The notes under the pieces: generated by a model
Seen by the model: only the letters and a program-made list of their open reading frames with translations
Databases searched by the model: none
Told to the model about the DNA's origin: nothing
Part shown: positions 1-64,000 of the stretch, piece after piece
How the letters are laid out: each line of letters starts with the position of its first letter
Numbering within the stretch: the stretch's first letter is position 1
Made by a program: the position numbers and the translations under genes
DNA from: the human T2T-CHM13v2.0 reference genome, Homo sapiens
Assembly (NCBI RefSeq): GCF_009914755.1
Contig: NC_060937.1
Reading direction: 5' to 3' (one strand)
DNA: 64,000 bases

Positions 1-2698
1 CATCTTTTCATCTTCTGGATAGTAGGAACAGTATCACATGGGTTTGTACACTTTCTGTGATATTGGGAGTAATATCAACATCTCCGCCTTTGACTATGAA
101 GAACAATATCACAGAATGGATGTACACCCACTCAGATATTGGGAGTCATATCAGCCTCTCATCTCCATGGATATTGGGAATAATATCCCAGGGTGGGTGT
201 ACACCTCCTGCTGTATGGGGAGTCATATCGTCCTCCCCCATCCTGGCAATTAGGAACAATATCACAGGGTGGGTGTCCACAGCCTGCGATATTGGGACTC
301 ATATCACCCTCTCCCCCTCCGGATATTAGGAACAATATCACAGAAGGGTTGTATATTTCCTGCGATACTGCGAGTAATAGCATTCTCTTCTTCCGTGAAT
401 ATTAGGAGCAATATCACCGGGTGGATGTACACCCACTGCTATATTGGGAGTAACGTCATACTCCACCCCCTGGATGTTATATTCGGATCAATATAACCGG
501 GTGGGTGTACACCTACTGTGATATTGAAAGTAATATCATGCTCTCTCCTTTCCGTGGACATTAGGAACAGTATCACAGGTGGGTGTACACCCACTGCGGT
601 ATTAGGAGTAATATTAGTATGAATTATTACACCTTGATTATTAACATGAATATGAATTACCAATATTAATATTAAGAAATAATTGCTAATAAAAAGTTTT
701 CAGATTATTAATATTAATATTATTAGGAGCTAATATTACTGTTTTCTAATGAATAAGATCAGTATCAGTTATTAATATCAGGTGTTATTAATAATTAATA
801 TTAATAATTTATTTTTATCATTGGTAGAACTATGTAATAGAAATTATGATTATCGGTATTGATTTAAAAATATCAGTTATTAATATTGATATTATTAATA
901 TCAATCAATAATTGATGTTTTAATATCAATCAATAATTGATGTTATTAATATCAATCAATAATTGATGTTATTAATTGCGATAAGTAATATTGCGACATT
1001 CCTCACAATATCGCAGAAAATGTACACCCCTCTGTGATGTTGTTCCGAATAGTCAGGGGTAGACGATGGCATTACTCCAAATATCGCACTGGGTGTACAT
1101 TCCTTCTGTGATCTTGTTGCTAATATCCAGGCTGGGAGAGGATGGTATTAATCCCAATAATCCAGAAGGTGTAGACCTCCCCTGTGATATTGTCCCTAAT
1201 ATCCAAAGGTGGAGAGGAAGATATATCACCCAATTTCGCAGGGGTTGGACACCACCCCTGTGATATTGTTTCTAATGTCCACGGGTAGAGAAAATGACAT
1301 AACTCACAGTATGGCAGGGGGTGAACACTCCCTCCATGATATTGTTCCTAATACTCGGGGGTAAGAGTATGATATTACTCCCAATATCATAGGGGGTGTA
1401 CTCCCAATATCCCAGGGGGTGTATAGTATCCCGACCGGTGATAGACTCCGCCACGATGCGGGGAGTAATATCACGCCCCTCTCCTTCCCTGGCTATTACG
1501 ATACACATCGCAGGGGGGCGGGCGACGCTCGCGACGCGGGGAGAAATATCAGCCCCTCCTGACATTACAAGCCACATGGCAGGGGATGGACACCCCCAGT
1601 GATGCGGGGAGTAATATCTACCCCCCCTTCCCCATGGATATTAGGAGCCACATCGAAGGCGTGTGGACAGCCCCCGCTGATGCGCAGAGTAATATCAACC
1701 TCCGTCCCTCCCTGCATGTTAGCAGCCACTGTGGACACACAGTGTATTTACGATATTTCCAGTAAGATTATCTTTTCTATTGAACCTTATGAACAAGATC
1801 ACAGGGGGGTGTACACATCCTGCGATATTGGGGGTAATATCATTCTCTCCTCCACAGCATACTGGGAACAATATCACAGGGGCGTGTATTCCCCCTTTCT
1901 TATTGGGAGTCATATCATACTTGCCTTCCATATATTAAGAACAATATCAAAGGGGGGGGTGGACACTTTGACGATATTGGGAGTAACATCATTCTCTCTA
2001 TCCCTGGATATTAGTAGCAATATCACAGGGGGATGTACATTTCTTGTGATATTGAGAGTAGTATTATTGTCTTCCCCACTGGATATTAAAAACAATACCA
2101 CATGGGGTGTCAAACCACCTGCCAAATTTGAGGGAATCTTATCCTCTCCCCTGCACCCCCCGCGCCCCGGATATTACAGACAATAACACAGGGGTAATGT
2201 ACACCCACTGCTTTATTGGGAGAAGCATCATCCTCTCCTCCCTTAGATATTAGGAACAATATCATGGGGAGGGGGTGTACTGCCTCGGCGATATTGGGAG
2301 GAAAATTATCCTCTCTTCCCCTGGATATTAGGAAGGGTATCAGAGGGGGGAGAGTGTACATTCCCTGTGATATTCAATGTAATCTTATCCTCTCCCTCCC
2401 AGGGTATTAAGAAAAATATTACAGGAGGGTGTACACCCCCTGCAATACTGAGAGTCATATCATCCTCTTTCGCTCTGGATATTAGGAACAATATCACAGG
2501 GTTGTGTACTCCCCCTGCGATATTGGGAGTAATATCATTCTCTCTCCCTGTGGATTTTAGGAAGAGTATTACAGGGCTGTGTACACCCCCTGCGCTATTG
2601 GGAGTAATATCATCCTCTCTCCCTCTGGATAGTAGGAAGAGTTTCATAGGGGTGTGTACACCCCCTGTGATATTGGGAGTAATATCATCCTGTCGCCC
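1..2698. repeat. SATR1/SATR2-like satellite, ~75-bp unit, with orientation switches and an AT-rich spacer
   Basis: Unit TGGATATTAGGAACAATATCACAGGG..GTGTACACCCCCTGCGATATTGGGAGTAATATCATCCTCTC recurs with a 75-bp period (TGGAT at 2476, 2551, 2626). Family name recalled; SATR arrays are typical of OR7E-containing segmental duplications. Confidence 0.85.
610..990. repeat. AT-rich low-complexity spacer containing three ~27-bp tandem copies (TTAATATCAATCAATAATTGATGTT)
   Basis: Very AT-rich ATTAATATT-type sequence; tandem units at ~895-975. Confidence 0.8.
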
Positions 2699-3057
2699 TG
2701 AGGAGAGAAGCCATTTCGCTACTGTCTCCTGTCTCTGAAGAGGAGGAGGAAGTAAAAGTTGGAAAACAACAGGAATGAAGTCAGTGTCAAGACCAGCCGG
2801 TGGCAATGAGGAGCCGGCCTGAGGTGAAACAATCAACCCCCGTGACTCTAAGTACATGTGCTCTCAATCCATCAAGACCCTTTCACGTGGAACCCCTTAA
2901 AGCTGTAAGCCCTTAAACGGGCCAGGAACTCTGTCTTCCTTCCGGGAGCTCGGCTCTTAAGACGCGAGTCTGCCGAAGCTCCCAGCGGAATAAAAAAAAC
3001 TCTTCCTTCTTTAATCCGCTGTCTGAGGGGTTTTGTCCGCTGCTCATCCATGCTCCA
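2699..3057 (+). mobile_element. ERV1 5' LTR, HERV-E/Harlequin (LTR2-family-like)
   Basis: TG...CA ends; AATAAA at 2989; R/U5 sequence GAGCTCGGCTCTT...CTTCCTTCTTTAATCCGCTGTCTGAGGGGTTTTGTC resembles LTR2; immediately followed by a tRNA-Glu PBS (TTTCTTTGTTCCCTGACCGGGAA). Confidence 0.8.
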
Positions 3058-3065
3058 TTTCTTTG

Positions 3066-3137
3066 TTCCCTGACCGGGAATCGAACGCAGGCAGCAGCGG
3101 TGAGAGCACCGAATCCTAAGCACTAGACCACCAGGGG
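3066..3137 (-). tRNA. tRNA-Glu(CTC) full-length degenerate copy (probable pseudo-tRNA)
   Basis: Reverse complement CCCCTGGTGGTCTAGTGCTTAGGATTCGGTGCTCTCACCGCTGCTGCCTGCGTTCGATTCCCGGTCAGGGAA, 72 nt; anticodon CTC at 3102-3104. Versus canonical Glu-CTC: D-loop GG to GC, a T-stem mismatch and CpG-type transitions. Confidence 0.9.
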
Positions 3138-3578
3138 AACTTAGAACCTTGTGGGAAATAGATTGCACACCATTAGAAGTGGGTTGGCCATCAGAAGGAA
3201 GCCTGGACAGGTCCCTTGTTTCTAAGGCGTGGCACAAGGTAACTGGTAAAGATACCTAGACCAGTTCCCATACATAGACACTTGGTGACAGCTGGTGCTA
3301 GAACCCCCACAGTGGCTGAGGGCATGCAGCAGCAATACTAGTAGCAAAGGGACAGATAGCTAAGGAAGGATCCCGCTCCACTCACCCAGGGAAATCAACT
3401 CCTGAAGTTCTGTTCGACCCCACATCAGAGGATCCATTGCAGGAGATGGCACCAGAGATCCCAGTGGTGTCCTCCCCTTAACAGGGAAAGAGGCTCCCCA
3501 CTCTTGAGCCCACAGTGCTTGTGCCTCCACAAGACAAGCATATCCCTAGGCCACCCAGAGTAGACAAGAGAGGAGGAC
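3138..3578 (+). mobile_element. HERV-E-like gag (matrix region) fragment, defective
   Basis: Translates LRTLWEIDCTPLEVGWPSEGSLDRSLVSKAWHKVTGK, then after a frameshift DQFPYIDTW*QLVLEPPQWL: gammaretroviral MA motifs. Confidence 0.85.
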
Positions 3579-3720
3579 TATTCATATGATTAGTGGTCAT
3601 TAACATATACTCCTTTGTGAGGTGTATGTTTCAATGTTTTGCTCATTTTTAATTTTTACCAGGTTGTCTATTTGTGATTACTTTGTAGATGGGTCTTTCT
3701 ATATTCTGAAAACAAATCCT

Positions 3721-3870
3721 GGCTGGGTGCGGTGGCTCACGCCTGTAATCCCAGCACTTTGGGAGGCTGAGGTGGGCAGATCACCTGAGGTCGGGAGTTC
3801 GAGACCAGCCTGGCCAACATGGACAAACCCCGTCTCTGCTAAAAATACAAAAACTAGCTGGGAGTGGAGG
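3721..3870 (+). mobile_element. AluS left monomer, abruptly 3'-truncated (preceded by a short antisense L1M fragment, ~3590-3720)
   Basis: GGCTGGGTGCGGTGGCTCACGCCTGTAATCCC...AAAAATACAAAAACTAGCTGGG, then unrelated sequence with no poly-A tail. Confidence 0.9.
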
Positions 3871-4620
3871 CTGAATGTTTCACTCCGTTACATGTTAATT
3901 GCTCTACATTTAATTAGCCGTCTGTGGTGAGAGGCGAGAGGCTAGCGCCTAGCTCAGCGCACAGTCCAGGGCGTTCGCCCCCGCAGGCCGCGGGGCAGGG
4001 TGGCTCGTTACTCCGTGGACACTGCAAGGCGCCCTGTTCGCGCTGCGTCGACGCAGTAGTTTCTTCCCATAATAAACCCCTTCTAGATAAAGTCAGGCTG
4101 GCGGGAGCGCCCTGGACCGTAGTTCAGGCCCCCGCGCTCCGCGGTGGGAACAGTTCAGGACTCCCCCAACTCCTGCCCCTCTCGCCCCGACCCTCTCCAC
4201 TCCGCCCGCCCACCATCTCGGAAGTCCCCTTGGGACAATGCGTAGGGGACCTCCGCGTCCCCGACACCCGACTGGGACACGGCCGCGGGCTCCTTCGTCC
4301 CTCACCGCCAGCCAGGGAGGCTCTGCATGCCCACGTCCACTTCACAGCCGAGGAAGCTGCGGCTCGCGGAGGTGCCTGGCACGCGGCGGGAAGCAGCAGA
4401 GCTCGCGCCCAGCAGTCAGCTCTGGTGACGCCGAGGACACCGCGTGGGCCGGGTTGTCAGGGCGCGGGGGCGAGAGGCGGGTAAATATTTGGGGCTGTAA
4501 CCGGGGCTTCGGCGACTCCTCGTCACCGCGGTTCCAGGGCGGGCGCGTGGCGAGGGCGGTGCCTGGGGGCAGGGGCCTCCTCGGAGGGCGGCGGGGACAG
4601 ACCCGTCGCCCCGGCTCCGC

Positions 4621-4670
4621 AGCCCCGCCCCGGCCCCGCCTCCGCTCCGGCCGCCGAAGGCTATAAGATC
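4621..4670 (+). promoter_or_regulatory. RGCC: Core promoter: tandem GC boxes plus TATA-like TATAAGA
   Basis: CCCCGCCC at 4623 and CCCCGCC at 4634; TATAAGA at 4662-4668, ~185 nt upstream of the ATG. TSS inferred at ~4690-4720. Confidence 0.7.
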
Positions 4671-4848
4671 TAGGAACCCGAGCCGGTGGTAGGGCGGGCG
4701 CGGACCGTGCTGGGAGCGGCGCGGCTGGAGCGCAGCGCCGAAGGGACTGGCAGGGCTGAAGTGTGCGGGACAGCAAGCCCCCGAATAGCCCCGGCTGCCA
4801 CCTCGCAGGACCCAAGGCCACGCGCGCCGGGCCCAGCTGAGCCGCCTC

Positions 4849-4897
4849 ATGAAGCCGCCCGCGGCGCAGGGCAGCCCCGCGGCCGCCGCGGCCGCAG
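4849..4897 (+). CDS. RGCC: RGCC exon 1 coding part (MKPPAAQGSPAAAAAA)
   Basis: ATG at 4849; donor CAG|GTGAGT at 4898; 49 nt, phase 1. Confidence 0.97.
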
Positions 4898-5425
4898 GTG
4901 AGTGCGGGGTCCGGGGTCCCCTTAAAGTCTCGGCTCTGCAGATGGCGGGTGAGAAAGGAGGGGCCCCGTGTCGTCCCTTCACACCCCCCACCCTTCCATC
5001 CTCCCCGGCGGGAACCTGTCCCCGGTCTTCCCGCGCGGGCGGCTGCAGCCTCCTTTCCGGCCCGGGCTGGCCCCCATGTCCCACCTTCCCTCCACCACCA
5101 GCTCCGCGCGCGCCCGGGGTTGGGGGGAGCGGCGGGGACAGGTAACCGGCAGCGCCTGGGGAGGAATCTGGCCGCGCCAAGTCGCTGGGTGACCCTGGGC
5201 CTGGCGAAGGCTCAGTTTTCTTGTCTGTAAAACGGACTTGGTAATAGAACGCACTTCGGGGGTGGTGGAGAAGATTACAAGGTAACAGCGACTGCGTGGC
5301 TGTCACTTGGCAGAGGCGCCAAGTGTCAGTTATCTTCGGGAACCGTGGCGGCCCCTCCTGGCCCTGGGAGGTGGTCCCGCTGCCCCCCTGACTTCCGTGC
5401 ACTGAGCCCCTGGCCCTGCCCGCAG

Positions 5426-5611
5426 CCCCGGCCCTGGACTCGGCGGCCGCGGAGGACCTGTCGGACGCGCTGTGCGAGTTTGACGCGGTGCTGGCCGACT
5501 TCGCGTCGCCCTTCCACGAGCGCCACTTCCACTACGAGGAGCACCTGGAGCGCATGAAGCGGCGCAGCAGCGCCAGTGTCAGCGACAGCAGCGGCTTCAG
5601 CGACTCGGAGA
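5426..5611 (+). CDS. RGCC: RGCC exon 2 ([62 protein letters not shown])
   Basis: Acceptor CCCGCAG|; donor A|GTAAGT; 186 nt; translation matches recalled RGC-32 protein. Confidence 0.97.
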
Positions 5612-8600
5612 GTAAGTGCGGCCCCCGCTAGGATGGCGCCGGGATCTCCCAGCTCCCAGGACCTGCCCCGCGAAGGCTGCGGCCTCAGTTTTCTTATCAG
5701 TAAACTGAGGAATGGTTTCCTGAAGCTCAACGCAGTAGGCCGAGTGGTGGCGGGGCCCCTGACGATAATCACGGGAAAGGTCGCTGGAGGGCAGGTTGGT
5801 TCACTTGCCGCCCACGGGTGTGTCACCAGGCAGGCGAGTTTAAGCAGCTTGTCCCGACTCAGCCAGACAGGACTCCCTGGACCTGCACCAGGCCTTTCCG
5901 CAGTTTCCCTCCTCTTCTCCTTTCCGTGCCTCTCCCCTCTCAGCTGTAACTTTGCAGATGTGGAACAAGTGCCAGTGGAATGAGGGGGCACAGTGGGGAC
6001 ATGGGAGGGCGCAGAACGGAAATATTCATGAAACCAGGAAAGGTTTCATAAGCCCAAACTGCTGTTCTTGGGATTTATGAAATAACTGCTTGCATTGTCT
6101 TCTGGCCCTTAGCTCTCAGACTTGTTGCTCCATTGCATGCAGTTATGAAAATCTTTGGCACTGCTGAGTTCAAGTATTTTTCAGCCAGGTCCTCCACCAG
6201 GCTGGAGGGGGAGCCAGAGAGCACATGGGCATGAAGGTGGTTCCTGGTGATCTTTCTCACAATGGAGACTACCCCAGGGTCTCTTTGTCCTGAACAACTT
6301 TGTCAACAACAGCAACAACAACAAAAACAACAAAAGAGACAGCTTTTTCCAGGAACTCACATGTCCTGGGAGGATTACAGGTACCTCAAACAGCAAATTA
6401 GGTGCCTTTTTAATATTACATGATTGTTGGTTTCAAATCCAGAATTGCTTATTGTTTTTCAAAGGGCAAAGTCAATTTTAAACTCTTCTGTGTTATTCTT
6501 CAGCCTTTAATCCTTAGATGGGTTACAGGCATGAATGTCACTCCTTTTGCTGCCCTTGACTCAGGACGTGAAAGTAATGGCCTTTCCGTGTGATTCTCTT
6601 ATTTTGAAACCTGGAGCTCTTCCTTGTTCCTGGGCTAAGATTCGGGGCTAGACATGAACATGAGCTGCCCTTCTGCAAAGGGATAAATGCGCTCACCACC
6701 CTGGTCAGGGTTTGACTCAGGAAGCTGAGTTCCAGCTTGTTTCCTTGGCAGCACTGCCAAAGAGTTAGACCAAGCTGCAGCTTTTGAGGTGAAAGGGGAT
6801 GGAAGAAAGTACTGTTACTTTTCCACTTAGAATTTTTGGACTTTGTTCTTAATGAATAGGTTCATTTTCAATTTCAAAGCAAAGTGTTAACATTTTTGAA
6901 ATTTGTCTCAATTCTAAAGGCCAAACTTAAATATGTCTCCTCCTACTGGGGCATGGAGCAAGTTATTCATCAAATACAGATTCTCGCATGGAAAAGAAAG
7001 CTAGGATAGTGTGTCGCTGCTGCTCTGTGGCAAAGAACAGCTCCTTTCTAAGCAACAGCCTCACTCTACTAGAATAGGTCTGAGCGCGCCCATTCATGGC
7101 TGATTGCAACTTCCACTGGGTGGGATTTCAGATCTAGAATCTGTTTTCAGATGCCTTAAAGAGAAGACATAGAAACACATTCTTAACAGTTTCAGGGGAG
7201 ATAGTTGGGATAGTTTGTAGTTTTGCTTAGGTTATATGTGTCTGTTTTCTGCTTTTGTTGTTAACGGACTAACCCTTAGTTTGGTGGTTAGAGAAGTGAT
7301 GGGAAGAACATAAAGAAAGCTCAGATGACATTTGTCTTTGCTTTAAATGTGTAGTTTTTCTCTCACAAGGCTAGTCAGAAATATTGTTGGCAGAAGCTGT
7401 GTGTATCTAAATAGTAATTTCTTAAGGAAGCATAATATGTATATCTTAATTGCTGCCAAGAATTGAGTACAGACATTTGTTATCCTCGTTTGTCTGTTTA
7501 ATGCTTTTCTATGGGAGAGAATGCTTAAGAGAGGTAGATACTACTGAAATTTAGCTCATCAAGAGGGAGACACACCAGGATAAGGATAATAACAGCAGCT
7601 CACTTTTAGCAAACGCTTGTTATGATGATGATGATGATTTATTAGCTGGAATGGGAACCATGTCTTCACGAATAGACTGAAGTCCTTTTGAGCCCAGATC
7701 ACATGCCTGTTTGTCAATGATGGCTGTTTATGAAGGTGTCTCTTTGAGGTGGTGGTCATCTGGCAGGGTCAGTAGAGCTTAGATTGAGCCTTGTCAAGGC
7801 CCTGGGTGATGAGTGGGATTTAGTTTCTCTAGCTGTGAAATTGAAAGGATGCTATTTAATAGTGCTATTAGGGAGAAAATATTTGCTCTGTTGAATACTT
7901 TCAAAATATCATTACAATGTACATGCTGTGCTATACCATATAGATACATTGGAGCCAGTGTCTCGCATGAAAATATTTTGGATGAATATGTAAACCAATG
8001 TTACCTTTGTTTTTTGCTCTAGTTTTTACAGCTCTGTCTGAAGGTGCACCAACCTTACAAGGAAGATCAAACAGCAAGCCTGTTCTTTGAAGAATACTTC
8101 TTTATTATCATTAAAAAAAATTTAGGTTGCTTGCACCCAAAGGCAAAAAATAGCCATTCCTCGTACTGAAAGAAACAAGTTACTCAGATAGGAAAGAAGA
8201 ACAGATATTTAATAAGGAAATATTCCTTCCTGTTCCCACTTTCAGGGAGGCCTCTTAAGACATGAAGAGGACCAAAATAACAATTGCAGTATAACTTCAC
8301 ATGGTGGGGTGGGGGGTGTGGAGTTCAAATGTGGTTGATCAAAATAGTGTTGTTACTTTCCTTTAGACTTGATTCCAACATGTAAAAAAATCAGGCACTT
8401 TAGTGGGAGTGATTTTAACTTCAGTAGTGAAAGGGCAATGCAATTAAGAGTTAGGGTAGTGTTTCTCAAACTTCATCCTCAGAGGTGCTTTAGAAATTGA
8501 CTACCTTTGGTTTGAATTTATTTTTAGAAATATATCTTCTTTTCAGTATTTTTAAAACTGTAAAAGGTAAACCATGTTTTCTCAAATGTGTTAAATGAAA

Positions 8601-11600
8601 TTTTAACTCATTATGTTTCAAGTTTTAACCAGTGTGTTGACTTTATAAGAAGTTTATAATATTAACTTAAACTTTAAAAGGTGGTATGCACTTATACCTT
8701 TAAGGTATTGGGGTTTCACATAATTTTTCCTTTGACGGGGGAGTGTTTTGCTGCTCAACAGAAAAGGTCTGAAGTCTACTGTGTATGCTAGGGTTATTAT
8801 GATATTGTAGGACCATTTAGGAAATGAGGAACTGGCTTCTTTAGCATCAGCAAGACTTAGAACACCTGCATATCTTTGCTTAGGCTATTCTGGCCTGGCC
8901 CTGGGAGAGGGGACCTTGTGGGCCCTGGAGAACCAGCATGACAGATGGCTTATGTGGCTTAGAAGCCACTGAGGTAGAACCTGAACTTGTTCAAGCCATG
9001 AGAGAATAAGGCCAATGAGGAGCCTTCAGGGTTCCCTGGTACTGTGTTAGCAATTCTGCATGGGTAATGGGTCTTGTGATGCTTGGCAAGGCATATAGAG
9101 GGACAGTGCGATCCCAGAAAGGGAGCTGGGACAACAGTGGAGAAGTTGAGGCAAGATGCTCTTTCTTATTTTGCCCCCCTTTGGCGAGGCTATCAGAATT
9201 TAGATTTTCAGGAGGAGAAGTCAACCCACACCCCCAGCCATTCCCTGTGGCAAAAGGGAGGTAGGTCCAAAGCTTTCTTTTTCTTGGTTAATTACTATAG
9301 TTTGCTTGCTTTAAACGTGTGGGATCGTTCTATATTTACAGGAGCCTTGGGTAAGGTTTACTGTCTGTGGTTTTACTTCCCCCTGGAGCAGCACGTTGAC
9401 ATGCGCTAACCCTAAATTACCTTTCTCCCAACCCCCCTAGCTAAAAAAACACACCTACCTTTTAAACAAGCCTCTATTTTGCAGCAGTGTTTCTCAGACT
9501 CTGTTAGTTGTATATTTCATATGCTTTTCTTTCTTTTGATGGTGCCTTAGAAAACACGGTCCCAGAATTTGAGGTTCCTGACTTCAGTACACTAACTAGA
9601 CTTGCCAGGGATGTTTCTAATGGGAATTTGAGATACATGTGAGATGGTGCTTTAGAGCTGATTGAAGCCGATATTGTAAGGCCCTCAAATATCCAGCCTT
9701 ACCACCTGCCAGGGTTCCCCAAATTATCACTGTTCTAGGTCCTTCGAGCCCCTATTAATAGCAGCACCTGATACCCACGCGGGGCAATAATACATGAATA
9801 TGTGATCAGCCAGCAACACATTGCTGTCATTTAATCAGACTAACTGGCTATTACTTTTGCAAGGAATAGAGTTCCAGGGGAGGGAAAAGAACAGGATGTC
9901 CGGCTTTGCCTACCTTGAAATCTGTCTTGCGTGAGATTTTGCCCATTGTATGTTCTTAATAAAACTCTATGGAAAGAAATTTTATTGGTTAAGGGTAAAG
10001 AGAGGTCTAGAGCTTGGGGTACCTCTATGTTGAGAGTTTGTTCTTGGGAGGTTTGTTCTAGGATGCCACTGAAGAGAAAGTTCTCTTAAGAATGTTGCTG
10101 CTCTCTCTCAAGAAGAGGGAGGATCTTGATTCTGTTTATTCTCTGTGATTACCTTTTCTCTCTCAGGAGTGCTATTCTGCACTTTGCTAGGAACTTTAGA
10201 GTTAAATCATTAAAACCACAGGCATTATACACAGAGCACCTAGGTTATTGTTCTTCTTCTAACAAGGAAGAAACAGAGTGACTCTACAGGGTCATGCAGT
10301 TTTCACGTGGCCTCTAGACACCCACTCGACAGTGGCATAGATGCTAGATGCCCACTCGCCAGTGGTGTAGCTTTGGGGCCTTGAGGGCTCTCTTTTCATC
10401 TGTGCCATACACGATGTGTAGATATCATCACAGGGTGCGCCTCAGCTGCAGCAGGTTTGGCTCAAGGATGCTGGCGGTCGGCTTCTTCTTGGTGGTCGAA
10501 GGTTGAACAGTTCAAAACTTGGAGTTGGGTCTGTCCCAGATTGTACACCTCACGGAAAGGGAGTGAAGTCATGGTGTGGCAACGAGCTGGGGCGTGAGCT
10601 AATGTGTATCTGTGTGTGTGTGTGTGTGTGGTGGGCAGGGCGGGGGCGGGCAGGAGGAAGTGAGTGTAGCTGTGCTGCCATGCCTCTGTTTGCGTGTGTT
10701 TCTATATAAATAGATATTGTAACTAGTATTTTTCCTCCTCTTCCTCCCTCACTGTGGGAGTGGCTGTCAGTTTGTCTGTATATTTTCTCAGTTTGGGAAA
10801 AATTCTCACATCAAGAAGGCATTTAGCCTGTGAACCTAAAGGATCAGAGGACAGTCCTGGCAATATTCTGGATCTACGGCTCATTCTCTACAGATTCTCT
10901 CCAGGCCCCATGAGTTATGCTGAGTTTTTCCTGAATCTTTGCTGGATTCCTTTTTTCCCCTGCTAACATCCTCTTTTGTAATGGCCTTTCCATATCTAGA
11001 TTGTTCCTTCTTCCAACATTCAATAGCGTTTGGCCTCCTTGCCTGTGAGGTGAACAAATTGTGGTGTCTTTCTCCCCTGCAGAGGAGTGTACGTGGATGG
11101 AAACTTGCTGGAGAGTAGGGGCAGAAGAGAGCTGAAGTTCAAAGTCAGGGTAGGGCCTGTGGTGCATGCCGGGTGGGTGGAGTGAGCAGTGGTGTGGAAA
11201 GTTGCTCTCCCAGGCCAGCTGCTTGTGGGAGATAGAGAGCGGAGGTGTGGTCCCTGCGATCTGGGCCAGCCAGCCTCTGGGCCCAGGGATGGGGGCGAAG
11301 CTCTCAGGTATCCTTCATAGCCACGGATAATGTGCCAAGGGCCTGGTATTTTCTGGCTCAGAGTCTAGGCATGAGGCCTGCCTCCTCAGGACCCTCTGTG
11401 GTTTTCTTGCCCCTAAATTTTGCCTTATCTTCTCCCCATGAGTTTCTCAGGCTGTATTTGTGGCGATTCTCCTGGTGACTGCATGGTGACAACAGTAAGG
11501 CTTCCTTGCAGGTCTGCAGTGGGTGTGGCCAGCTTCCTGTGTGTAGGGGAAAGGGCTTCCCTTGGGAGAATTGGAGAGCCCACCTTTGGAGGTGGGCTCG

Positions 11601-13183
11601 GTTGAGGGAGCCAGCAGGAGGGCTTCCCGAGTAAGGTTCCACGGAGTCCAAGGGTCCTGAGAAGTAGTAGCAGGAGCACCACAAAGAAGTGTCCCGTGGT
11701 CAGGTACACTGGGGAAATGGGGCTGGTTTTGTTTAACCGCAAGTCTTTTCAGGATGTTGGAAGTGGGCATACCCATGGGAATGAGCAAGGCTGTTTGGTG
11801 TTTCTCAGGTGTACCTGATCACACAGCCCTCGGAGGACCAGCACTCTGAGGAATGTATTTTTGGGGAAGTGTAGGTATCAGGTCCAGGATTTTGGATCTC
11901 AGTCCATGTTCATCCTCAAAGCCCAGTGATGGTGGTCATTTCAGGTGAGCTGGGCTGGACCTCTGAAGGAAGCAAAGATTGTGAGGGTTGCTCTCAAGGG
12001 TCTTCTGGGCATGTTTGGAAAAGTGGACAAGATGGCGGTGTCAGCGAAAAAGAGCAGGGGGCAGGTGGGCCCCTGGGCAGGAGAGGGTGGGGGGAAAGGG
12101 AGCCAGGTGAGGCACCTGAGAAGTTGTGGCAGCCTCTTAGGGACAAAGCTGAATTTCCCTGAGACTAGAAACCTCTTCTTCCGAAAACTCTGATACTTTT
12201 TGTACTGGGCCTATCTCTTGTCACTTAGGCAAATTCCTTTTCAGTTAATGGGACCAAAGAGAGATGTTTTTGCCTCCCACTAAGCTGGAGGTAGTTGGCT
12301 TAAAGTGGAAGAATCCCGAGGAGGCGGGGACCTGGTAAGGCCCCCATCATTCAGCTGCCCTCTCACACCTGAAGAGCCACTTCTCTGCTCCAACTGTGGC
12401 TGGCTTTGTGTTTTGTTTTAACCAGGAAGGCTGTTCCCCGTGACCTCAGGGGCCACATCCTGCTTCTGCTGCCTGCCTTGCCTTTGCACCCTTTGAGTCA
12501 GTGCTGCTCAGCCAGCAGCCCCTTTCTGAGTCACAGCCACACAGCTGGGCCAACCGTGCGTTGGTTTCCTTCCCCTTAGCAGGACTTAGAGAATCTCAGA
12601 ACTTTAGAGCTAGAAGTGCCTTTAAGGATTATTTAGTCCGCCTTCCCATTCTATTGATAAGTAAGCTAGGCCCAGAGATGCCGTCTAGCTCAAAGGCACC
12701 CTAGTACTTAGTAGTTGACTGGATGGTCCCCTTGACTCCCAGTTCAGCCTTGAACTTCTGGGGCCTCATCTTGCTGTGGTTCAAGTCTTTGGAGGTATGA
12801 GAATAGAGGGAGCCATGATGTCACTCCAAGTGTCTAATAGATGAACTTCCAGGAGAAGATGTCTTTATCTTTGACCTTCTGGCTTATCTGAAGAGTACAG
12901 ACTCTTAGGAAAACCTCTCTTAAGTAAAAGAGAGGATTATTAAATTATAGGACAGCAAGAGAGCAAAGATCTCTCTTGAGCAGGGAAAGAGGCTTAAGTC
13001 ATGGGATACTGGATGTTTGTATTTTAGGAGGCTCAGAGGGCAGAAGGGACATATTTCACTTGAGATGATTCCTTTTGCCTAAAATCCTTACCCCCACACT
13101 CCCACCATCAACCAAGCACTGGTCATGATGATCCTATCACCCCCTTCCTGTATTGGGGAAGCAAGGGCCTTTGGTATACTTGA

Positions 13184-13877
<694 letters not shown>

Positions 13878-13941
13878 TAAAGTGCTAAGTCTATAATCTC
13901 ATGAGTACTATTTCTAATGAGTATATTTTCCTTCCTGAAAG

Positions 13942-14049
13942 GTGCAGATTCACTTTATAGGAACAGCTTCAGCTTCAGTGATGAAAAACTGAATTCTCCA
14001 ACAGACTCTACCCCAGCTCTTCTCTCTGCCACTGTCACTCCTCAGAAAG
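13942..14049 (+). CDS. RGCC: RGCC exon 3 ([36 protein letters not shown])
   Basis: Acceptor TTTTCCTTCCTGAAAG|; donor AAG|GTAAGG; 108 nt; includes the TPQK CDK-type site. Confidence 0.97.
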
Positions 14050-15894
14050 GTAAGGTCATTAGTTGGAATTTGAGTTTTTTGCTTTTTTATTCCTCTCTCC
14101 TTCTCAATCCCTTCTCTGTCCCTTTTATCCCTAAACAATCTTTCTCAAATGTACAAAACAAATAGGTAAGACTAATGTCTTAATACTGTAGAGTATACAG
14201 TGGAATTTTTTATTTCTCAGGATTTTAATCAGTGTGAACATGAAATCAGATAATTTGGGGCAGAAAACCTGAAGTCACAGGGAGAAAGAAAATTTGGAGA
14301 CTAGACTGTTCTCTCTCATGTGATGTAATCAAGACTGTGCAAATGACAGTGTTTCTTAGGAGTCTCCTCCCAGACTTGTTGGTTCTAGAATTTAAAACTC
14401 AGCAGTTTGCCTTTGCAGATAGTGGGATTCTTTTTATTGCATTAATTATTTAACCAATGCTTTCAGATGACCAATTTAGCAATTAAATGGGGTTGTCATT
14501 ATTAGATAAGCTATGATCTAACATGATTTAAAATAGCAGCTCCAGCCTGTCTCTACTGTGGTATTAATAGACCTAAAATGTCTTTAAAGATGCATGAGCA
14601 GTTTCTTATTTTTTGGAACTGGTAAAATGTCTCCAGCTAGAGAGTTGAATGTTCTGTTACATTGGACAAGTGCCTTTTTGAAAACAAAAGGAGCTTTTTT
14701 TCTTAAGAAAAGTTATACTTGCTGAAAATAGTTGCAGAATGCAATAAAAATGGAACATAGTTAAAAAGAAATGACAATTCCATCACTCTTTTCACTTTGG
14801 CAATAAGACAGGACTTCACTCTTTTTTCAGAAGAGGCATTTGAAAGTTCCCTTCTCAACATAGCAACGTTAGCACCCACTGGGAATTCTGCCACTATCCA
14901 GCCCTCAGTCTGTAATGAATCGGTTGAATTCAGAGACAGAGCAGTCTAAAAAGTGGCTTAAAACGTGCTCAGATTTGTTACCTGATCCTCAAGAGGTAGG
15001 AATTAAAGAGGGAAAAAAAGCCCCTAGTGGCAAATTGACTTAAAAGGCTAAGAACAATTAGCCATTTGTAGCCAGCAGGTGTTAATTAATAAAACTGTCC
15101 AGTACTGCATTTCAGGGAAGGCATGAATGATGTGATGAACTCTACAAAAATAAAGTCAGCTATATGAAAAAAATCTCTACATCTCAGGCTCTAGAGAGAA
15201 CCAAATCAGAATGAGGACTCGTTTCCTTGTGTGGGCACCTGGAGGGGATGAGGCTGTCCTGGGCCCAGAAGACTCATGGCACCTTCCCTGTACCATTTTG
15301 ATAAGAAACAGTGAACTCTTCATTCATTTCATATTGGAGGAACTCTGAGGGCTGCAGCGTTGCCCTGGGGGGACAGCACAAGCAAGAATGCATCAGAAGG
15401 CTAGTGCCGCAGGAATGACACAATCTAGGTGTCTGCTCTGCACAGTGCTATGCTTACTGAATTTTTTGACTAATAACTCATATTCTACACAATACAAAAA
15501 CCAGACTCCTTTTATCTTCCCTTCCTGCTCCTCACTCTCCTGCAAACATTTAAGACAGTGAAGGAAGATTCCTCTTCTAGGTGAGGGAGAAGTGGGGTGG
15601 GATGTTTGGAGAGGGTGGTGATGAACTAAAAAATAAAGAAACACTTAGGCTAGTCTTCAGAATCAGTTTCTGAGTTTACTGTATCAAAACACTGGAGCAC
15701 ACACTTAGGGTTGGCCCAGGACACTCTTCAATAAAAGTCTCTGAAGATAAGGAGGTAGATGTAAAATAGAAATAATCCATTCTATAACTCTGGAAGTTCC
15801 AACTTCCTGGAAAACTCAATATGGAGTCATCAGCTGTCTTTGTTATGGAAACTGAACTCTCTCTCTCTCTCTCTCTCCCTCTCCTGTTTCACAG

Positions 15895-15957
15895 CTAAAT
15901 TAGGAGACACAAAAGAGCTAGAAGCCTTCATTGCTGATCTTGACAAAACTTTAGCAA
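15895..15957 (+). CDS. RGCC: RGCC exon 4 (AKLGDTKELEAFIADLDKTLA)
   Basis: Acceptor (CT)n..GTTTCACAG|; donor CAA|GTAAGT; 63 nt. Confidence 0.97.
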
Positions 15958-16083
15958 GTAAGTACATGTCTGATATTAAAAACAAAAAAACAAAAAACTA
16001 ACAGACACTTCTGATAAAGTGTTGTAATGTTAACCAGCTTGCCCTGGGGCAGAAAGTTTCATCCTAAGGCTTCTATAGGTTTA

Positions 16084-16525
<442 letters not shown>

Positions 16526-17584
16526 TCACTAGCAAACAATGGCATTTTGTTTGAGAAATGGAGAGCGAGCAAGACTGGAGCATTACCATCATGATGGCCT
16601 GTCAGGCTTTTCAGAGAAGAAATGAACTGATTAACCACAAATGCATTATTCCAACAAGCCAAAAGTCTTCCATCCCATGGGCCAGGGTAATTTTCCCAGG
16701 TTAGATCCAGGGTTTGGGTGAAATTTAACTTTAAGATGTGGGTGCCAAAAGAGAGAATTGGCTTGTGGGGCCTTTCACCAGAGACCCATGCCAGTGACTG
16801 AATGACCTGGATTAGGTATGCATACTTGCAAGCCTCTTATTTGGGAATTACACTAATGGTTACCTGTTTTGTGTGACCAAAAATGTTGAGAACTGAAGAC
16901 ATCAAATTATAACTGCAGTATAGGGGCCCAGAAGAAGGGACCCTCACAATCTATCTACACACTCTATTTCCAAAGGATAAGATTGCAAGAGCCAGGAGGA
17001 CCAACTCCAGCTTCTGGGATGGAAGGTTCAGCAACTCTACTACGGGGGGTCCTGTTTAGTCACAGAGTGGGCTAGGAAAATTTTGTCCCAGCCCCTTAAT
17101 TTTCCAGGGTAAGGGTTGATTTTCTGTGAGAAGTATTTAATGCTATTCTTTGCTAAAGAGCCGGGTAAACTCTGAAAAATTAAATCCAAAGCTGGTTATT
17201 TAAAAATAACTATGTTCTTAACACTCTTGCAGACAAACCTAAATATCAGATAGAAAGTCCTTGTATCATTTCTATTTGAAAATTGAAGATTTTATTGCCT
17301 CTTTTCTTATGTACTGCACCATCTTACATCAGAGGACCAGGGCTTGTTTTGACAGGGATTATTATAATTGCAGCATAATTTGTATTAGACCCATGTAACA
17401 AGCCTGTCTACTTCATGGAAATTGCAGTGGGTTGCCCAGTCATTCCAGTTAATCAGACACTCATCGTGTGGGAAGCCCGGCATTGAGTTTGGTGCTTTGA
17501 TGCACGTCTGAGACAGTGTGATGTGGTTAAGCATAGGAATTGTGAGCCTCTGAGTGGATAACCTTACCTATCTCTCATTTACAG

Positions 17585-17592
17585 GTATGTGA
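17585..17592 (+). CDS. RGCC: RGCC exon 5 coding end (S-M-stop)
   Basis: Acceptor TCTCTCATTTACAG|GTATGTGA; total CDS 49+186+108+63+8 = 414 nt = 137 aa plus stop. Confidence 0.93.
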
Positions 17593-17960
17593 AACAAGAA
17601 GTTCTGGGTCCTTTCATCATAAGGGAGAAGCTTCAGAAAGTTCCGAGGACCTGCTAAAATCAGCTACTAGAATCTGCTGCCAGAGGGGACAAAGACGTGC
17701 ACTCAACCTTCTACCAGGCCACTCTCAGGCTCACCTTAAAATCAGCCCTTGATCCCATTTCTGGGCAATTTAGACAGTGAAACTGACTTTGTTTACCTGC
17801 TTGCAGCATATTAGAACAGACGATCCATGCTAATATTGTATTTTCTCTTAAAACATAGCTTTCCTGTAATTTAAAGTGCTTTTATGAAAATATTTGTAAT
17901 TAATTATATATAGTTGGAAATAGCAGTAAGCTTTCCCATTATAATATATTTTTGTATACA

Positions 17961-17966
17961 AATAAA
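17961..17966 (+). terminator. RGCC: RGCC polyadenylation signal AATAAA
   Basis: AATAAA ~370 nt after the stop codon, after an AU-rich 3'UTR and followed by a U-rich tract at ~17985-18010. Confidence 0.85.
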
Positions 17967-19458
17967 ATTTGAACTGAAGTCTGCTTCCTTTTCTTTTTCT
18001 TTATTTTTTAAAACATATTTCCATTCAAATAATATTCTAGTGGGAGTAACATGCCTCTTGTTTCCTTAGCAAGGCCCCTGGGTGCTGTCTGATTGCACTA
18101 GACAAGAGGACAGTAAACTTAAAGTGTTCCTTTAGCTCATTCAGTGCTCTGGAAGGAAATGCTGGCAGACGGCTGCTGGGAAATTTTAATTTCAGGATTG
18201 TGATTTCATTGGAAGTTAGGTTTCTATTCTGTCTCTGCCCTCCTTCTCATATCTTGGCACCATTGCAGGTGGCATGGACTCTTTCTTTGAATTAAGGGAA
18301 GTACCAGTTCTTACAATCCAGGACTTAAATACGAGGGAAAGTTGAGATAGCTGGAAGACTTGAAAATGATGGTGCTTTTCTAAGATCTGTGTGGAGGAAG
18401 ATTGATGGTGCTGGTTTTCATGGAATGTCCAGCCAACCTCTGGTGTGAAGAGTTTGACGGGTGGGCTTTGCACATAGAAGCCACTGACCACTTCTCCCAC
18501 TTGCCTTTGTGGGGGCTGGAGAGAGGCATAAAAATAAGAAAGCTCATAATTTTCGTATCTATGCTTTTCTGTCTTTAAAACCTCCTCTAAAATAACCAGG
18601 CATTACTTTCATAATCAGAATAAAGTTATTTTAAAACTTGAATCCCTATATTCCTAAAGGACATAAATCCAAAACATAACTACTTATAATTTTACTTGTA
18701 TCTTCAAAAGCTAACTACTATATTTGATCTGTTTTTTAGGGAATCGGGAAACTAAATTGCTTTTCTTTAACTTTTTTCTTTTCCTCAGCTTCCAGGAAAA
18801 CTTTTGGGTTGAACTCAAATATTTTCTTTATTTCTTTTTTAAAAATTGAGATCTAATTCACATACTACAGCACCCAGTTCAGCGGTTTTTAGCATATCCA
18901 CAGGTACTGCAGCCATCACCACTATCTATCTACTTCTCTGTCTCCACGAACGTGTCTATTCTGGATCTTTCATATAACGAATATGTAATCTTTTGTGTCT
19001 GGCTTCTTTCACTTAGCATAGTATTTTCAAAGTTCATCCATGAGTAGCATGAATCAGTACTTCATTTCTTTTCACGGCCAAATCATAATCCACTGTGTGG
19101 ATATGCCACAGTTGTTTATCTGTTCATTGGTTGGTGAAGATTTGGGTTGTTTCCACTTTTTAGCTAACAAATAATATTGTTATGAATACCCATGTATTAG
19201 TTTTTGTGTGGACATATGTTTTCATTTCTCTTGGGTGTATAACTAGGAGTGGAATTCCTGGGTCGTATGTTAATTCTGTTTAACTTTTTGAGAAACTGTC
19301 AAACTTTTCCAAAGCAGTTTGGAAAAATCATTTTACATTCCCACTAGCAATGTATGAGGATTCCAGTTTCTCTAAATCCTTGCCAACTTGTTATTGTCTG
19401 CCTTGTCATTCTAGCAGGTGGGAAGTGGTATCACGTTGTGGTTTTATTTTACATTTCT

Positions 19459-19755
19459 TTTTTTTTTTTTTTTTTGAGATGGAATCTTGCTCTGTCGCCC
19501 AGGATGGGTGCTAGTGGCGCGATCTCGGCTCACTGCAAGCTCTGCCTCCCGGGTTCACGCCATTCTCCTGCTTCAGCCTCCCGAGTAGCTGGACTACAGG
19601 CGCCCGCCACCACGCCCGGCTAATTTTTTGTATTTTTAGTAGAGACAGAGTTTCACCATGTTAGCCAGGATGGTCTCAATCTCCTGGCCTCGTGAGCTGC
19701 CCTCCTCAGCCTCCCAAAATGCTGAGATTACAGGTGTGAGCCACCACGCCCGGCC
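19459..19755 (-). mobile_element. AluY
   Basis: Diagnostic CACTGCAAGCTC..CCGGGTTCACGCCATTCTCC; TSD TATTTT(A/G)CATTTCT. Confidence 0.93.
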
Positions 19756-21459
19756 TATTTTGCATTTCTCTGTGACTAATGATGTCTTTTCATGTGCTTA
19801 CTGGCCATTTGTATATCTTCTTTGGAGAAATGTCTATTCAAATCCTTGGCCCATTTTAAAATTAGGTTGTCTTTTTAACTTTTTTTATTTTTAGTTTTTG
19901 TGGGTACATAGTAGGTGTATGTATTTATGGGGCACATAAATTGTTTTGATATGGGCATGTAATGTGTGATAATCACATCATGGAAAATGGGGTGTCCACT
20001 CCCTCAAGCATTTATCCTGTGTCACAATCCAATTATACCATTTTAGTTATTTTTGAATGTACAGTTAAATTATTATTGACTATAGTCACCCTGTCATGCT
20101 ATCAAATACTAGGCCTTATTCATTCATTCCAACTATACTTTGTGCCCATTAACCATACCTACCCTTCCCAGCCTCTGGTAACCAACCTTCTACTCTATAA
20201 TTCCATGGGTTTAACTGTTGACTTTTGGATCCCACAAATAAGTGAGAACATGCGATGTTTGTCTTTCTGTGCCAGGCTTATTTCACTTAACATAATGACC
20301 TCCAGTTCAATCCATGTTGTTGCAAATGACTAAATCTCATTCTTATGACTAAATAGTACTCCAGTTTGAGTAAGTACCATGTTTTCTTCATCCATGCATC
20401 TGTTGATGGACACTTAGGTTGCTTCCAAATCTTGGCTATTGTGAATAGAGCTGCAACAAATATGGGAGTGCAGATATCTCTTTGATATACTGATTTCCTT
20501 TTTTGGGGGACATATACCCAGCAGTGGGATTGCTGGATCATATGGTAGGCTCTATTTTTAGTTTTCTGTGGAATCTCCAAACTGCTCTTCATAGTGGCTG
20601 TAGTAATTTACATTCCCACCAACAGTGTACAAGGATTCCCTTTTCTCTACATCCTTGCCAACATCTGTCATTGCCTGTCTTTTGGATAAAAGCCATTTTA
20701 ACTGGGGTGGGATGATATCTCGTTGTAGTTTTGATTTGCATTTCTCTAATCAATAACGTAGAGCACCTTTTCATATGTCTGCCATCTGTTTGTGTTCTTT
20801 TGAGAAATGTCTATTCCAATCTTTTGCCCATTTTTAAATCAGATTATTAGATTTTTTTTCCTATAGAGTTGTTTTAGCTCTTTATATATTCTGACTATTA
20901 ATCCATTGTCAGATGGGTAATTTGCAAATATTTTCTCCCATTCTGTGGGTTGTCTCTTCACTTTATTGATTGTTTCATTTGCTGTGCAGAAGCTTTTTAA
21001 CTTGATGTTACCCCATCTAGTCCATTTTTGCTTTAGTTTCCTGTGCTTGTGGGGTATTACTCAAGAAATCTTTGCCCAGACTGATGTCTTGGAGAGTTTC
21101 TCCAATGTTTTCTTTTTGTAGTTTCATAGTTTGAGGTCTTAGATTTAAGTGTTAAATCCATTTTGATTTGATTTTTGTATATAGTGAGAGAAGGAGGTCT
21201 AGTTTCTTTCTTTGCATATGGATATCCAGTTTTCCCAGCATCATTTATTGAAGAGACTGTCCTTTCCCCAGTGTATGTTCTTGCCACCTTTGTTAAAAAT
21301 GAGTTTACTGTAGGCATGTGGATTTGTTTCTAGGTTCTCTGTTCTGTTCCATTGGTCTATGTGTCTGTTGTTATGCCAGGACCATGCTGTTTTGGTTATT
21401 ATAGCTCTGTAGTATAATTTGAAGTCAGGTAATGTGATTCCTCCAGTTTTGTCCTTTTT

Positions 21460-24400
21460 AAAATTTTTTTTTATTATACTTTAAATTCTGGGGTACATGT
21501 GCAGAACACGAAGTTTTGTTACATAGGTATACATGTGCCACGGTGGTTTGCTGCACCCGTCAACTCGTCACCTACATTATGTATTTCTCCTAATGTTATC
21601 CTTCCCCTACCCTCCCCCAACCCCCAATAGGCCCCGGTGTGTGATGTTCCCCTCCCTATGTCCATGTGTTCTCATTGTTCAACTCCCATTTATGAGTGAG
21701 AACACGCGGTGCTCGGTTTTCTGTTCTTGTGATAGTTTGCTGAGAATGATGGTTTCCAGCTTCATCCATGTCCCTGCAAAGGACATGAACTCATCCTTTT
21801 TTATGGCTGCATAGTATTCCATGGTGTATATGTGCCATATTTTCTTTATCCAGTCTATTATTGATGGACATTTGGGTTGGTTCCAAGTCTTTGCTATCGT
21901 GAATAAAGCTGCAATAAACATACGTGTGCTTGTGTCTTTATAGTAGAATGATTTATAATCCTTTGGGTATATACCCAGTAATGGGATTGCTGGGTCAAAT
22001 GATATTTCTAGTTCTAGATCCTTGAGGAATTGCCACACTGTCTTCCACAATGGTTGAACTAATTTACACACCCACCAACAGTGTAAAAGTGTTCCTATTT
22101 CTCCACATGCTCTCCAGCACCTGTTGTTTACTGACTTTTTAATGATTGCCATTCTAACTGGTGAGAGATGGTATCTCATTGTGGTTTTGATTGCATTTCT
22201 ATCATGACCAGTGATGATGAGCATTTTTTCATGTCTGTTGGCTACATAAATGTCTTCTTTTGAGAAGTGTCTGTTTATATCCTTTGCCCAATTTTTGATG
22301 GGGTTGTTTTTTTCTTGTAAATTTGTTTAAGTTCTTTGTAGATTCTGGATATTAGCCCTTTGTCAGATGGATAGATTGCAAAACTTTTTTCCCATTCTAT
22401 AGGTTGCCTGTTCACTCTGATGATAGTTTCTTTTGCTGTGCAGAAGCCCTTTAGTTTAATTAGATCCCATTTGTCTATTTTGGCTTTTGTTGCCATTGCT
22501 TTTGGTGTTTTAGACATGAAGTCTTTGCCCATGCTTGTGTCCTGAATGGTATTGTCTAGGTTTTCTTCTAGGATTTTTATGGTCCTAGGTCTTATGTTTA
22601 AGTCTTTGATCCATCTTGATTTTTGTATAAGGGGTGAGGAAAGAGTCCAGTTCCAGTTTTCAGAATATGGCTAGCCAGTTTTCCCAACAACATTTATTAA
22701 ATAGGAACATTTTCCAAATTGCTTTTTTGTGTCAAGTTTGTCAAAGATCAGATGGTTGTAGATGTGTGGTGTTATTTCTGAGGACTCTGTTCTGTTCCAT
22801 TGGTCTATATATCTGTTTTGGTACCAGTACCATGCTGCTTTGGTTACTGTAGCCTTGTAGTATAGTTTGAAGCCAGGTAGCATGATGCCTCCAGCTTTGT
22901 TCTTCTTGCCAAGGATTGTCTTGTCTATGCAGGCCCTTTTTTGGTTCCATACGAAGTTTAAAGTAGTTTTTTCCAATTCTGTGAAGAAAGTCAGTGGTAG
23001 CTTGATGGGGATAGCATTAAATCTATAAATTACTTTGGGCAGTATGGCCATTTTCATGATATTGATTCTTCCTATCCATGAGCATGGAACGTTTTTCCAT
23101 TTGTTTGTGTCCTCTCTTATTTCCTTGAGCAGTGGTTTGTAGTTCTCCTTGAAGAGGTCCTTCACATCCCTTGTAAGTTGTATTCCTAAGTATTTTATTC
23201 TCTTTGTAGCAATTGTGAATGGGAGTTCACTCATGATTTGGCTCTGTTTGTCTATTATTGGTGGATAGGATGGCTTGTGATTTTTGCACATTGATTTTGT
23301 ATCCTGAGACTTTGCTGAAGTTGCTTATCAGCTTAAGGAGATTTTGGGCTGAGATGATGGGGTTTTCTAAATAGACAATCATGTCATCTGCAAACAGAGA
23401 CAATTTGACTTCCTCTCTTCCTATTTGAATACGCTTTATTTCTTTCTCTTGGCTGATTGCCCCAGCCAGAACTTCCAATACTATGTTGAATAAGAGTGGT
23501 GCGAGAGGGCGTCCTTGTCTTGTGCTGGTTTTCAAAGGGAATGTTTCCAGCTTTTGCCCATTCAGTATGATATTGACTGTGGGTTTGCCGTAAATAGCTC
23601 TGACTATTTTGAGATATGTTCCATCGATACCCAGTTTATTGAGAGTTTTTAGCATGAAGGGGTGTTGAATTTTGTCGAAGGTCTTTTCTGCATCTATTGA
23701 GATAATCATGTGGTTTTTGTCATTGGTTCTGTTTATGTGATGGATTCTGTTTATCGTTTTGCATATGTTGAACCAGCCTTGCATCCCAGGTATGAAGCTG
23801 ACTTGATCGTGGCGGATATGCTTTTTGATGTGCTGCTGGATTTGATTTGCCAGTATTTTTTTGAGGATTTTCATATCGATGTTCATCAGGGATATTGGCC
23901 TGAAATTTTCTTTTTTTGTCGTGTCTCTGCCAGGTTTTGGTATCAGGATGATGCTGGCCTCATAAAATGAGTTAGGGAGGATTCCCTCTTTTTCTATTGT
24001 TTGAAATAGTTTCAGAAGGAATGGTACCAGCTCCTCTTTGTACCTTTGGTAGAGTTAGGATGTGAATCCATCTGGTCCTGGACTTTTTTTGGTTGATAGG
24101 CTATTAATTACTGCCTCAATTTCAGAACTTGTTATTGGTTTATTCAGACATTAGACTTCTTCCTGATTTAGACTTGGGAAGGGTGTATGTGTCCAGGAAT
24201 TTATCCATTTCTTCTAGATTTTCTAGTTTATTTGTATAGAGGTGTTTATAGTATTCTCTCATGGTAGTTTGTATTTCTGTGGGATCGGTGGCGATATCCC
24301 CTGTATAATTTTTTATTGCGTCTATTTGATTCTTCTCTCTTTGCTTCTTTATTAGTCTGGCTAGTGGTCCATTTTGCTGATCTTTTTTAAAAAAACAGCT

Positions 24401-27400
24401 CCTGGATTCATTGATTTTTTTGAAGGGCTTTTTGTGTCTCTACCCCCTTCAGTTCTGCTCTGATCTTAGTCTTCTGCTAGATTTTGAATTTGTTTGCTGT
24501 TGCTTCTCTAGTTCTTTTAGTTTTGATGTTAGGGTGTCAATTTTAGATCTTTTCTGCTTTCTCGTGTGGGCATTTAGTGCTAGAAATTTCCCTCTACACA
24601 CTGCTTTAAATGTGTCCCAGAGATTCTCATACATTGTGTCTTCGTTCTCATTGGTTTCAAAGAACATCTTTATTTCTGCTTTCATTTTGTTATTTGCCCA
24701 GTAGTCATTTAGGAGTAGGTCATTCAGTTTCCATGTAGTTGTGCAGTTTTGAGTGAGTTTCTTAAACCTGAGTTCTAGTTTGATTGTACTGTGGTCCGAG
24801 AGACTGTTTGTTATGATTTCCATTCTTTTGCATTTGCTGAGGAGTGTTTTACTTCCAATTATGTGGTCAATTTTAGAATAAGTGCGATGAGCTGCTGAGA
24901 AGAATGTATATTCTGTTGATTTGGGGTGAAGAGTTCTGTAGATGTCTGTTAGGTCTGCTTATTCCAGAGCTGAGTTAAAGCCTGGAATATTCTTGTTAAT
25001 TTTCTGTCTCGTTGATCTGCCTAATATTGACAGTGGGATGTTAAAGTCTCCCACTACTATGTGTGGGAGTCAAAGTCTGGGAGTCTTAAGTCTCTTTGTA
25101 GGTCTCTAAGAACTTGCTTTATGAATCTGAGTGCTCTTGTATTGGGTGCATATATATTTAGGATAGTTAGCTCTTCTTGCTGCATTGATCCCCTTACCAT
25201 TATGTAATACCCTTTGTTGTCTCTTTTGATATTTGTTGGTTTACAGTTTGTTTTATCCGAGATTAGGATTGCAACTCCTGCTTTTTTTTGCCTTCCATTT
25301 GCTTGGTAAATATTCTTCCATCCTTTATTTTGAGCCTATGTGTGTCTTTGCATGTGAGATGGGTCTCCTGAATACAGCACACTGATGGGTCTTGACTCCT
25401 TATCCAATTTGCCAGTCTGGGTCTTTTAATTGGGCATTTAGCCCATTTACATTTAAGGTTACTATTGTTATGTGTGAATTTGATCCTGTCATTATGATGC
25501 TGGCTGGTTGTTTTGCCCATTAGTTGGTGCAGTTTCTTCATAGTGTTGATGTTCTTTACAATTTGGTATGTTTTTGCAGTGGTTGGTACCAGTTGTTCCT
25601 TTCCATGTTTAGTGCTTCCTTCAGGAGCTTTTGTAAGGCAGGCCTGGTGGTGACAAAATCTCTCAGCATTTGCTTAACTGTATAGGATTTTATTTCTCCT
25701 TTACTTATGAAGCTTAGTTTGGCTGGATATGAAATTCTGGGTTGAAAATTCTTTTCTTTAAGAATGTTGAATATTGGCCCCATTCTCTTCTGGCTTGTAG
25801 GGTTTCTGCAGAGAGATCTACTGTTAGTCTGATGGGCTTCCCTTTGTGGGTAACCCGACCTTTCTTTGTGGCTGCCCTTAACATTTTTTCCTTCATTTCA
25901 ACCTTGGTGAAGCTGATGATTATGTGTCTTGGGGTTGCTCTTCTCGAGGAGTATCTTTGTGATGTTCTTTGTGTTTCCTGAATTTGAATGTTGGCCTGTC
26001 TTCCTAGGTGGGGGAAGTTCTCCTGGATAATATCCTGAAGGGTGTTTTCTAACTTGGTTCCATTCTCCTCGGCACTTTCAGGTACACCAATCAAACATAG
26101 ATTTGGTCTTTTCACATAGTCCCATATTTCTTGAAGGATTTGTTCATTCCTTTTCACTCTTTTTTCTCTAATCTTGTTTTCTCTCTTTATTTCCTTAAGC
26201 TGATCTTCAATCACTGATACCCTTTCTTCTGCTTGATCGATTTGGCTATGGATACTTGTGTATGCTTCACGAAGTTTTCGTGCTGTATTGTTCAGCTCCA
26301 TCAGGTCATTTATATTCTTCTCTACACTAGTTATTCTAGTTAGCAATTCATCTAACCTGTTTTCAAGGTTCTTAGCTTCCTTGCATTGGGTTAGAACATG
26401 CTCCTTTAGGTCAGAGGAGTTTGTTATTACCCACCTTCTGAAGCTTACTTCTGTCAATTAGTCAAACTCATTCTCTGTCCAGTTTTGTTCCCTTGCTGGT
26501 GAGGAGTTGTGATCCTTTGGAAGAGAAGAGGCATTCTGGTTTTTGGAATTTTCAGCCTTTTTGCACTGGTTTCTCCCCATCTTTGTGGATTTATCTACCT
26601 TTGGTCTTTGATGCTGGTGACCTTCGGATGGGGTCTTTGAGTGGATGTGCTATTCCTTTCTGTTAGTTTTCCTTCTGACAGTCAGGCCCCTCTGCTGCTG
26701 GTCTGCTGGAGTTTGCTGGAGGTCCACTTGCGACCCTATTTGTCTGGGTATCACCAGCAGAGGTTGCAGAACAGCAAAGATTGCTTTCTGATATTTCCTC
26801 TGGAAGCTTCATCCCAGAGGGGCACCTGCCAGATGCCAGCCAGAGCTCTCCTGTATGAGGTGTCTGTTGGCCCCTACTGGGAGGTGTCTCTCAGTCAGGA
26901 TACATGGGGTCAGGGATCTGCTTGAGGAGGCAGTCTGACCCTTAGCAGAGCCCGATCACTGTGCTGGGTGGTCCACTGCTCTCTTCAGAGACATCAGGCA
27001 GGGACATTTAAGTCTGCTGAAGCTGTGCCCAAAGCTGCCCCTTTCCCCAGGTGCTCTGTCCTAGGAAGATGGGGGTTTTATTTATAAGTGCCTGACTGGG
27101 GCTGCTGCCTTTTTTTCAGTGATGTCCTGCCCAGAGAAGGGAAATCTGGCAGTCTGGCCTCAGCAGCCTTGCTGAGCTGCAGTGGGCTCTGCCCAGTTCG
27201 AATTTCCCAGTGGCTTTGTTTACACTGTGAGTGTAAAACCACCTACTCAAGCCTCAGCAATGGTGGATGTCCCTCCCCACTCCAAGCTCGAGCATCCTGG
27301 GTCCATCTCAGACTGCTGCTGTGCTGGCAGTGAGAATTTCAAGCCAGTGGATCTTAGTTTGCTGGGCTCTATGGGGGTGGGACCCACCGAGCCAGACCCC

Positions 27401-27873
27401 TTGGCTCCCTGGCTTCAGCACCCCTTTCCAGGGGAGTGAACGGTTCTGTCTCGCTGGCATTCCAGGCACCATTGGGGTATGGAAAACAAGAACTCCTGCA
27501 GCTAGTTTGGTGTCTGACCAAATGGCTGCCCAGTTTTGTGCTTGAAACCCAGGGTCCTGGTGGGGTAGGCACCGGAGGGAATCTCCTGGTCTGTGGGTTG
27601 TGAAAACCGTGGGACAAGCAGGAGCAGACTCAGTCCCTCACGGCTTCCCTTGGGTGGGGGAGAAAATTCCCCAACCCCTTGCACTTCCTGGGTGTGATGA
27701 CGCCCCACCCTGCTTCAGCTCGCTCTCTGTGGGCTGCACCCACTGTCCAACCAGTACCAATGAGATGAACCGGGTACCTCAGTTGGAAATGCAGAATTCA
27801 CCCGCCTGCATCGATCTCGCTGGGAGCTGCAGACCGGAGCTGTTCCTATTCGGTCATCTTGCCAGCGCTATTC
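21460..27873 (-). mobile_element. Full-length L1PA (L1PA7-like), ~6.4 kb, ORF1 and ORF2 disrupted
   Basis: 5' end (revcomp) GGCAAGATGACCGAATAGGAACAGCTCCGGTCTGCAGC; ORF1 fragments 25556-26457; ORF2 fragments including the RT motif LFADD; imperfect TSD CCAGTTTTGT.C.TTTT at 21443 and 27874. Confidence 0.93.
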
Positions 27874-28788
27874 CCAGTTTTGTTCATTTTGCTCAGGATA
27901 GCTTTGACTGTTCTGGGTCTTTGGTGGTTCCAAAGAAATTTTAAGATTATTTTTCTATTTCTGTAAAGAGTATCATTGGTATTTTGATAGCGATTGCATT
28001 GAATCTGTAGATTGCTTTGGGTAGTACAGACATTTTAACAATATTGATTCTTTCAATCTATGAACATGGAATATTTTTCCATTTTTTTGGTGTCCTCTTC
28101 AATTTCTTTCATTGGTGATTATAGTTTTTGTTATACAGTTCTTTCACTTTGGTTAATCCCTGGGTATTTAATTTTATTTGTGGCTATTACAAACAGGATT
28201 ACTTTTTTATTTCTTTTTCAGATTGTTCCCTATTGGCATATAGAAATGCTACTGATTTTTATATGTTGATTTTGTATCCTGCAACTTTACTGAATTTGTT
28301 TATCAGTTATAATAGTTTTTTGGTGGAGTCTTTAGGTTTTTCAAATATAAGATATCATCTGCAAACAAGGATAACTTGACTTCTTCCTTTCCAATTGGAT
28401 GCTGTTTCTGTCTTTCTCTTGTTGCTCTAGCTAGAACTTCCAGTACTATGATGAATAACACTGGTGAAAGTGGGCATTTTTGTCATGTTCCAGATCTTAG
28501 GGGAAAGGCTTTCAGTTTTTCCTCAGTTAGTATGATATTAGCTGTGGGTCTGTCATATATGGCTTTTATTATGTTGAGGTATGTACCTTTTATACCCAGG
28601 TTTTTGAGGGTTTTTATCATGAAGGGCTGTTGATTTTATCAAATGATTTTCAACATCAAATGAAATGATCTTATGGTTTTTGTCCTTTGATCTGTTGATA
28701 TAATGTACTACATTGATTGATTTATGTATATTGAACCATTCTTGCATCCCTGGGATAAATCCATTTGGTTATGATGAATGATCTTTCT

Positions 28789-29970
28789 TTTTTAAATTAT
28801 TATTATACTTCAAGTTCTGGGGTACATGTGCAGAATGTGCAGATTTGTTACATAGATATATGCATGCCATGGTGGTTTGCTGCACCCATCAACCCTCATC
28901 TACATTAGGTATTTCTCCTAATGCTATCCCTCCTCTAACCCCCAACCCCAACAGGCCCCAGTGTGTGACGTCCCCCTCCCTGTGTCCATATCTTCTCATT
29001 TTTCAACTCCCACTTATGAGTGAGAACATGCAGTGTTTGATTTTCTGTTCTTGTGTTAGGTTGCTGAGAATGATGGTTTCCAGCTTCATCCATGTCCCTG
29101 CAAAGGACATGAACTCATCCTTTTTTATGGCTGCATAGTATTCCAGAGAGTATATGTGCCACGTTTTCTTTATCCAGTCTATTATTGATGGACATTTGGG
29201 TTGGTACCAAGTCTTTGCTATTGTGAACAGTGCTGCAGTAAATATACGTGTGCTTGTGTCTTTATAGTAGAATGATTTATAATCAAACTGAATCCAGCAG
29301 CACATCAATAAGCTTATCCACCATGGTCAAGTTGGCTTCATACCTGGAATGCAAGGCTGGTTCAACATATGCAAATCAATAAATGTAATCCATTACATAA
29401 ACAGAACCAATGTCAAAAACCACATGATTATCTCAATAGTTGCAGAAAAGGCCTTCGATAAAATTCATCACCCCTTCATGCTAAAAACTCTCAATAAACT
29501 AGGTATTGATGAAATGTATCTCAAAATAATAAGAGCTATTTATGACAAACCCACAGTCAATATCATACTGAATGGGCAAAAGCTGGAAACATTCCCTTTG
29601 AAAACCAGCACAAGACAAGGACGCCCTCTCTCACCACTCCTATTGAACATAGTATTGGAAGTTCTGGCTGGGGCAATCAGCCAAGAGAAAGAAATAAAGC
29701 GTATTCAAATAGGAAGAGAGGAAGTCAAATTGTCTCTGTTTGCAGATGACATGATTATATATTTAGAAAACCCCATCATCTCAGCCCAAAATCTCCTTAA
29801 GCTGATAAGCAACTTCAGCAAAGTCTCAGGATACAAAATCAATGTGCAAAAATCACAAGCCATCCTATCCACCAATAATAGACAAACAGAGAGCCAAATC
29901 AGGAATGAACTCCCATTCACAATTGCTACAAAGAGAATAAAATACCTAGGAATACAACTTACAAGAGATG
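28789..29970 (-). mobile_element. 5'-inverted/truncated L1PA (twin-priming structure)
   Basis: Antisense 3' end at 28789-29284 joined to a sense ORF2 RT segment at 29285-29970; perfect 17-bp TSD TGATGAATGATCTTTCT at 28772 and 29971. Confidence 0.92.
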
Positions 29971-30630
29971 TGATGAATGATCTTTCTAATGTATTGTTGA
30001 ATTCAGTTTGCTAGTATTTTGTTGAGGGTTTTTGCATCAATTTTCATCAGAGATATTGGTAGTTTTCTTTTTTGTTTATGTGTCTTTGTCTGGTTTTGGC
30101 ATCAGGGTCATACTGGCCTCATAGAATGAGTTTGGAAGTGTTCCCTCCTCCTCTATTTTTCAGAATAGTTTGAGTAGGATTGGTATTAGATCTTCTTAAA
30201 ATGGTTGGTAGAGTTCAGCAGTGAAGCCATTGGGTCCTGGGCTTTTCTTTACTGAGAGGCTTTTTTATTATAGCTTTGATATGGTTACTTGTTATTGGTC
30301 TGTTTGCATTTTGGATTTCTTCATGGTTCAATCTTTGTAGGCTGTATATGTCTAGGAATTTGTCCATTTCTTCTATATTTTCCAATTTATTGGTATGTAG
30401 TTGCTCATAGTAGCCACTAATGATCCTTTGAATTTCTGCAATATCAGTTGTAATGTCTCCTTTTTCATTCTCTGATTTTATTTATTTGGATCTTCTCTCT
30501 TTTTTAATTAGTTACTCTAGCTGAAGGTGTATTTTGTTTAACTTTTCAAAAGACCAACTTTTCATTTCATTGATCTTTTGTATTGCTTTCTTCATTTCAA
30601 TTTTATTTATTTCTCCTCTGGTCTTTATTA

Positions 30631-31058
<428 letters not shown>

Positions 31059-31942
31059 TTACAGCTATAAAATTCCTTCTTAGTACTGCTTTTGCTGTAT
31101 CCCATAGGTTTTGGTGTTATGTTTCCATTATCATTTGTTTCAAGAAAATTTTCAATTTCCTTCTTAATTTCTTCATTAACCCACTGGTCATTCAGGACAT
31201 ATTGTTTAATTTCCATGTATTTGTGTAGTTTTCAAAATTCTCTTGTTATTGATTTCTAGTTTTATTCTATTGTGGTCAGAGAAGATGGTTGATGTTATTT
31301 CAATTTTTTAAATGTTTTAAGACTTGTTTTGTGACCTAACATATGGCCTGTCCTTGAGAATGATCCATGTGCTGAGGAAAAGAATGTGTATTCTGTAGCC
31401 ATTGGATGAAATGTTCTGTAACTATCTATTAGATCCATTTCTTGTATAGTGCAGATTAAGTCCAATGTTTCTTTATTAATTTTCTATCTGCAAGATCTGT
31501 CCAATGCTGAAAGTGGGGGTGTTGAAGTCTCCAGCTATTATTGTATTGAAGTCTATCTCTCTCTTCAGCTTTAATAATTTTTGCTTTATATATCTGGGTG
31601 CTCCAGTGTTGGGTGCATATATATTTAAAATTGGTATATCTTCTTGCTGAATTGACCCCTTTATCATTATATTGTGGCATTCTTTGTCTCTTTTTATAGT
31701 TTTTGTCTTGAAATCAATTTGACTGATATTAGTATAGCTACTCCTTCTGGTTTTTTTTTTGTTTTGGTTTCCATGGGCATGGAATATCTTTTTCCATCCC
31801 TTTATTTTCAGTCTATGTGTGTCTTTATATGTGAAGTGTGTTTCTTGCAGGCAACAGATAAATGGCTCTTGGTTTTTCATCCATTCAACCAGTCTATGTC
31901 TTTTGATTGGAGAGTTTAGTTCATTTACAATCAAGGTTACTA

Positions 31943-32269
<327 letters not shown>

Positions 32270-35200
32270 TGAGGACTTCTGCCATTTTGTCAGTTGTTTT
32301 CTGATTGTTCTGTGGCCTTCCTCTCTGTCCTTTCTTTCCTACCTGTCTTCATTTTAGTGAAGGTAATTTTCTCTGGTGATGTGATTTAGTTTCTTGCTTT
32401 TTATATTTTGTGCTTATGTTGTATGGATTTTAGTTTGAGGTTACCTTGAGGCTTGCAAACACTATCTTATAACCCATTATTTTAAGTGGATAACAACTTA
32501 AAACTGTTTGCATAAGCAAACAAGCAAGCAAAAAGAAAACTAACAAAGATGCTATGCCTTAAATTTGTCCCTCCACTTTTAAACTTCGTTGTTGCTGTTT
32601 ATATCTTTTTGTATTATCTATGTCTTGAAAAGTTGTCGTAATTATTATTTTTGATTGGTTCATTGTTTAGTCTTTCTACTTAAGAGTAGCTTACACATCA
32701 TAGTTACAGTGTTATAATAATCTGTGTTTTTCTGTGTACTTACTATTACCAGTGAGTTTTGTACCTTCGGATGATTCCTTATTGCTCATTAATGTCCTTT
32801 TATTTCTGATAGAAGTCCTCCCTTTAGCATTTCTTGTAGGACAGTTCTGGGGTTGATGAAATCCCTCAGCTTTTGTTTGTCTGGGAAAGTCTTTTATTTC
32901 TCTTTCAGGTTTGAAGGATAATTTTGCTGGATATACTATTCTAGGGTAAAAGTTTTTTCCTTCAGCATTTTAAATACATCATTCCACTCTCTCCTGGTCT
33001 ATAAAGTTTCCACTGAAAAATCTGCTGCCAGACATGTTGGAACTCCATTGTGTGTTATTTTTTTCTTTTCTTTTGCTGCTTTTGGCATCCTTTCTTTATC
33101 CTTGACCTTTGGGAGTTTGATTGTTAAATGCCTTGAGATAGTCTTCTTTGGGTTATATCTGTTTGGTGCTCTATAACCTTCTTGTACTTGGATATTGATA
33201 TCTTTCTCTAGGTGTTGGAAATTCTCTGTTATTATCATTTTGAATACACTTTCTTCTCTTTCTATCTCCTCTTTAAGGCCAATACCTCTTAGATTTGCTC
33301 TTTAGAGGCTATTTTCTAGGTCCTGTAGGCATGCTTCATTCTTTTTCATTCTTTTTTATTTTGTCTCCTCTGACTGCATTTTCAAATAGCTTGTTTCATT
33401 CTTTTTTATTCTGTCTCCTCTGACTGTACATTTTCAAATAGCCTGTCTTCAAGTTCACTAGCTCTTTTTTCTGCTTGATCAGTTCTGCTACTAAAAGACT
33501 CTGATGCATTATTCAGTATGCCAGTTGCATTTTTCAACTCCAGAATTTCTGCTTGATTCTTTTTAATTATTTCAATCTCTTGTTAAATTTATCTGATAGA
33601 GTTCTGAATTCCTTCTCTGTGTCATCTTGAATTTCTTTGAGTTTGCTCAAAACAGCTATTATGAATTCTCTGTCTGAAAGGTCACATATCTCTGTTTCTC
33701 CAGGATTGGTCCCCAGTGCCTTATTTGGTTCATTTGGTGAGGTCATGTTTTCCTAGATTGTATTAATAGTTGTAGAAGTTCGTCTGTTTCTGGGCATTGA
33801 AGAGGTAGGTATTTCTTGTAGTCTTTATGGTCTGGGCCTGTTTGTACCTATCCTTTTTGGCAAGGTTTTCCAGATATTCAAAAGGACTTGAGTGTTATAA
33901 TCTAAGCTGTATCTGCTTTAGGGAAGACCCCAAGCCCAGTAATGTGGTGGTTCTCCCAGACTCATAGAAGTACCACCTTGATAGTCTCGGACAAGATCTG
34001 GAAGAATTATCTGGGTTTCCAGGCAGAGACTCTTGTTCTCTTCTCTTATTGTTTCCCAAACAAATGGGTGCTCTCTCTCTCTCTCTCTTTGTTCTGAGCC
34101 ACCTGGAGCTAGGAGTGGAGTGACACAAGCACCCTTGTGGCCACCACCCCTAGGACTGCTCTGGGTCAGACCTGAAGCTAGCACAGCACTGGGTCTTGTC
34201 TGAGGCCTGCTGTAACCACTCCCTTTCTACTGCCTATGTTAGTTCAAAGCCTGGGGGTTTTACAATCAGCAGATGGCAAAGCCAGCCAGGCCTGTGTCCT
34301 TCCCTTCAGGGCAGCAAATTCCCCCAGGCACTGGGTGGGTCCAGAGGTACCTTCTTGGAGTCAGAGACTAGAGGCAAAAACCTTAGAAGTCTGCCTGGTG
34401 TTCTATTTTCCTGTCACTCAGCTGGCGCTCACACCATAAGACACAGTCCTTCCCACTCTTCCCTCTCCATTCCAGAGGTAGAGGAGCCTCACTCCATGAC
34501 CACTGTCACCTCAGGCCCACATGGAGTACTGCCAGACTACCGCTGATGTTCCCTTAAGGTTCAAGGCCACCTGAGTCAGCTCGTGGTGAATGCTGCCTGG
34601 CCTGGGACTCACCTTTCAGAGGAGTGGACCCTCTACACAGGTCTAGAAATGCCATCCAACAGCCAAGTCCTGGAATAGGGAACCCCAAGAGAATACTTGG
34701 TTCTCTACCCCACTGTGGCTGAGCTGATATCTAAGTTGCAAGACAAAGTTCCCTTTACTTTTTGCTCCACTGTGTCAAGCAGGAGTCTTGCCCCATAGCC
34801 ACCAGAGCTGGGAAAGTGCTGAGTCTCACCTGAATCCAGCAAGACTCAGTGTCTCACCCAAGACCCTCAACCTAGTACCTGGGTATTGCTGCTGGTATTC
34901 AGGACCTAAGGGCTCTTTAGTTAGCAGGTGATGAATCTTGCTAGGACTGGGTCTTTTCCTTCAAGGCTGCAGATTCTCTTCTGGGCCAAGGTGTGGCTAG
35001 AAATGTCCAGGGGCTAGGGCCTGGAATGGGGGCCCCATGACTCTCACCAGTGCCCTATCCTGCTGTGGCTGAGCTGGTATCCAAGATGAAAGACAAAGTC
35101 CTCCTAACTCTTCCATCTCCTCTCCTGAAGCAAAAGGAAGGGGTCACTTTTGGAGCCATGAGCTATGCAACCCGGGGTGGGTGGGGGGTGATGCCAGCAC

Positions 35201-35774
35201 TCCCTTAGACACCCCAACTGGTGTCTCAGTAGGTCACGTGCTTCCCCTAGTCCACTGTTTCTGGGCCCAGTTCATCCCAGGAATTGCCTAGGTGTTACAA
35301 TCCTTGTGGCCTAGACTGCCTTTCAAGTGTATCTGGGGCTCCAGAGTACTTTAGTCCAAGGTGATGAGGCTTGCGGGAACTGAAGTTCGTACTGCTGGGA
35401 TCAGAGATTCCCCTCTGTCTAGGGTTTAAATGTTTCCTCTGTGGGCAGGTGTCAGCTTAGTTTGGTCTGGTTTTGCTTTCTCTTATAACAAGGGTAGCAC
35501 TGAATTCAATGCCTCGCAATTGCTGGTTTCAGTGCCTCTCTCAGAGATATGAAGTTAAAACCAGGTACTGTGAGAATTCACTTGATTTTTGGGTCTTACA
35601 AAGGTGCTTTTAAATTGTTAATAGTTGTTTTTAAAGCAAAGGAAAGGTGCTTTTAAATCGTTTAATTGTTGTTAAATTGGTGTCCTTGTGGGAGGTGATG
35701 ATCTGTGGAGCTTTCTATTCCATCTTGCTCCACCTCTCCCTAGGTTGTCTTCTTTCTGTTTAGTTGTAGGAGCT

Positions 35775-36080
35775 TTCTTTTCTTTTCTTTTTTTCTTTTG
35801 AGATGGTCTCACTCTGTCACCCAGGTTGGAGTGCAGTAGTGCCATCACGGCTCACTGCAGCCTCAACCTCCTAGGCTCAAGTGATCCTCCCACCTCAGCC
35901 TAATGAGTAGCTGGAATTACAGGTGCATGCCACCACACCTGCCTAATTTTTGTATTTTTTTGTAGAGATGAAATTTTGCCGTGTTGCCCAGGCTGGTCTC
36001 TAACTCCTGGATGCAAGCAATCCATTTGCCTCAGCCTCCCAAAGTGCTAGTATTACAGGCATGAGCCACTGTTCCTGGCT
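35775..36080 (-). mobile_element. AluJ
   Basis: CACTGCAGCCTCAACCTCCTAGGCTCAAGTGATCCTCC J-type diagnostics. Confidence 0.88.
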
Positions 36081-36205
36081 AAGTCGTAGGAGTTTACAAT
36101 GTATTCTGGATACAAGTTCCTTACCAGATATAGAATTTGCAAATATTTTCTTGTATTTTGTTGGTTTTCATCACTTTTTTGTTCTTTGAAAGATAAAAGT
36201 TTTAA

Positions 36206-36607
<402 letters not shown>

Positions 36608-37009
36608 ACTCCTATATTTTATGAGTTTTATAGTTTTAGCTTTTATATTAGGTCATTGATGCACTTTGTGTTAATTTTTATATATGGTGTGAGATGAGGT
36701 CTAACTTGGTTCTTTTGCGTGTGAATATCCAGTTATCATAGAACTATTTGTTAAAAAGACAATTTTCCCCACTGAACTGTATTGGTACCTTTGTTGAAAA
36801 TCAATAGACTATTCATAGGTTTATTTATGGATTCTTAATTCTATTCTATTGATCCACATGTCTATCCTTATTCCAATACCACAGTCTTGATTTCCATAGT
36901 TTTATAGCAAGGTTGAAATTGGAAGTGTGAGTCTTTCAACTTTATTCTTCTTTTGCCAGATTATTTTGACTGTTCTGGGTCCCTGCATTTCCATATACAT
37001 TTTACTTAA

Positions 37010-37152
37010 CTTATTTATTTTATTTGATTTTCGTAGAGATGGGGGTCTTGCTTTGTTGCCCAGGCTGGTCTCAAACTCCTGGCCTTGAGCGAGCCTCCCA
37101 CCTTGGCCTCCCGAAGTGTTGGGATTAAAGGCATGAGCTGCCACACCTGGCC
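37010..37152 (-). mobile_element. FLAM/Alu monomer
   Basis: Single antisense left-arm-like unit. Confidence 0.8.
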
Positions 37153-38131
37153 TCCATATTAATTTCAGTATCAGTTTATTAATTTCTGCAAAAAAGGTAG
37201 ATAGGATTTTTCACAGAGATTGCATTGAATTTATAGATCAGTTTTGTGAGTATTGCCATCTTAACAATATTAAGTCTTCCTTGCAATTCATGAGCAAGAA
37301 ATTTATTTAGGTCTTTAAATTAATTTTGGTCTTTAATTTTTTTCAACTATGTTTTGTAGTTTTCACAGTATAATTTTTGCATACTTTTGGTTAAATTCAT
37401 TCCTTTTTTGATGCTATTTTAAATGGAAGAGTTTTCTTAACTTTATTTTCAGATTTTTCATTGCTAGCATAGAAATACCATTTATTTTTGTATACTGATG
37501 TTGTATTCTGTACCCTTGCTGTACATATTTATTAATTCGATATTAATTCTAATAAGTTTTTTTTTTGCGAGGGTGGATGTGTGGATTCTATACACATCAT
37601 ATTATTTGTGAATAGGAATAATTTTACTTCTTCTTTTACAGTCTGAATGCCTTTTATTTCTTCCTCTTCCCTTCTTAACCTAGTTAGAACTTCCAGTACA
37701 GTATTAAAAAGAAGTGGTGAGGTGACACATCCTCATTCTGTTCCTGATCTTAGAGGAAAAACTTTCAGACTTTCACCATCAAATATGTTAGTTGTGGGAA
37801 TATTTTCTTTGTTAGCCAAATAAGCTCTTGACTTGTTTTCAAAACTTAATTTTTCCATTACCTGGATCTGGTTCTTATTCATGCTTGGGAACCTGTATCT
37901 GCTTTGGGCAATTTTTTTTTCATCATGGCACCAGCAGCTGTTCATTTTCACTGTAACTTTTATTATTAGTCTCTTCTGGAATGGAAGATCTAACTGTGTT
38001 TGGCTGCTGTTTCTTCACGAGCTCCTGGGATCTGGACTCCCCAAGTCAGAAGTGTAAGGTGTGAAGCTTTGTGGCTTGTTGTGAAGAGAAAGTCAGTGGT
38101 TTTGGGAAAAGAAATGGATCTCTTTACATAA

Positions 38132-38198
<67 letters not shown>
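38132..38198. repeat. (GT)n(GA)n(GT)n compound microsatellite
   Basis: Directly visible. Confidence 0.95.
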
Positions 38199-38199
<1 letters not shown>

Positions 38200-38319
38200 A
38201 GTGGGGGAGGGGGCGCGGGTAGTTTGTACTCCATAAGCTTCTTTTGGATAATGACTTAAGGGCAAATGGGCTGTGGACTCAGTCACAGTTTGGAGTTCTG
38301 GGAATGTTGAAAAAAGTAT

Positions 38320-39010
38320 TTTCAGAGTTTCCCAAGATATGTTTCAAGGAGAACAGTCCTAACTCGTTTTGCAAAAATTGCTGTTAAGGTCATATGTGCT
38401 TGAGAAATGCTGCATGCTATAGGCTCCACTTGGAGATTCATTATGCATATTAGTGCTTATATTACTTAGGGGCCAGTCTAAGTTCTGGATCAAAGACCCC
38501 AAGATACAGTGGCTCAAACAAGATGGAAGTTTCTTTCTAACAATCCAGAGATGATTAGTAGAAGGCTGAGTAGGTGGCTTTCTGGTCCAAAGTGGCTGCT
38601 CCTGCTCTTGTCATCACATTTACATCCCAGCCAGCAGAAAGGAGAAATGGCAAGTCAAACATAGGCTTATTTCTTTAAACAACATGACTAGAAGAGACAC
38701 CTCACTTCTGCTCACATCCCCTTATTCAGATCTTACATCCTCATTCCCAGCCGAAAGGGAGGCCAGGAAAAAGCATCTAGCTGGCATATATGTGTTCAGC
38801 TAAAATTTAAGAGTTTTATTATTAAAGAAAGAGGAAGAGAATGACTATTGGAGAACAACTAGTTATCTCTGCCACAGCATATTGAAGGCTTTGAGAAATC
38901 CTGCAGCTAAGAGATTTGGTCTGTTTTTGGTTTTTGTTTTGTTTGTTGATGAAAAAGCTACCAATAATCCAGAGTCATTAGTGTTCCTTGGAACATGCCT
39001 TGGGAAATGC
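38320..39010. mobile_element. Old hAT-Charlie-like MITE (MER103-like) interrupted by an MLT1-like LTR (~38460-38877)
   Basis: TTTCCCAA...TTGGGAAATGC terminal inverted motifs; internal segment ending TCTCTGCCACA; recalled similarity only. Confidence 0.45.
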
Positions 39011-39549
39011 TTTTATAGGTAACCTCAAGTCAGCGGGGTCTATTGCACTCCCCTTCCTCCAAGATCTGAGTGCTGAGACCATGGCCTTGCAAACTGCCTG
39101 ATTATTATTTGGAGAGTGTCAGCTAGTGGGCTTTTCTGGAACAGAACGAGACTGGATATTGTATATGGGAAGCTGGTAGAATATTGTGCATGCAAAGCTG
39201 GTATGTTTTTGAGTTTGGAAATTCTCTGTTCTAATTTCAGGGAGGAACAGTTAGAGCAAAACAAAATGACAAATACTGCACACACCCAAGAGTAAGAGGC
39301 TCTAGTGCCAGCCCAAATATTTATACACCAGCCAGCCTCCAGAATGGGACAGAAGAACCAATGAATACCTTTTCCCTGGGGGATCATGACAGAGGTAGGC
39401 TACATTGCATGTTCCACATGTGAGAGGCATGTCTGAAATGAGGAGCAGTAGAAGGGCGGCCATTGGCAATTAGTCAAGGTTGGGAATCCTGAGGAGGCTT
39501 CTCCATGGGAACATCCCCCTGGGTCTGGGCTGAGGAAAGGAGGAGAAAG

Positions 39550-39730
39550 TATGAGCTTTCAGGCTAGACAGGGTTCAAATCCCAGCTCTGCCTTGTAGTA
39601 GCTGGGTGACCTTGAGCAAGCTCTTTAACCTCTCAGAGGCTCTGTTTCCTCATTTGTAAAGTGTAGGTGTGAGTCACTGTCTCCTAGGGTCATTGCAATG
39701 ATCAAATATAGAAAAGAAAAAGTGTCTGGC
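39550..39730 (+). mobile_element. MIR
   Basis: GGGTTCAAATCCCAGCTCTGCC...GTGACCTTGAGCAAG...TCTGTTTCCTCATTTGTAAA core. Confidence 0.85.
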
Positions 39731-40424
39731 ACTCCTCCTCCTCCTTTTCATACCACAAGGACATTGGGCTCCTGTACCCAAGGTAAAATTAAGCTTTGCC
39801 TACAGTGGCTGCAGAGGGCAGTTCTAGCCCCATTGTTCCTTGTCTGATAGAAGAAAGTGGCAAATCTGGCCTAATGCAATCACAGCGAGGAAGGCAGAGA
39901 AAAAACACTGGGCAAAGGGGCAGGAGAGAGGGTGAAAGCCCCAGTCCTGCTGTGAACTGGATCCCTTCCCCTCTCTGGGCCTCAGATTCCTCCAAGTTAA
40001 TCGGACTAAATGGCCTGGGGTCTGTTCAGTTCATACAGTTGGTGGGCTCTGGCCTTATCCTCAGACTGCCAGCTCTTCTCTGAAAAATAGATGGAATTTT
40101 TCTTGAATTTTCAGTATGTGCAAGAAGCACGTACTTCTCCAAAATGCCTTCCTGTGTTAATTTATTTGACTAAGAAGGTTTGCAGTGACAGACACCAAAC
40201 AGGAAACGGCTGTCATAGCTGCTGTCTGCAAGTTTTGTTTTTTTTTAAGGCTTTCTCCTGCACAACTCACCTTCTCTTCATGGCTTGGTATCAAGTGCTG
40301 GGGTGAATGGAAGGGAAAGGGAAAGGGAAACACATTTTTAGAAGGGAACATTTTCCTTCAAGTTCAGGGTCTACTGAAGGTTAAGGAGTATGACTATCCA
40401 CAATGGCAGCGTTAGGTGGCTCCA

Positions 40425-40785
40425 TTGCAGGGCCTTTGCACACTCAGTTCCCTCTGCCTGGAATGTCCACTCTGCTCGGTTTTTCTAGTTAATTCTACTT
40501 CTTTAGGATCAGCTCAAGCATCACTTTCTCAGAGTCTTCCAGATCCGTCTAGATTGTTTGTTGGTGCTGTGTTCTTGTAGAACCTTCCTTCAGTGCACTC
40601 ATCTTGGTTTGCAATGGCATGTTCAGTAGTGTGATGTTTTGGTTAATGTCTCCCTACCCTCCTGTAACTGGACCATAAGCCCCACAAAGACAGGAGCCTT
40701 GTGGCTTGCCACCACATCTCTGGCAGCGAGCATGGTGCCTGGTACATAGTAAGCACTCAGTCCATGTCCATTGAATGAATGAGAA
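40425..40785 (+). mobile_element. L2 3' end
   Basis: CAGGGCCTTTGCAC...GTGCCTGGTACATAGTAAGCACTC...TTGAATGAATGA. Confidence 0.8.
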
Positions 40786-43056
40786 AACTCCCACCCCTTC
40801 CACAGCCCAGGTAGGCTGGCCACGACACAGTGTCTGTGGGATACATCTTGGCCTTGTCCCCTCGCCTGGTCAGCCTCGTCATGCAGGCCTTTTTTGCTTT
40901 CCATTCTCCAGGACTTTGTTTCCACTCTACCAAAGCATCTGATAAATTAATCCAGAGCCAACACTGGTGCCGGAGGCCCATGACAGCCCCTTCCCCAGCT
41001 ACTTATAACTAACTTGGGGAGCAGGGGCCTCTGAAGACTGCGAGAACTTTGAGGCCAAAAGGAATGAGTATCTAATGGTGGAACTTCAGGTACCCCAAAT
41101 GGCAGTAGAGGAAAAGGCTAACCCTGATCTTAACACTGTATCAATACCTTTTCTTGGAACTCAAAGACTCTAAGTCAGCCCCGTCTTCCAAGCCGCATTG
41201 AGGGCATTGTGCTAGCACACTGTGGGCACATGCATGTGTGTGTGTGTCTGTGTGTGCACACGTGTGCCTGTGTGTGTGTGTGTGATGAATTAGAGGGAAC
41301 AGAAGACAAAGACATTGGTCTTGATTGGCAGACCTATAGGAGAAGGCAGGGCCCCCAGATGATCTCATGTTGAACAACTCACCAGACTGTCCTGCTGGCA
41401 ACAGCACGACGGCCTCTGGAAGCTCGCCCTTGCTTGTCGACATTACAGAACAGGATTATGTTCCTAACTGGGGTTTCATGCAGCACATGGGAAGGGCCCA
41501 TTCCCTTGGGCTCCTGGGAGGTGTGTGACCTGCTGTCTTAGGCCCAGAGCCAAAGCCTGTTCTGGAACCAGAAGAGTCAGGGCTTGGCTGTGGCTTCGGA
41601 GCCAAAGGAAGCCCCCACCCAGCCAAGATCAGGTCTGGGAGGGGCAGGACCAGAATGTGACCCTTCCCTTGAGGGTATCTTGAAGGTGAGGCCTGGAGCT
41701 ACAGGAAGGAGGCCCTGAGAGCCCTAGGTGGGGAAGGGCGCAGCAGAATTACCCACTGTCAGAGGGGATTCTGAGGGAGGGCCTCCTGCTTCTTAGGAAA
41801 GCACGAGTGTAGAGTAAGTTCCTGGGATAACTTGGGCAGTAGAGAGGAATTTGGGAAACAGGATGGGTTTTTTGGGAGTTTTCTGGGAGGTAAGTAGACT
41901 TGAAGGAAAGCAAACTTAAAGCAGAATGGAGTTCAGGATCCTGGAAGGTAAGTTGGCAGCACATCTTCCAAAGATGAGAGCTGTTGGTGTCTGATACCAA
42001 TGCTGCCTCCAATGGGCTGATCCAAAAAAGCTCACTCTAGTTAAGCTGCCTCATTTCAGAGACAAGAAAACTGAGGCTGGGGCCGAAGGATTAAGTGATG
42101 AAACATTGCATCTCTCAAACAAAAACGTTTCAGGAAGGTGAAATCAGAGATGTGAATGTGCCATGGGGAAAATAGCTCCACAAACCCAAAATATAATCTG
42201 CCACCATAATCTCAAGGGGACCTAGGACCGATTGAGAGATTAGTTGTGTCCAGAAGGCTGTTCCCTTACCAAGCACGTGTGCACAGATAAGAGAGGTTAT
42301 ATAAGATGGGAGGCCAGGGAGCCAGGAGCATGCAGACAAGAAAAACATTAGTGCAGGGAGGTCACCTTGATCCGAGGAAGCCCATTGTGCTAAGATTAGA
42401 GCTGGCCCTCACAGAGGTTACAAAACAAATCAGGGTCACAGCCCTGTGGGTCCTAAGGCACACGGGAAAACAAAATCTGGAACCTTTAAACACTTTAAAA
42501 TCTGGATTGAGAAAGTGAAGAGATTGCTCCTCTCTGGCAGGCTGCTCACTGGAGGTTTTTCAAGCTGAGCCAGACTGCACACAATTGTTAGTAATTTGTG
42601 ATCCTGAGATACCAAATTAGTTAATTTTCCTGCATGTGAATTTTCCTTTTTTAATCCCACCTCATCTTTAGGTCCAGAATTCAGCTCCTGCTGTATTAAA
42701 TCCTGTTTTTAAAGGCAAACTGTTTTTTTCTCCTGGAAAAAAAAAAGAGATAGATGCATTAACATGATCTGAAAGGCCAGATTAGCATTTTCTCCTGATA
42801 ATTAAGATTCCGCACTAGACAATCACTACCTTATTTCTCCTAAGATGATAGACACCTGGCTTATGTTTCTTCCCTCGGAGATTAGACACTTGTTTTCTGA
42901 GTCTCTTACTGGCTGCACAATCCAAGAGAGACATGGAAAATGTGGAGATAGAGGGGTTGGGTAATAAGACCTCTTATTTCAAAGAGGACTGGGGTTTTGC
43001 AGGCTGGAGAACAAAAGACTGAATGGCAATTTAATGCTACTCAAAAAAGGTCACCT

Positions 43057-43348
43057 GGCAGGGTGCAGTGGCTCATGTCTGTAATCCTGGCACTTTGAGG
43101 GGGCTGAGGTGACAGGATTGCTTGAGACCAGGAGTTTGAGGGTAGTCTGGGAAACAAAGTGAGAACCCGTCCCTACAAAAAAATTAAAAAATTAGCTAGG
43201 TGTGGTGGTGTGCACCTGTAGCCCCAGCTACTCAGGAGGCTGAGGCAGGAGGATTGCTTCAGCCCAGGAGTTCGAGGCTACAATGAGCCATGGTGGTGTC
43301 ACTGCACTCCAACCTGGGCAACGGGCTCCCCATCTCAATAAAAAAAAT
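43057..43348 (+). mobile_element. AluJ
   Basis: Full dimer; TSD AAGGTCACCT. Confidence 0.9.
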
Positions 43349-45234
43349 AAGGTCACCTGCTTTTCATACCAAGCAAGGGACCCCAGGGTTAAGGGACAGC
43401 ACAGGACATTTAAGTTGGACACACTTATCTGGTGGGGAGTGTGTGGGAGTGTTGGGGTTTGCTTTCTCCTGTGGCTTTTTCATTTCAAAAGGATAGATTA
43501 TCATTTGCTCTAATGGGTGTAGGGAAGTCCCTTTCTGAAGGCAGAGGGTGGGCCTGGAGCCTGTAAGCTTTTCCTGTCCCGTGGCTGCTCCCTCCAGGTC
43601 TCTGTTCTTCACTGCCCCCCTCTTGAGCTCTTCTACTTTAAGGAACCAAATGCCACTTCCACGGTGGAACTGCGTGAGCTGGCGCCTCTATGCCCAGAGG
43701 CTGCAGGGCAGGCTAAAAAGAGAATGTGGCCTGGGATCACCTAACGTTGCCGTTTCAGCTCCATCTCATCAATGCAGTGGAACAAGGTGACTGTCAGTGA
43801 AATGTACCCTTTTCTGGGCAGCAAGATCACCTCAGAGCTCACACAAGTTTCTGAGGGCAAAGACATCCTGTCCTGGGATTTAAATAGACAAGTCTAGCAT
43901 TTAAGGAGCATGAGGTCATTTTCAAAGAGGGCGGCCTAAAGAGGGATGTTTATGTGAATGTGATGCCAAAGGAATCCACTCCAGCTTTTAGAGAAGCTCT
44001 GACCATCTCCTCATGGTGGGAATGCAATACCAATGGGTAACAGCACCATGCACGAGGTATTTCACGTGGGAGCTCTTATTTCATTCTCAGAGGAGCCCTG
44101 TGAGGCAGGCATTATTATCCCCAGGCAACAGATGAGGAGAGGAAGACTTGGGTCACAGTGGTGGTGAATGGCAGAGCCAGCCTGCACCTAGTTTCACTGC
44201 AGTTATGCACATGCTCTTTCTTTCATACTAGCAGCCCCCATGGAAAGATCTGGGTCAGCTGATCTCCTGCCATTCAGGCTCAAAGGTTGGCCTCTTTGGG
44301 ACTATGATCAGGCAGAAGTCTCAGAGCCTTGTACTTTGTCAATGAAATCCAGTGTTTTCCTTCATCTTCTAGCCAATGCCCGACAACCTCAGAAGGAACC
44401 AGGGTCAACGTCACCACAGTTAACACATGCCTTCCAAAAAAGGAGCTGGGTAAAGCACCAGGGCTCCCTCAGTTTCCCAGGCTGGGCCACGGGAAATGCA
44501 TAGAACCAGTTTCCTCAGGAGCTGAGCCACAGGGATAGCTGGTGTGGCAGCCACCCAGCTTGGTCCTCTAGATAGTTGAGTATCCTGGGAATAAGATTAA
44601 TGCCAGCTGAAGCCGTGGCTGCCTCATTTGTCTTCACATCGCCCCTCGTATCTCCTACATAGCACCTGTGTCATACCCTGCTTCCACCACGCCCAGACTA
44701 GCACACAACCTGTCTCCTCCGTTAGACCATGAGGTGTTGAAAGGTGTGGCTGGTGTGCCCACACCATGTTGCCAGGAACACGTGGTAGATAGAGGCTTGG
44801 ATGAACTGAGTTGAAAGGAGTTTGTGTTAGAAGCAGGTAAGAGGTGCTTCTTCCCTCTTTGCACAAACTTTGATCTTAAATTCCTGTGGTTAGAATATGA
44901 AATTAATGACTCCAGGTTTTTAAACTAGCTTGGAATAATGAGAATAAAGCTGGAGTAGGACCTAGCACAACTCCCTCAAATCCTGGCTTTGCTACTTTCT
45001 AAGATTTGGGCAAGTTATCTAACCTATTTCAACTTGAGTTTCTGGCATCAAATATGAGTCCTAGTTAATCTGAGTTTTAAGAGAAATGAATGAGATCACA
45101 AAGATGAAAACACTTGTAAACGGGAAATACAAGGTGAATAATTTTTTGTGTTGTGGAAAAAATATAATGAATAATCCAGTTGTCTTAGCAGTTCTAGAGT
45201 TTTGTTTTGTCTCATTTTATGACATAGCCCTCAA

Positions 45235-45235
<1 letters not shown>

Positions 45236-45275
<40 letters not shown>
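45236..45275. repeat. (AC)20 microsatellite
   Basis: Directly visible. Confidence 0.95.
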
Positions 45276-45277
<2 letters not shown>

Positions 45278-45862
45278 GTAACTACCTAAATCAAAATATA
45301 GAATATTAGTACCATCAGAGGCTCATTTTGGGGCCCTTCATAGTCAATATCCCCCAAAAGTAACCCTAGATTTGACTTTCCTGTTCTTGCATTTGGGATT
45401 TTACCTGAAACCTCTTCTTTGTTTGGGGTTTCCCCAACATCCCAGCTCCTCCTCCCCTGCCTTCCAGTTCTGCAATGCCCCCTGGGTTCTCCCACTCAAG
45501 AGAGGTTACACCGTGAGATGATGGCCACGAGGCCAGCCTCAGGGCCCACAGACCGTGGAGGAGCCCAAGGCTGGAAGCCACTCCCCGCCTCTCAGGCTGG
45601 ATGTACCTCACAGGCCTCTGTTACCACATTTCCATAACTTCACACCCATCTGCCTCAGAGTCATTCTCTCCCACCAGCCTGTGAGCTTCCTGAGGACATG
45701 GATCATGTTCTATCCATTCTACATTCCTTGATCCCTGCCGCAGAGCAGGTGTTTGCGTAACCCACCTGAGTTGTAGAGTTTGGTATAGGACAGGATATCA
45801 AATTTGGCAGGTACCAAATTCATTACCCAAATCACTAATAAGGTAACGAATTCACCTTCTTA

Positions 45863-46000
45863 GCTGAGCTCAGTGGCTCGTGCCTGTAATCCCAATAATT
45901 TGGGAGACTGAGGTGGGAGCAACACTTGAGGCCAGGAGTTCACGACTAGCCTGGGCAACATAACAACACTCCATTTCTATAAAGAAATGAAATAAAAAAG
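45863..46000 (+). mobile_element. FLAM/Alu monomer
   Basis: CAGTGGCTCGTGCCTGTAATCCC...AGCCTGGGCAACA followed by an A-rich tail. Confidence 0.8.
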
Positions 46001-46834
46001 AATTAACCTCTAGGGAGTTTGCCTTTTCAGCACCAAAACATGGAGAAAGTTTCCAAGGTTCTTGCAACCGGGGAAACTAACTTGCAAAATATCACCCTCT
46101 CCTTCAGTGGGAGACATCCCAAGGATACAAAAATAGCTTTTAAATGTGTGCAATTATTTATTAATTTTTTTAAATGACAAAATGTCAAGGAGCCCCAAAG
46201 CCAGCAGCCAACGTTGCACAACCCAGGTTGCTAGGAGTGGCACTGCTGCTGGGACAGTTGAGGCAAGAACCTTGAAAACTGTCTTCATGTTCTGTTGCTG
46301 AAAAGACAAACACCCAGGAGGTGGATCCCTGAGCCAGCAGCATGACTGACCCAGCGACTCCTCAGCTGCACACAATTGGACAAGAAGCAGGCCTGGCACT
46401 TCTTATGTCCTATGCAGGTTTTGCTTGGCCAGCTTGGTAGATGGGGTTTTACAGGGAGAGCGGCCAAGCTGGTTCTGTGCCTTCTCTGTTTTTTCCACCT
46501 TTGACCCAGCATTAACTCTAGGAGATTTCCCCTCCCCCAGCTACTCACTAGCCCAGCTCAGCCCCATTGGTAAAAATGTGGAGCTGTCACCAAGTCCATC
46601 ACCATCTCCCCTTGCTTCCACCTTCCTGTCCTGTCTCAAGTCCACGTGTTCTCTCCATCCCAGCCACTCCTGCCTTAGCTCAGCTCCGGGTTAAGTCTCA
46701 CCTGGGTCACCAGTCTCTGTTCTTCTCACTGCTGAATCCGCTGATGACATCACCACCAGTGTGACACCTGATGGCCTCACCATCACTTGCTTAAAACCAT
46801 TCCATGCTTTCCCATGGGCTTAAAGATAGATTTT

Positions 46835-47720
46835 AAAACAACAGCTTCACTGAATATCTTCATTAATATATAATTCAAATATCACAGAGTCCACTCTTGA
46901 AAAGTACAATTCAGGCCGGGTATGGTGGCTCACGCCTGTAATCCCAGCACTTTGGGAAGCCTAGGTGGGTGGATTGCGTGAGTCCAGGAATTCGAGACCA
47001 GCCTTGGCAACATGGGGAAACCCCGTCTCTACAAAAAATACAAAAGTTAGCCGGGCGTGGTCATGCACGCATGTAGTCCCAGCTACTCAGGTGGCTGAGG
47101 TGGGAGGATGGCATGAACTTGGGAGTCTAGGCCATTGTAAGCTGAGATCACACCACTGTACTCCAGCCTGGGTGACAGAGAGAGAGAGACCCTGTCTCAA
47201 AAAGAAAAGTATACAATTCTGTTGTCTTTAGTGTAGTCACTTGGTTGTATAATCGTCATCACTAGCTAACTCCACGTTTTCACCACGTCAAAAAAGAAAC
47301 CCTTCATCCATTAGCACTCACTCCCCAATCTGCCTTCCCCCCAGCCCCAGACAACCACGAATCTACTTCTCCCTCTACGGGTTTGCCTATTCTGCATATT
47401 TTATATTAGTGGAATCACACAATATGCAGTCTTTTGTGTCTGGTTTCTTTCATTTAGCACAATGTTTTCAAGGCTGGTCTGGGCTATAACATGTATCCGT
47501 ATTTTATTCCTTTTCATGGCTAATTGGCATTTCATGGTGTTGCTATGCCACATTTTGTTTATCCATTCATCAGCTGATGAACATTTTGGTTGTTTCTGCT
47601 TTTTGGTGATTATGAATAGTTCTGCCATGAACACTTGTGTACAGGTTTTTGTGGGGGCCTACGTTTTCGTTTGTTTTGTGTAACTATCTAGGAGTGGAGT
47701 TTCTGGGTATCTTATGGTGT
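46835..47720 (-). mobile_element. L1MB 3' end containing a sense Alu (~46914-47210)
   Basis: Antisense L1M 3'UTR sequence; Alu flanked by AAAAGTA(TA)CAATTC TSD-like sequence. Confidence 0.8.
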
Positions 47721-48664
47721 TTAAGGATCCATTTCAACGCCTTACTGTGAGGCCAGGGCCCTGCCCATTCAGAGCCTGCCACGCCCTGGCCCAGACTCCA
47801 CTCCTGTCTTGCCAGAGCAGATGACTGCAACACTCAGAACATACCACACCCGACACTTCCTGCCATCCACCCCCTCTGCATGGCCTGCCTCTCTCCAGCC
47901 TCTGCACCTGGATAACTCCTTCAAAGCTCAGTTCAGGCATCACCACTAACAGGGAATTCTCCAGTGAACAAAACAAAATCCCTGCTCTTGTGGAACTCTT
48001 GTTGGAGAGAAGTGAAATAGGTAAAAAGAAATAAAAGTATGTATTAACAGGCATACATGTTATGCACCCAACTGTTTACCAAAAATTTAAGCTTCCCTTT
48101 CCACAGTGTGGAATTGTTGCTATCCCAACAGGAATAAGGTTTCTATTTTCCAGCCTTCTTTCTATCTGGATGTGACCACGTCATGAATTCTTGTTAGTGG
48201 GATGGAAGTAGAGAGATGTGTGTCACTTCTGGGATTGGGCTTTTAAGAAGTGGGTGGGTTTTTGCCATACTCTCTCTTCTATTCTGCAGTTTGGGTGCAG
48301 GGGACTTTGAGGCACTAGGAATGGCAGGTCTGCAGGATGGCAGGAGCCTGAGTGCCTGAATCACCACATGGAAGCCACCCATATGCTCACCAGGAGCACC
48401 ACATCAGGCTGATGGAGGATGAGGATCCAACTCCTATTGTCTTGGGCCACTGAAGTGTTGAGTTCCTTTCTGAAGGCAGTTAGTGTTTCCCTCATACAAT
48501 TAAAAATGAAAGGATTTTTCCATCAGGTAGTCAGACATAGTTCATCTTTTCTGGAGCAGAAAAGAGGATGTGAACTTTTACTTGCTTCCTGCTTTGGTGC
48601 CTTTTGTGTGAGGGTCTGCTAAGTCAACCCTGAAAAATTTTCCACCTGTCAAAAATATTCCCAA

Positions 48665-48965
48665 GCCCGGTGCGGTGGCTCACGTCTCTAATCCCAGCAC
48701 TTTGGGAGGTCGAGGCTGGCAGATTGCTTGAGCTCAGGAGTTCAAGACTGGCCTGAGCAACATGGCAAAACCCTGTCTCTACCAGAAAATACAAAAATAC
48801 AAACATTAGCCAGATGTGGTAGTGCACATCTGTAGCCCAGCTACTGGGAAGGCTGAGATGAGAGAATTCCTTGAACTCAGGAGGTCGAGGCTGCAGTGAG
48901 CCATGATGGCATCACTGTACTCCAGCCTGGGCAACACAGTGACACCCTGTCTCAAAAAAAAAAAT
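48665..48965 (+). mobile_element. AluJ
   Basis: Full dimer with poly-A tail. Confidence 0.88.
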
Positions 48966-51088
48966 TCTCAAGGTACCCTCAGCAGATCCAGTCAAACGAG
49001 AGGAAGCATGGATTTTTGGGAAGGGGAGAGAAATGGGGTTTCTGCCTTTTATAGTAATGACCCCCTCCCACCAGTTCCCAAGTCTCCTCACCTAAACATA
49101 TACAATTTACTCATGTAACTGTCTGCAGGCCGAGACATATTTTCTACACCAGAGTTTTGGAAATGAGCTCTCAAACCCTGTGATAGCAGAGCTCTAGGTA
49201 AATGAAAACATGGCCTGTGCCCCAGGCCTGCTGTTCTCTCCTTGAAGCTCATCTCTGCACATTGCGCATGTTCAACTTGCTGAGCAGGAAAAGAAGATCC
49301 CAGGTGGAGACACGGGAGGGGGTTACATCTCACTCGAGAGCACAGCGTCCCCACTCTCACCTTAATTGGCTCTGCTCTGCTCAAATTCTCTCCTCACAGC
49401 CTCTTTGCCTCCTCTTTATTCCCTCCTCCCCTCCCCTTCCCTGGTCCCACCTGTTCATCTCGGCCTCATGCCTCTTCAGGAAGTTGCCTCTGCCCAGTGT
49501 GGGACCCCCTCTTTTGGATCTCTCCCTCCTTTTTTCATATACAAAGCATCAGTATTTCCATTTTACCCCCTTAATCCTAGTTACACAAATTAACTTTCTC
49601 TGAATCCACCCTTAAACAAAGTAGAGCAAGGGCGTTATAAATAACCATAAGGTTGTTTATCCTAGCAGGAACTCAAAAAATGCCTATTTTCATTCTTTCT
49701 TTCTGTCTTTTACATGCCCAAAACATCTGCCACAGTATAAACAGTCAACACATCCTTATCAAATGCAACCAAGGGGCTTTGGAAATATATTGGAAACACA
49801 TTGAATGTACCAAAAGAAGGCACAATTTAAGGTGGAGTTGTGATGGCAACTAGCATCTTATTCAGTTGCATGAAAGATTTTAAGTTGATTCAACCAAGGA
49901 TGCAGAAGGAAAGAGCTGCTTTGCACCACGTGGTGGCATCTAACAGATACCAACAGGTGTTCCTGGCTTATCGCTAGGTGATTGTGGTTTCGCATTTAAG
50001 TTCACGGGCCACCAACACCTGCGATTTTGCATATTCCTGCTCAGACCACAAAAATCTTTATTATAACGTTTGAGTACCCTGGAGTGGATAACTCCAAACT
50101 GACCCAAACACCGTCCTTCCATCTTCAAGGTGAGTCCAGTCTTTTAAGCGTTTTAAATTCTGTAGACATGAGACGTGTGATGCAGGGTGCCTGCTCCTTA
50201 GAGTTCACAAGGATTGGGTATCTTCCAGCTTGGAGATAATAGTTTTCCCATCAAGTTGTCGTTACTATTATTATTCTTTTATCATTTTTTTTTAGAGACA
50301 GGGTCTCGCTGTGTCACCCAGGCTGGATTGCAGTGGTGCAATCATAACTCATTGCAGCCTCGAACTCTTGGACTCAAGCAATCCTCCTGCCACGGCCCCT
50401 CATCATTATAGCCAAACTTTATTGAGCATTACGATGTGGCAGGCACTGTCCTAAGCACTTTGAGATTTTATCTCACAATATCCACGCAACTGTCCTAGGA
50501 GGTAGCTACTATTGTTGTCCCTATTTTACCAAGGAGGAACCTGAGGAGTTAATCCATTTGTCTAAGGTCACTTGGTAAGTAAAAATTGGAAGACAGGCTT
50601 CCAGGTCTATCAGACTCCAAAGATCTGCACTCTGAACCCCCGTGTTTCTCAGCAGGTGGAACACCTGACTTTTATGAGTGACACAAGTATAAAGTTGGAA
50701 TGCAAATCATTACTCTGGTGCATCCCTGGGCCCCCAGCAGTATGGCTGGTTTGGTTCAGGGCCTTTGTTGAAGGTTCAGGTCTGCTTCGCAGATGGCTTG
50801 AAAAGGAGGATGAAGAGGAAGGGGAGGAAGAGGAGGAGAAGTAAGTTGCTTTTAGGCTGTATTTAGCATATTCTAAGGCAATTAGTGAATGCTCTTTTTT
50901 GTGTTTCAGATGAATGGTGGCCCCTTCAGTGATGATAGAATCCACCAGTCTCCCATTTAGAAGGAACCTAACAACATGTAGTTGAGGCTTCTGCCTCCAG
51001 GAAAGATTGGAGAGATGACCCTCCAGACCTGTTTCCTTATCACTACAAATGGGCTTAGGGGTGCAGGCAGACCGATGGCCTTGAGGCC

Positions 51089-51452
51089 TGTATTAGTCCA
51101 TTTTCATACTGCTGTGAAGAAATACCTGAGACTAGGTAATTTATAAAGAAAAAGAGGTTTAATGGGCTCACAGTTTCACATGGCTAAGGAGGCCTCACAA
51201 TCATGGCGGAAGGCAAAGGAGGAGCAAAGGCACACCTTACATAGTGGCAGGCAAGAGAGCATGTGTAGGGAAATTGCCTTTTAAAAAACCATCAGCTCTC
51301 GTGAGACTTATTCACTATCATGAGAACAGCATGGGAAAAACCCTCCCCCATGATTCAATTACTTCCCACCAGATCCCTCCCATGACACGTGGGGATTATG
51401 GGAGCTACAATTCAAGATGAGATTTGGGTGGGGACACAGCCAAATCATATCA
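51089..51452 (-). mobile_element. THE1 (MaLR) solo LTR
   Basis: TGTATTAGTCC...GGGGACACAGCCAAATCATATCA; 5-bp TSD AGGCC on both sides. Confidence 0.93.
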
Positions 51453-51717
51453 AGGCCCTTTCTGGACTGGGTTAGAAGGCTGGGAGAGGTGCCAGCCTCT
51501 GGTGTTCCTCTGTAGAGTAAAGCCAAGGATTCCATCTTCTCCCTAGGATGATGTCCATTATCTGATAACCTATCAAGGTGATCTCCGGCTGCAGTCTCTC
51601 CTCTGGAGGAGATGGGTAGAAGAAATGCTTGAAGTTCTGGGGATCTGGGGGCTGGGTTGCAACAGAGCTGTTGAGAAGGTAACTAGGAACAGGAGCTGTC
51701 CATTAGATTTTGGTTGA

Positions 51718-52304
51718 ACCACTATGGAAAACAGTGTGGACATTTCTTAAAGAACTAAAAGTAGAACTACAATTTGATCCAACAATCTTACTACTGGGTA
51801 TCTACCCAGAAGAAAAGAAGTCATTATATGAAAAAGATACTTGCACACATGTTTATAGCAGCACAATTCATAATTGCAAAAACATGGAACCAACCCAAAT
51901 GCCCATCAATCAACAAGTGGATAAAGAACCTGTGGTATATATATACAATGGAATACTACTCAGCCATAAAAAGGAATGAGTTAATGGCATTTGCAGTGAC
52001 CTGGATGGGATTGGAGACTATTATTCTAAGTGAAGCCACTCAGGAATGGAAAAATGTTCTCACTCATAAGTGTGAGATAAGCTATGAGAATACAAAGGCA
52101 TAAGAATGACACATGGGACTTTGGGGACTCAGGGGAAAAGGATGGGAAGGGGAATGAGGGATAAAAGACTACAAATAAGGTGCAGTGTATACTGCATTGG
52201 GAGATGGATGCATAAAATCTCACAAATCACCACTAAAGAACTCACTCGTGTAACCAAAAACTACCTGTTCCCCAATAACCTATGGAAATTAAAAAAAAAA
52301 AAAA
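51718..52304 (+). mobile_element. 5'-truncated L1 (L1PB-like) 3' end
   Basis: ORF2 C-terminal remnant, 3'UTR and poly-A; TSD AGATTTTGG(T/C)TGA. Confidence 0.88.
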
Positions 52305-52389
52305 AGATTTTGGCTGAGGAATCTGCTCTTGGTAAATTAACTTTCACCTTCCATGTTTGCATTTTGATTTGTTTTTCCTTCCTTACTGG

Positions 52390-52835
52390 TTGTGATAGAT
52401 TGATTTATTGGCCCTGATTCTTCACTCTTTCCCGTGTTCACACCTCTACCCATGTGACTTGGCAGTTCCACCCACTAGAGGCAGATCTTACTTGTTCCTC
52501 AGCTTTGGGCTCACCCTGTGACTGGCTTGGTCAATGGGCTGTTAACAGATATGTGAGCAGGACTTAATATGTGTTTGCATGGTTAGGCTTATTTTTTCAG
52601 GCCTTTGCCACCATCATGAGAAAAACATGCCAAGCTTGCCCACTGGTCCAAGGAGAATAAGGGATGTGTGGATAAGATCTGATCTCAATTTGCAGCTTAG
52701 AGCTATTCAGCCAAGCTCAGCCTGTATCAGATGGCCCTCCAGCCAATAAACAGATGCATGAGCAAAATGCATGCTTGTTAGGATGTGTCACTGAGATTTT
52801 GTGGTTGTATGTTATGTTGCTATGGCTGACTGATA
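52390..52835 (+). mobile_element. MLT1-type MaLR LTR
   Basis: TGTGATAGATTG...CACTGAGATTTTGTGGTTGTATGTTATG..GCTGACTGATA; recalled similarity. Confidence 0.6.
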
Positions 52836-53627
52836 AATTAGTTAAAGTTCCTTTTGACGCACTCCAATGTTCTCTTTGCTGAATTTATAAGTAAAAGTAT
52901 TTCCCAAACTTTGGTTAGGGTATCTGCTGGAATCTAGATGCTCCTAAGTCCAGGAGGCCATCTCCAAATCCTGGGGAGGGCTGCAGCAAGTCTAGAAAGA
53001 AAGAAAGAGGATTTAGGAAATGCTAATCAACCTGGAATAAGAATCTGTTCTTACGCTTTGAAAAGTTTGTTGTAAAATGAATGCTTCCATTTTATCTTTA
53101 GGTCAAAACTGTAGAATGTTCAGCTCTGATGAGATAAACTGAGGCTGCTTGGGAGAGAATTTTTGGATCTGCCTGGAATTTGTGCAATCTGAAATGAAGA
53201 CCATGGAGGCTCTATGTGAACCACGAGACTAGAAAGAATGATGCCCATTCTCCTGCTTCCAGGAAGGACTGTATTTTTACACATAGTATTTTTGTTCTGA
53301 CTATGACAAAAATACATACACATTTTGGAAAGTACAGAAAATAATAAAGAAAATGAAAACAATCTACAATTCTACTACCCAAAGATGATTACGATTGGCA
53401 TTTGAAATTTTCTGAGTTTACAAAAAAATGCCTTTTATCCTGCCTTTTAAAAAATGCATAGCATTATATCTGAAGAATTCTTTCATGTTGTTAAAGACTC
53501 TTTGTAAACATTAGTTTCAAGGAATGATACTATTTCGGAGATGGTTTTCCTGTTATTTGTGTTACCAATTCCCTAATGTTAGGAATTTAGTTATTTTCAA
53601 TTTTTCACAAGGGTAAATAATGCTTAA

Positions 53628-53952
<325 letters not shown>

Positions 53953-54007
53953 CTGGCCTGTTAGTTTTTATTGTTATCTTAGAACAGATTACTAAATGTA
54001 TAAAAGG

Positions 54008-54008
<1 letters not shown>

Positions 54009-54058
<50 letters not shown>
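54009..54058. repeat. (AC)25 microsatellite
   Basis: Directly visible. Confidence 0.95.
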
Positions 54059-54066
<8 letters not shown>

Positions 54067-54069
54067 GTG

Positions 54070-55865
54070 TGTGTTAGTCTGTTTTCATGCTTCTGATAAA
54101 AACATACCCAAGACTGGGAGACTGGGCAATTTACAAAAGAAAGAGGTTTATTGGACTTACAGTTTCACATGGCTGGGGAGGCCTCACAATCATGGCAGAA
54201 GGCAAGGAGGAGCAAGTCACATATTATGTGGATGGCAGCAAGCAAAGAGAGAGCTTGTGCAGAGAAATTCCCATTTTTAAAACCATCAGATCTCATGAGA
54301 CCCATTCACTCTCATGAGAACAGCATGGGAAAGACCCGCCCCCATGGTTCAATCATATCCCACCAGGTCCCTCTCACAACACATGGGAATTATGGGAGCC
54401 ACAGGATGAGATTTGGGTGGGGACACAGAGCCAAACCATATCATTCTGCCCCTGGCTCCTCCCAAGTCTCATATCTTCACATTTCAAAACCAATCATGCC
54501 TTCCCAACAGTCCCCCAAAGTCTCAACTCATTTCAGCATTAACTCAAAAGTCCACAGTCCAAAGTGTCATCTGAGACAAGGCAAGTCCCTTCTACCTATA
54601 AGCATGTCAAATCGAATGTAAGTTAGTTTCCTCCATGGGTACAATAGGAGTACAGGCATTGGATAAATACAGCCATTCCAAATGGGGGAAATTGGCCAAA
54701 ACGAAAAGGCCACAGGCCCCATGCAAGTCTGAAATCCAGCAGGGCAGTCAAATAAAGCTCCAAAATGATCTCCTTTGACTCCATGTCTCACATCCAGGTC
54801 ATGCTGATGCAAGAGGTGGATTCCCATGGTCTTGGGCAGCTCCACCCCTGTGGCTTTGCAGGGTACAGCCCCCATCCTGGCTGCCTTCACAGGCTGGAAT
54901 TGAGTGTCTGCGTCTTTTCCAGGTGCATGGTGCAAGCTGTTGGTGGATCTACCACTCTGGGGTCTGGAAGACAGTGGCCCTCTTCTCACAACTCCACTAG
55001 GCAGTGCCCCCATAGGGACTCTGTGTGGGGGCTCTGACCCCACATTTCCCTTCTGCACTGCCCTAGCAGAGGTTCTCCATGAGCACCCACCCCTGAAGCA
55101 AAGCTCTGCCTGGATATCCAGGTGTTTCCATACATCTTCTGAAATCTAGGTGGAGGTTCCCAAACCCCAGTTCTTGACTTTTGTGCACTCGCAGGCTCAA
55201 CACCACATGGAAGCTGCCAAGGCTTGGGCCTTGCACCCTCTGAAGCCACGGCCTGAGTTCTACATTGGCCCCTTTCAGCCACAGCTGGAGTGGCTGGGAC
55301 CCAGGGCACCAAGTTTCTAGGCTGCACAGAGCACGGGAGCCCTGAGCCTGGCCCAGGAAACTGAATGCCTTTAACAGCACCTTTAATAGCACCTCTTGAA
55401 TGCTTTGCTGCTTAGAAATTTCTGCCAGATACCCTAAATCATCTCTCTCAAGTTCAAAGTTCCACAAATCTCTAGGGCAGGGCAAAATGCCACCACTCTC
55501 TTTGCTAAAACATAGCAAGAGTCATCTTTTCCCCAGTTCCCAACAAGTTCCTCATCTCCATCTGAGACCACCTCAGCCTGGACCTTATTGTCCGTATCAC
55601 TAGCAGCACTTTTGTCAAAGCCATTCAAGTCTCTAGAAAGTTGGAGTTTCCCACATTTTTTTGTCCTCTTCTGAGCCCTCCAAATGGCTCCAACTTCTGC
55701 CTATTACCCAATTCCAAAGTCGCTTCCACATTTTTGGGTGTCTTTTCAACAACGCCCCACTCTGCTGGTACCAATTTACTGTATTAGTTCGTTTTCACGC
55801 TGCTGAGAAAGACATTCCCAAGACTGGACAATTTACAAAAGAAAAAGGTTTAATTGGACTTACAG
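54070..55865 (-). mobile_element. THE1B-like provirus: complete 3' LTR 54070-54443, internal 54444-55779, truncated 5' LTR 55780-55865
   Basis: Two TGT(A/G)TTAGT LTR edges; THE1-int ORF remnants; second LTR breaks off after GGACTTACAG. Confidence 0.9.
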
Positions 55866-56139
55866 CAAAGATTTTTAAAGTATCCTCAAAGAATACCAAG
55901 GAGAACTAAAACAGAAACCCTCACACATAGCTGGTAAGAGTATAAATTGGCACAATTTGCTTCAGAAATTATACCCTGAGTCTTAAGAATATTCATTTTG
56001 GCTGAGTGTGGAGGCTCACGCCTGTAATCCCACCACTTTGGGAGGCTGAGGCAGGAGTTCGAGACCAGCTTGGGCCATATGTCGAGGCTACTTGGTATTC
56101 TAGACCATGATCTGAGGTCAAGCCAGTGGACAGGAAAAT

Positions 56140-56162
56140 CCTGAGGTCAACCTGACCTCAGG
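56140..56162. promoter_or_regulatory. Perfect estrogen-response-element palindrome (AGGTCA-ACC-TGACCT) with 10-bp arms
   Basis: CCTGAGGTCA ACC TGACCTCAGG; motif match only, function unknown. Confidence 0.5.
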
Positions 56163-57149
56163 TTGAAGAACTAGCCCAACAGGACGGTTATAAGGGGAGG
56201 TTCGTTTATGATTTTGCTCCACGAGTATTGCTCATTCTACGTATCTATTATTTGTAAAAGATCAGCACATAATAATCCATCCACAAAGGCCGTTTACCTT
56301 TGTCTCTGCTAAGGGTTGATTTTCCATCTGATCCAAAATAAGCAGCCAAATGTACTACTGTATTAAAAGTAAAAACATCAGGAATCCAGATAAAGGTGAG
56401 TTTTAATGTTCTTTGCTTTTTATTTTGGCTTCTAAGGTGGAGTCAAAAGCTGTCTAGCAACCCCTAGCTGGGGTAAAATAATTCCTATGAATGAACTCAG
56501 GGTCCTCTGAGGACCAGGCAGGAGAGAAGGAAGAACCAAGAAGAAAGCAAGGGAGAGACAAATGAGGAAACAGAACAAGAGCTGAGAAACCAGACACAAA
56601 AGTTGTCTCTGATGTGAAATTAGACAAAATGCCATGACTATTGGCTTAGGGCACACCACTTAAAATGAACATCTTAATGAGTTTTATTCTATGTGTGTGC
56701 ATTATTTCCGTGGGAAACATGGCAGGTGTTAGGCTAAGGTTTGGGTAGGTGATGGTTAGTCCGCTTGACATCTACAAGTTTAAGAAAGGCCCCTTTCCTT
56801 GGACTTTGAGAGGATTTTGAAAAGAAAAGCGATCACTGGAAGGTTTTAGGACCGCCAAGAAGGCAATTTTACAACATTCATTAGACATACAGTGTGAAAC
56901 ATCTCTGCTTTGTGTTTCTGGACAGTAGAGATGACATGGCCTTCAATGGCTGGGGTGACTATTCCCCTCCAAAATTAAAGACTTGGAACTTAATTAGGAA
57001 ATTGAGCTTTCAGAAGAATTTGGCCGCCTTTTATTTGTTCTCAAAATCCACTAGTCAATTAAACAACTCATTTGAACTTCCACTTCTTGCCAAAGTAGAC
57101 TAAGAGAGGCAGGAATTACCCTCCTGTGGGCCTGTCTTACAGGGTAAGA

Positions 57150-57830
57150 AAAACCAAACGGTTTTGCCTGCTCTGACACACACTCAACATGACTCCCCTG
57201 ACACCAGATTCTCCAGTGGACACAGCTGGGAGGTGTCCTATAATTCAATTCTGGAGATGCTGTCAGATCCTGCAGGTTGAAGACTCAGTCCCACCGGACC
57301 ACCCCCACTTCAGATGCCAAGTCCCAGGTGGTGACCTGAACTTTTGACCAATGGGCTATAAATTGGAGTTCCCATGACCGCCTCCTTGGGTTTGATTAGT
57401 TTGCCAGAGTGGCCCTCAGAACTCAGGAAAACACTTTACTTCTGTTTAGCCATTTATTATAAAGGACATTACCAAGGATACAGATGGACAGCCAGAGGGA
57501 GGAGATGCACAGGGCTAGGTATGGGAAGGGGCACGGAGCTTCCATACCCTCTCTGGATGCGCCACCCTCTGGGAACCTCCAGGTGTTCGGCCATCTGGAA
57601 GCTCATCTGCACCCTTGGCATTTTGTGTTTTTATGGAGGCCTTATTACATATACATGATTGATGATATCATTGGCCCTTGGTGATCAACTTGACCTTCAG
57701 CCCCTCTCTTCTCCCTGGAGGTTGGGGGAGGGGGTGGGGATGAAAGCTCCAACCCTCTAATCCTGCTTGGCCTTTCTGGTGACCATCCTCCACCCTGGAG
57801 CTATCTAGGGGAGCCCAAGAGGAGACAAAG
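57150..57830 (-). mobile_element. MER21-type LTR
   Basis: ATTCTCCAGTGGACACAGCTGGG..GTGTCCTATAATTCAATTCTG...CCCCCACTTCAGATGCCAA...GGCTATAAATTGG; recalled similarity. Confidence 0.75.
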
Positions 57831-57899
57831 TTGCCCAGAGAAAGAACTCTGGAAGTCTGCAGAGGGGTCTCGTGAGCATTATGGTGAGCACTGAAGAAT

Positions 57900-58890
57900 A
57901 TATGTGAGGAAACTAAGCCAAGGATGGGGAAAGACCCACCTGAAGGACTAGAGGGAGAGTCTTTCCAACAAATGGTGCTGGAACAATTGGTATCCATGGG
58001 TACAAAGATAGACCTGAATGTAAAACTGCAAAACATCTAGAAGAAAACACAGGATCTTTATGATCTTCAGTCAGGCAAAGATTTCTCAGATAAAACACTG
58101 CAAGCAAGATCTTTAAAAGAAAAAATGGATAAATTGGCCTTCATCAAAATTAAAAACTTCTGCATTTGAAAGAGATAGCTAGGAGAGATTTGTACACAAA
58201 AATACTCATAGCTTTATTTGCAATGGTAAAAACCTGGCTGCAAGTCAATGTCTTCTTTCCCTCATCCTTGTCAACAAGCGTTATTGTCTGTCTTTTTGTT
58301 TTAGCCATCCTAGTGTGTATAAAGTAGTATCATTTCCCTGATCGCTAATTGTGTGGAACATATTTTCATGTGCTTATTGGCCATTTGTAAATCTTCTTTG
58401 GAGAAATGTCTTCTCAAATCCTTTGCCCATTTTTCAACTGGCTTGTCCTATTGTTGAGATGTAAATGTTCTTCATATATTCTGGATACAAACTCCTTATA
58501 AGATATATGATTTGCAAATATTTTCTCCCATTCTGTCTGTCGTCTTTTCATTTTCTTGATGATGTCCTTTGAAGTGCAAAAGTTTTAAATTTTGATGAAG
58601 CCCAGTTTACCTTTTTTCTTTTGTTTTTTTGCACCTTTGGTGTCACATCTAAGAAATCATTACCTAATCCAAAGTCATGAAGATTTGCATCTGTGTTTTC
58701 TCTGTGAGTTTTATAGTTCCAGCTCTATTTTAAGTTAATTTTTGTATATGGTGTGAAGTTGTGGAGATATGTTCTTTGTCTTGATTATGGTGATACACTG
58801 GTGTACATACATACTAAAACTTAGCAAATTATACACCTAAGTGCAGTTTATTGTATGTCAACTATATCTCAATATATCAGCTTTAAAGAG
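57900..58890. mobile_element. Mosaic of old L1M fragments (sense ~57940-58240, antisense ~58245-58760, sense 3' end ~58760-58885)
   Basis: TCTTTCCAACAAATGGTGCTGGAACAATTGG (sense) versus TCTTTGGAGAAATGTC..CCTTTGCCCATTTT (antisense). Confidence 0.7.
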
Positions 58891-60024
58891 TGATTTCTTA
58901 ATAATGTAACAATAATACATATTTATGATATAAATGTTTTTAAATAGAAAGGTATATAGAGATAAAAAATCACAGATAGCCCCATCACTGACTGTTAACA
59001 TTTTGTTGCTTTTCCATTTTATTTCAGTCTTTGTCAGTTTTATTTTAAACATCTTTATCGTGTTTTAATATTTTTCAAGAATATTAAGAATATTTTTAAC
59101 ACTAAAGAATGACTATTTTATTTGTTTAATTAACATTTAATTAAAATTAAAATGTAATTAAACAGTCCATTAAAAATAAAATTTAAAATTAGCTAAGATT
59201 CCATATTTGAAAAAGTTTGGAACAGGAGAGGACTGGAGTCTTACAGGATCCCAGCTGGGAAAGGACTTGTTCTCCCTAGATTCCTGTTGTACTGTTTAAT
59301 TTTTTTATAGTGTGCATAAAAATAAATTCATTTCCATTGAAAAGATACATAACCTTTCTTTTGTCTGTTCTCAGAAAGAGCACCTTTAATCCAGACATGT
59401 TCTGATTCCTCAGTGTCCTCACGGCTGCAGCTTAAGAGGCTCTTTTGCCCTTTCTTGGGCTCCCTTGGGTGAATTTCGATGGCTTTCCCAGTGGGAAAGG
59501 AGGGAGAGGACCAGGCAAGAGCAAGAATCTGCTGAGCACGGAGCGCAGCGCACGGAACCCCACACTGCTCACGGTCCGGTTGGTATCACCATATGCTGGG
59601 TGTGTTGGCATGAGAGTGAGAGGAATTCCTCTGAGGGGAGTCTTCACCATACCCTAATCTAAGACAGGATTTAACCTAAGGCTAGGAAATGGCCACCAAA
59701 CCTCAGCCTTCCACAGCACGAGGTGGTTCCAGCCTACCCCATCCGGAACAGGTCAGCCCCTCCCGCTGCGTGTTAGTTTCACTTCCTAGAAGTTTCTCAG
59801 GGCAGCTACTGGCTGTGGAGGAGAGGTGGGGGCGCTGCCTGGGAGCCCCTGGTGGCATGACAGGGGGAAATCTTGTTTTTCCCGTAAGCGCTTCACTTTA
59901 TCATCTTTTACAGAAATCTGTTTTCCAATAATATAGCAGTAGCTGAATTTCCAACCAGAAGCAAGGAAACCCATCATCTGAAAGTTGAAATTAAAATAAA
60001 TTTTAGGTTAGCAGTTCAACAAAT

Positions 60025-60350
60025 AGTATCTCTCCTAGTCCTTTTGAGCTGCTGTAACCCACTACCCTAGACATAACACAGTGCTGGGTGGCTTACAACA
60101 ATAGAAATGTACTTCTCACCGTTCTGGGGGCCGAAAGTCTGAGATCAAGGTGCCTGCAGGATCGGCTCCTGGGGAAGGCCCCTTTGCAGGTTGCAGACTG
60201 GAATCCTGTCTGAGGTCCCTTTTATAAGGCACTAATCCCATTCATGAGGGCTCCACCCTCATGACCTAATCACCCCTCAGAGTCCCCATTTCCTACTACT
60301 ATCCTATTGATGGCAAGGACTTCAACATATAAATTCTGGGGGTCATAAAC
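60025..60350 (-). mobile_element. MLT1A-type LTR, followed by an antisense L2 fragment (~60360-60650)
   Basis: CTGGGTGGCTTACAACAATAGAAAT...GGCACTAATCCCATTCATGAGGGCTCCACCCTCATGACCTAATCAC. Confidence 0.8.
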
Positions 60351-61930
60351 AGTGACTGGAGGCCCACTCCGTGCCAGGCCCTGTGCTAGGTGTTGGGGAT
60401 AGTGACTTAGGTAAGACTGAAGTGGCCCTGCTCTCTGGGACTCAAGTGACTCTATGTGAATAGGGGCCTGCTCAGAGGCACAGAGAGGGAACTCACCCAG
60501 ACTGGTAGGGTCAGGAAGGGCTTCCTGGAGGAAGTGGCATGTCCACAGAGATTTAATGGATGAGCACATGTAGCCAGGAGAAGGCAGAGGGGAGAGTATT
60601 CCAGCTGAGGACACAGCATGAGGACGGCACCTGGTAACCAAGACGCTTGTCATCTCTGAGCCTCAGGAAAGTTGGTAACTGTTCCAACCTGTCCTCAGCT
60701 GTCTTGTGGGGGCAGTGAGGAGCACTCCTGTGCCTGCACTTCAGCCAACCTGTTTGAGGCCATGAGTGAGGCTGCGGTCATTATGGGGAGATGCCCAGAG
60801 GGAAAAGTTCTTAAGCACATGGGGCTGGGCCTTCAGCCAACCACGCATGGTGAGCTTCTCACTCCACTGCTGACCCTGGCGATCCAGATTTAGTCCAGGG
60901 AGACAGCAGGTTTGTTCACATACTTTGGTGCAATTTGTCTGATCAGATTTGTTAGCCACCGGGCAATGGGATGGAGACGTTTACGTGGACGGACAATGAG
61001 AGGGCGTTGGAACCGGAAGCTCTGGGTGCATGGCCCTGGAAAGAGACCAGGCCAGCGACCATGAAGCTGAGCAAGGGTTTGCCTGGGGCTGGCTCTGACT
61101 AGATAATAATAACGAGTGCTTATTGATTGCGCTACAATCAATCCTAACGGCTTCACATATATTAACTCATGGGAAAAACTGAGGCCCAGAAAGGTCAAGT
61201 AACTTACCTAGCACAAAGCTACGTAGCAGTAGAGCTGGGATTTGAAAGTAAGTTGTCTGATACTATTCTACCTCTCCATGAGGGTGGAAGCTGATGATGG
61301 CATTAACCTGTGCAGCATTGATTGTGCTCCAGGTCCTACTCAGGCCAGGTATTGTTCTGGGTTCCTGAGATTCACCAGTGAACAAGACCAGCAAAGGCCC
61401 TGCTTTCATGGGCTTATGTTCTAGTGGAGAGACAGGTTAAAAAAAAAAAAGATAGTTAAAAAATAATTTCAGAGAGCAACAAGTGGTATGGAAAAATTAA
61501 AACAGAAATGTGACAGAGAGTAACAAGGAGAATTGGAATGAATTTAAGTGGCTTGGAGGTCGCAGGAAGAGAATGAATTGACAGGACCTAAGCGTGGGCC
61601 ATGCAGAAAGATTGCATCTCAAGGACTGTTTCCTTGTCTCGGTAGATGCTGTGAGGTCAGCACGCCAGAAGTCATCATCCACCCAGTTTTTATTTCTTAG
61701 AGATGGAGCAGCCACCCCAAAATTAAGGCAGTCCTAGAGTTTAATGTTTAATAAATAAAGGAGCATTATTTTAAAAATTTTCCCTATTTGTCCAGTGATA
61801 CCAGGTTTTTAGTTTGGCTCTTCATTTTGCATTTAATATTAAACGTGTTACTACTTACACCTGAAAAGAGATCCCTTAGGAACAAAGACTCACAGCGTTT
61901 GCATTACAAACTTCCCTGTGCTGATTTTGA

Positions 61931-62577
<647 letters not shown>

Positions 62578-63269
62578 AGCACTTCAGGAGTTTTATGAGA
62601 CCAGTGCCGCTGGCTCCTAGACTGACCTATTCGATTGTGGAGTGTCACCCCTGGACCCCACCCACAAGCCCTAAGAGCTTAAAAGTCTATGGGACAAGGT
62701 TGGTTCTGACATAACTCACGGTTAGCAGCTGGGTCCCTTGAAGGGGAGCAGGAAGTAAGGAAGTTTCAGTGGCCAAGTGCGGTGACCACCTGCCTGTGCC
62801 AGGCCCCAGTGACGGGGTGGAGGGGTCAGTGCACTGCACCCTGGGATGCCAGGTGGACACGGGTTCCTAGTCATGCTTTCACTCTCCCCTGGGCCTGTCG
62901 CAGGTGTGTTCTTTCCGAGCCTCCCCTCCTTCCTTTTGCCGTAACTCTGGCGATGGCCAACAGTGCGGGGAGGGCAGGATAACTGCAGCCAGGGTACCCA
63001 GCCAGGAGGAGCTGGGGACGCTAGGGTAGAACAGGTCTGGTGTGGGAACAGAAAGGACAAAGGCAGGGAGCAGCAGTAGTCAGCCAAACCACGAAGTGGC
63101 AGCAAGTCCTGGCCAGGTGGATGGGGCGGGGGCTGGCAGGAATGCCACGGTGGGTCAGGTAATGTGTACAAATGCCCAGGCAGGGACACCCATGGGGACT
63201 TCCTCTGGGAGCAGGTGAGGGGCTGGCCAGTAGTGGGGAAAGTGGGCTAGGTGGCTAAGGCACAGCCTA

Positions 63270-63420
63270 GGCAGCAGTCTGCTGGGTGACCTTGGGCAAA
63301 GGACTTAATCTCCTTGGGCCTCAGTTTCCTTGTCTGTCAAAAAGGATGGCCCTGTCCTTCCCCACATGCTTGGGCTTATGATGTGGATGAGGTGATGAGA
63401 ATCTCAAGGGCCTGGGCTCC
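63270..63420 (+). mobile_element. MIR
   Basis: GGGTGACCTTGGGCAAAGGACTTAATCTCCTTGGGCCTCAGTTTCCTTGTCTGT core. Confidence 0.8.
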
Positions 63421-64000
63421 AGGCAGGTTGCCAACTCAATATAATATGATGAAGACCCAGTTCTCAGACTAAGATGCTGGGCGTGGCTTGCATCTGGAAA
63501 GTTCTAAGGTCAGAACTAGGCCTCAAGGTGGGGCTGAAAAGGCAGCAGAAGCTGTCGCAGAGGACCTGAGAGTCAGGCTGGCGCAGGGGTCCCCCAGGGG
63601 TGGGTGGAGATGGTTCCGCAAGGTGCTTAAGTGAGAAGCAAAATGAATGTTGAGAAATGCCTCATGACATAGCCCCTTCTTGGAGAGTTAGAAAGCATCG
63701 ACCGTATTAGTAGTTTTGAGAACTCCTGCTGTTAAGACACCTCTTTAATCCCAGTGATTCTCATACCGACCTTTCCCCCTTTTCCAAATACCTGGGAACT
63801 ATATACGCTAGAAACGTTTGGGTTTCAAATCTCTCAGAAGTCCTTCTTTCTCTCTTTGGGATTGGTCTTAGGGTGGGGGCTGTGGCAGAGGATTCTCCCC
63901 AGCCACAGGGATTGATGAAGGAACATAGCATAGGAACCTGGCCGGGCCTCATGCTATTTTATTTTTCTTTTTTAAGAGAATAAACTTTTGATTTTGGAAT

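What the first reader, a model, noticed from the sequence alone, without database searches (positions are those of the whole stretch)
2699..3578. Retroviral primer-binding site extended into a whole tRNA-Glu that replaces the leader and fuses into gag
Seen: the LTR ends at 3057. TTTCT-TTG follows (TTG is one mismatch from TGG, the complement of CCA). Then comes the complete 72-nt antisense tRNA-Glu(CTC) at 3066-3137 rather than the usual 18-nt PBS, running straight into gag MA codons (CCA GGG GAA CTT AGA ACC = PGELRT). Known: HERV-E primes on tRNA-Glu, and plus-strand copying of the primer normally stops at m1A58. The recalled HERV-E Gag reads ..TPGKLRTLCEIDW.., so CCAGGG would be shared by the tRNA 5'-end complement and gag. 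Inference: RT copied an entire (hypomodified) primer tRNA and switched template at the CCAGGG microhomology, deleting the leader and gag start. Later recombination with a tRNA cDNA is an alternative. This apparent tRNA gene would then be a fossil retroviral primer.
Basis: partly seen in the sequence, partly recalled or inferred. Interest (0 to 1): 0.8.

Follow-up and report, generated by a model that had tools for sequence, protein, structure and literature searches.

The report
Whole primer tRNA fossilised in HERV-E
An ancient defective human endogenous retrovirus kept a DNA copy of the entire tRNA-Glu that primed its reverse transcription, which names the primer of an extinct virus and shows that an over-extended replication intermediate can still reach the germline.

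Summary
A 359-bp LTR (2699-3057) is followed by TTTCT, TTG and a complete antisense tRNA-Glu(CTC) at 3066-3137, which runs straight into gag.

Ordinary HERV-E copies in this genome carry only the 18-nt primer-binding site, then about 610 nt of leader and gag start. Here 48 further tRNA bases replace that stretch.

The join lies on CACCAGGG(A). This is the complement of the tRNA's first 8-9 bases. It occurs once in each of two ordinary elements, exactly at the join.

The best explanation is that plus-strand strong-stop synthesis ran to the 5' end of the primer tRNA, and the second strand transfer then landed on this microhomology.

Nine loci (chr13, chr2 x3, chr3, chr8 x4) carry the structure. 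They share one 5' flank and one 3' truncation, so this was one event spread by segmental duplication.

Three short dispersed retrocopies all lie inside tRNA + CCA + antisense U5 up to the first T-run. One is fused to an L1 3' end. This suggests that the fossil tRNA was transcribed by RNA polymerase III.

I found no printed description, though the library searched lacks most subscription journals. The event is old, and the copies are decayed.

The parts
1787..2698 (.). 75-76-bp tandem-repeat array, the host flank of the provirus
   Evidence: TRF rows. The same flank-to-LTR junction is present in 8 of the 8 duplicon copies that keep the LTR start. The array resumes after the truncated provirus in the longer copies.
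2699..3057 (+). 5' LTR (TG...CA, 359 bp) of a tRNA-Glu-primed class I ERV (HERV-E)
   Evidence: It aligns end to end with the LTRs of ordinary copies, e.g. L010 501-889 and L068 105-463.
2989..2999 (+). AATAAA plus an A-run. On the minus strand this is the first T-run (T8) downstream of the tRNA, a candidate Pol III terminator.
   Evidence: Sequence. The first T>=4 run lies at +55 to +73 in 9 of 9 duplicon copies. The HERV-derived part of retrocopy L013 ends in this run.
3058..3062 (+). TTTCT spacer between the LTR and the primer-binding site
   Evidence: Present in ordinary and variant copies alike.
3063..3080 (+). The ordinary 18-nt primer-binding site. The window reads TTG for the CCA complement.
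   Evidence: 10 of 10 ordinary copies carry TGG plus 15 nt and then switch to leader sequence. 8 of the 9 other fossil copies read TGG.
3066..3137 (-). Complete copy of mature tRNA-Glu(CTC), antisense to the provirus
   Evidence: The window copy matches the germline gene at 65 of 72 positions. The CTC anticodon is kept in 9 of 10 copies.
3081..3128 (+). 48 nt of tRNA-only sequence (tRNA nt 10-57 by plain count) that replaces about 610 nt of leader and gag start
   Evidence: Ordinary copies match the window only up to 3080-3084 and again from 3129, with 603-616 nt between the two matches.
3129..3137 (+). Junction microhomology CACCAGGG plus G, shared by the complement of the tRNA 5' end and gag
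   Evidence: gag site; tRNA position 1 reads C in 10 of 10 copies. In one search the 9-mer occurs once in L067 and once in L068, at the junction site.
3138..3576 (+). gag (matrix region) fragment with stop codons. HERV-E homology ends at 3576 in this copy.
   Evidence: 87-93% identity to ordinary copies; translation. In seven of the eight other copies gag-pro-pol runs on past this point; the eighth (chr2:96.06M) ends within about 7 nt of it.
2993..3142 (-). Inferred Pol III transcription unit: short leader, tRNA, CCA, antisense U5, then the T-run
   Evidence: The three dispersed retrocopies L013, L069 and L070 all lie inside these limits. This part is inferred, not shown.

Best explanation
A HERV-E particle was reverse-transcribed from a tRNA-Glu(CTC) primer.

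During plus-strand strong-stop synthesis the polymerase did not stop after the 18 primer bases that normally become the primer-binding site. It copied the primer to, or one base short of, its 5' end.

The 3' end of that over-long strand could no longer pair at the primer-binding site. It paired instead with the only place in the minus strand that matches it, an 8-9-nt stretch about 610 nt further on in gag, and was extended from there.

The result is LTR, PBS, the whole antisense tRNA, then gag without its leader and about its first 30 codons.

This DNA entered the germline once, inside a 75-bp tandem-repeat array. It lost its 3' part, and segmental duplication of the OR7E-type block then copied it to at least nine loci.

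Shown: the anatomy, the single origin, the uniqueness of the microhomology, and the Glu-CTC identity of the primer.

Inferred: the order of events inside the reverse-transcription complex, the hypomodified state of the primer, and integrase-mediated entry.
For: 1. The tRNA copy continues the primer-binding site in register and in the orientation expected of a plus-strand copy of the primer.

2. It ends at tRNA nt 1/2 with no 5' leader, and the complement of CCA precedes it. CCA is absent after all germline tRNA-Glu genes examined. The template was therefore a mature tRNA.

3. The join sits on the terminal 8-9 nt of the tRNA complement. That 9-mer is present in 14 of 20 ordinary gag copies, with one mismatch in 2 more. 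It occurs once in each of two ordinary elements, at exactly this site.

4. Ordinary copies have the 18-nt site followed by leader in 10 of 10 and 7 of 7 further LTR ends.

5. The nine junction-bearing copies form one group with 100/100 support. They share the same host-to-LTR junction in 8 of 8 and the same 3' truncation point in 6 of 6.

6. Published work on HIV-1 states that without the m1A58 stop, and the backup stop at position 54, plus-strand synthesis runs on into the tRNA. With an unmodified primer it reaches the 5' end (passages of PMC8599865; passages of PMC13191261).
Against: - The base at the very end of the junction is G in 10 of 10 fossil copies, but both the tRNA complement and most ordinary gag copies read A. 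A parental polymorphism, an end-of-template error or an early mutation has to be assumed. 4 of 20 ordinary copies, which lack the 9-mer, do read GGGGAA here.
- No copy keeps a 3' LTR within 10 kb. No target-site duplication can be read, so normal integration is not shown.
- The quoted papers regard over-extended products as dead ends that cannot be integrated.
- If the minus strand had already been completed, the product would be a heteroduplex that needed repair or replication to fix the deleted strand.
Confidence: 0.8

Rival explanations
1. An over-extended plus-strand strong-stop DNA from another HERV-E particle converted a provirus already resident in the chromosome. This would be cDNA-mediated recombination, using the LTR and PBS as the long homology arm and the 9-nt stretch as the short one. 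It would not have arisen during the reverse transcription that produced this provirus.
For: It gives the same end product and needs no integration of an aberrant DNA. It fits the published view that such products are not integrated. The missing 3' LTR leaves the mode of entry open.
Against: It needs a second active particle and a rare recombination in the germline. No copy with this flank carries an ordinary leader: all 9 copies have the tRNA.
Confidence: 0.1
2. A second tRNA-Glu molecule packaged in the particle, not the primer still attached to the minus strand, served as a template after a template switch during plus-strand synthesis.
For: Retroviral particles package many tRNAs (title and abstract listing of PMC4997597).
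Against: The tRNA copy continues the primer-binding site without any break or duplication, as expected if the attached primer was simply read on. The growing minus strand has the same sense as the tRNA and so cannot pair with it (inference from the sequence).
Confidence: 0.05
3. The tRNA arrived after integration, either as an L1-mediated tRNA retropseudogene or by recombination with a chromosomal tRNA-Glu gene.
For: tRNA retropseudogenes and tRNA/L1 chimeras exist in primate genomes (passages of PMC11838501).
Against: There is no target-site duplication, no A-tail and no gene-type flank. Germline genes have their own leaders and close T-runs, and none is followed by CCA. The register with the primer-binding site is exact, and about 610 nt were lost at the same time, at a microhomology made of the tRNA's terminal bases.
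Confidence: 0.03
4. The full tRNA is an ordinary feature of the HERV-E family or of one of its subfamilies.
For: None found.
Against: 0 of 17 ordinary LTR-PBS junctions carry it. All carriers share one flank and form one group.
Confidence: 0.01

Closest known systems
Over-extended plus-strand strong-stop DNA (product 'P1' with unmodified primer; read-through in TRMT6-mutant cells) in HIV-1
   Same: The polymerase copies the primer tRNA past position 58. With an unmodified primer it reaches the 5' end, giving a 3' end that no longer matches the viral DNA (passages of PMC13191261; passages of PMC8599865).
   Different: Those are in vitro or cell-culture intermediates described as non-productive. 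Here the product was completed through a microhomology, fixed in the germline and kept for tens of millions of years. The virus is a gamma-type ERV primed by tRNA-Glu.
Primer over-extension sequence of lentiviruses and spumaviruses
   Same: Viral sequence just after the primer-binding site matches the next few tRNA bases, so slightly over-extended strands can still transfer (passage of PMC13191261). Ordinary HERV-E copies show CGA at +2 to +4 after the 18-nt site, matching tRNA positions 57-55, in 8 of 10.
   Different: That covers a few bases and is part of normal replication. The finding is a 72-nt copy with a deletion.
Sequencing of minus-strand strong-stop DNA with its attached primer to identify the HTLV-1 primer isodecoder
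   Same: Sequence beyond the 18 shared bases names the tRNA gene type used as primer (abstract and passages of PMC11251516). The fossil does the same for HERV-E. It matches the Glu-CTC type, not the Glu-TTC isodecoder (L059) that has the same 3' end.
   Different: That is a laboratory assay on a living virus. This is a natural record of an extinct one.
tRNA/LINE-1 and U6/LINE-1 chimeric insertions
   Same: L013 has a target-site duplication, a TT/AAAA-type target, an L1 3'-end piece with an A-tail, and a small-RNA part at its 5' side. 21 tRNA/L1 chimeras are reported in PMC11838501 (passages). For U6/L1 chimeras I saw only the listing and abstract of PMC4476161 and PMC6789731.
   Different: Reported tRNA parts are mostly half tRNAs in antisense orientation. 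L013 has a whole tRNA in sense orientation with a 73-nt non-tRNA trailer that ends in a T-run.
Retrotranscribed tRNA-Gly next to deleted HIV proviruses in cultured T cells
   Same: A DNA copy of a tRNA lies beside a large proviral deletion (abstract of PMC12220202).
   Different: That tRNA is not the primer, lies at the 3' end and is proposed to be self-primed. Here it is the primer itself, in register with the primer-binding site at the 5' end.
Strong-stop-DNA model for the origin of tRNA-derived SINEs (Ohshima and Okada; recalled)
   Same: The model needs a genomic unit made of tRNA, CCA, then antisense U5/R, transcribed from the tRNA's internal promoter and then retroposed. The fossil has this arrangement, and three retrocopies lie inside it.
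   Different: The model is recalled from memory. I saw only the title of Okada and Ohshima 1993 in a reference list. Here the unit arose inside a provirus by plus-strand read-through, not by insertion of minus-strand strong-stop DNA. It made only 2-3 known copies, not a SINE family.

Membership tests
HERV-E (class I ERV primed by tRNA-Glu) | Primer-binding site complementary to the 3' 18 nt of tRNA-Glu | tested here: met
   Window 3063-3080 against the germline gene. The family definition comes from passages of PMC4379568.
HERV-E (class I ERV primed by tRNA-Glu) | Gamma-type gag-pro-pol | tested here: met
   Pfam Gag_p30, RVP, RVT_1, RNase_H and an integrase zinc finger on ORFs of the related ordinary copy L068. 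The 42-aa window gag piece alone gave no Pfam match.
HERV-E (class I ERV primed by tRNA-Glu) | Match to the named consensus sequences LTR2, LTR2B or LTR2C and HERVE-int | not testable with these tools
   No Dfam or Repbase library is on hand, so the subfamily is not assigned.
Functional nuclear tRNA gene | Cloverleaf with an intact acceptor stem | tested here: not met
   The cloverleaf is still called in the window. However, position 1 reads C against A72, a non-standard first pair marked. 9 of the 10 copies are no longer called by ARAGORN.
Functional nuclear tRNA gene | Own flanks: a 5' leader of genomic origin, no encoded CCA, and a T-run terminator close by | tested here: not met
   CCA (CAA in the window) follows the tRNA, and the first T-run is at +67. 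In two of three germline genes checked it lies at +6 and +7, and in the third at +54.
L1-mediated tRNA retropseudogene (for the window copy) | Target-site duplication and an A-rich tail around the tRNA | tested here: not met
   The tRNA abuts the PBS and gag directly.
Over-extended plus-strand strong-stop product | An unbroken, in-register continuation of the PBS into the rest of the primer, antisense to the tRNA, ending at the tRNA 5' end | tested here: met
Over-extended plus-strand strong-stop product | Primer lacking the modifications that stop the polymerase | not testable with these tools
   The only hint is that A at standard position 58 is unchanged in 9 of 10 copies.
tRNA/LINE-1 chimeric insertion (for L013, not the window) | One target-site duplication around both parts, an endonuclease-type target, and an L1 3' end with an A-tail | tested here: met
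   The direct repeat AAAAAATCTTTT is 12 to 17 nt long and is preceded by TTTTT. The 3' piece matches a dispersed repeat in L067 and at two window sites, and the L067 match ends in an A-run. Naming it L1 rests on recall.

The most novel reading that the evidence does not exclude
The fossil primer became a working RNA polymerase III gene and, in effect, a proto-SINE. Transcription would start a few bases upstream of the tRNA, run through tRNA, CCA and antisense U5, and stop at the T-run that is the complement of the LTR's AATAAA-A-run.

L1 then retroposed this roughly 155-nt RNA at least two or three times.

- L013 (chr2:205.84M) covers the whole unit and is fused to an L1 3' end.
- L070 (chr3:106.88M) covers tRNA nt 15-72, CCA and about 55-60 nt of U5.
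- L069 (chr2:11.58M) covers tRNA nt 8-72, CCA and 30 nt of U5.

L013 shares four Cs at the tRNA start and the T at plain position 45 with the main group of duplicon copies. L070 shares CCAGACCATTTCT with the chr2:96M copy.

If this is right, the human genome holds a natural instance of the arrangement that the strong-stop-DNA model (recalled) proposes for the birth of tRNA-derived SINEs.
Probability: 0.5. Interest if true: 0.75.

Novelty: new variant of a known kind. Interest (0 to 1): 0.65.

Why it matters
**Primer identity.** The fossil is a natural record of the actual primer molecule of a retrovirus that has been extinct for tens of millions of years. It shows that HERV-E used the Glu-CTC type. 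The 18-nt site alone cannot show this, because a Glu-TTC isodecoder has the same 3' end.

**A 'dead-end' intermediate that was not dead.** A reverse-transcription product described in current papers as unable to complete or integrate was in fact completed through an 8-9-nt microhomology and reached the germline. This gives a concrete mechanism for 5' leader and gag deletions next to the primer-binding site.

**tRNA annotation.** It explains a set of low-scoring tRNA-Glu-like hits in the OR7E-type duplications on chromosomes 2, 3, 8 and 13 as copies of one viral event, not as decayed tRNA genes.

**SINE origins.** If the Pol III reading holds, it makes an old model for the origin of tRNA-derived SINEs testable at a defined human locus.

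Tried and rejected
**3' LTR and target-site duplication.** I looked for these to test normal integration. There was no LTR match within 10 kb downstream in 6 of 6 longer copies. Proviral homology stops in the integrase region at L068 position 5616-5617, and the tandem repeat resumes. The test is not possible.

**RT error signature at modified tRNA positions.** Only position 1 differs from the germline gene in all 10 copies. Position 45 (8 of 10) and position 51 (6 of 10) differ in subgroups that follow the copy tree, so they are later mutations.

**More junction-bearing or retrocopy loci.** Two further genome searches added L069 and L070 and nothing else. Only 40 candidates were scored per search, so the counts are lower bounds.

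**L069's origin is not settled.** It shares one variant-type base in U5 that 1 of 17 ordinary LTRs also has. It lacks the tRNA 5' end.

**Literature.** Ten searches found no description of a HERV-E or other ERV with a whole primer tRNA. The library lacks most subscription journals. Older papers that I recall as relevant could not be opened: Olsen and Swanstrom 1985, Lauermann and Boeke 1997, Burnett and McHenry 1997, and Ohshima et al. 1993. No supplementary files were consulted; Supplementary Table 3 of PMC11838501, which lists the tRNA/L1 chimeras, might include L013.

**Not done.** No Dfam alignment, no check in other primates and no test of present-day transcription was possible with the tools on hand.

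Full report
**Observation**

The window holds a 359-bp LTR from TG at 2699 to CA at 3057. It is followed by TTTCT, TTG and a 72-nt antisense tRNA-Glu.
- ARAGORN calls the tRNA with anticodon CTC.
- Rfam's tRNA model scores it at 29.2 bits, just above the gathering score of 29, and marks the first acceptor pair as non-standard.
- The genome's own tRNA-Glu-CTC genes, for example the chr1 cluster, were found by searching with the window copy.
- The window copy is identical to the germline gene at 65 of 72 positions.
- After the tRNA the sequence reads CCA GGG GAA CTT AGA ACC and continues as a gag fragment with stop codons to 3576.

**What ordinary copies look like**

I searched the window's own genome with 2990-3260. 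Of 673 first-look candidates, 40 were scored.
- 9 loci matched the whole query, including the window itself.
- 1 locus (L013) matched only the LTR end plus the tRNA.
- 30 loci matched only the gag part, starting at window 3126-3134 (3129 in most).

Of the 20 gag-only loci that were fetched, 10 had an LTR within the 1.5-kb flank. In each of these the LTR match ends at window 3080-3084 and the gag match restarts at 3129, with 603-616 nt between them.

Printed side by side, 10 of 10 read LTR...CA, TTTCT, TGG plus 15 nt, and then leader sequence. Seven further LTR ends, chosen as the closest to the window's U5, do the same. The family therefore has the usual 18-nt primer-binding site.

In the window, 48 further tRNA bases (3081-3128) stand where ordinary copies have about 607-613 nt. 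The missing stretch holds the whole leader and about the first 30 gag codons. In L068 the reading frame gives ...HGSDKSKPTPQGAMLKNSKEGFSGDYGVTMTPGK... up to the junction. The start codon is inferred, because that copy has lost it.

Pfam finds Gag_p30, protease, reverse transcriptase, RNase H and an integrase zinc finger on the ordinary copy L068. A class I element with a tRNA-Glu site is HERV-E by the naming rule given in PMC4379568 (passages). I could not assign an LTR2 subfamily, because no Dfam library was on hand.

**The junction**

Ordinary gag reads ATGA-CACCAGGGA-AACTTAGAAC at the site.
- The 9-mer is exact in 14 of 20 copies.
- It has one mismatch in 2 of 20.
- It is replaced by a shorter form in 4 of 20.

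CACCAGGGA is the complement of tRNA bases 1-9. In two ordinary elements (L068, 6.7 kb; L067, 4.6 kb) the 9-mer occurs once, at exactly this site. The join therefore used the one place in the virus that matches the 3' end of a full-length copy of the primer.

All 10 fossil copies read G at the last base (tRNA position 1 reads C), where both partners read A. The 4 ordinary copies with the shorter form read GGGGAA there, so the parent may have been polymorphic. An end-of-template error or an early mutation would fit equally well.

**Mechanism**

The plus strand of a provirus carries the complement of the primer. The plus-strand strong-stop DNA normally copies only 18 primer bases, because the polymerase stops before m1A58.

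Published work on HIV-1 says the following:
- Without that stop, and without the backup stop at position 54, synthesis runs on and the product no longer matches the other strand (PMC8599865, passages).
- With an unmodified primer, synthesis reaches the tRNA 5' end, and that product is not an active template (PMC13191261, passages and a figure legend).

Several features of the fossil are what a run-off copy of the attached, mature primer would give:
- its orientation
- its exact register with the primer-binding site
- the CCA complement before it, which no germline gene encodes
- its end at tRNA nt 1/2 with no leader

The 3' end of such a strand can prime only where it pairs, and it paired at the 9-mer.

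Two routes are possible, and the sequence cannot tell them apart. The minus strand may already have been complete, giving a heteroduplex that was later resolved. Or it may still have been growing, so that both strands were finished on each other.

The A at standard position 58 is unchanged in 9 of 10 copies. This fits an unmethylated A58 but does not prove it.

**Single origin and spread**

The nine loci are:
- chr13, the window
- chr2 at 71.06, 96.06 and 159.34 Mb
- chr3 at 128.42 Mb
- chr8 at 6.82, 7.80, 7.83 and 12.98 Mb

Eight of the eight copies that keep the LTR start share the same 40-nt host flank, which is the end of a 75-bp tandem-repeat array. Four ordinary copies have unrelated flanks (array). 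The chr3 copy has lost window 1080-2866.

In six longer copies, proviral homology runs on through gag-pro-pol to L068 position 5616-5617, in the integrase region. There the tandem repeat resumes, in 6 of 6. No LTR lies within 10 kb downstream.

The window copy is cut shorter, at 3576.

The nine copies form one group with 100/100 support against 10 ordinary copies. K2P distances are 0.084-0.171 among the nine and 0.058-0.120 among the ordinary copies.

PMC4379568 uses about 0.3% per million years for HERV-E (passage). At that rate the distances would mean roughly 28-57 million years. This is a rough figure for CpG-rich, duplicated DNA.

The event is thus about as old as the family, and the spread was by duplication of the host block, not by replication.

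**Primer identity**

A Glu-TTC isodecoder (L059) has the same last 18 bases as the Glu-CTC genes, so the primer-binding site cannot tell them apart. The fossil can:
- The anticodon is CTC in 9 of 10 copies.
- The D-loop T at plain position 19 is kept in 10 of 10, where L059 has C.

For a living virus this kind of identification needed sequencing of strong-stop DNA with its primer (PMC11251516, abstract and passages).

**Dispersed retrocopies**

Three short loci carry U5 end, PBS and tRNA bases beyond the 18-nt site.

*L013 (chr2:205.84M).* Read in tRNA sense, it holds 2-5 nt that match the gag side of the variant, the whole tRNA with four Cs at its start, CCA, and 73 nt of antisense LTR ending in a T6 run. 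A 100-nt piece with an A-tail follows directly.
- The whole insert lies inside an Alu.
- A 12-17-nt direct repeat flanks it, preceded by TTTTT.
- The 100-nt piece matches a dispersed repeat in L067 and at two window sites; the L067 match ends in an A-run. I recognise it as the L1 3' end from memory.
- L013 also shares the T at plain position 45 with seven of the nine duplicon copies, so it derives from a variant copy after the first duplications.

*L070 (chr3:106.88M).* It holds tRNA nt 15-72, CCA and about 55-60 nt of U5. It lies next to an A-rich tail and is flanked by AAAAAAGGCCTT repeats after TT. It shares CCAGACCATTTCT with the chr2:96M copy, and 0 of 17 ordinary LTRs have this.

*L069 (chr2:11.58M).* It holds tRNA nt 8-72, CCA and 30 nt of U5 ending in AAAA, between 12-14-nt repeats. 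Its source is less certain.

None of the three reaches beyond the stretch bounded by the tRNA 5' end and the first T-run downstream. That T-run is the complement of the LTR's AATAAA-A-run and lies at +55 to +73 in 9 of 9 duplicon copies.

These are the limits expected of a Pol III transcript driven by the tRNA's internal promoter. tRNA/L1 chimeras are a known class, with 21 loci reported, mostly half tRNAs in antisense orientation (PMC11838501, passages).

I rate the Pol III reading at about even odds. The 5' end of L013 overlaps its target repeat, and no expression data could be consulted.

**Comparison with what is known, and novelty**

Already described in the papers quoted above, or known generally:
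- the read-through intermediate
- microhomology-guided transfers as a general property of reverse transcriptases (my own knowledge)
- tRNA/L1 chimeras

New, as far as ten full-text searches show:
- a germline-fixed provirus that kept its entire primer
- the identification of the HERV-E primer type from it
- its possible second life as a Pol III unit

The searched library lacks most subscription journals, and several older papers could not be opened. An earlier description therefore cannot be excluded.

I file it as a new variant of a known kind.

**Verdict**

- Confidence in the mechanism: about 0.8.
- Interest: 0.65. It is a neat and informative fossil with one testable extension, but it is ancient, defective and has no shown present function.

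Noticed in passing
window 15-2699: Arrays of a 75-76-bp tandem repeat lie in both orientations, with internal hairpins. One hairpin gives a weak mir-36 hit, far below the gathering score. In the longer copies the same repeat lies on both sides of the truncated provirus. I did not identify the repeat family.
   Followed up: partly
L010-L027 (ordinary HERV-E copies), just after the 18-nt primer-binding site: 8 of 10 ordinary copies read CGA at +2 to +4 after the primer-binding site, matching tRNA positions 57-55 after a mismatch at position 58. This resembles the 'primer over-extension sequence' described for lentiviruses and spumaviruses (PMC13191261).
   Followed up: no
L027, G000:C8:10494350-10494590: An ordinary HERV-E copy has a tandem triplication of a 75-nt unit. 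The unit runs from the A-run after AATAAA through U5 and TTTCT to the first 5 bases of the primer-binding site. It may be another aberrant strand-transfer product.
   Followed up: no
L019, L024, L025, L030 (gag near the junction site): 4 of 20 ordinary gag copies carry a shorter form that lacks the 9-mer and reads ...ACTTTGGGGAACTT.... This looks like a separate subfamily.
   Followed up: no
window 3722-3838: A partial Alu left arm matches Rfam Metazoa_SRP at 57.4 bits, below the gathering score of 70. It lies between the truncated gag fragment and the RGCC CpG island.
   Followed up: no
window 3066-3137 relative to 4691: The best-kept fossil tRNA of the nine lies about 1.55 kb upstream of the annotated RGCC transcription start, on the opposite strand. 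Whether it binds TFIIIC or Pol III there is unknown.
   Followed up: no
L033, G000:C6:126968922-126968997: A genuine tRNA-Glu-CTC gene with native flanks and a T-run at +7 happens to have AAGT just upstream. That made it match 5 extra bases of the query. This is a chance resemblance, not a retrocopy.
   Followed up: yes
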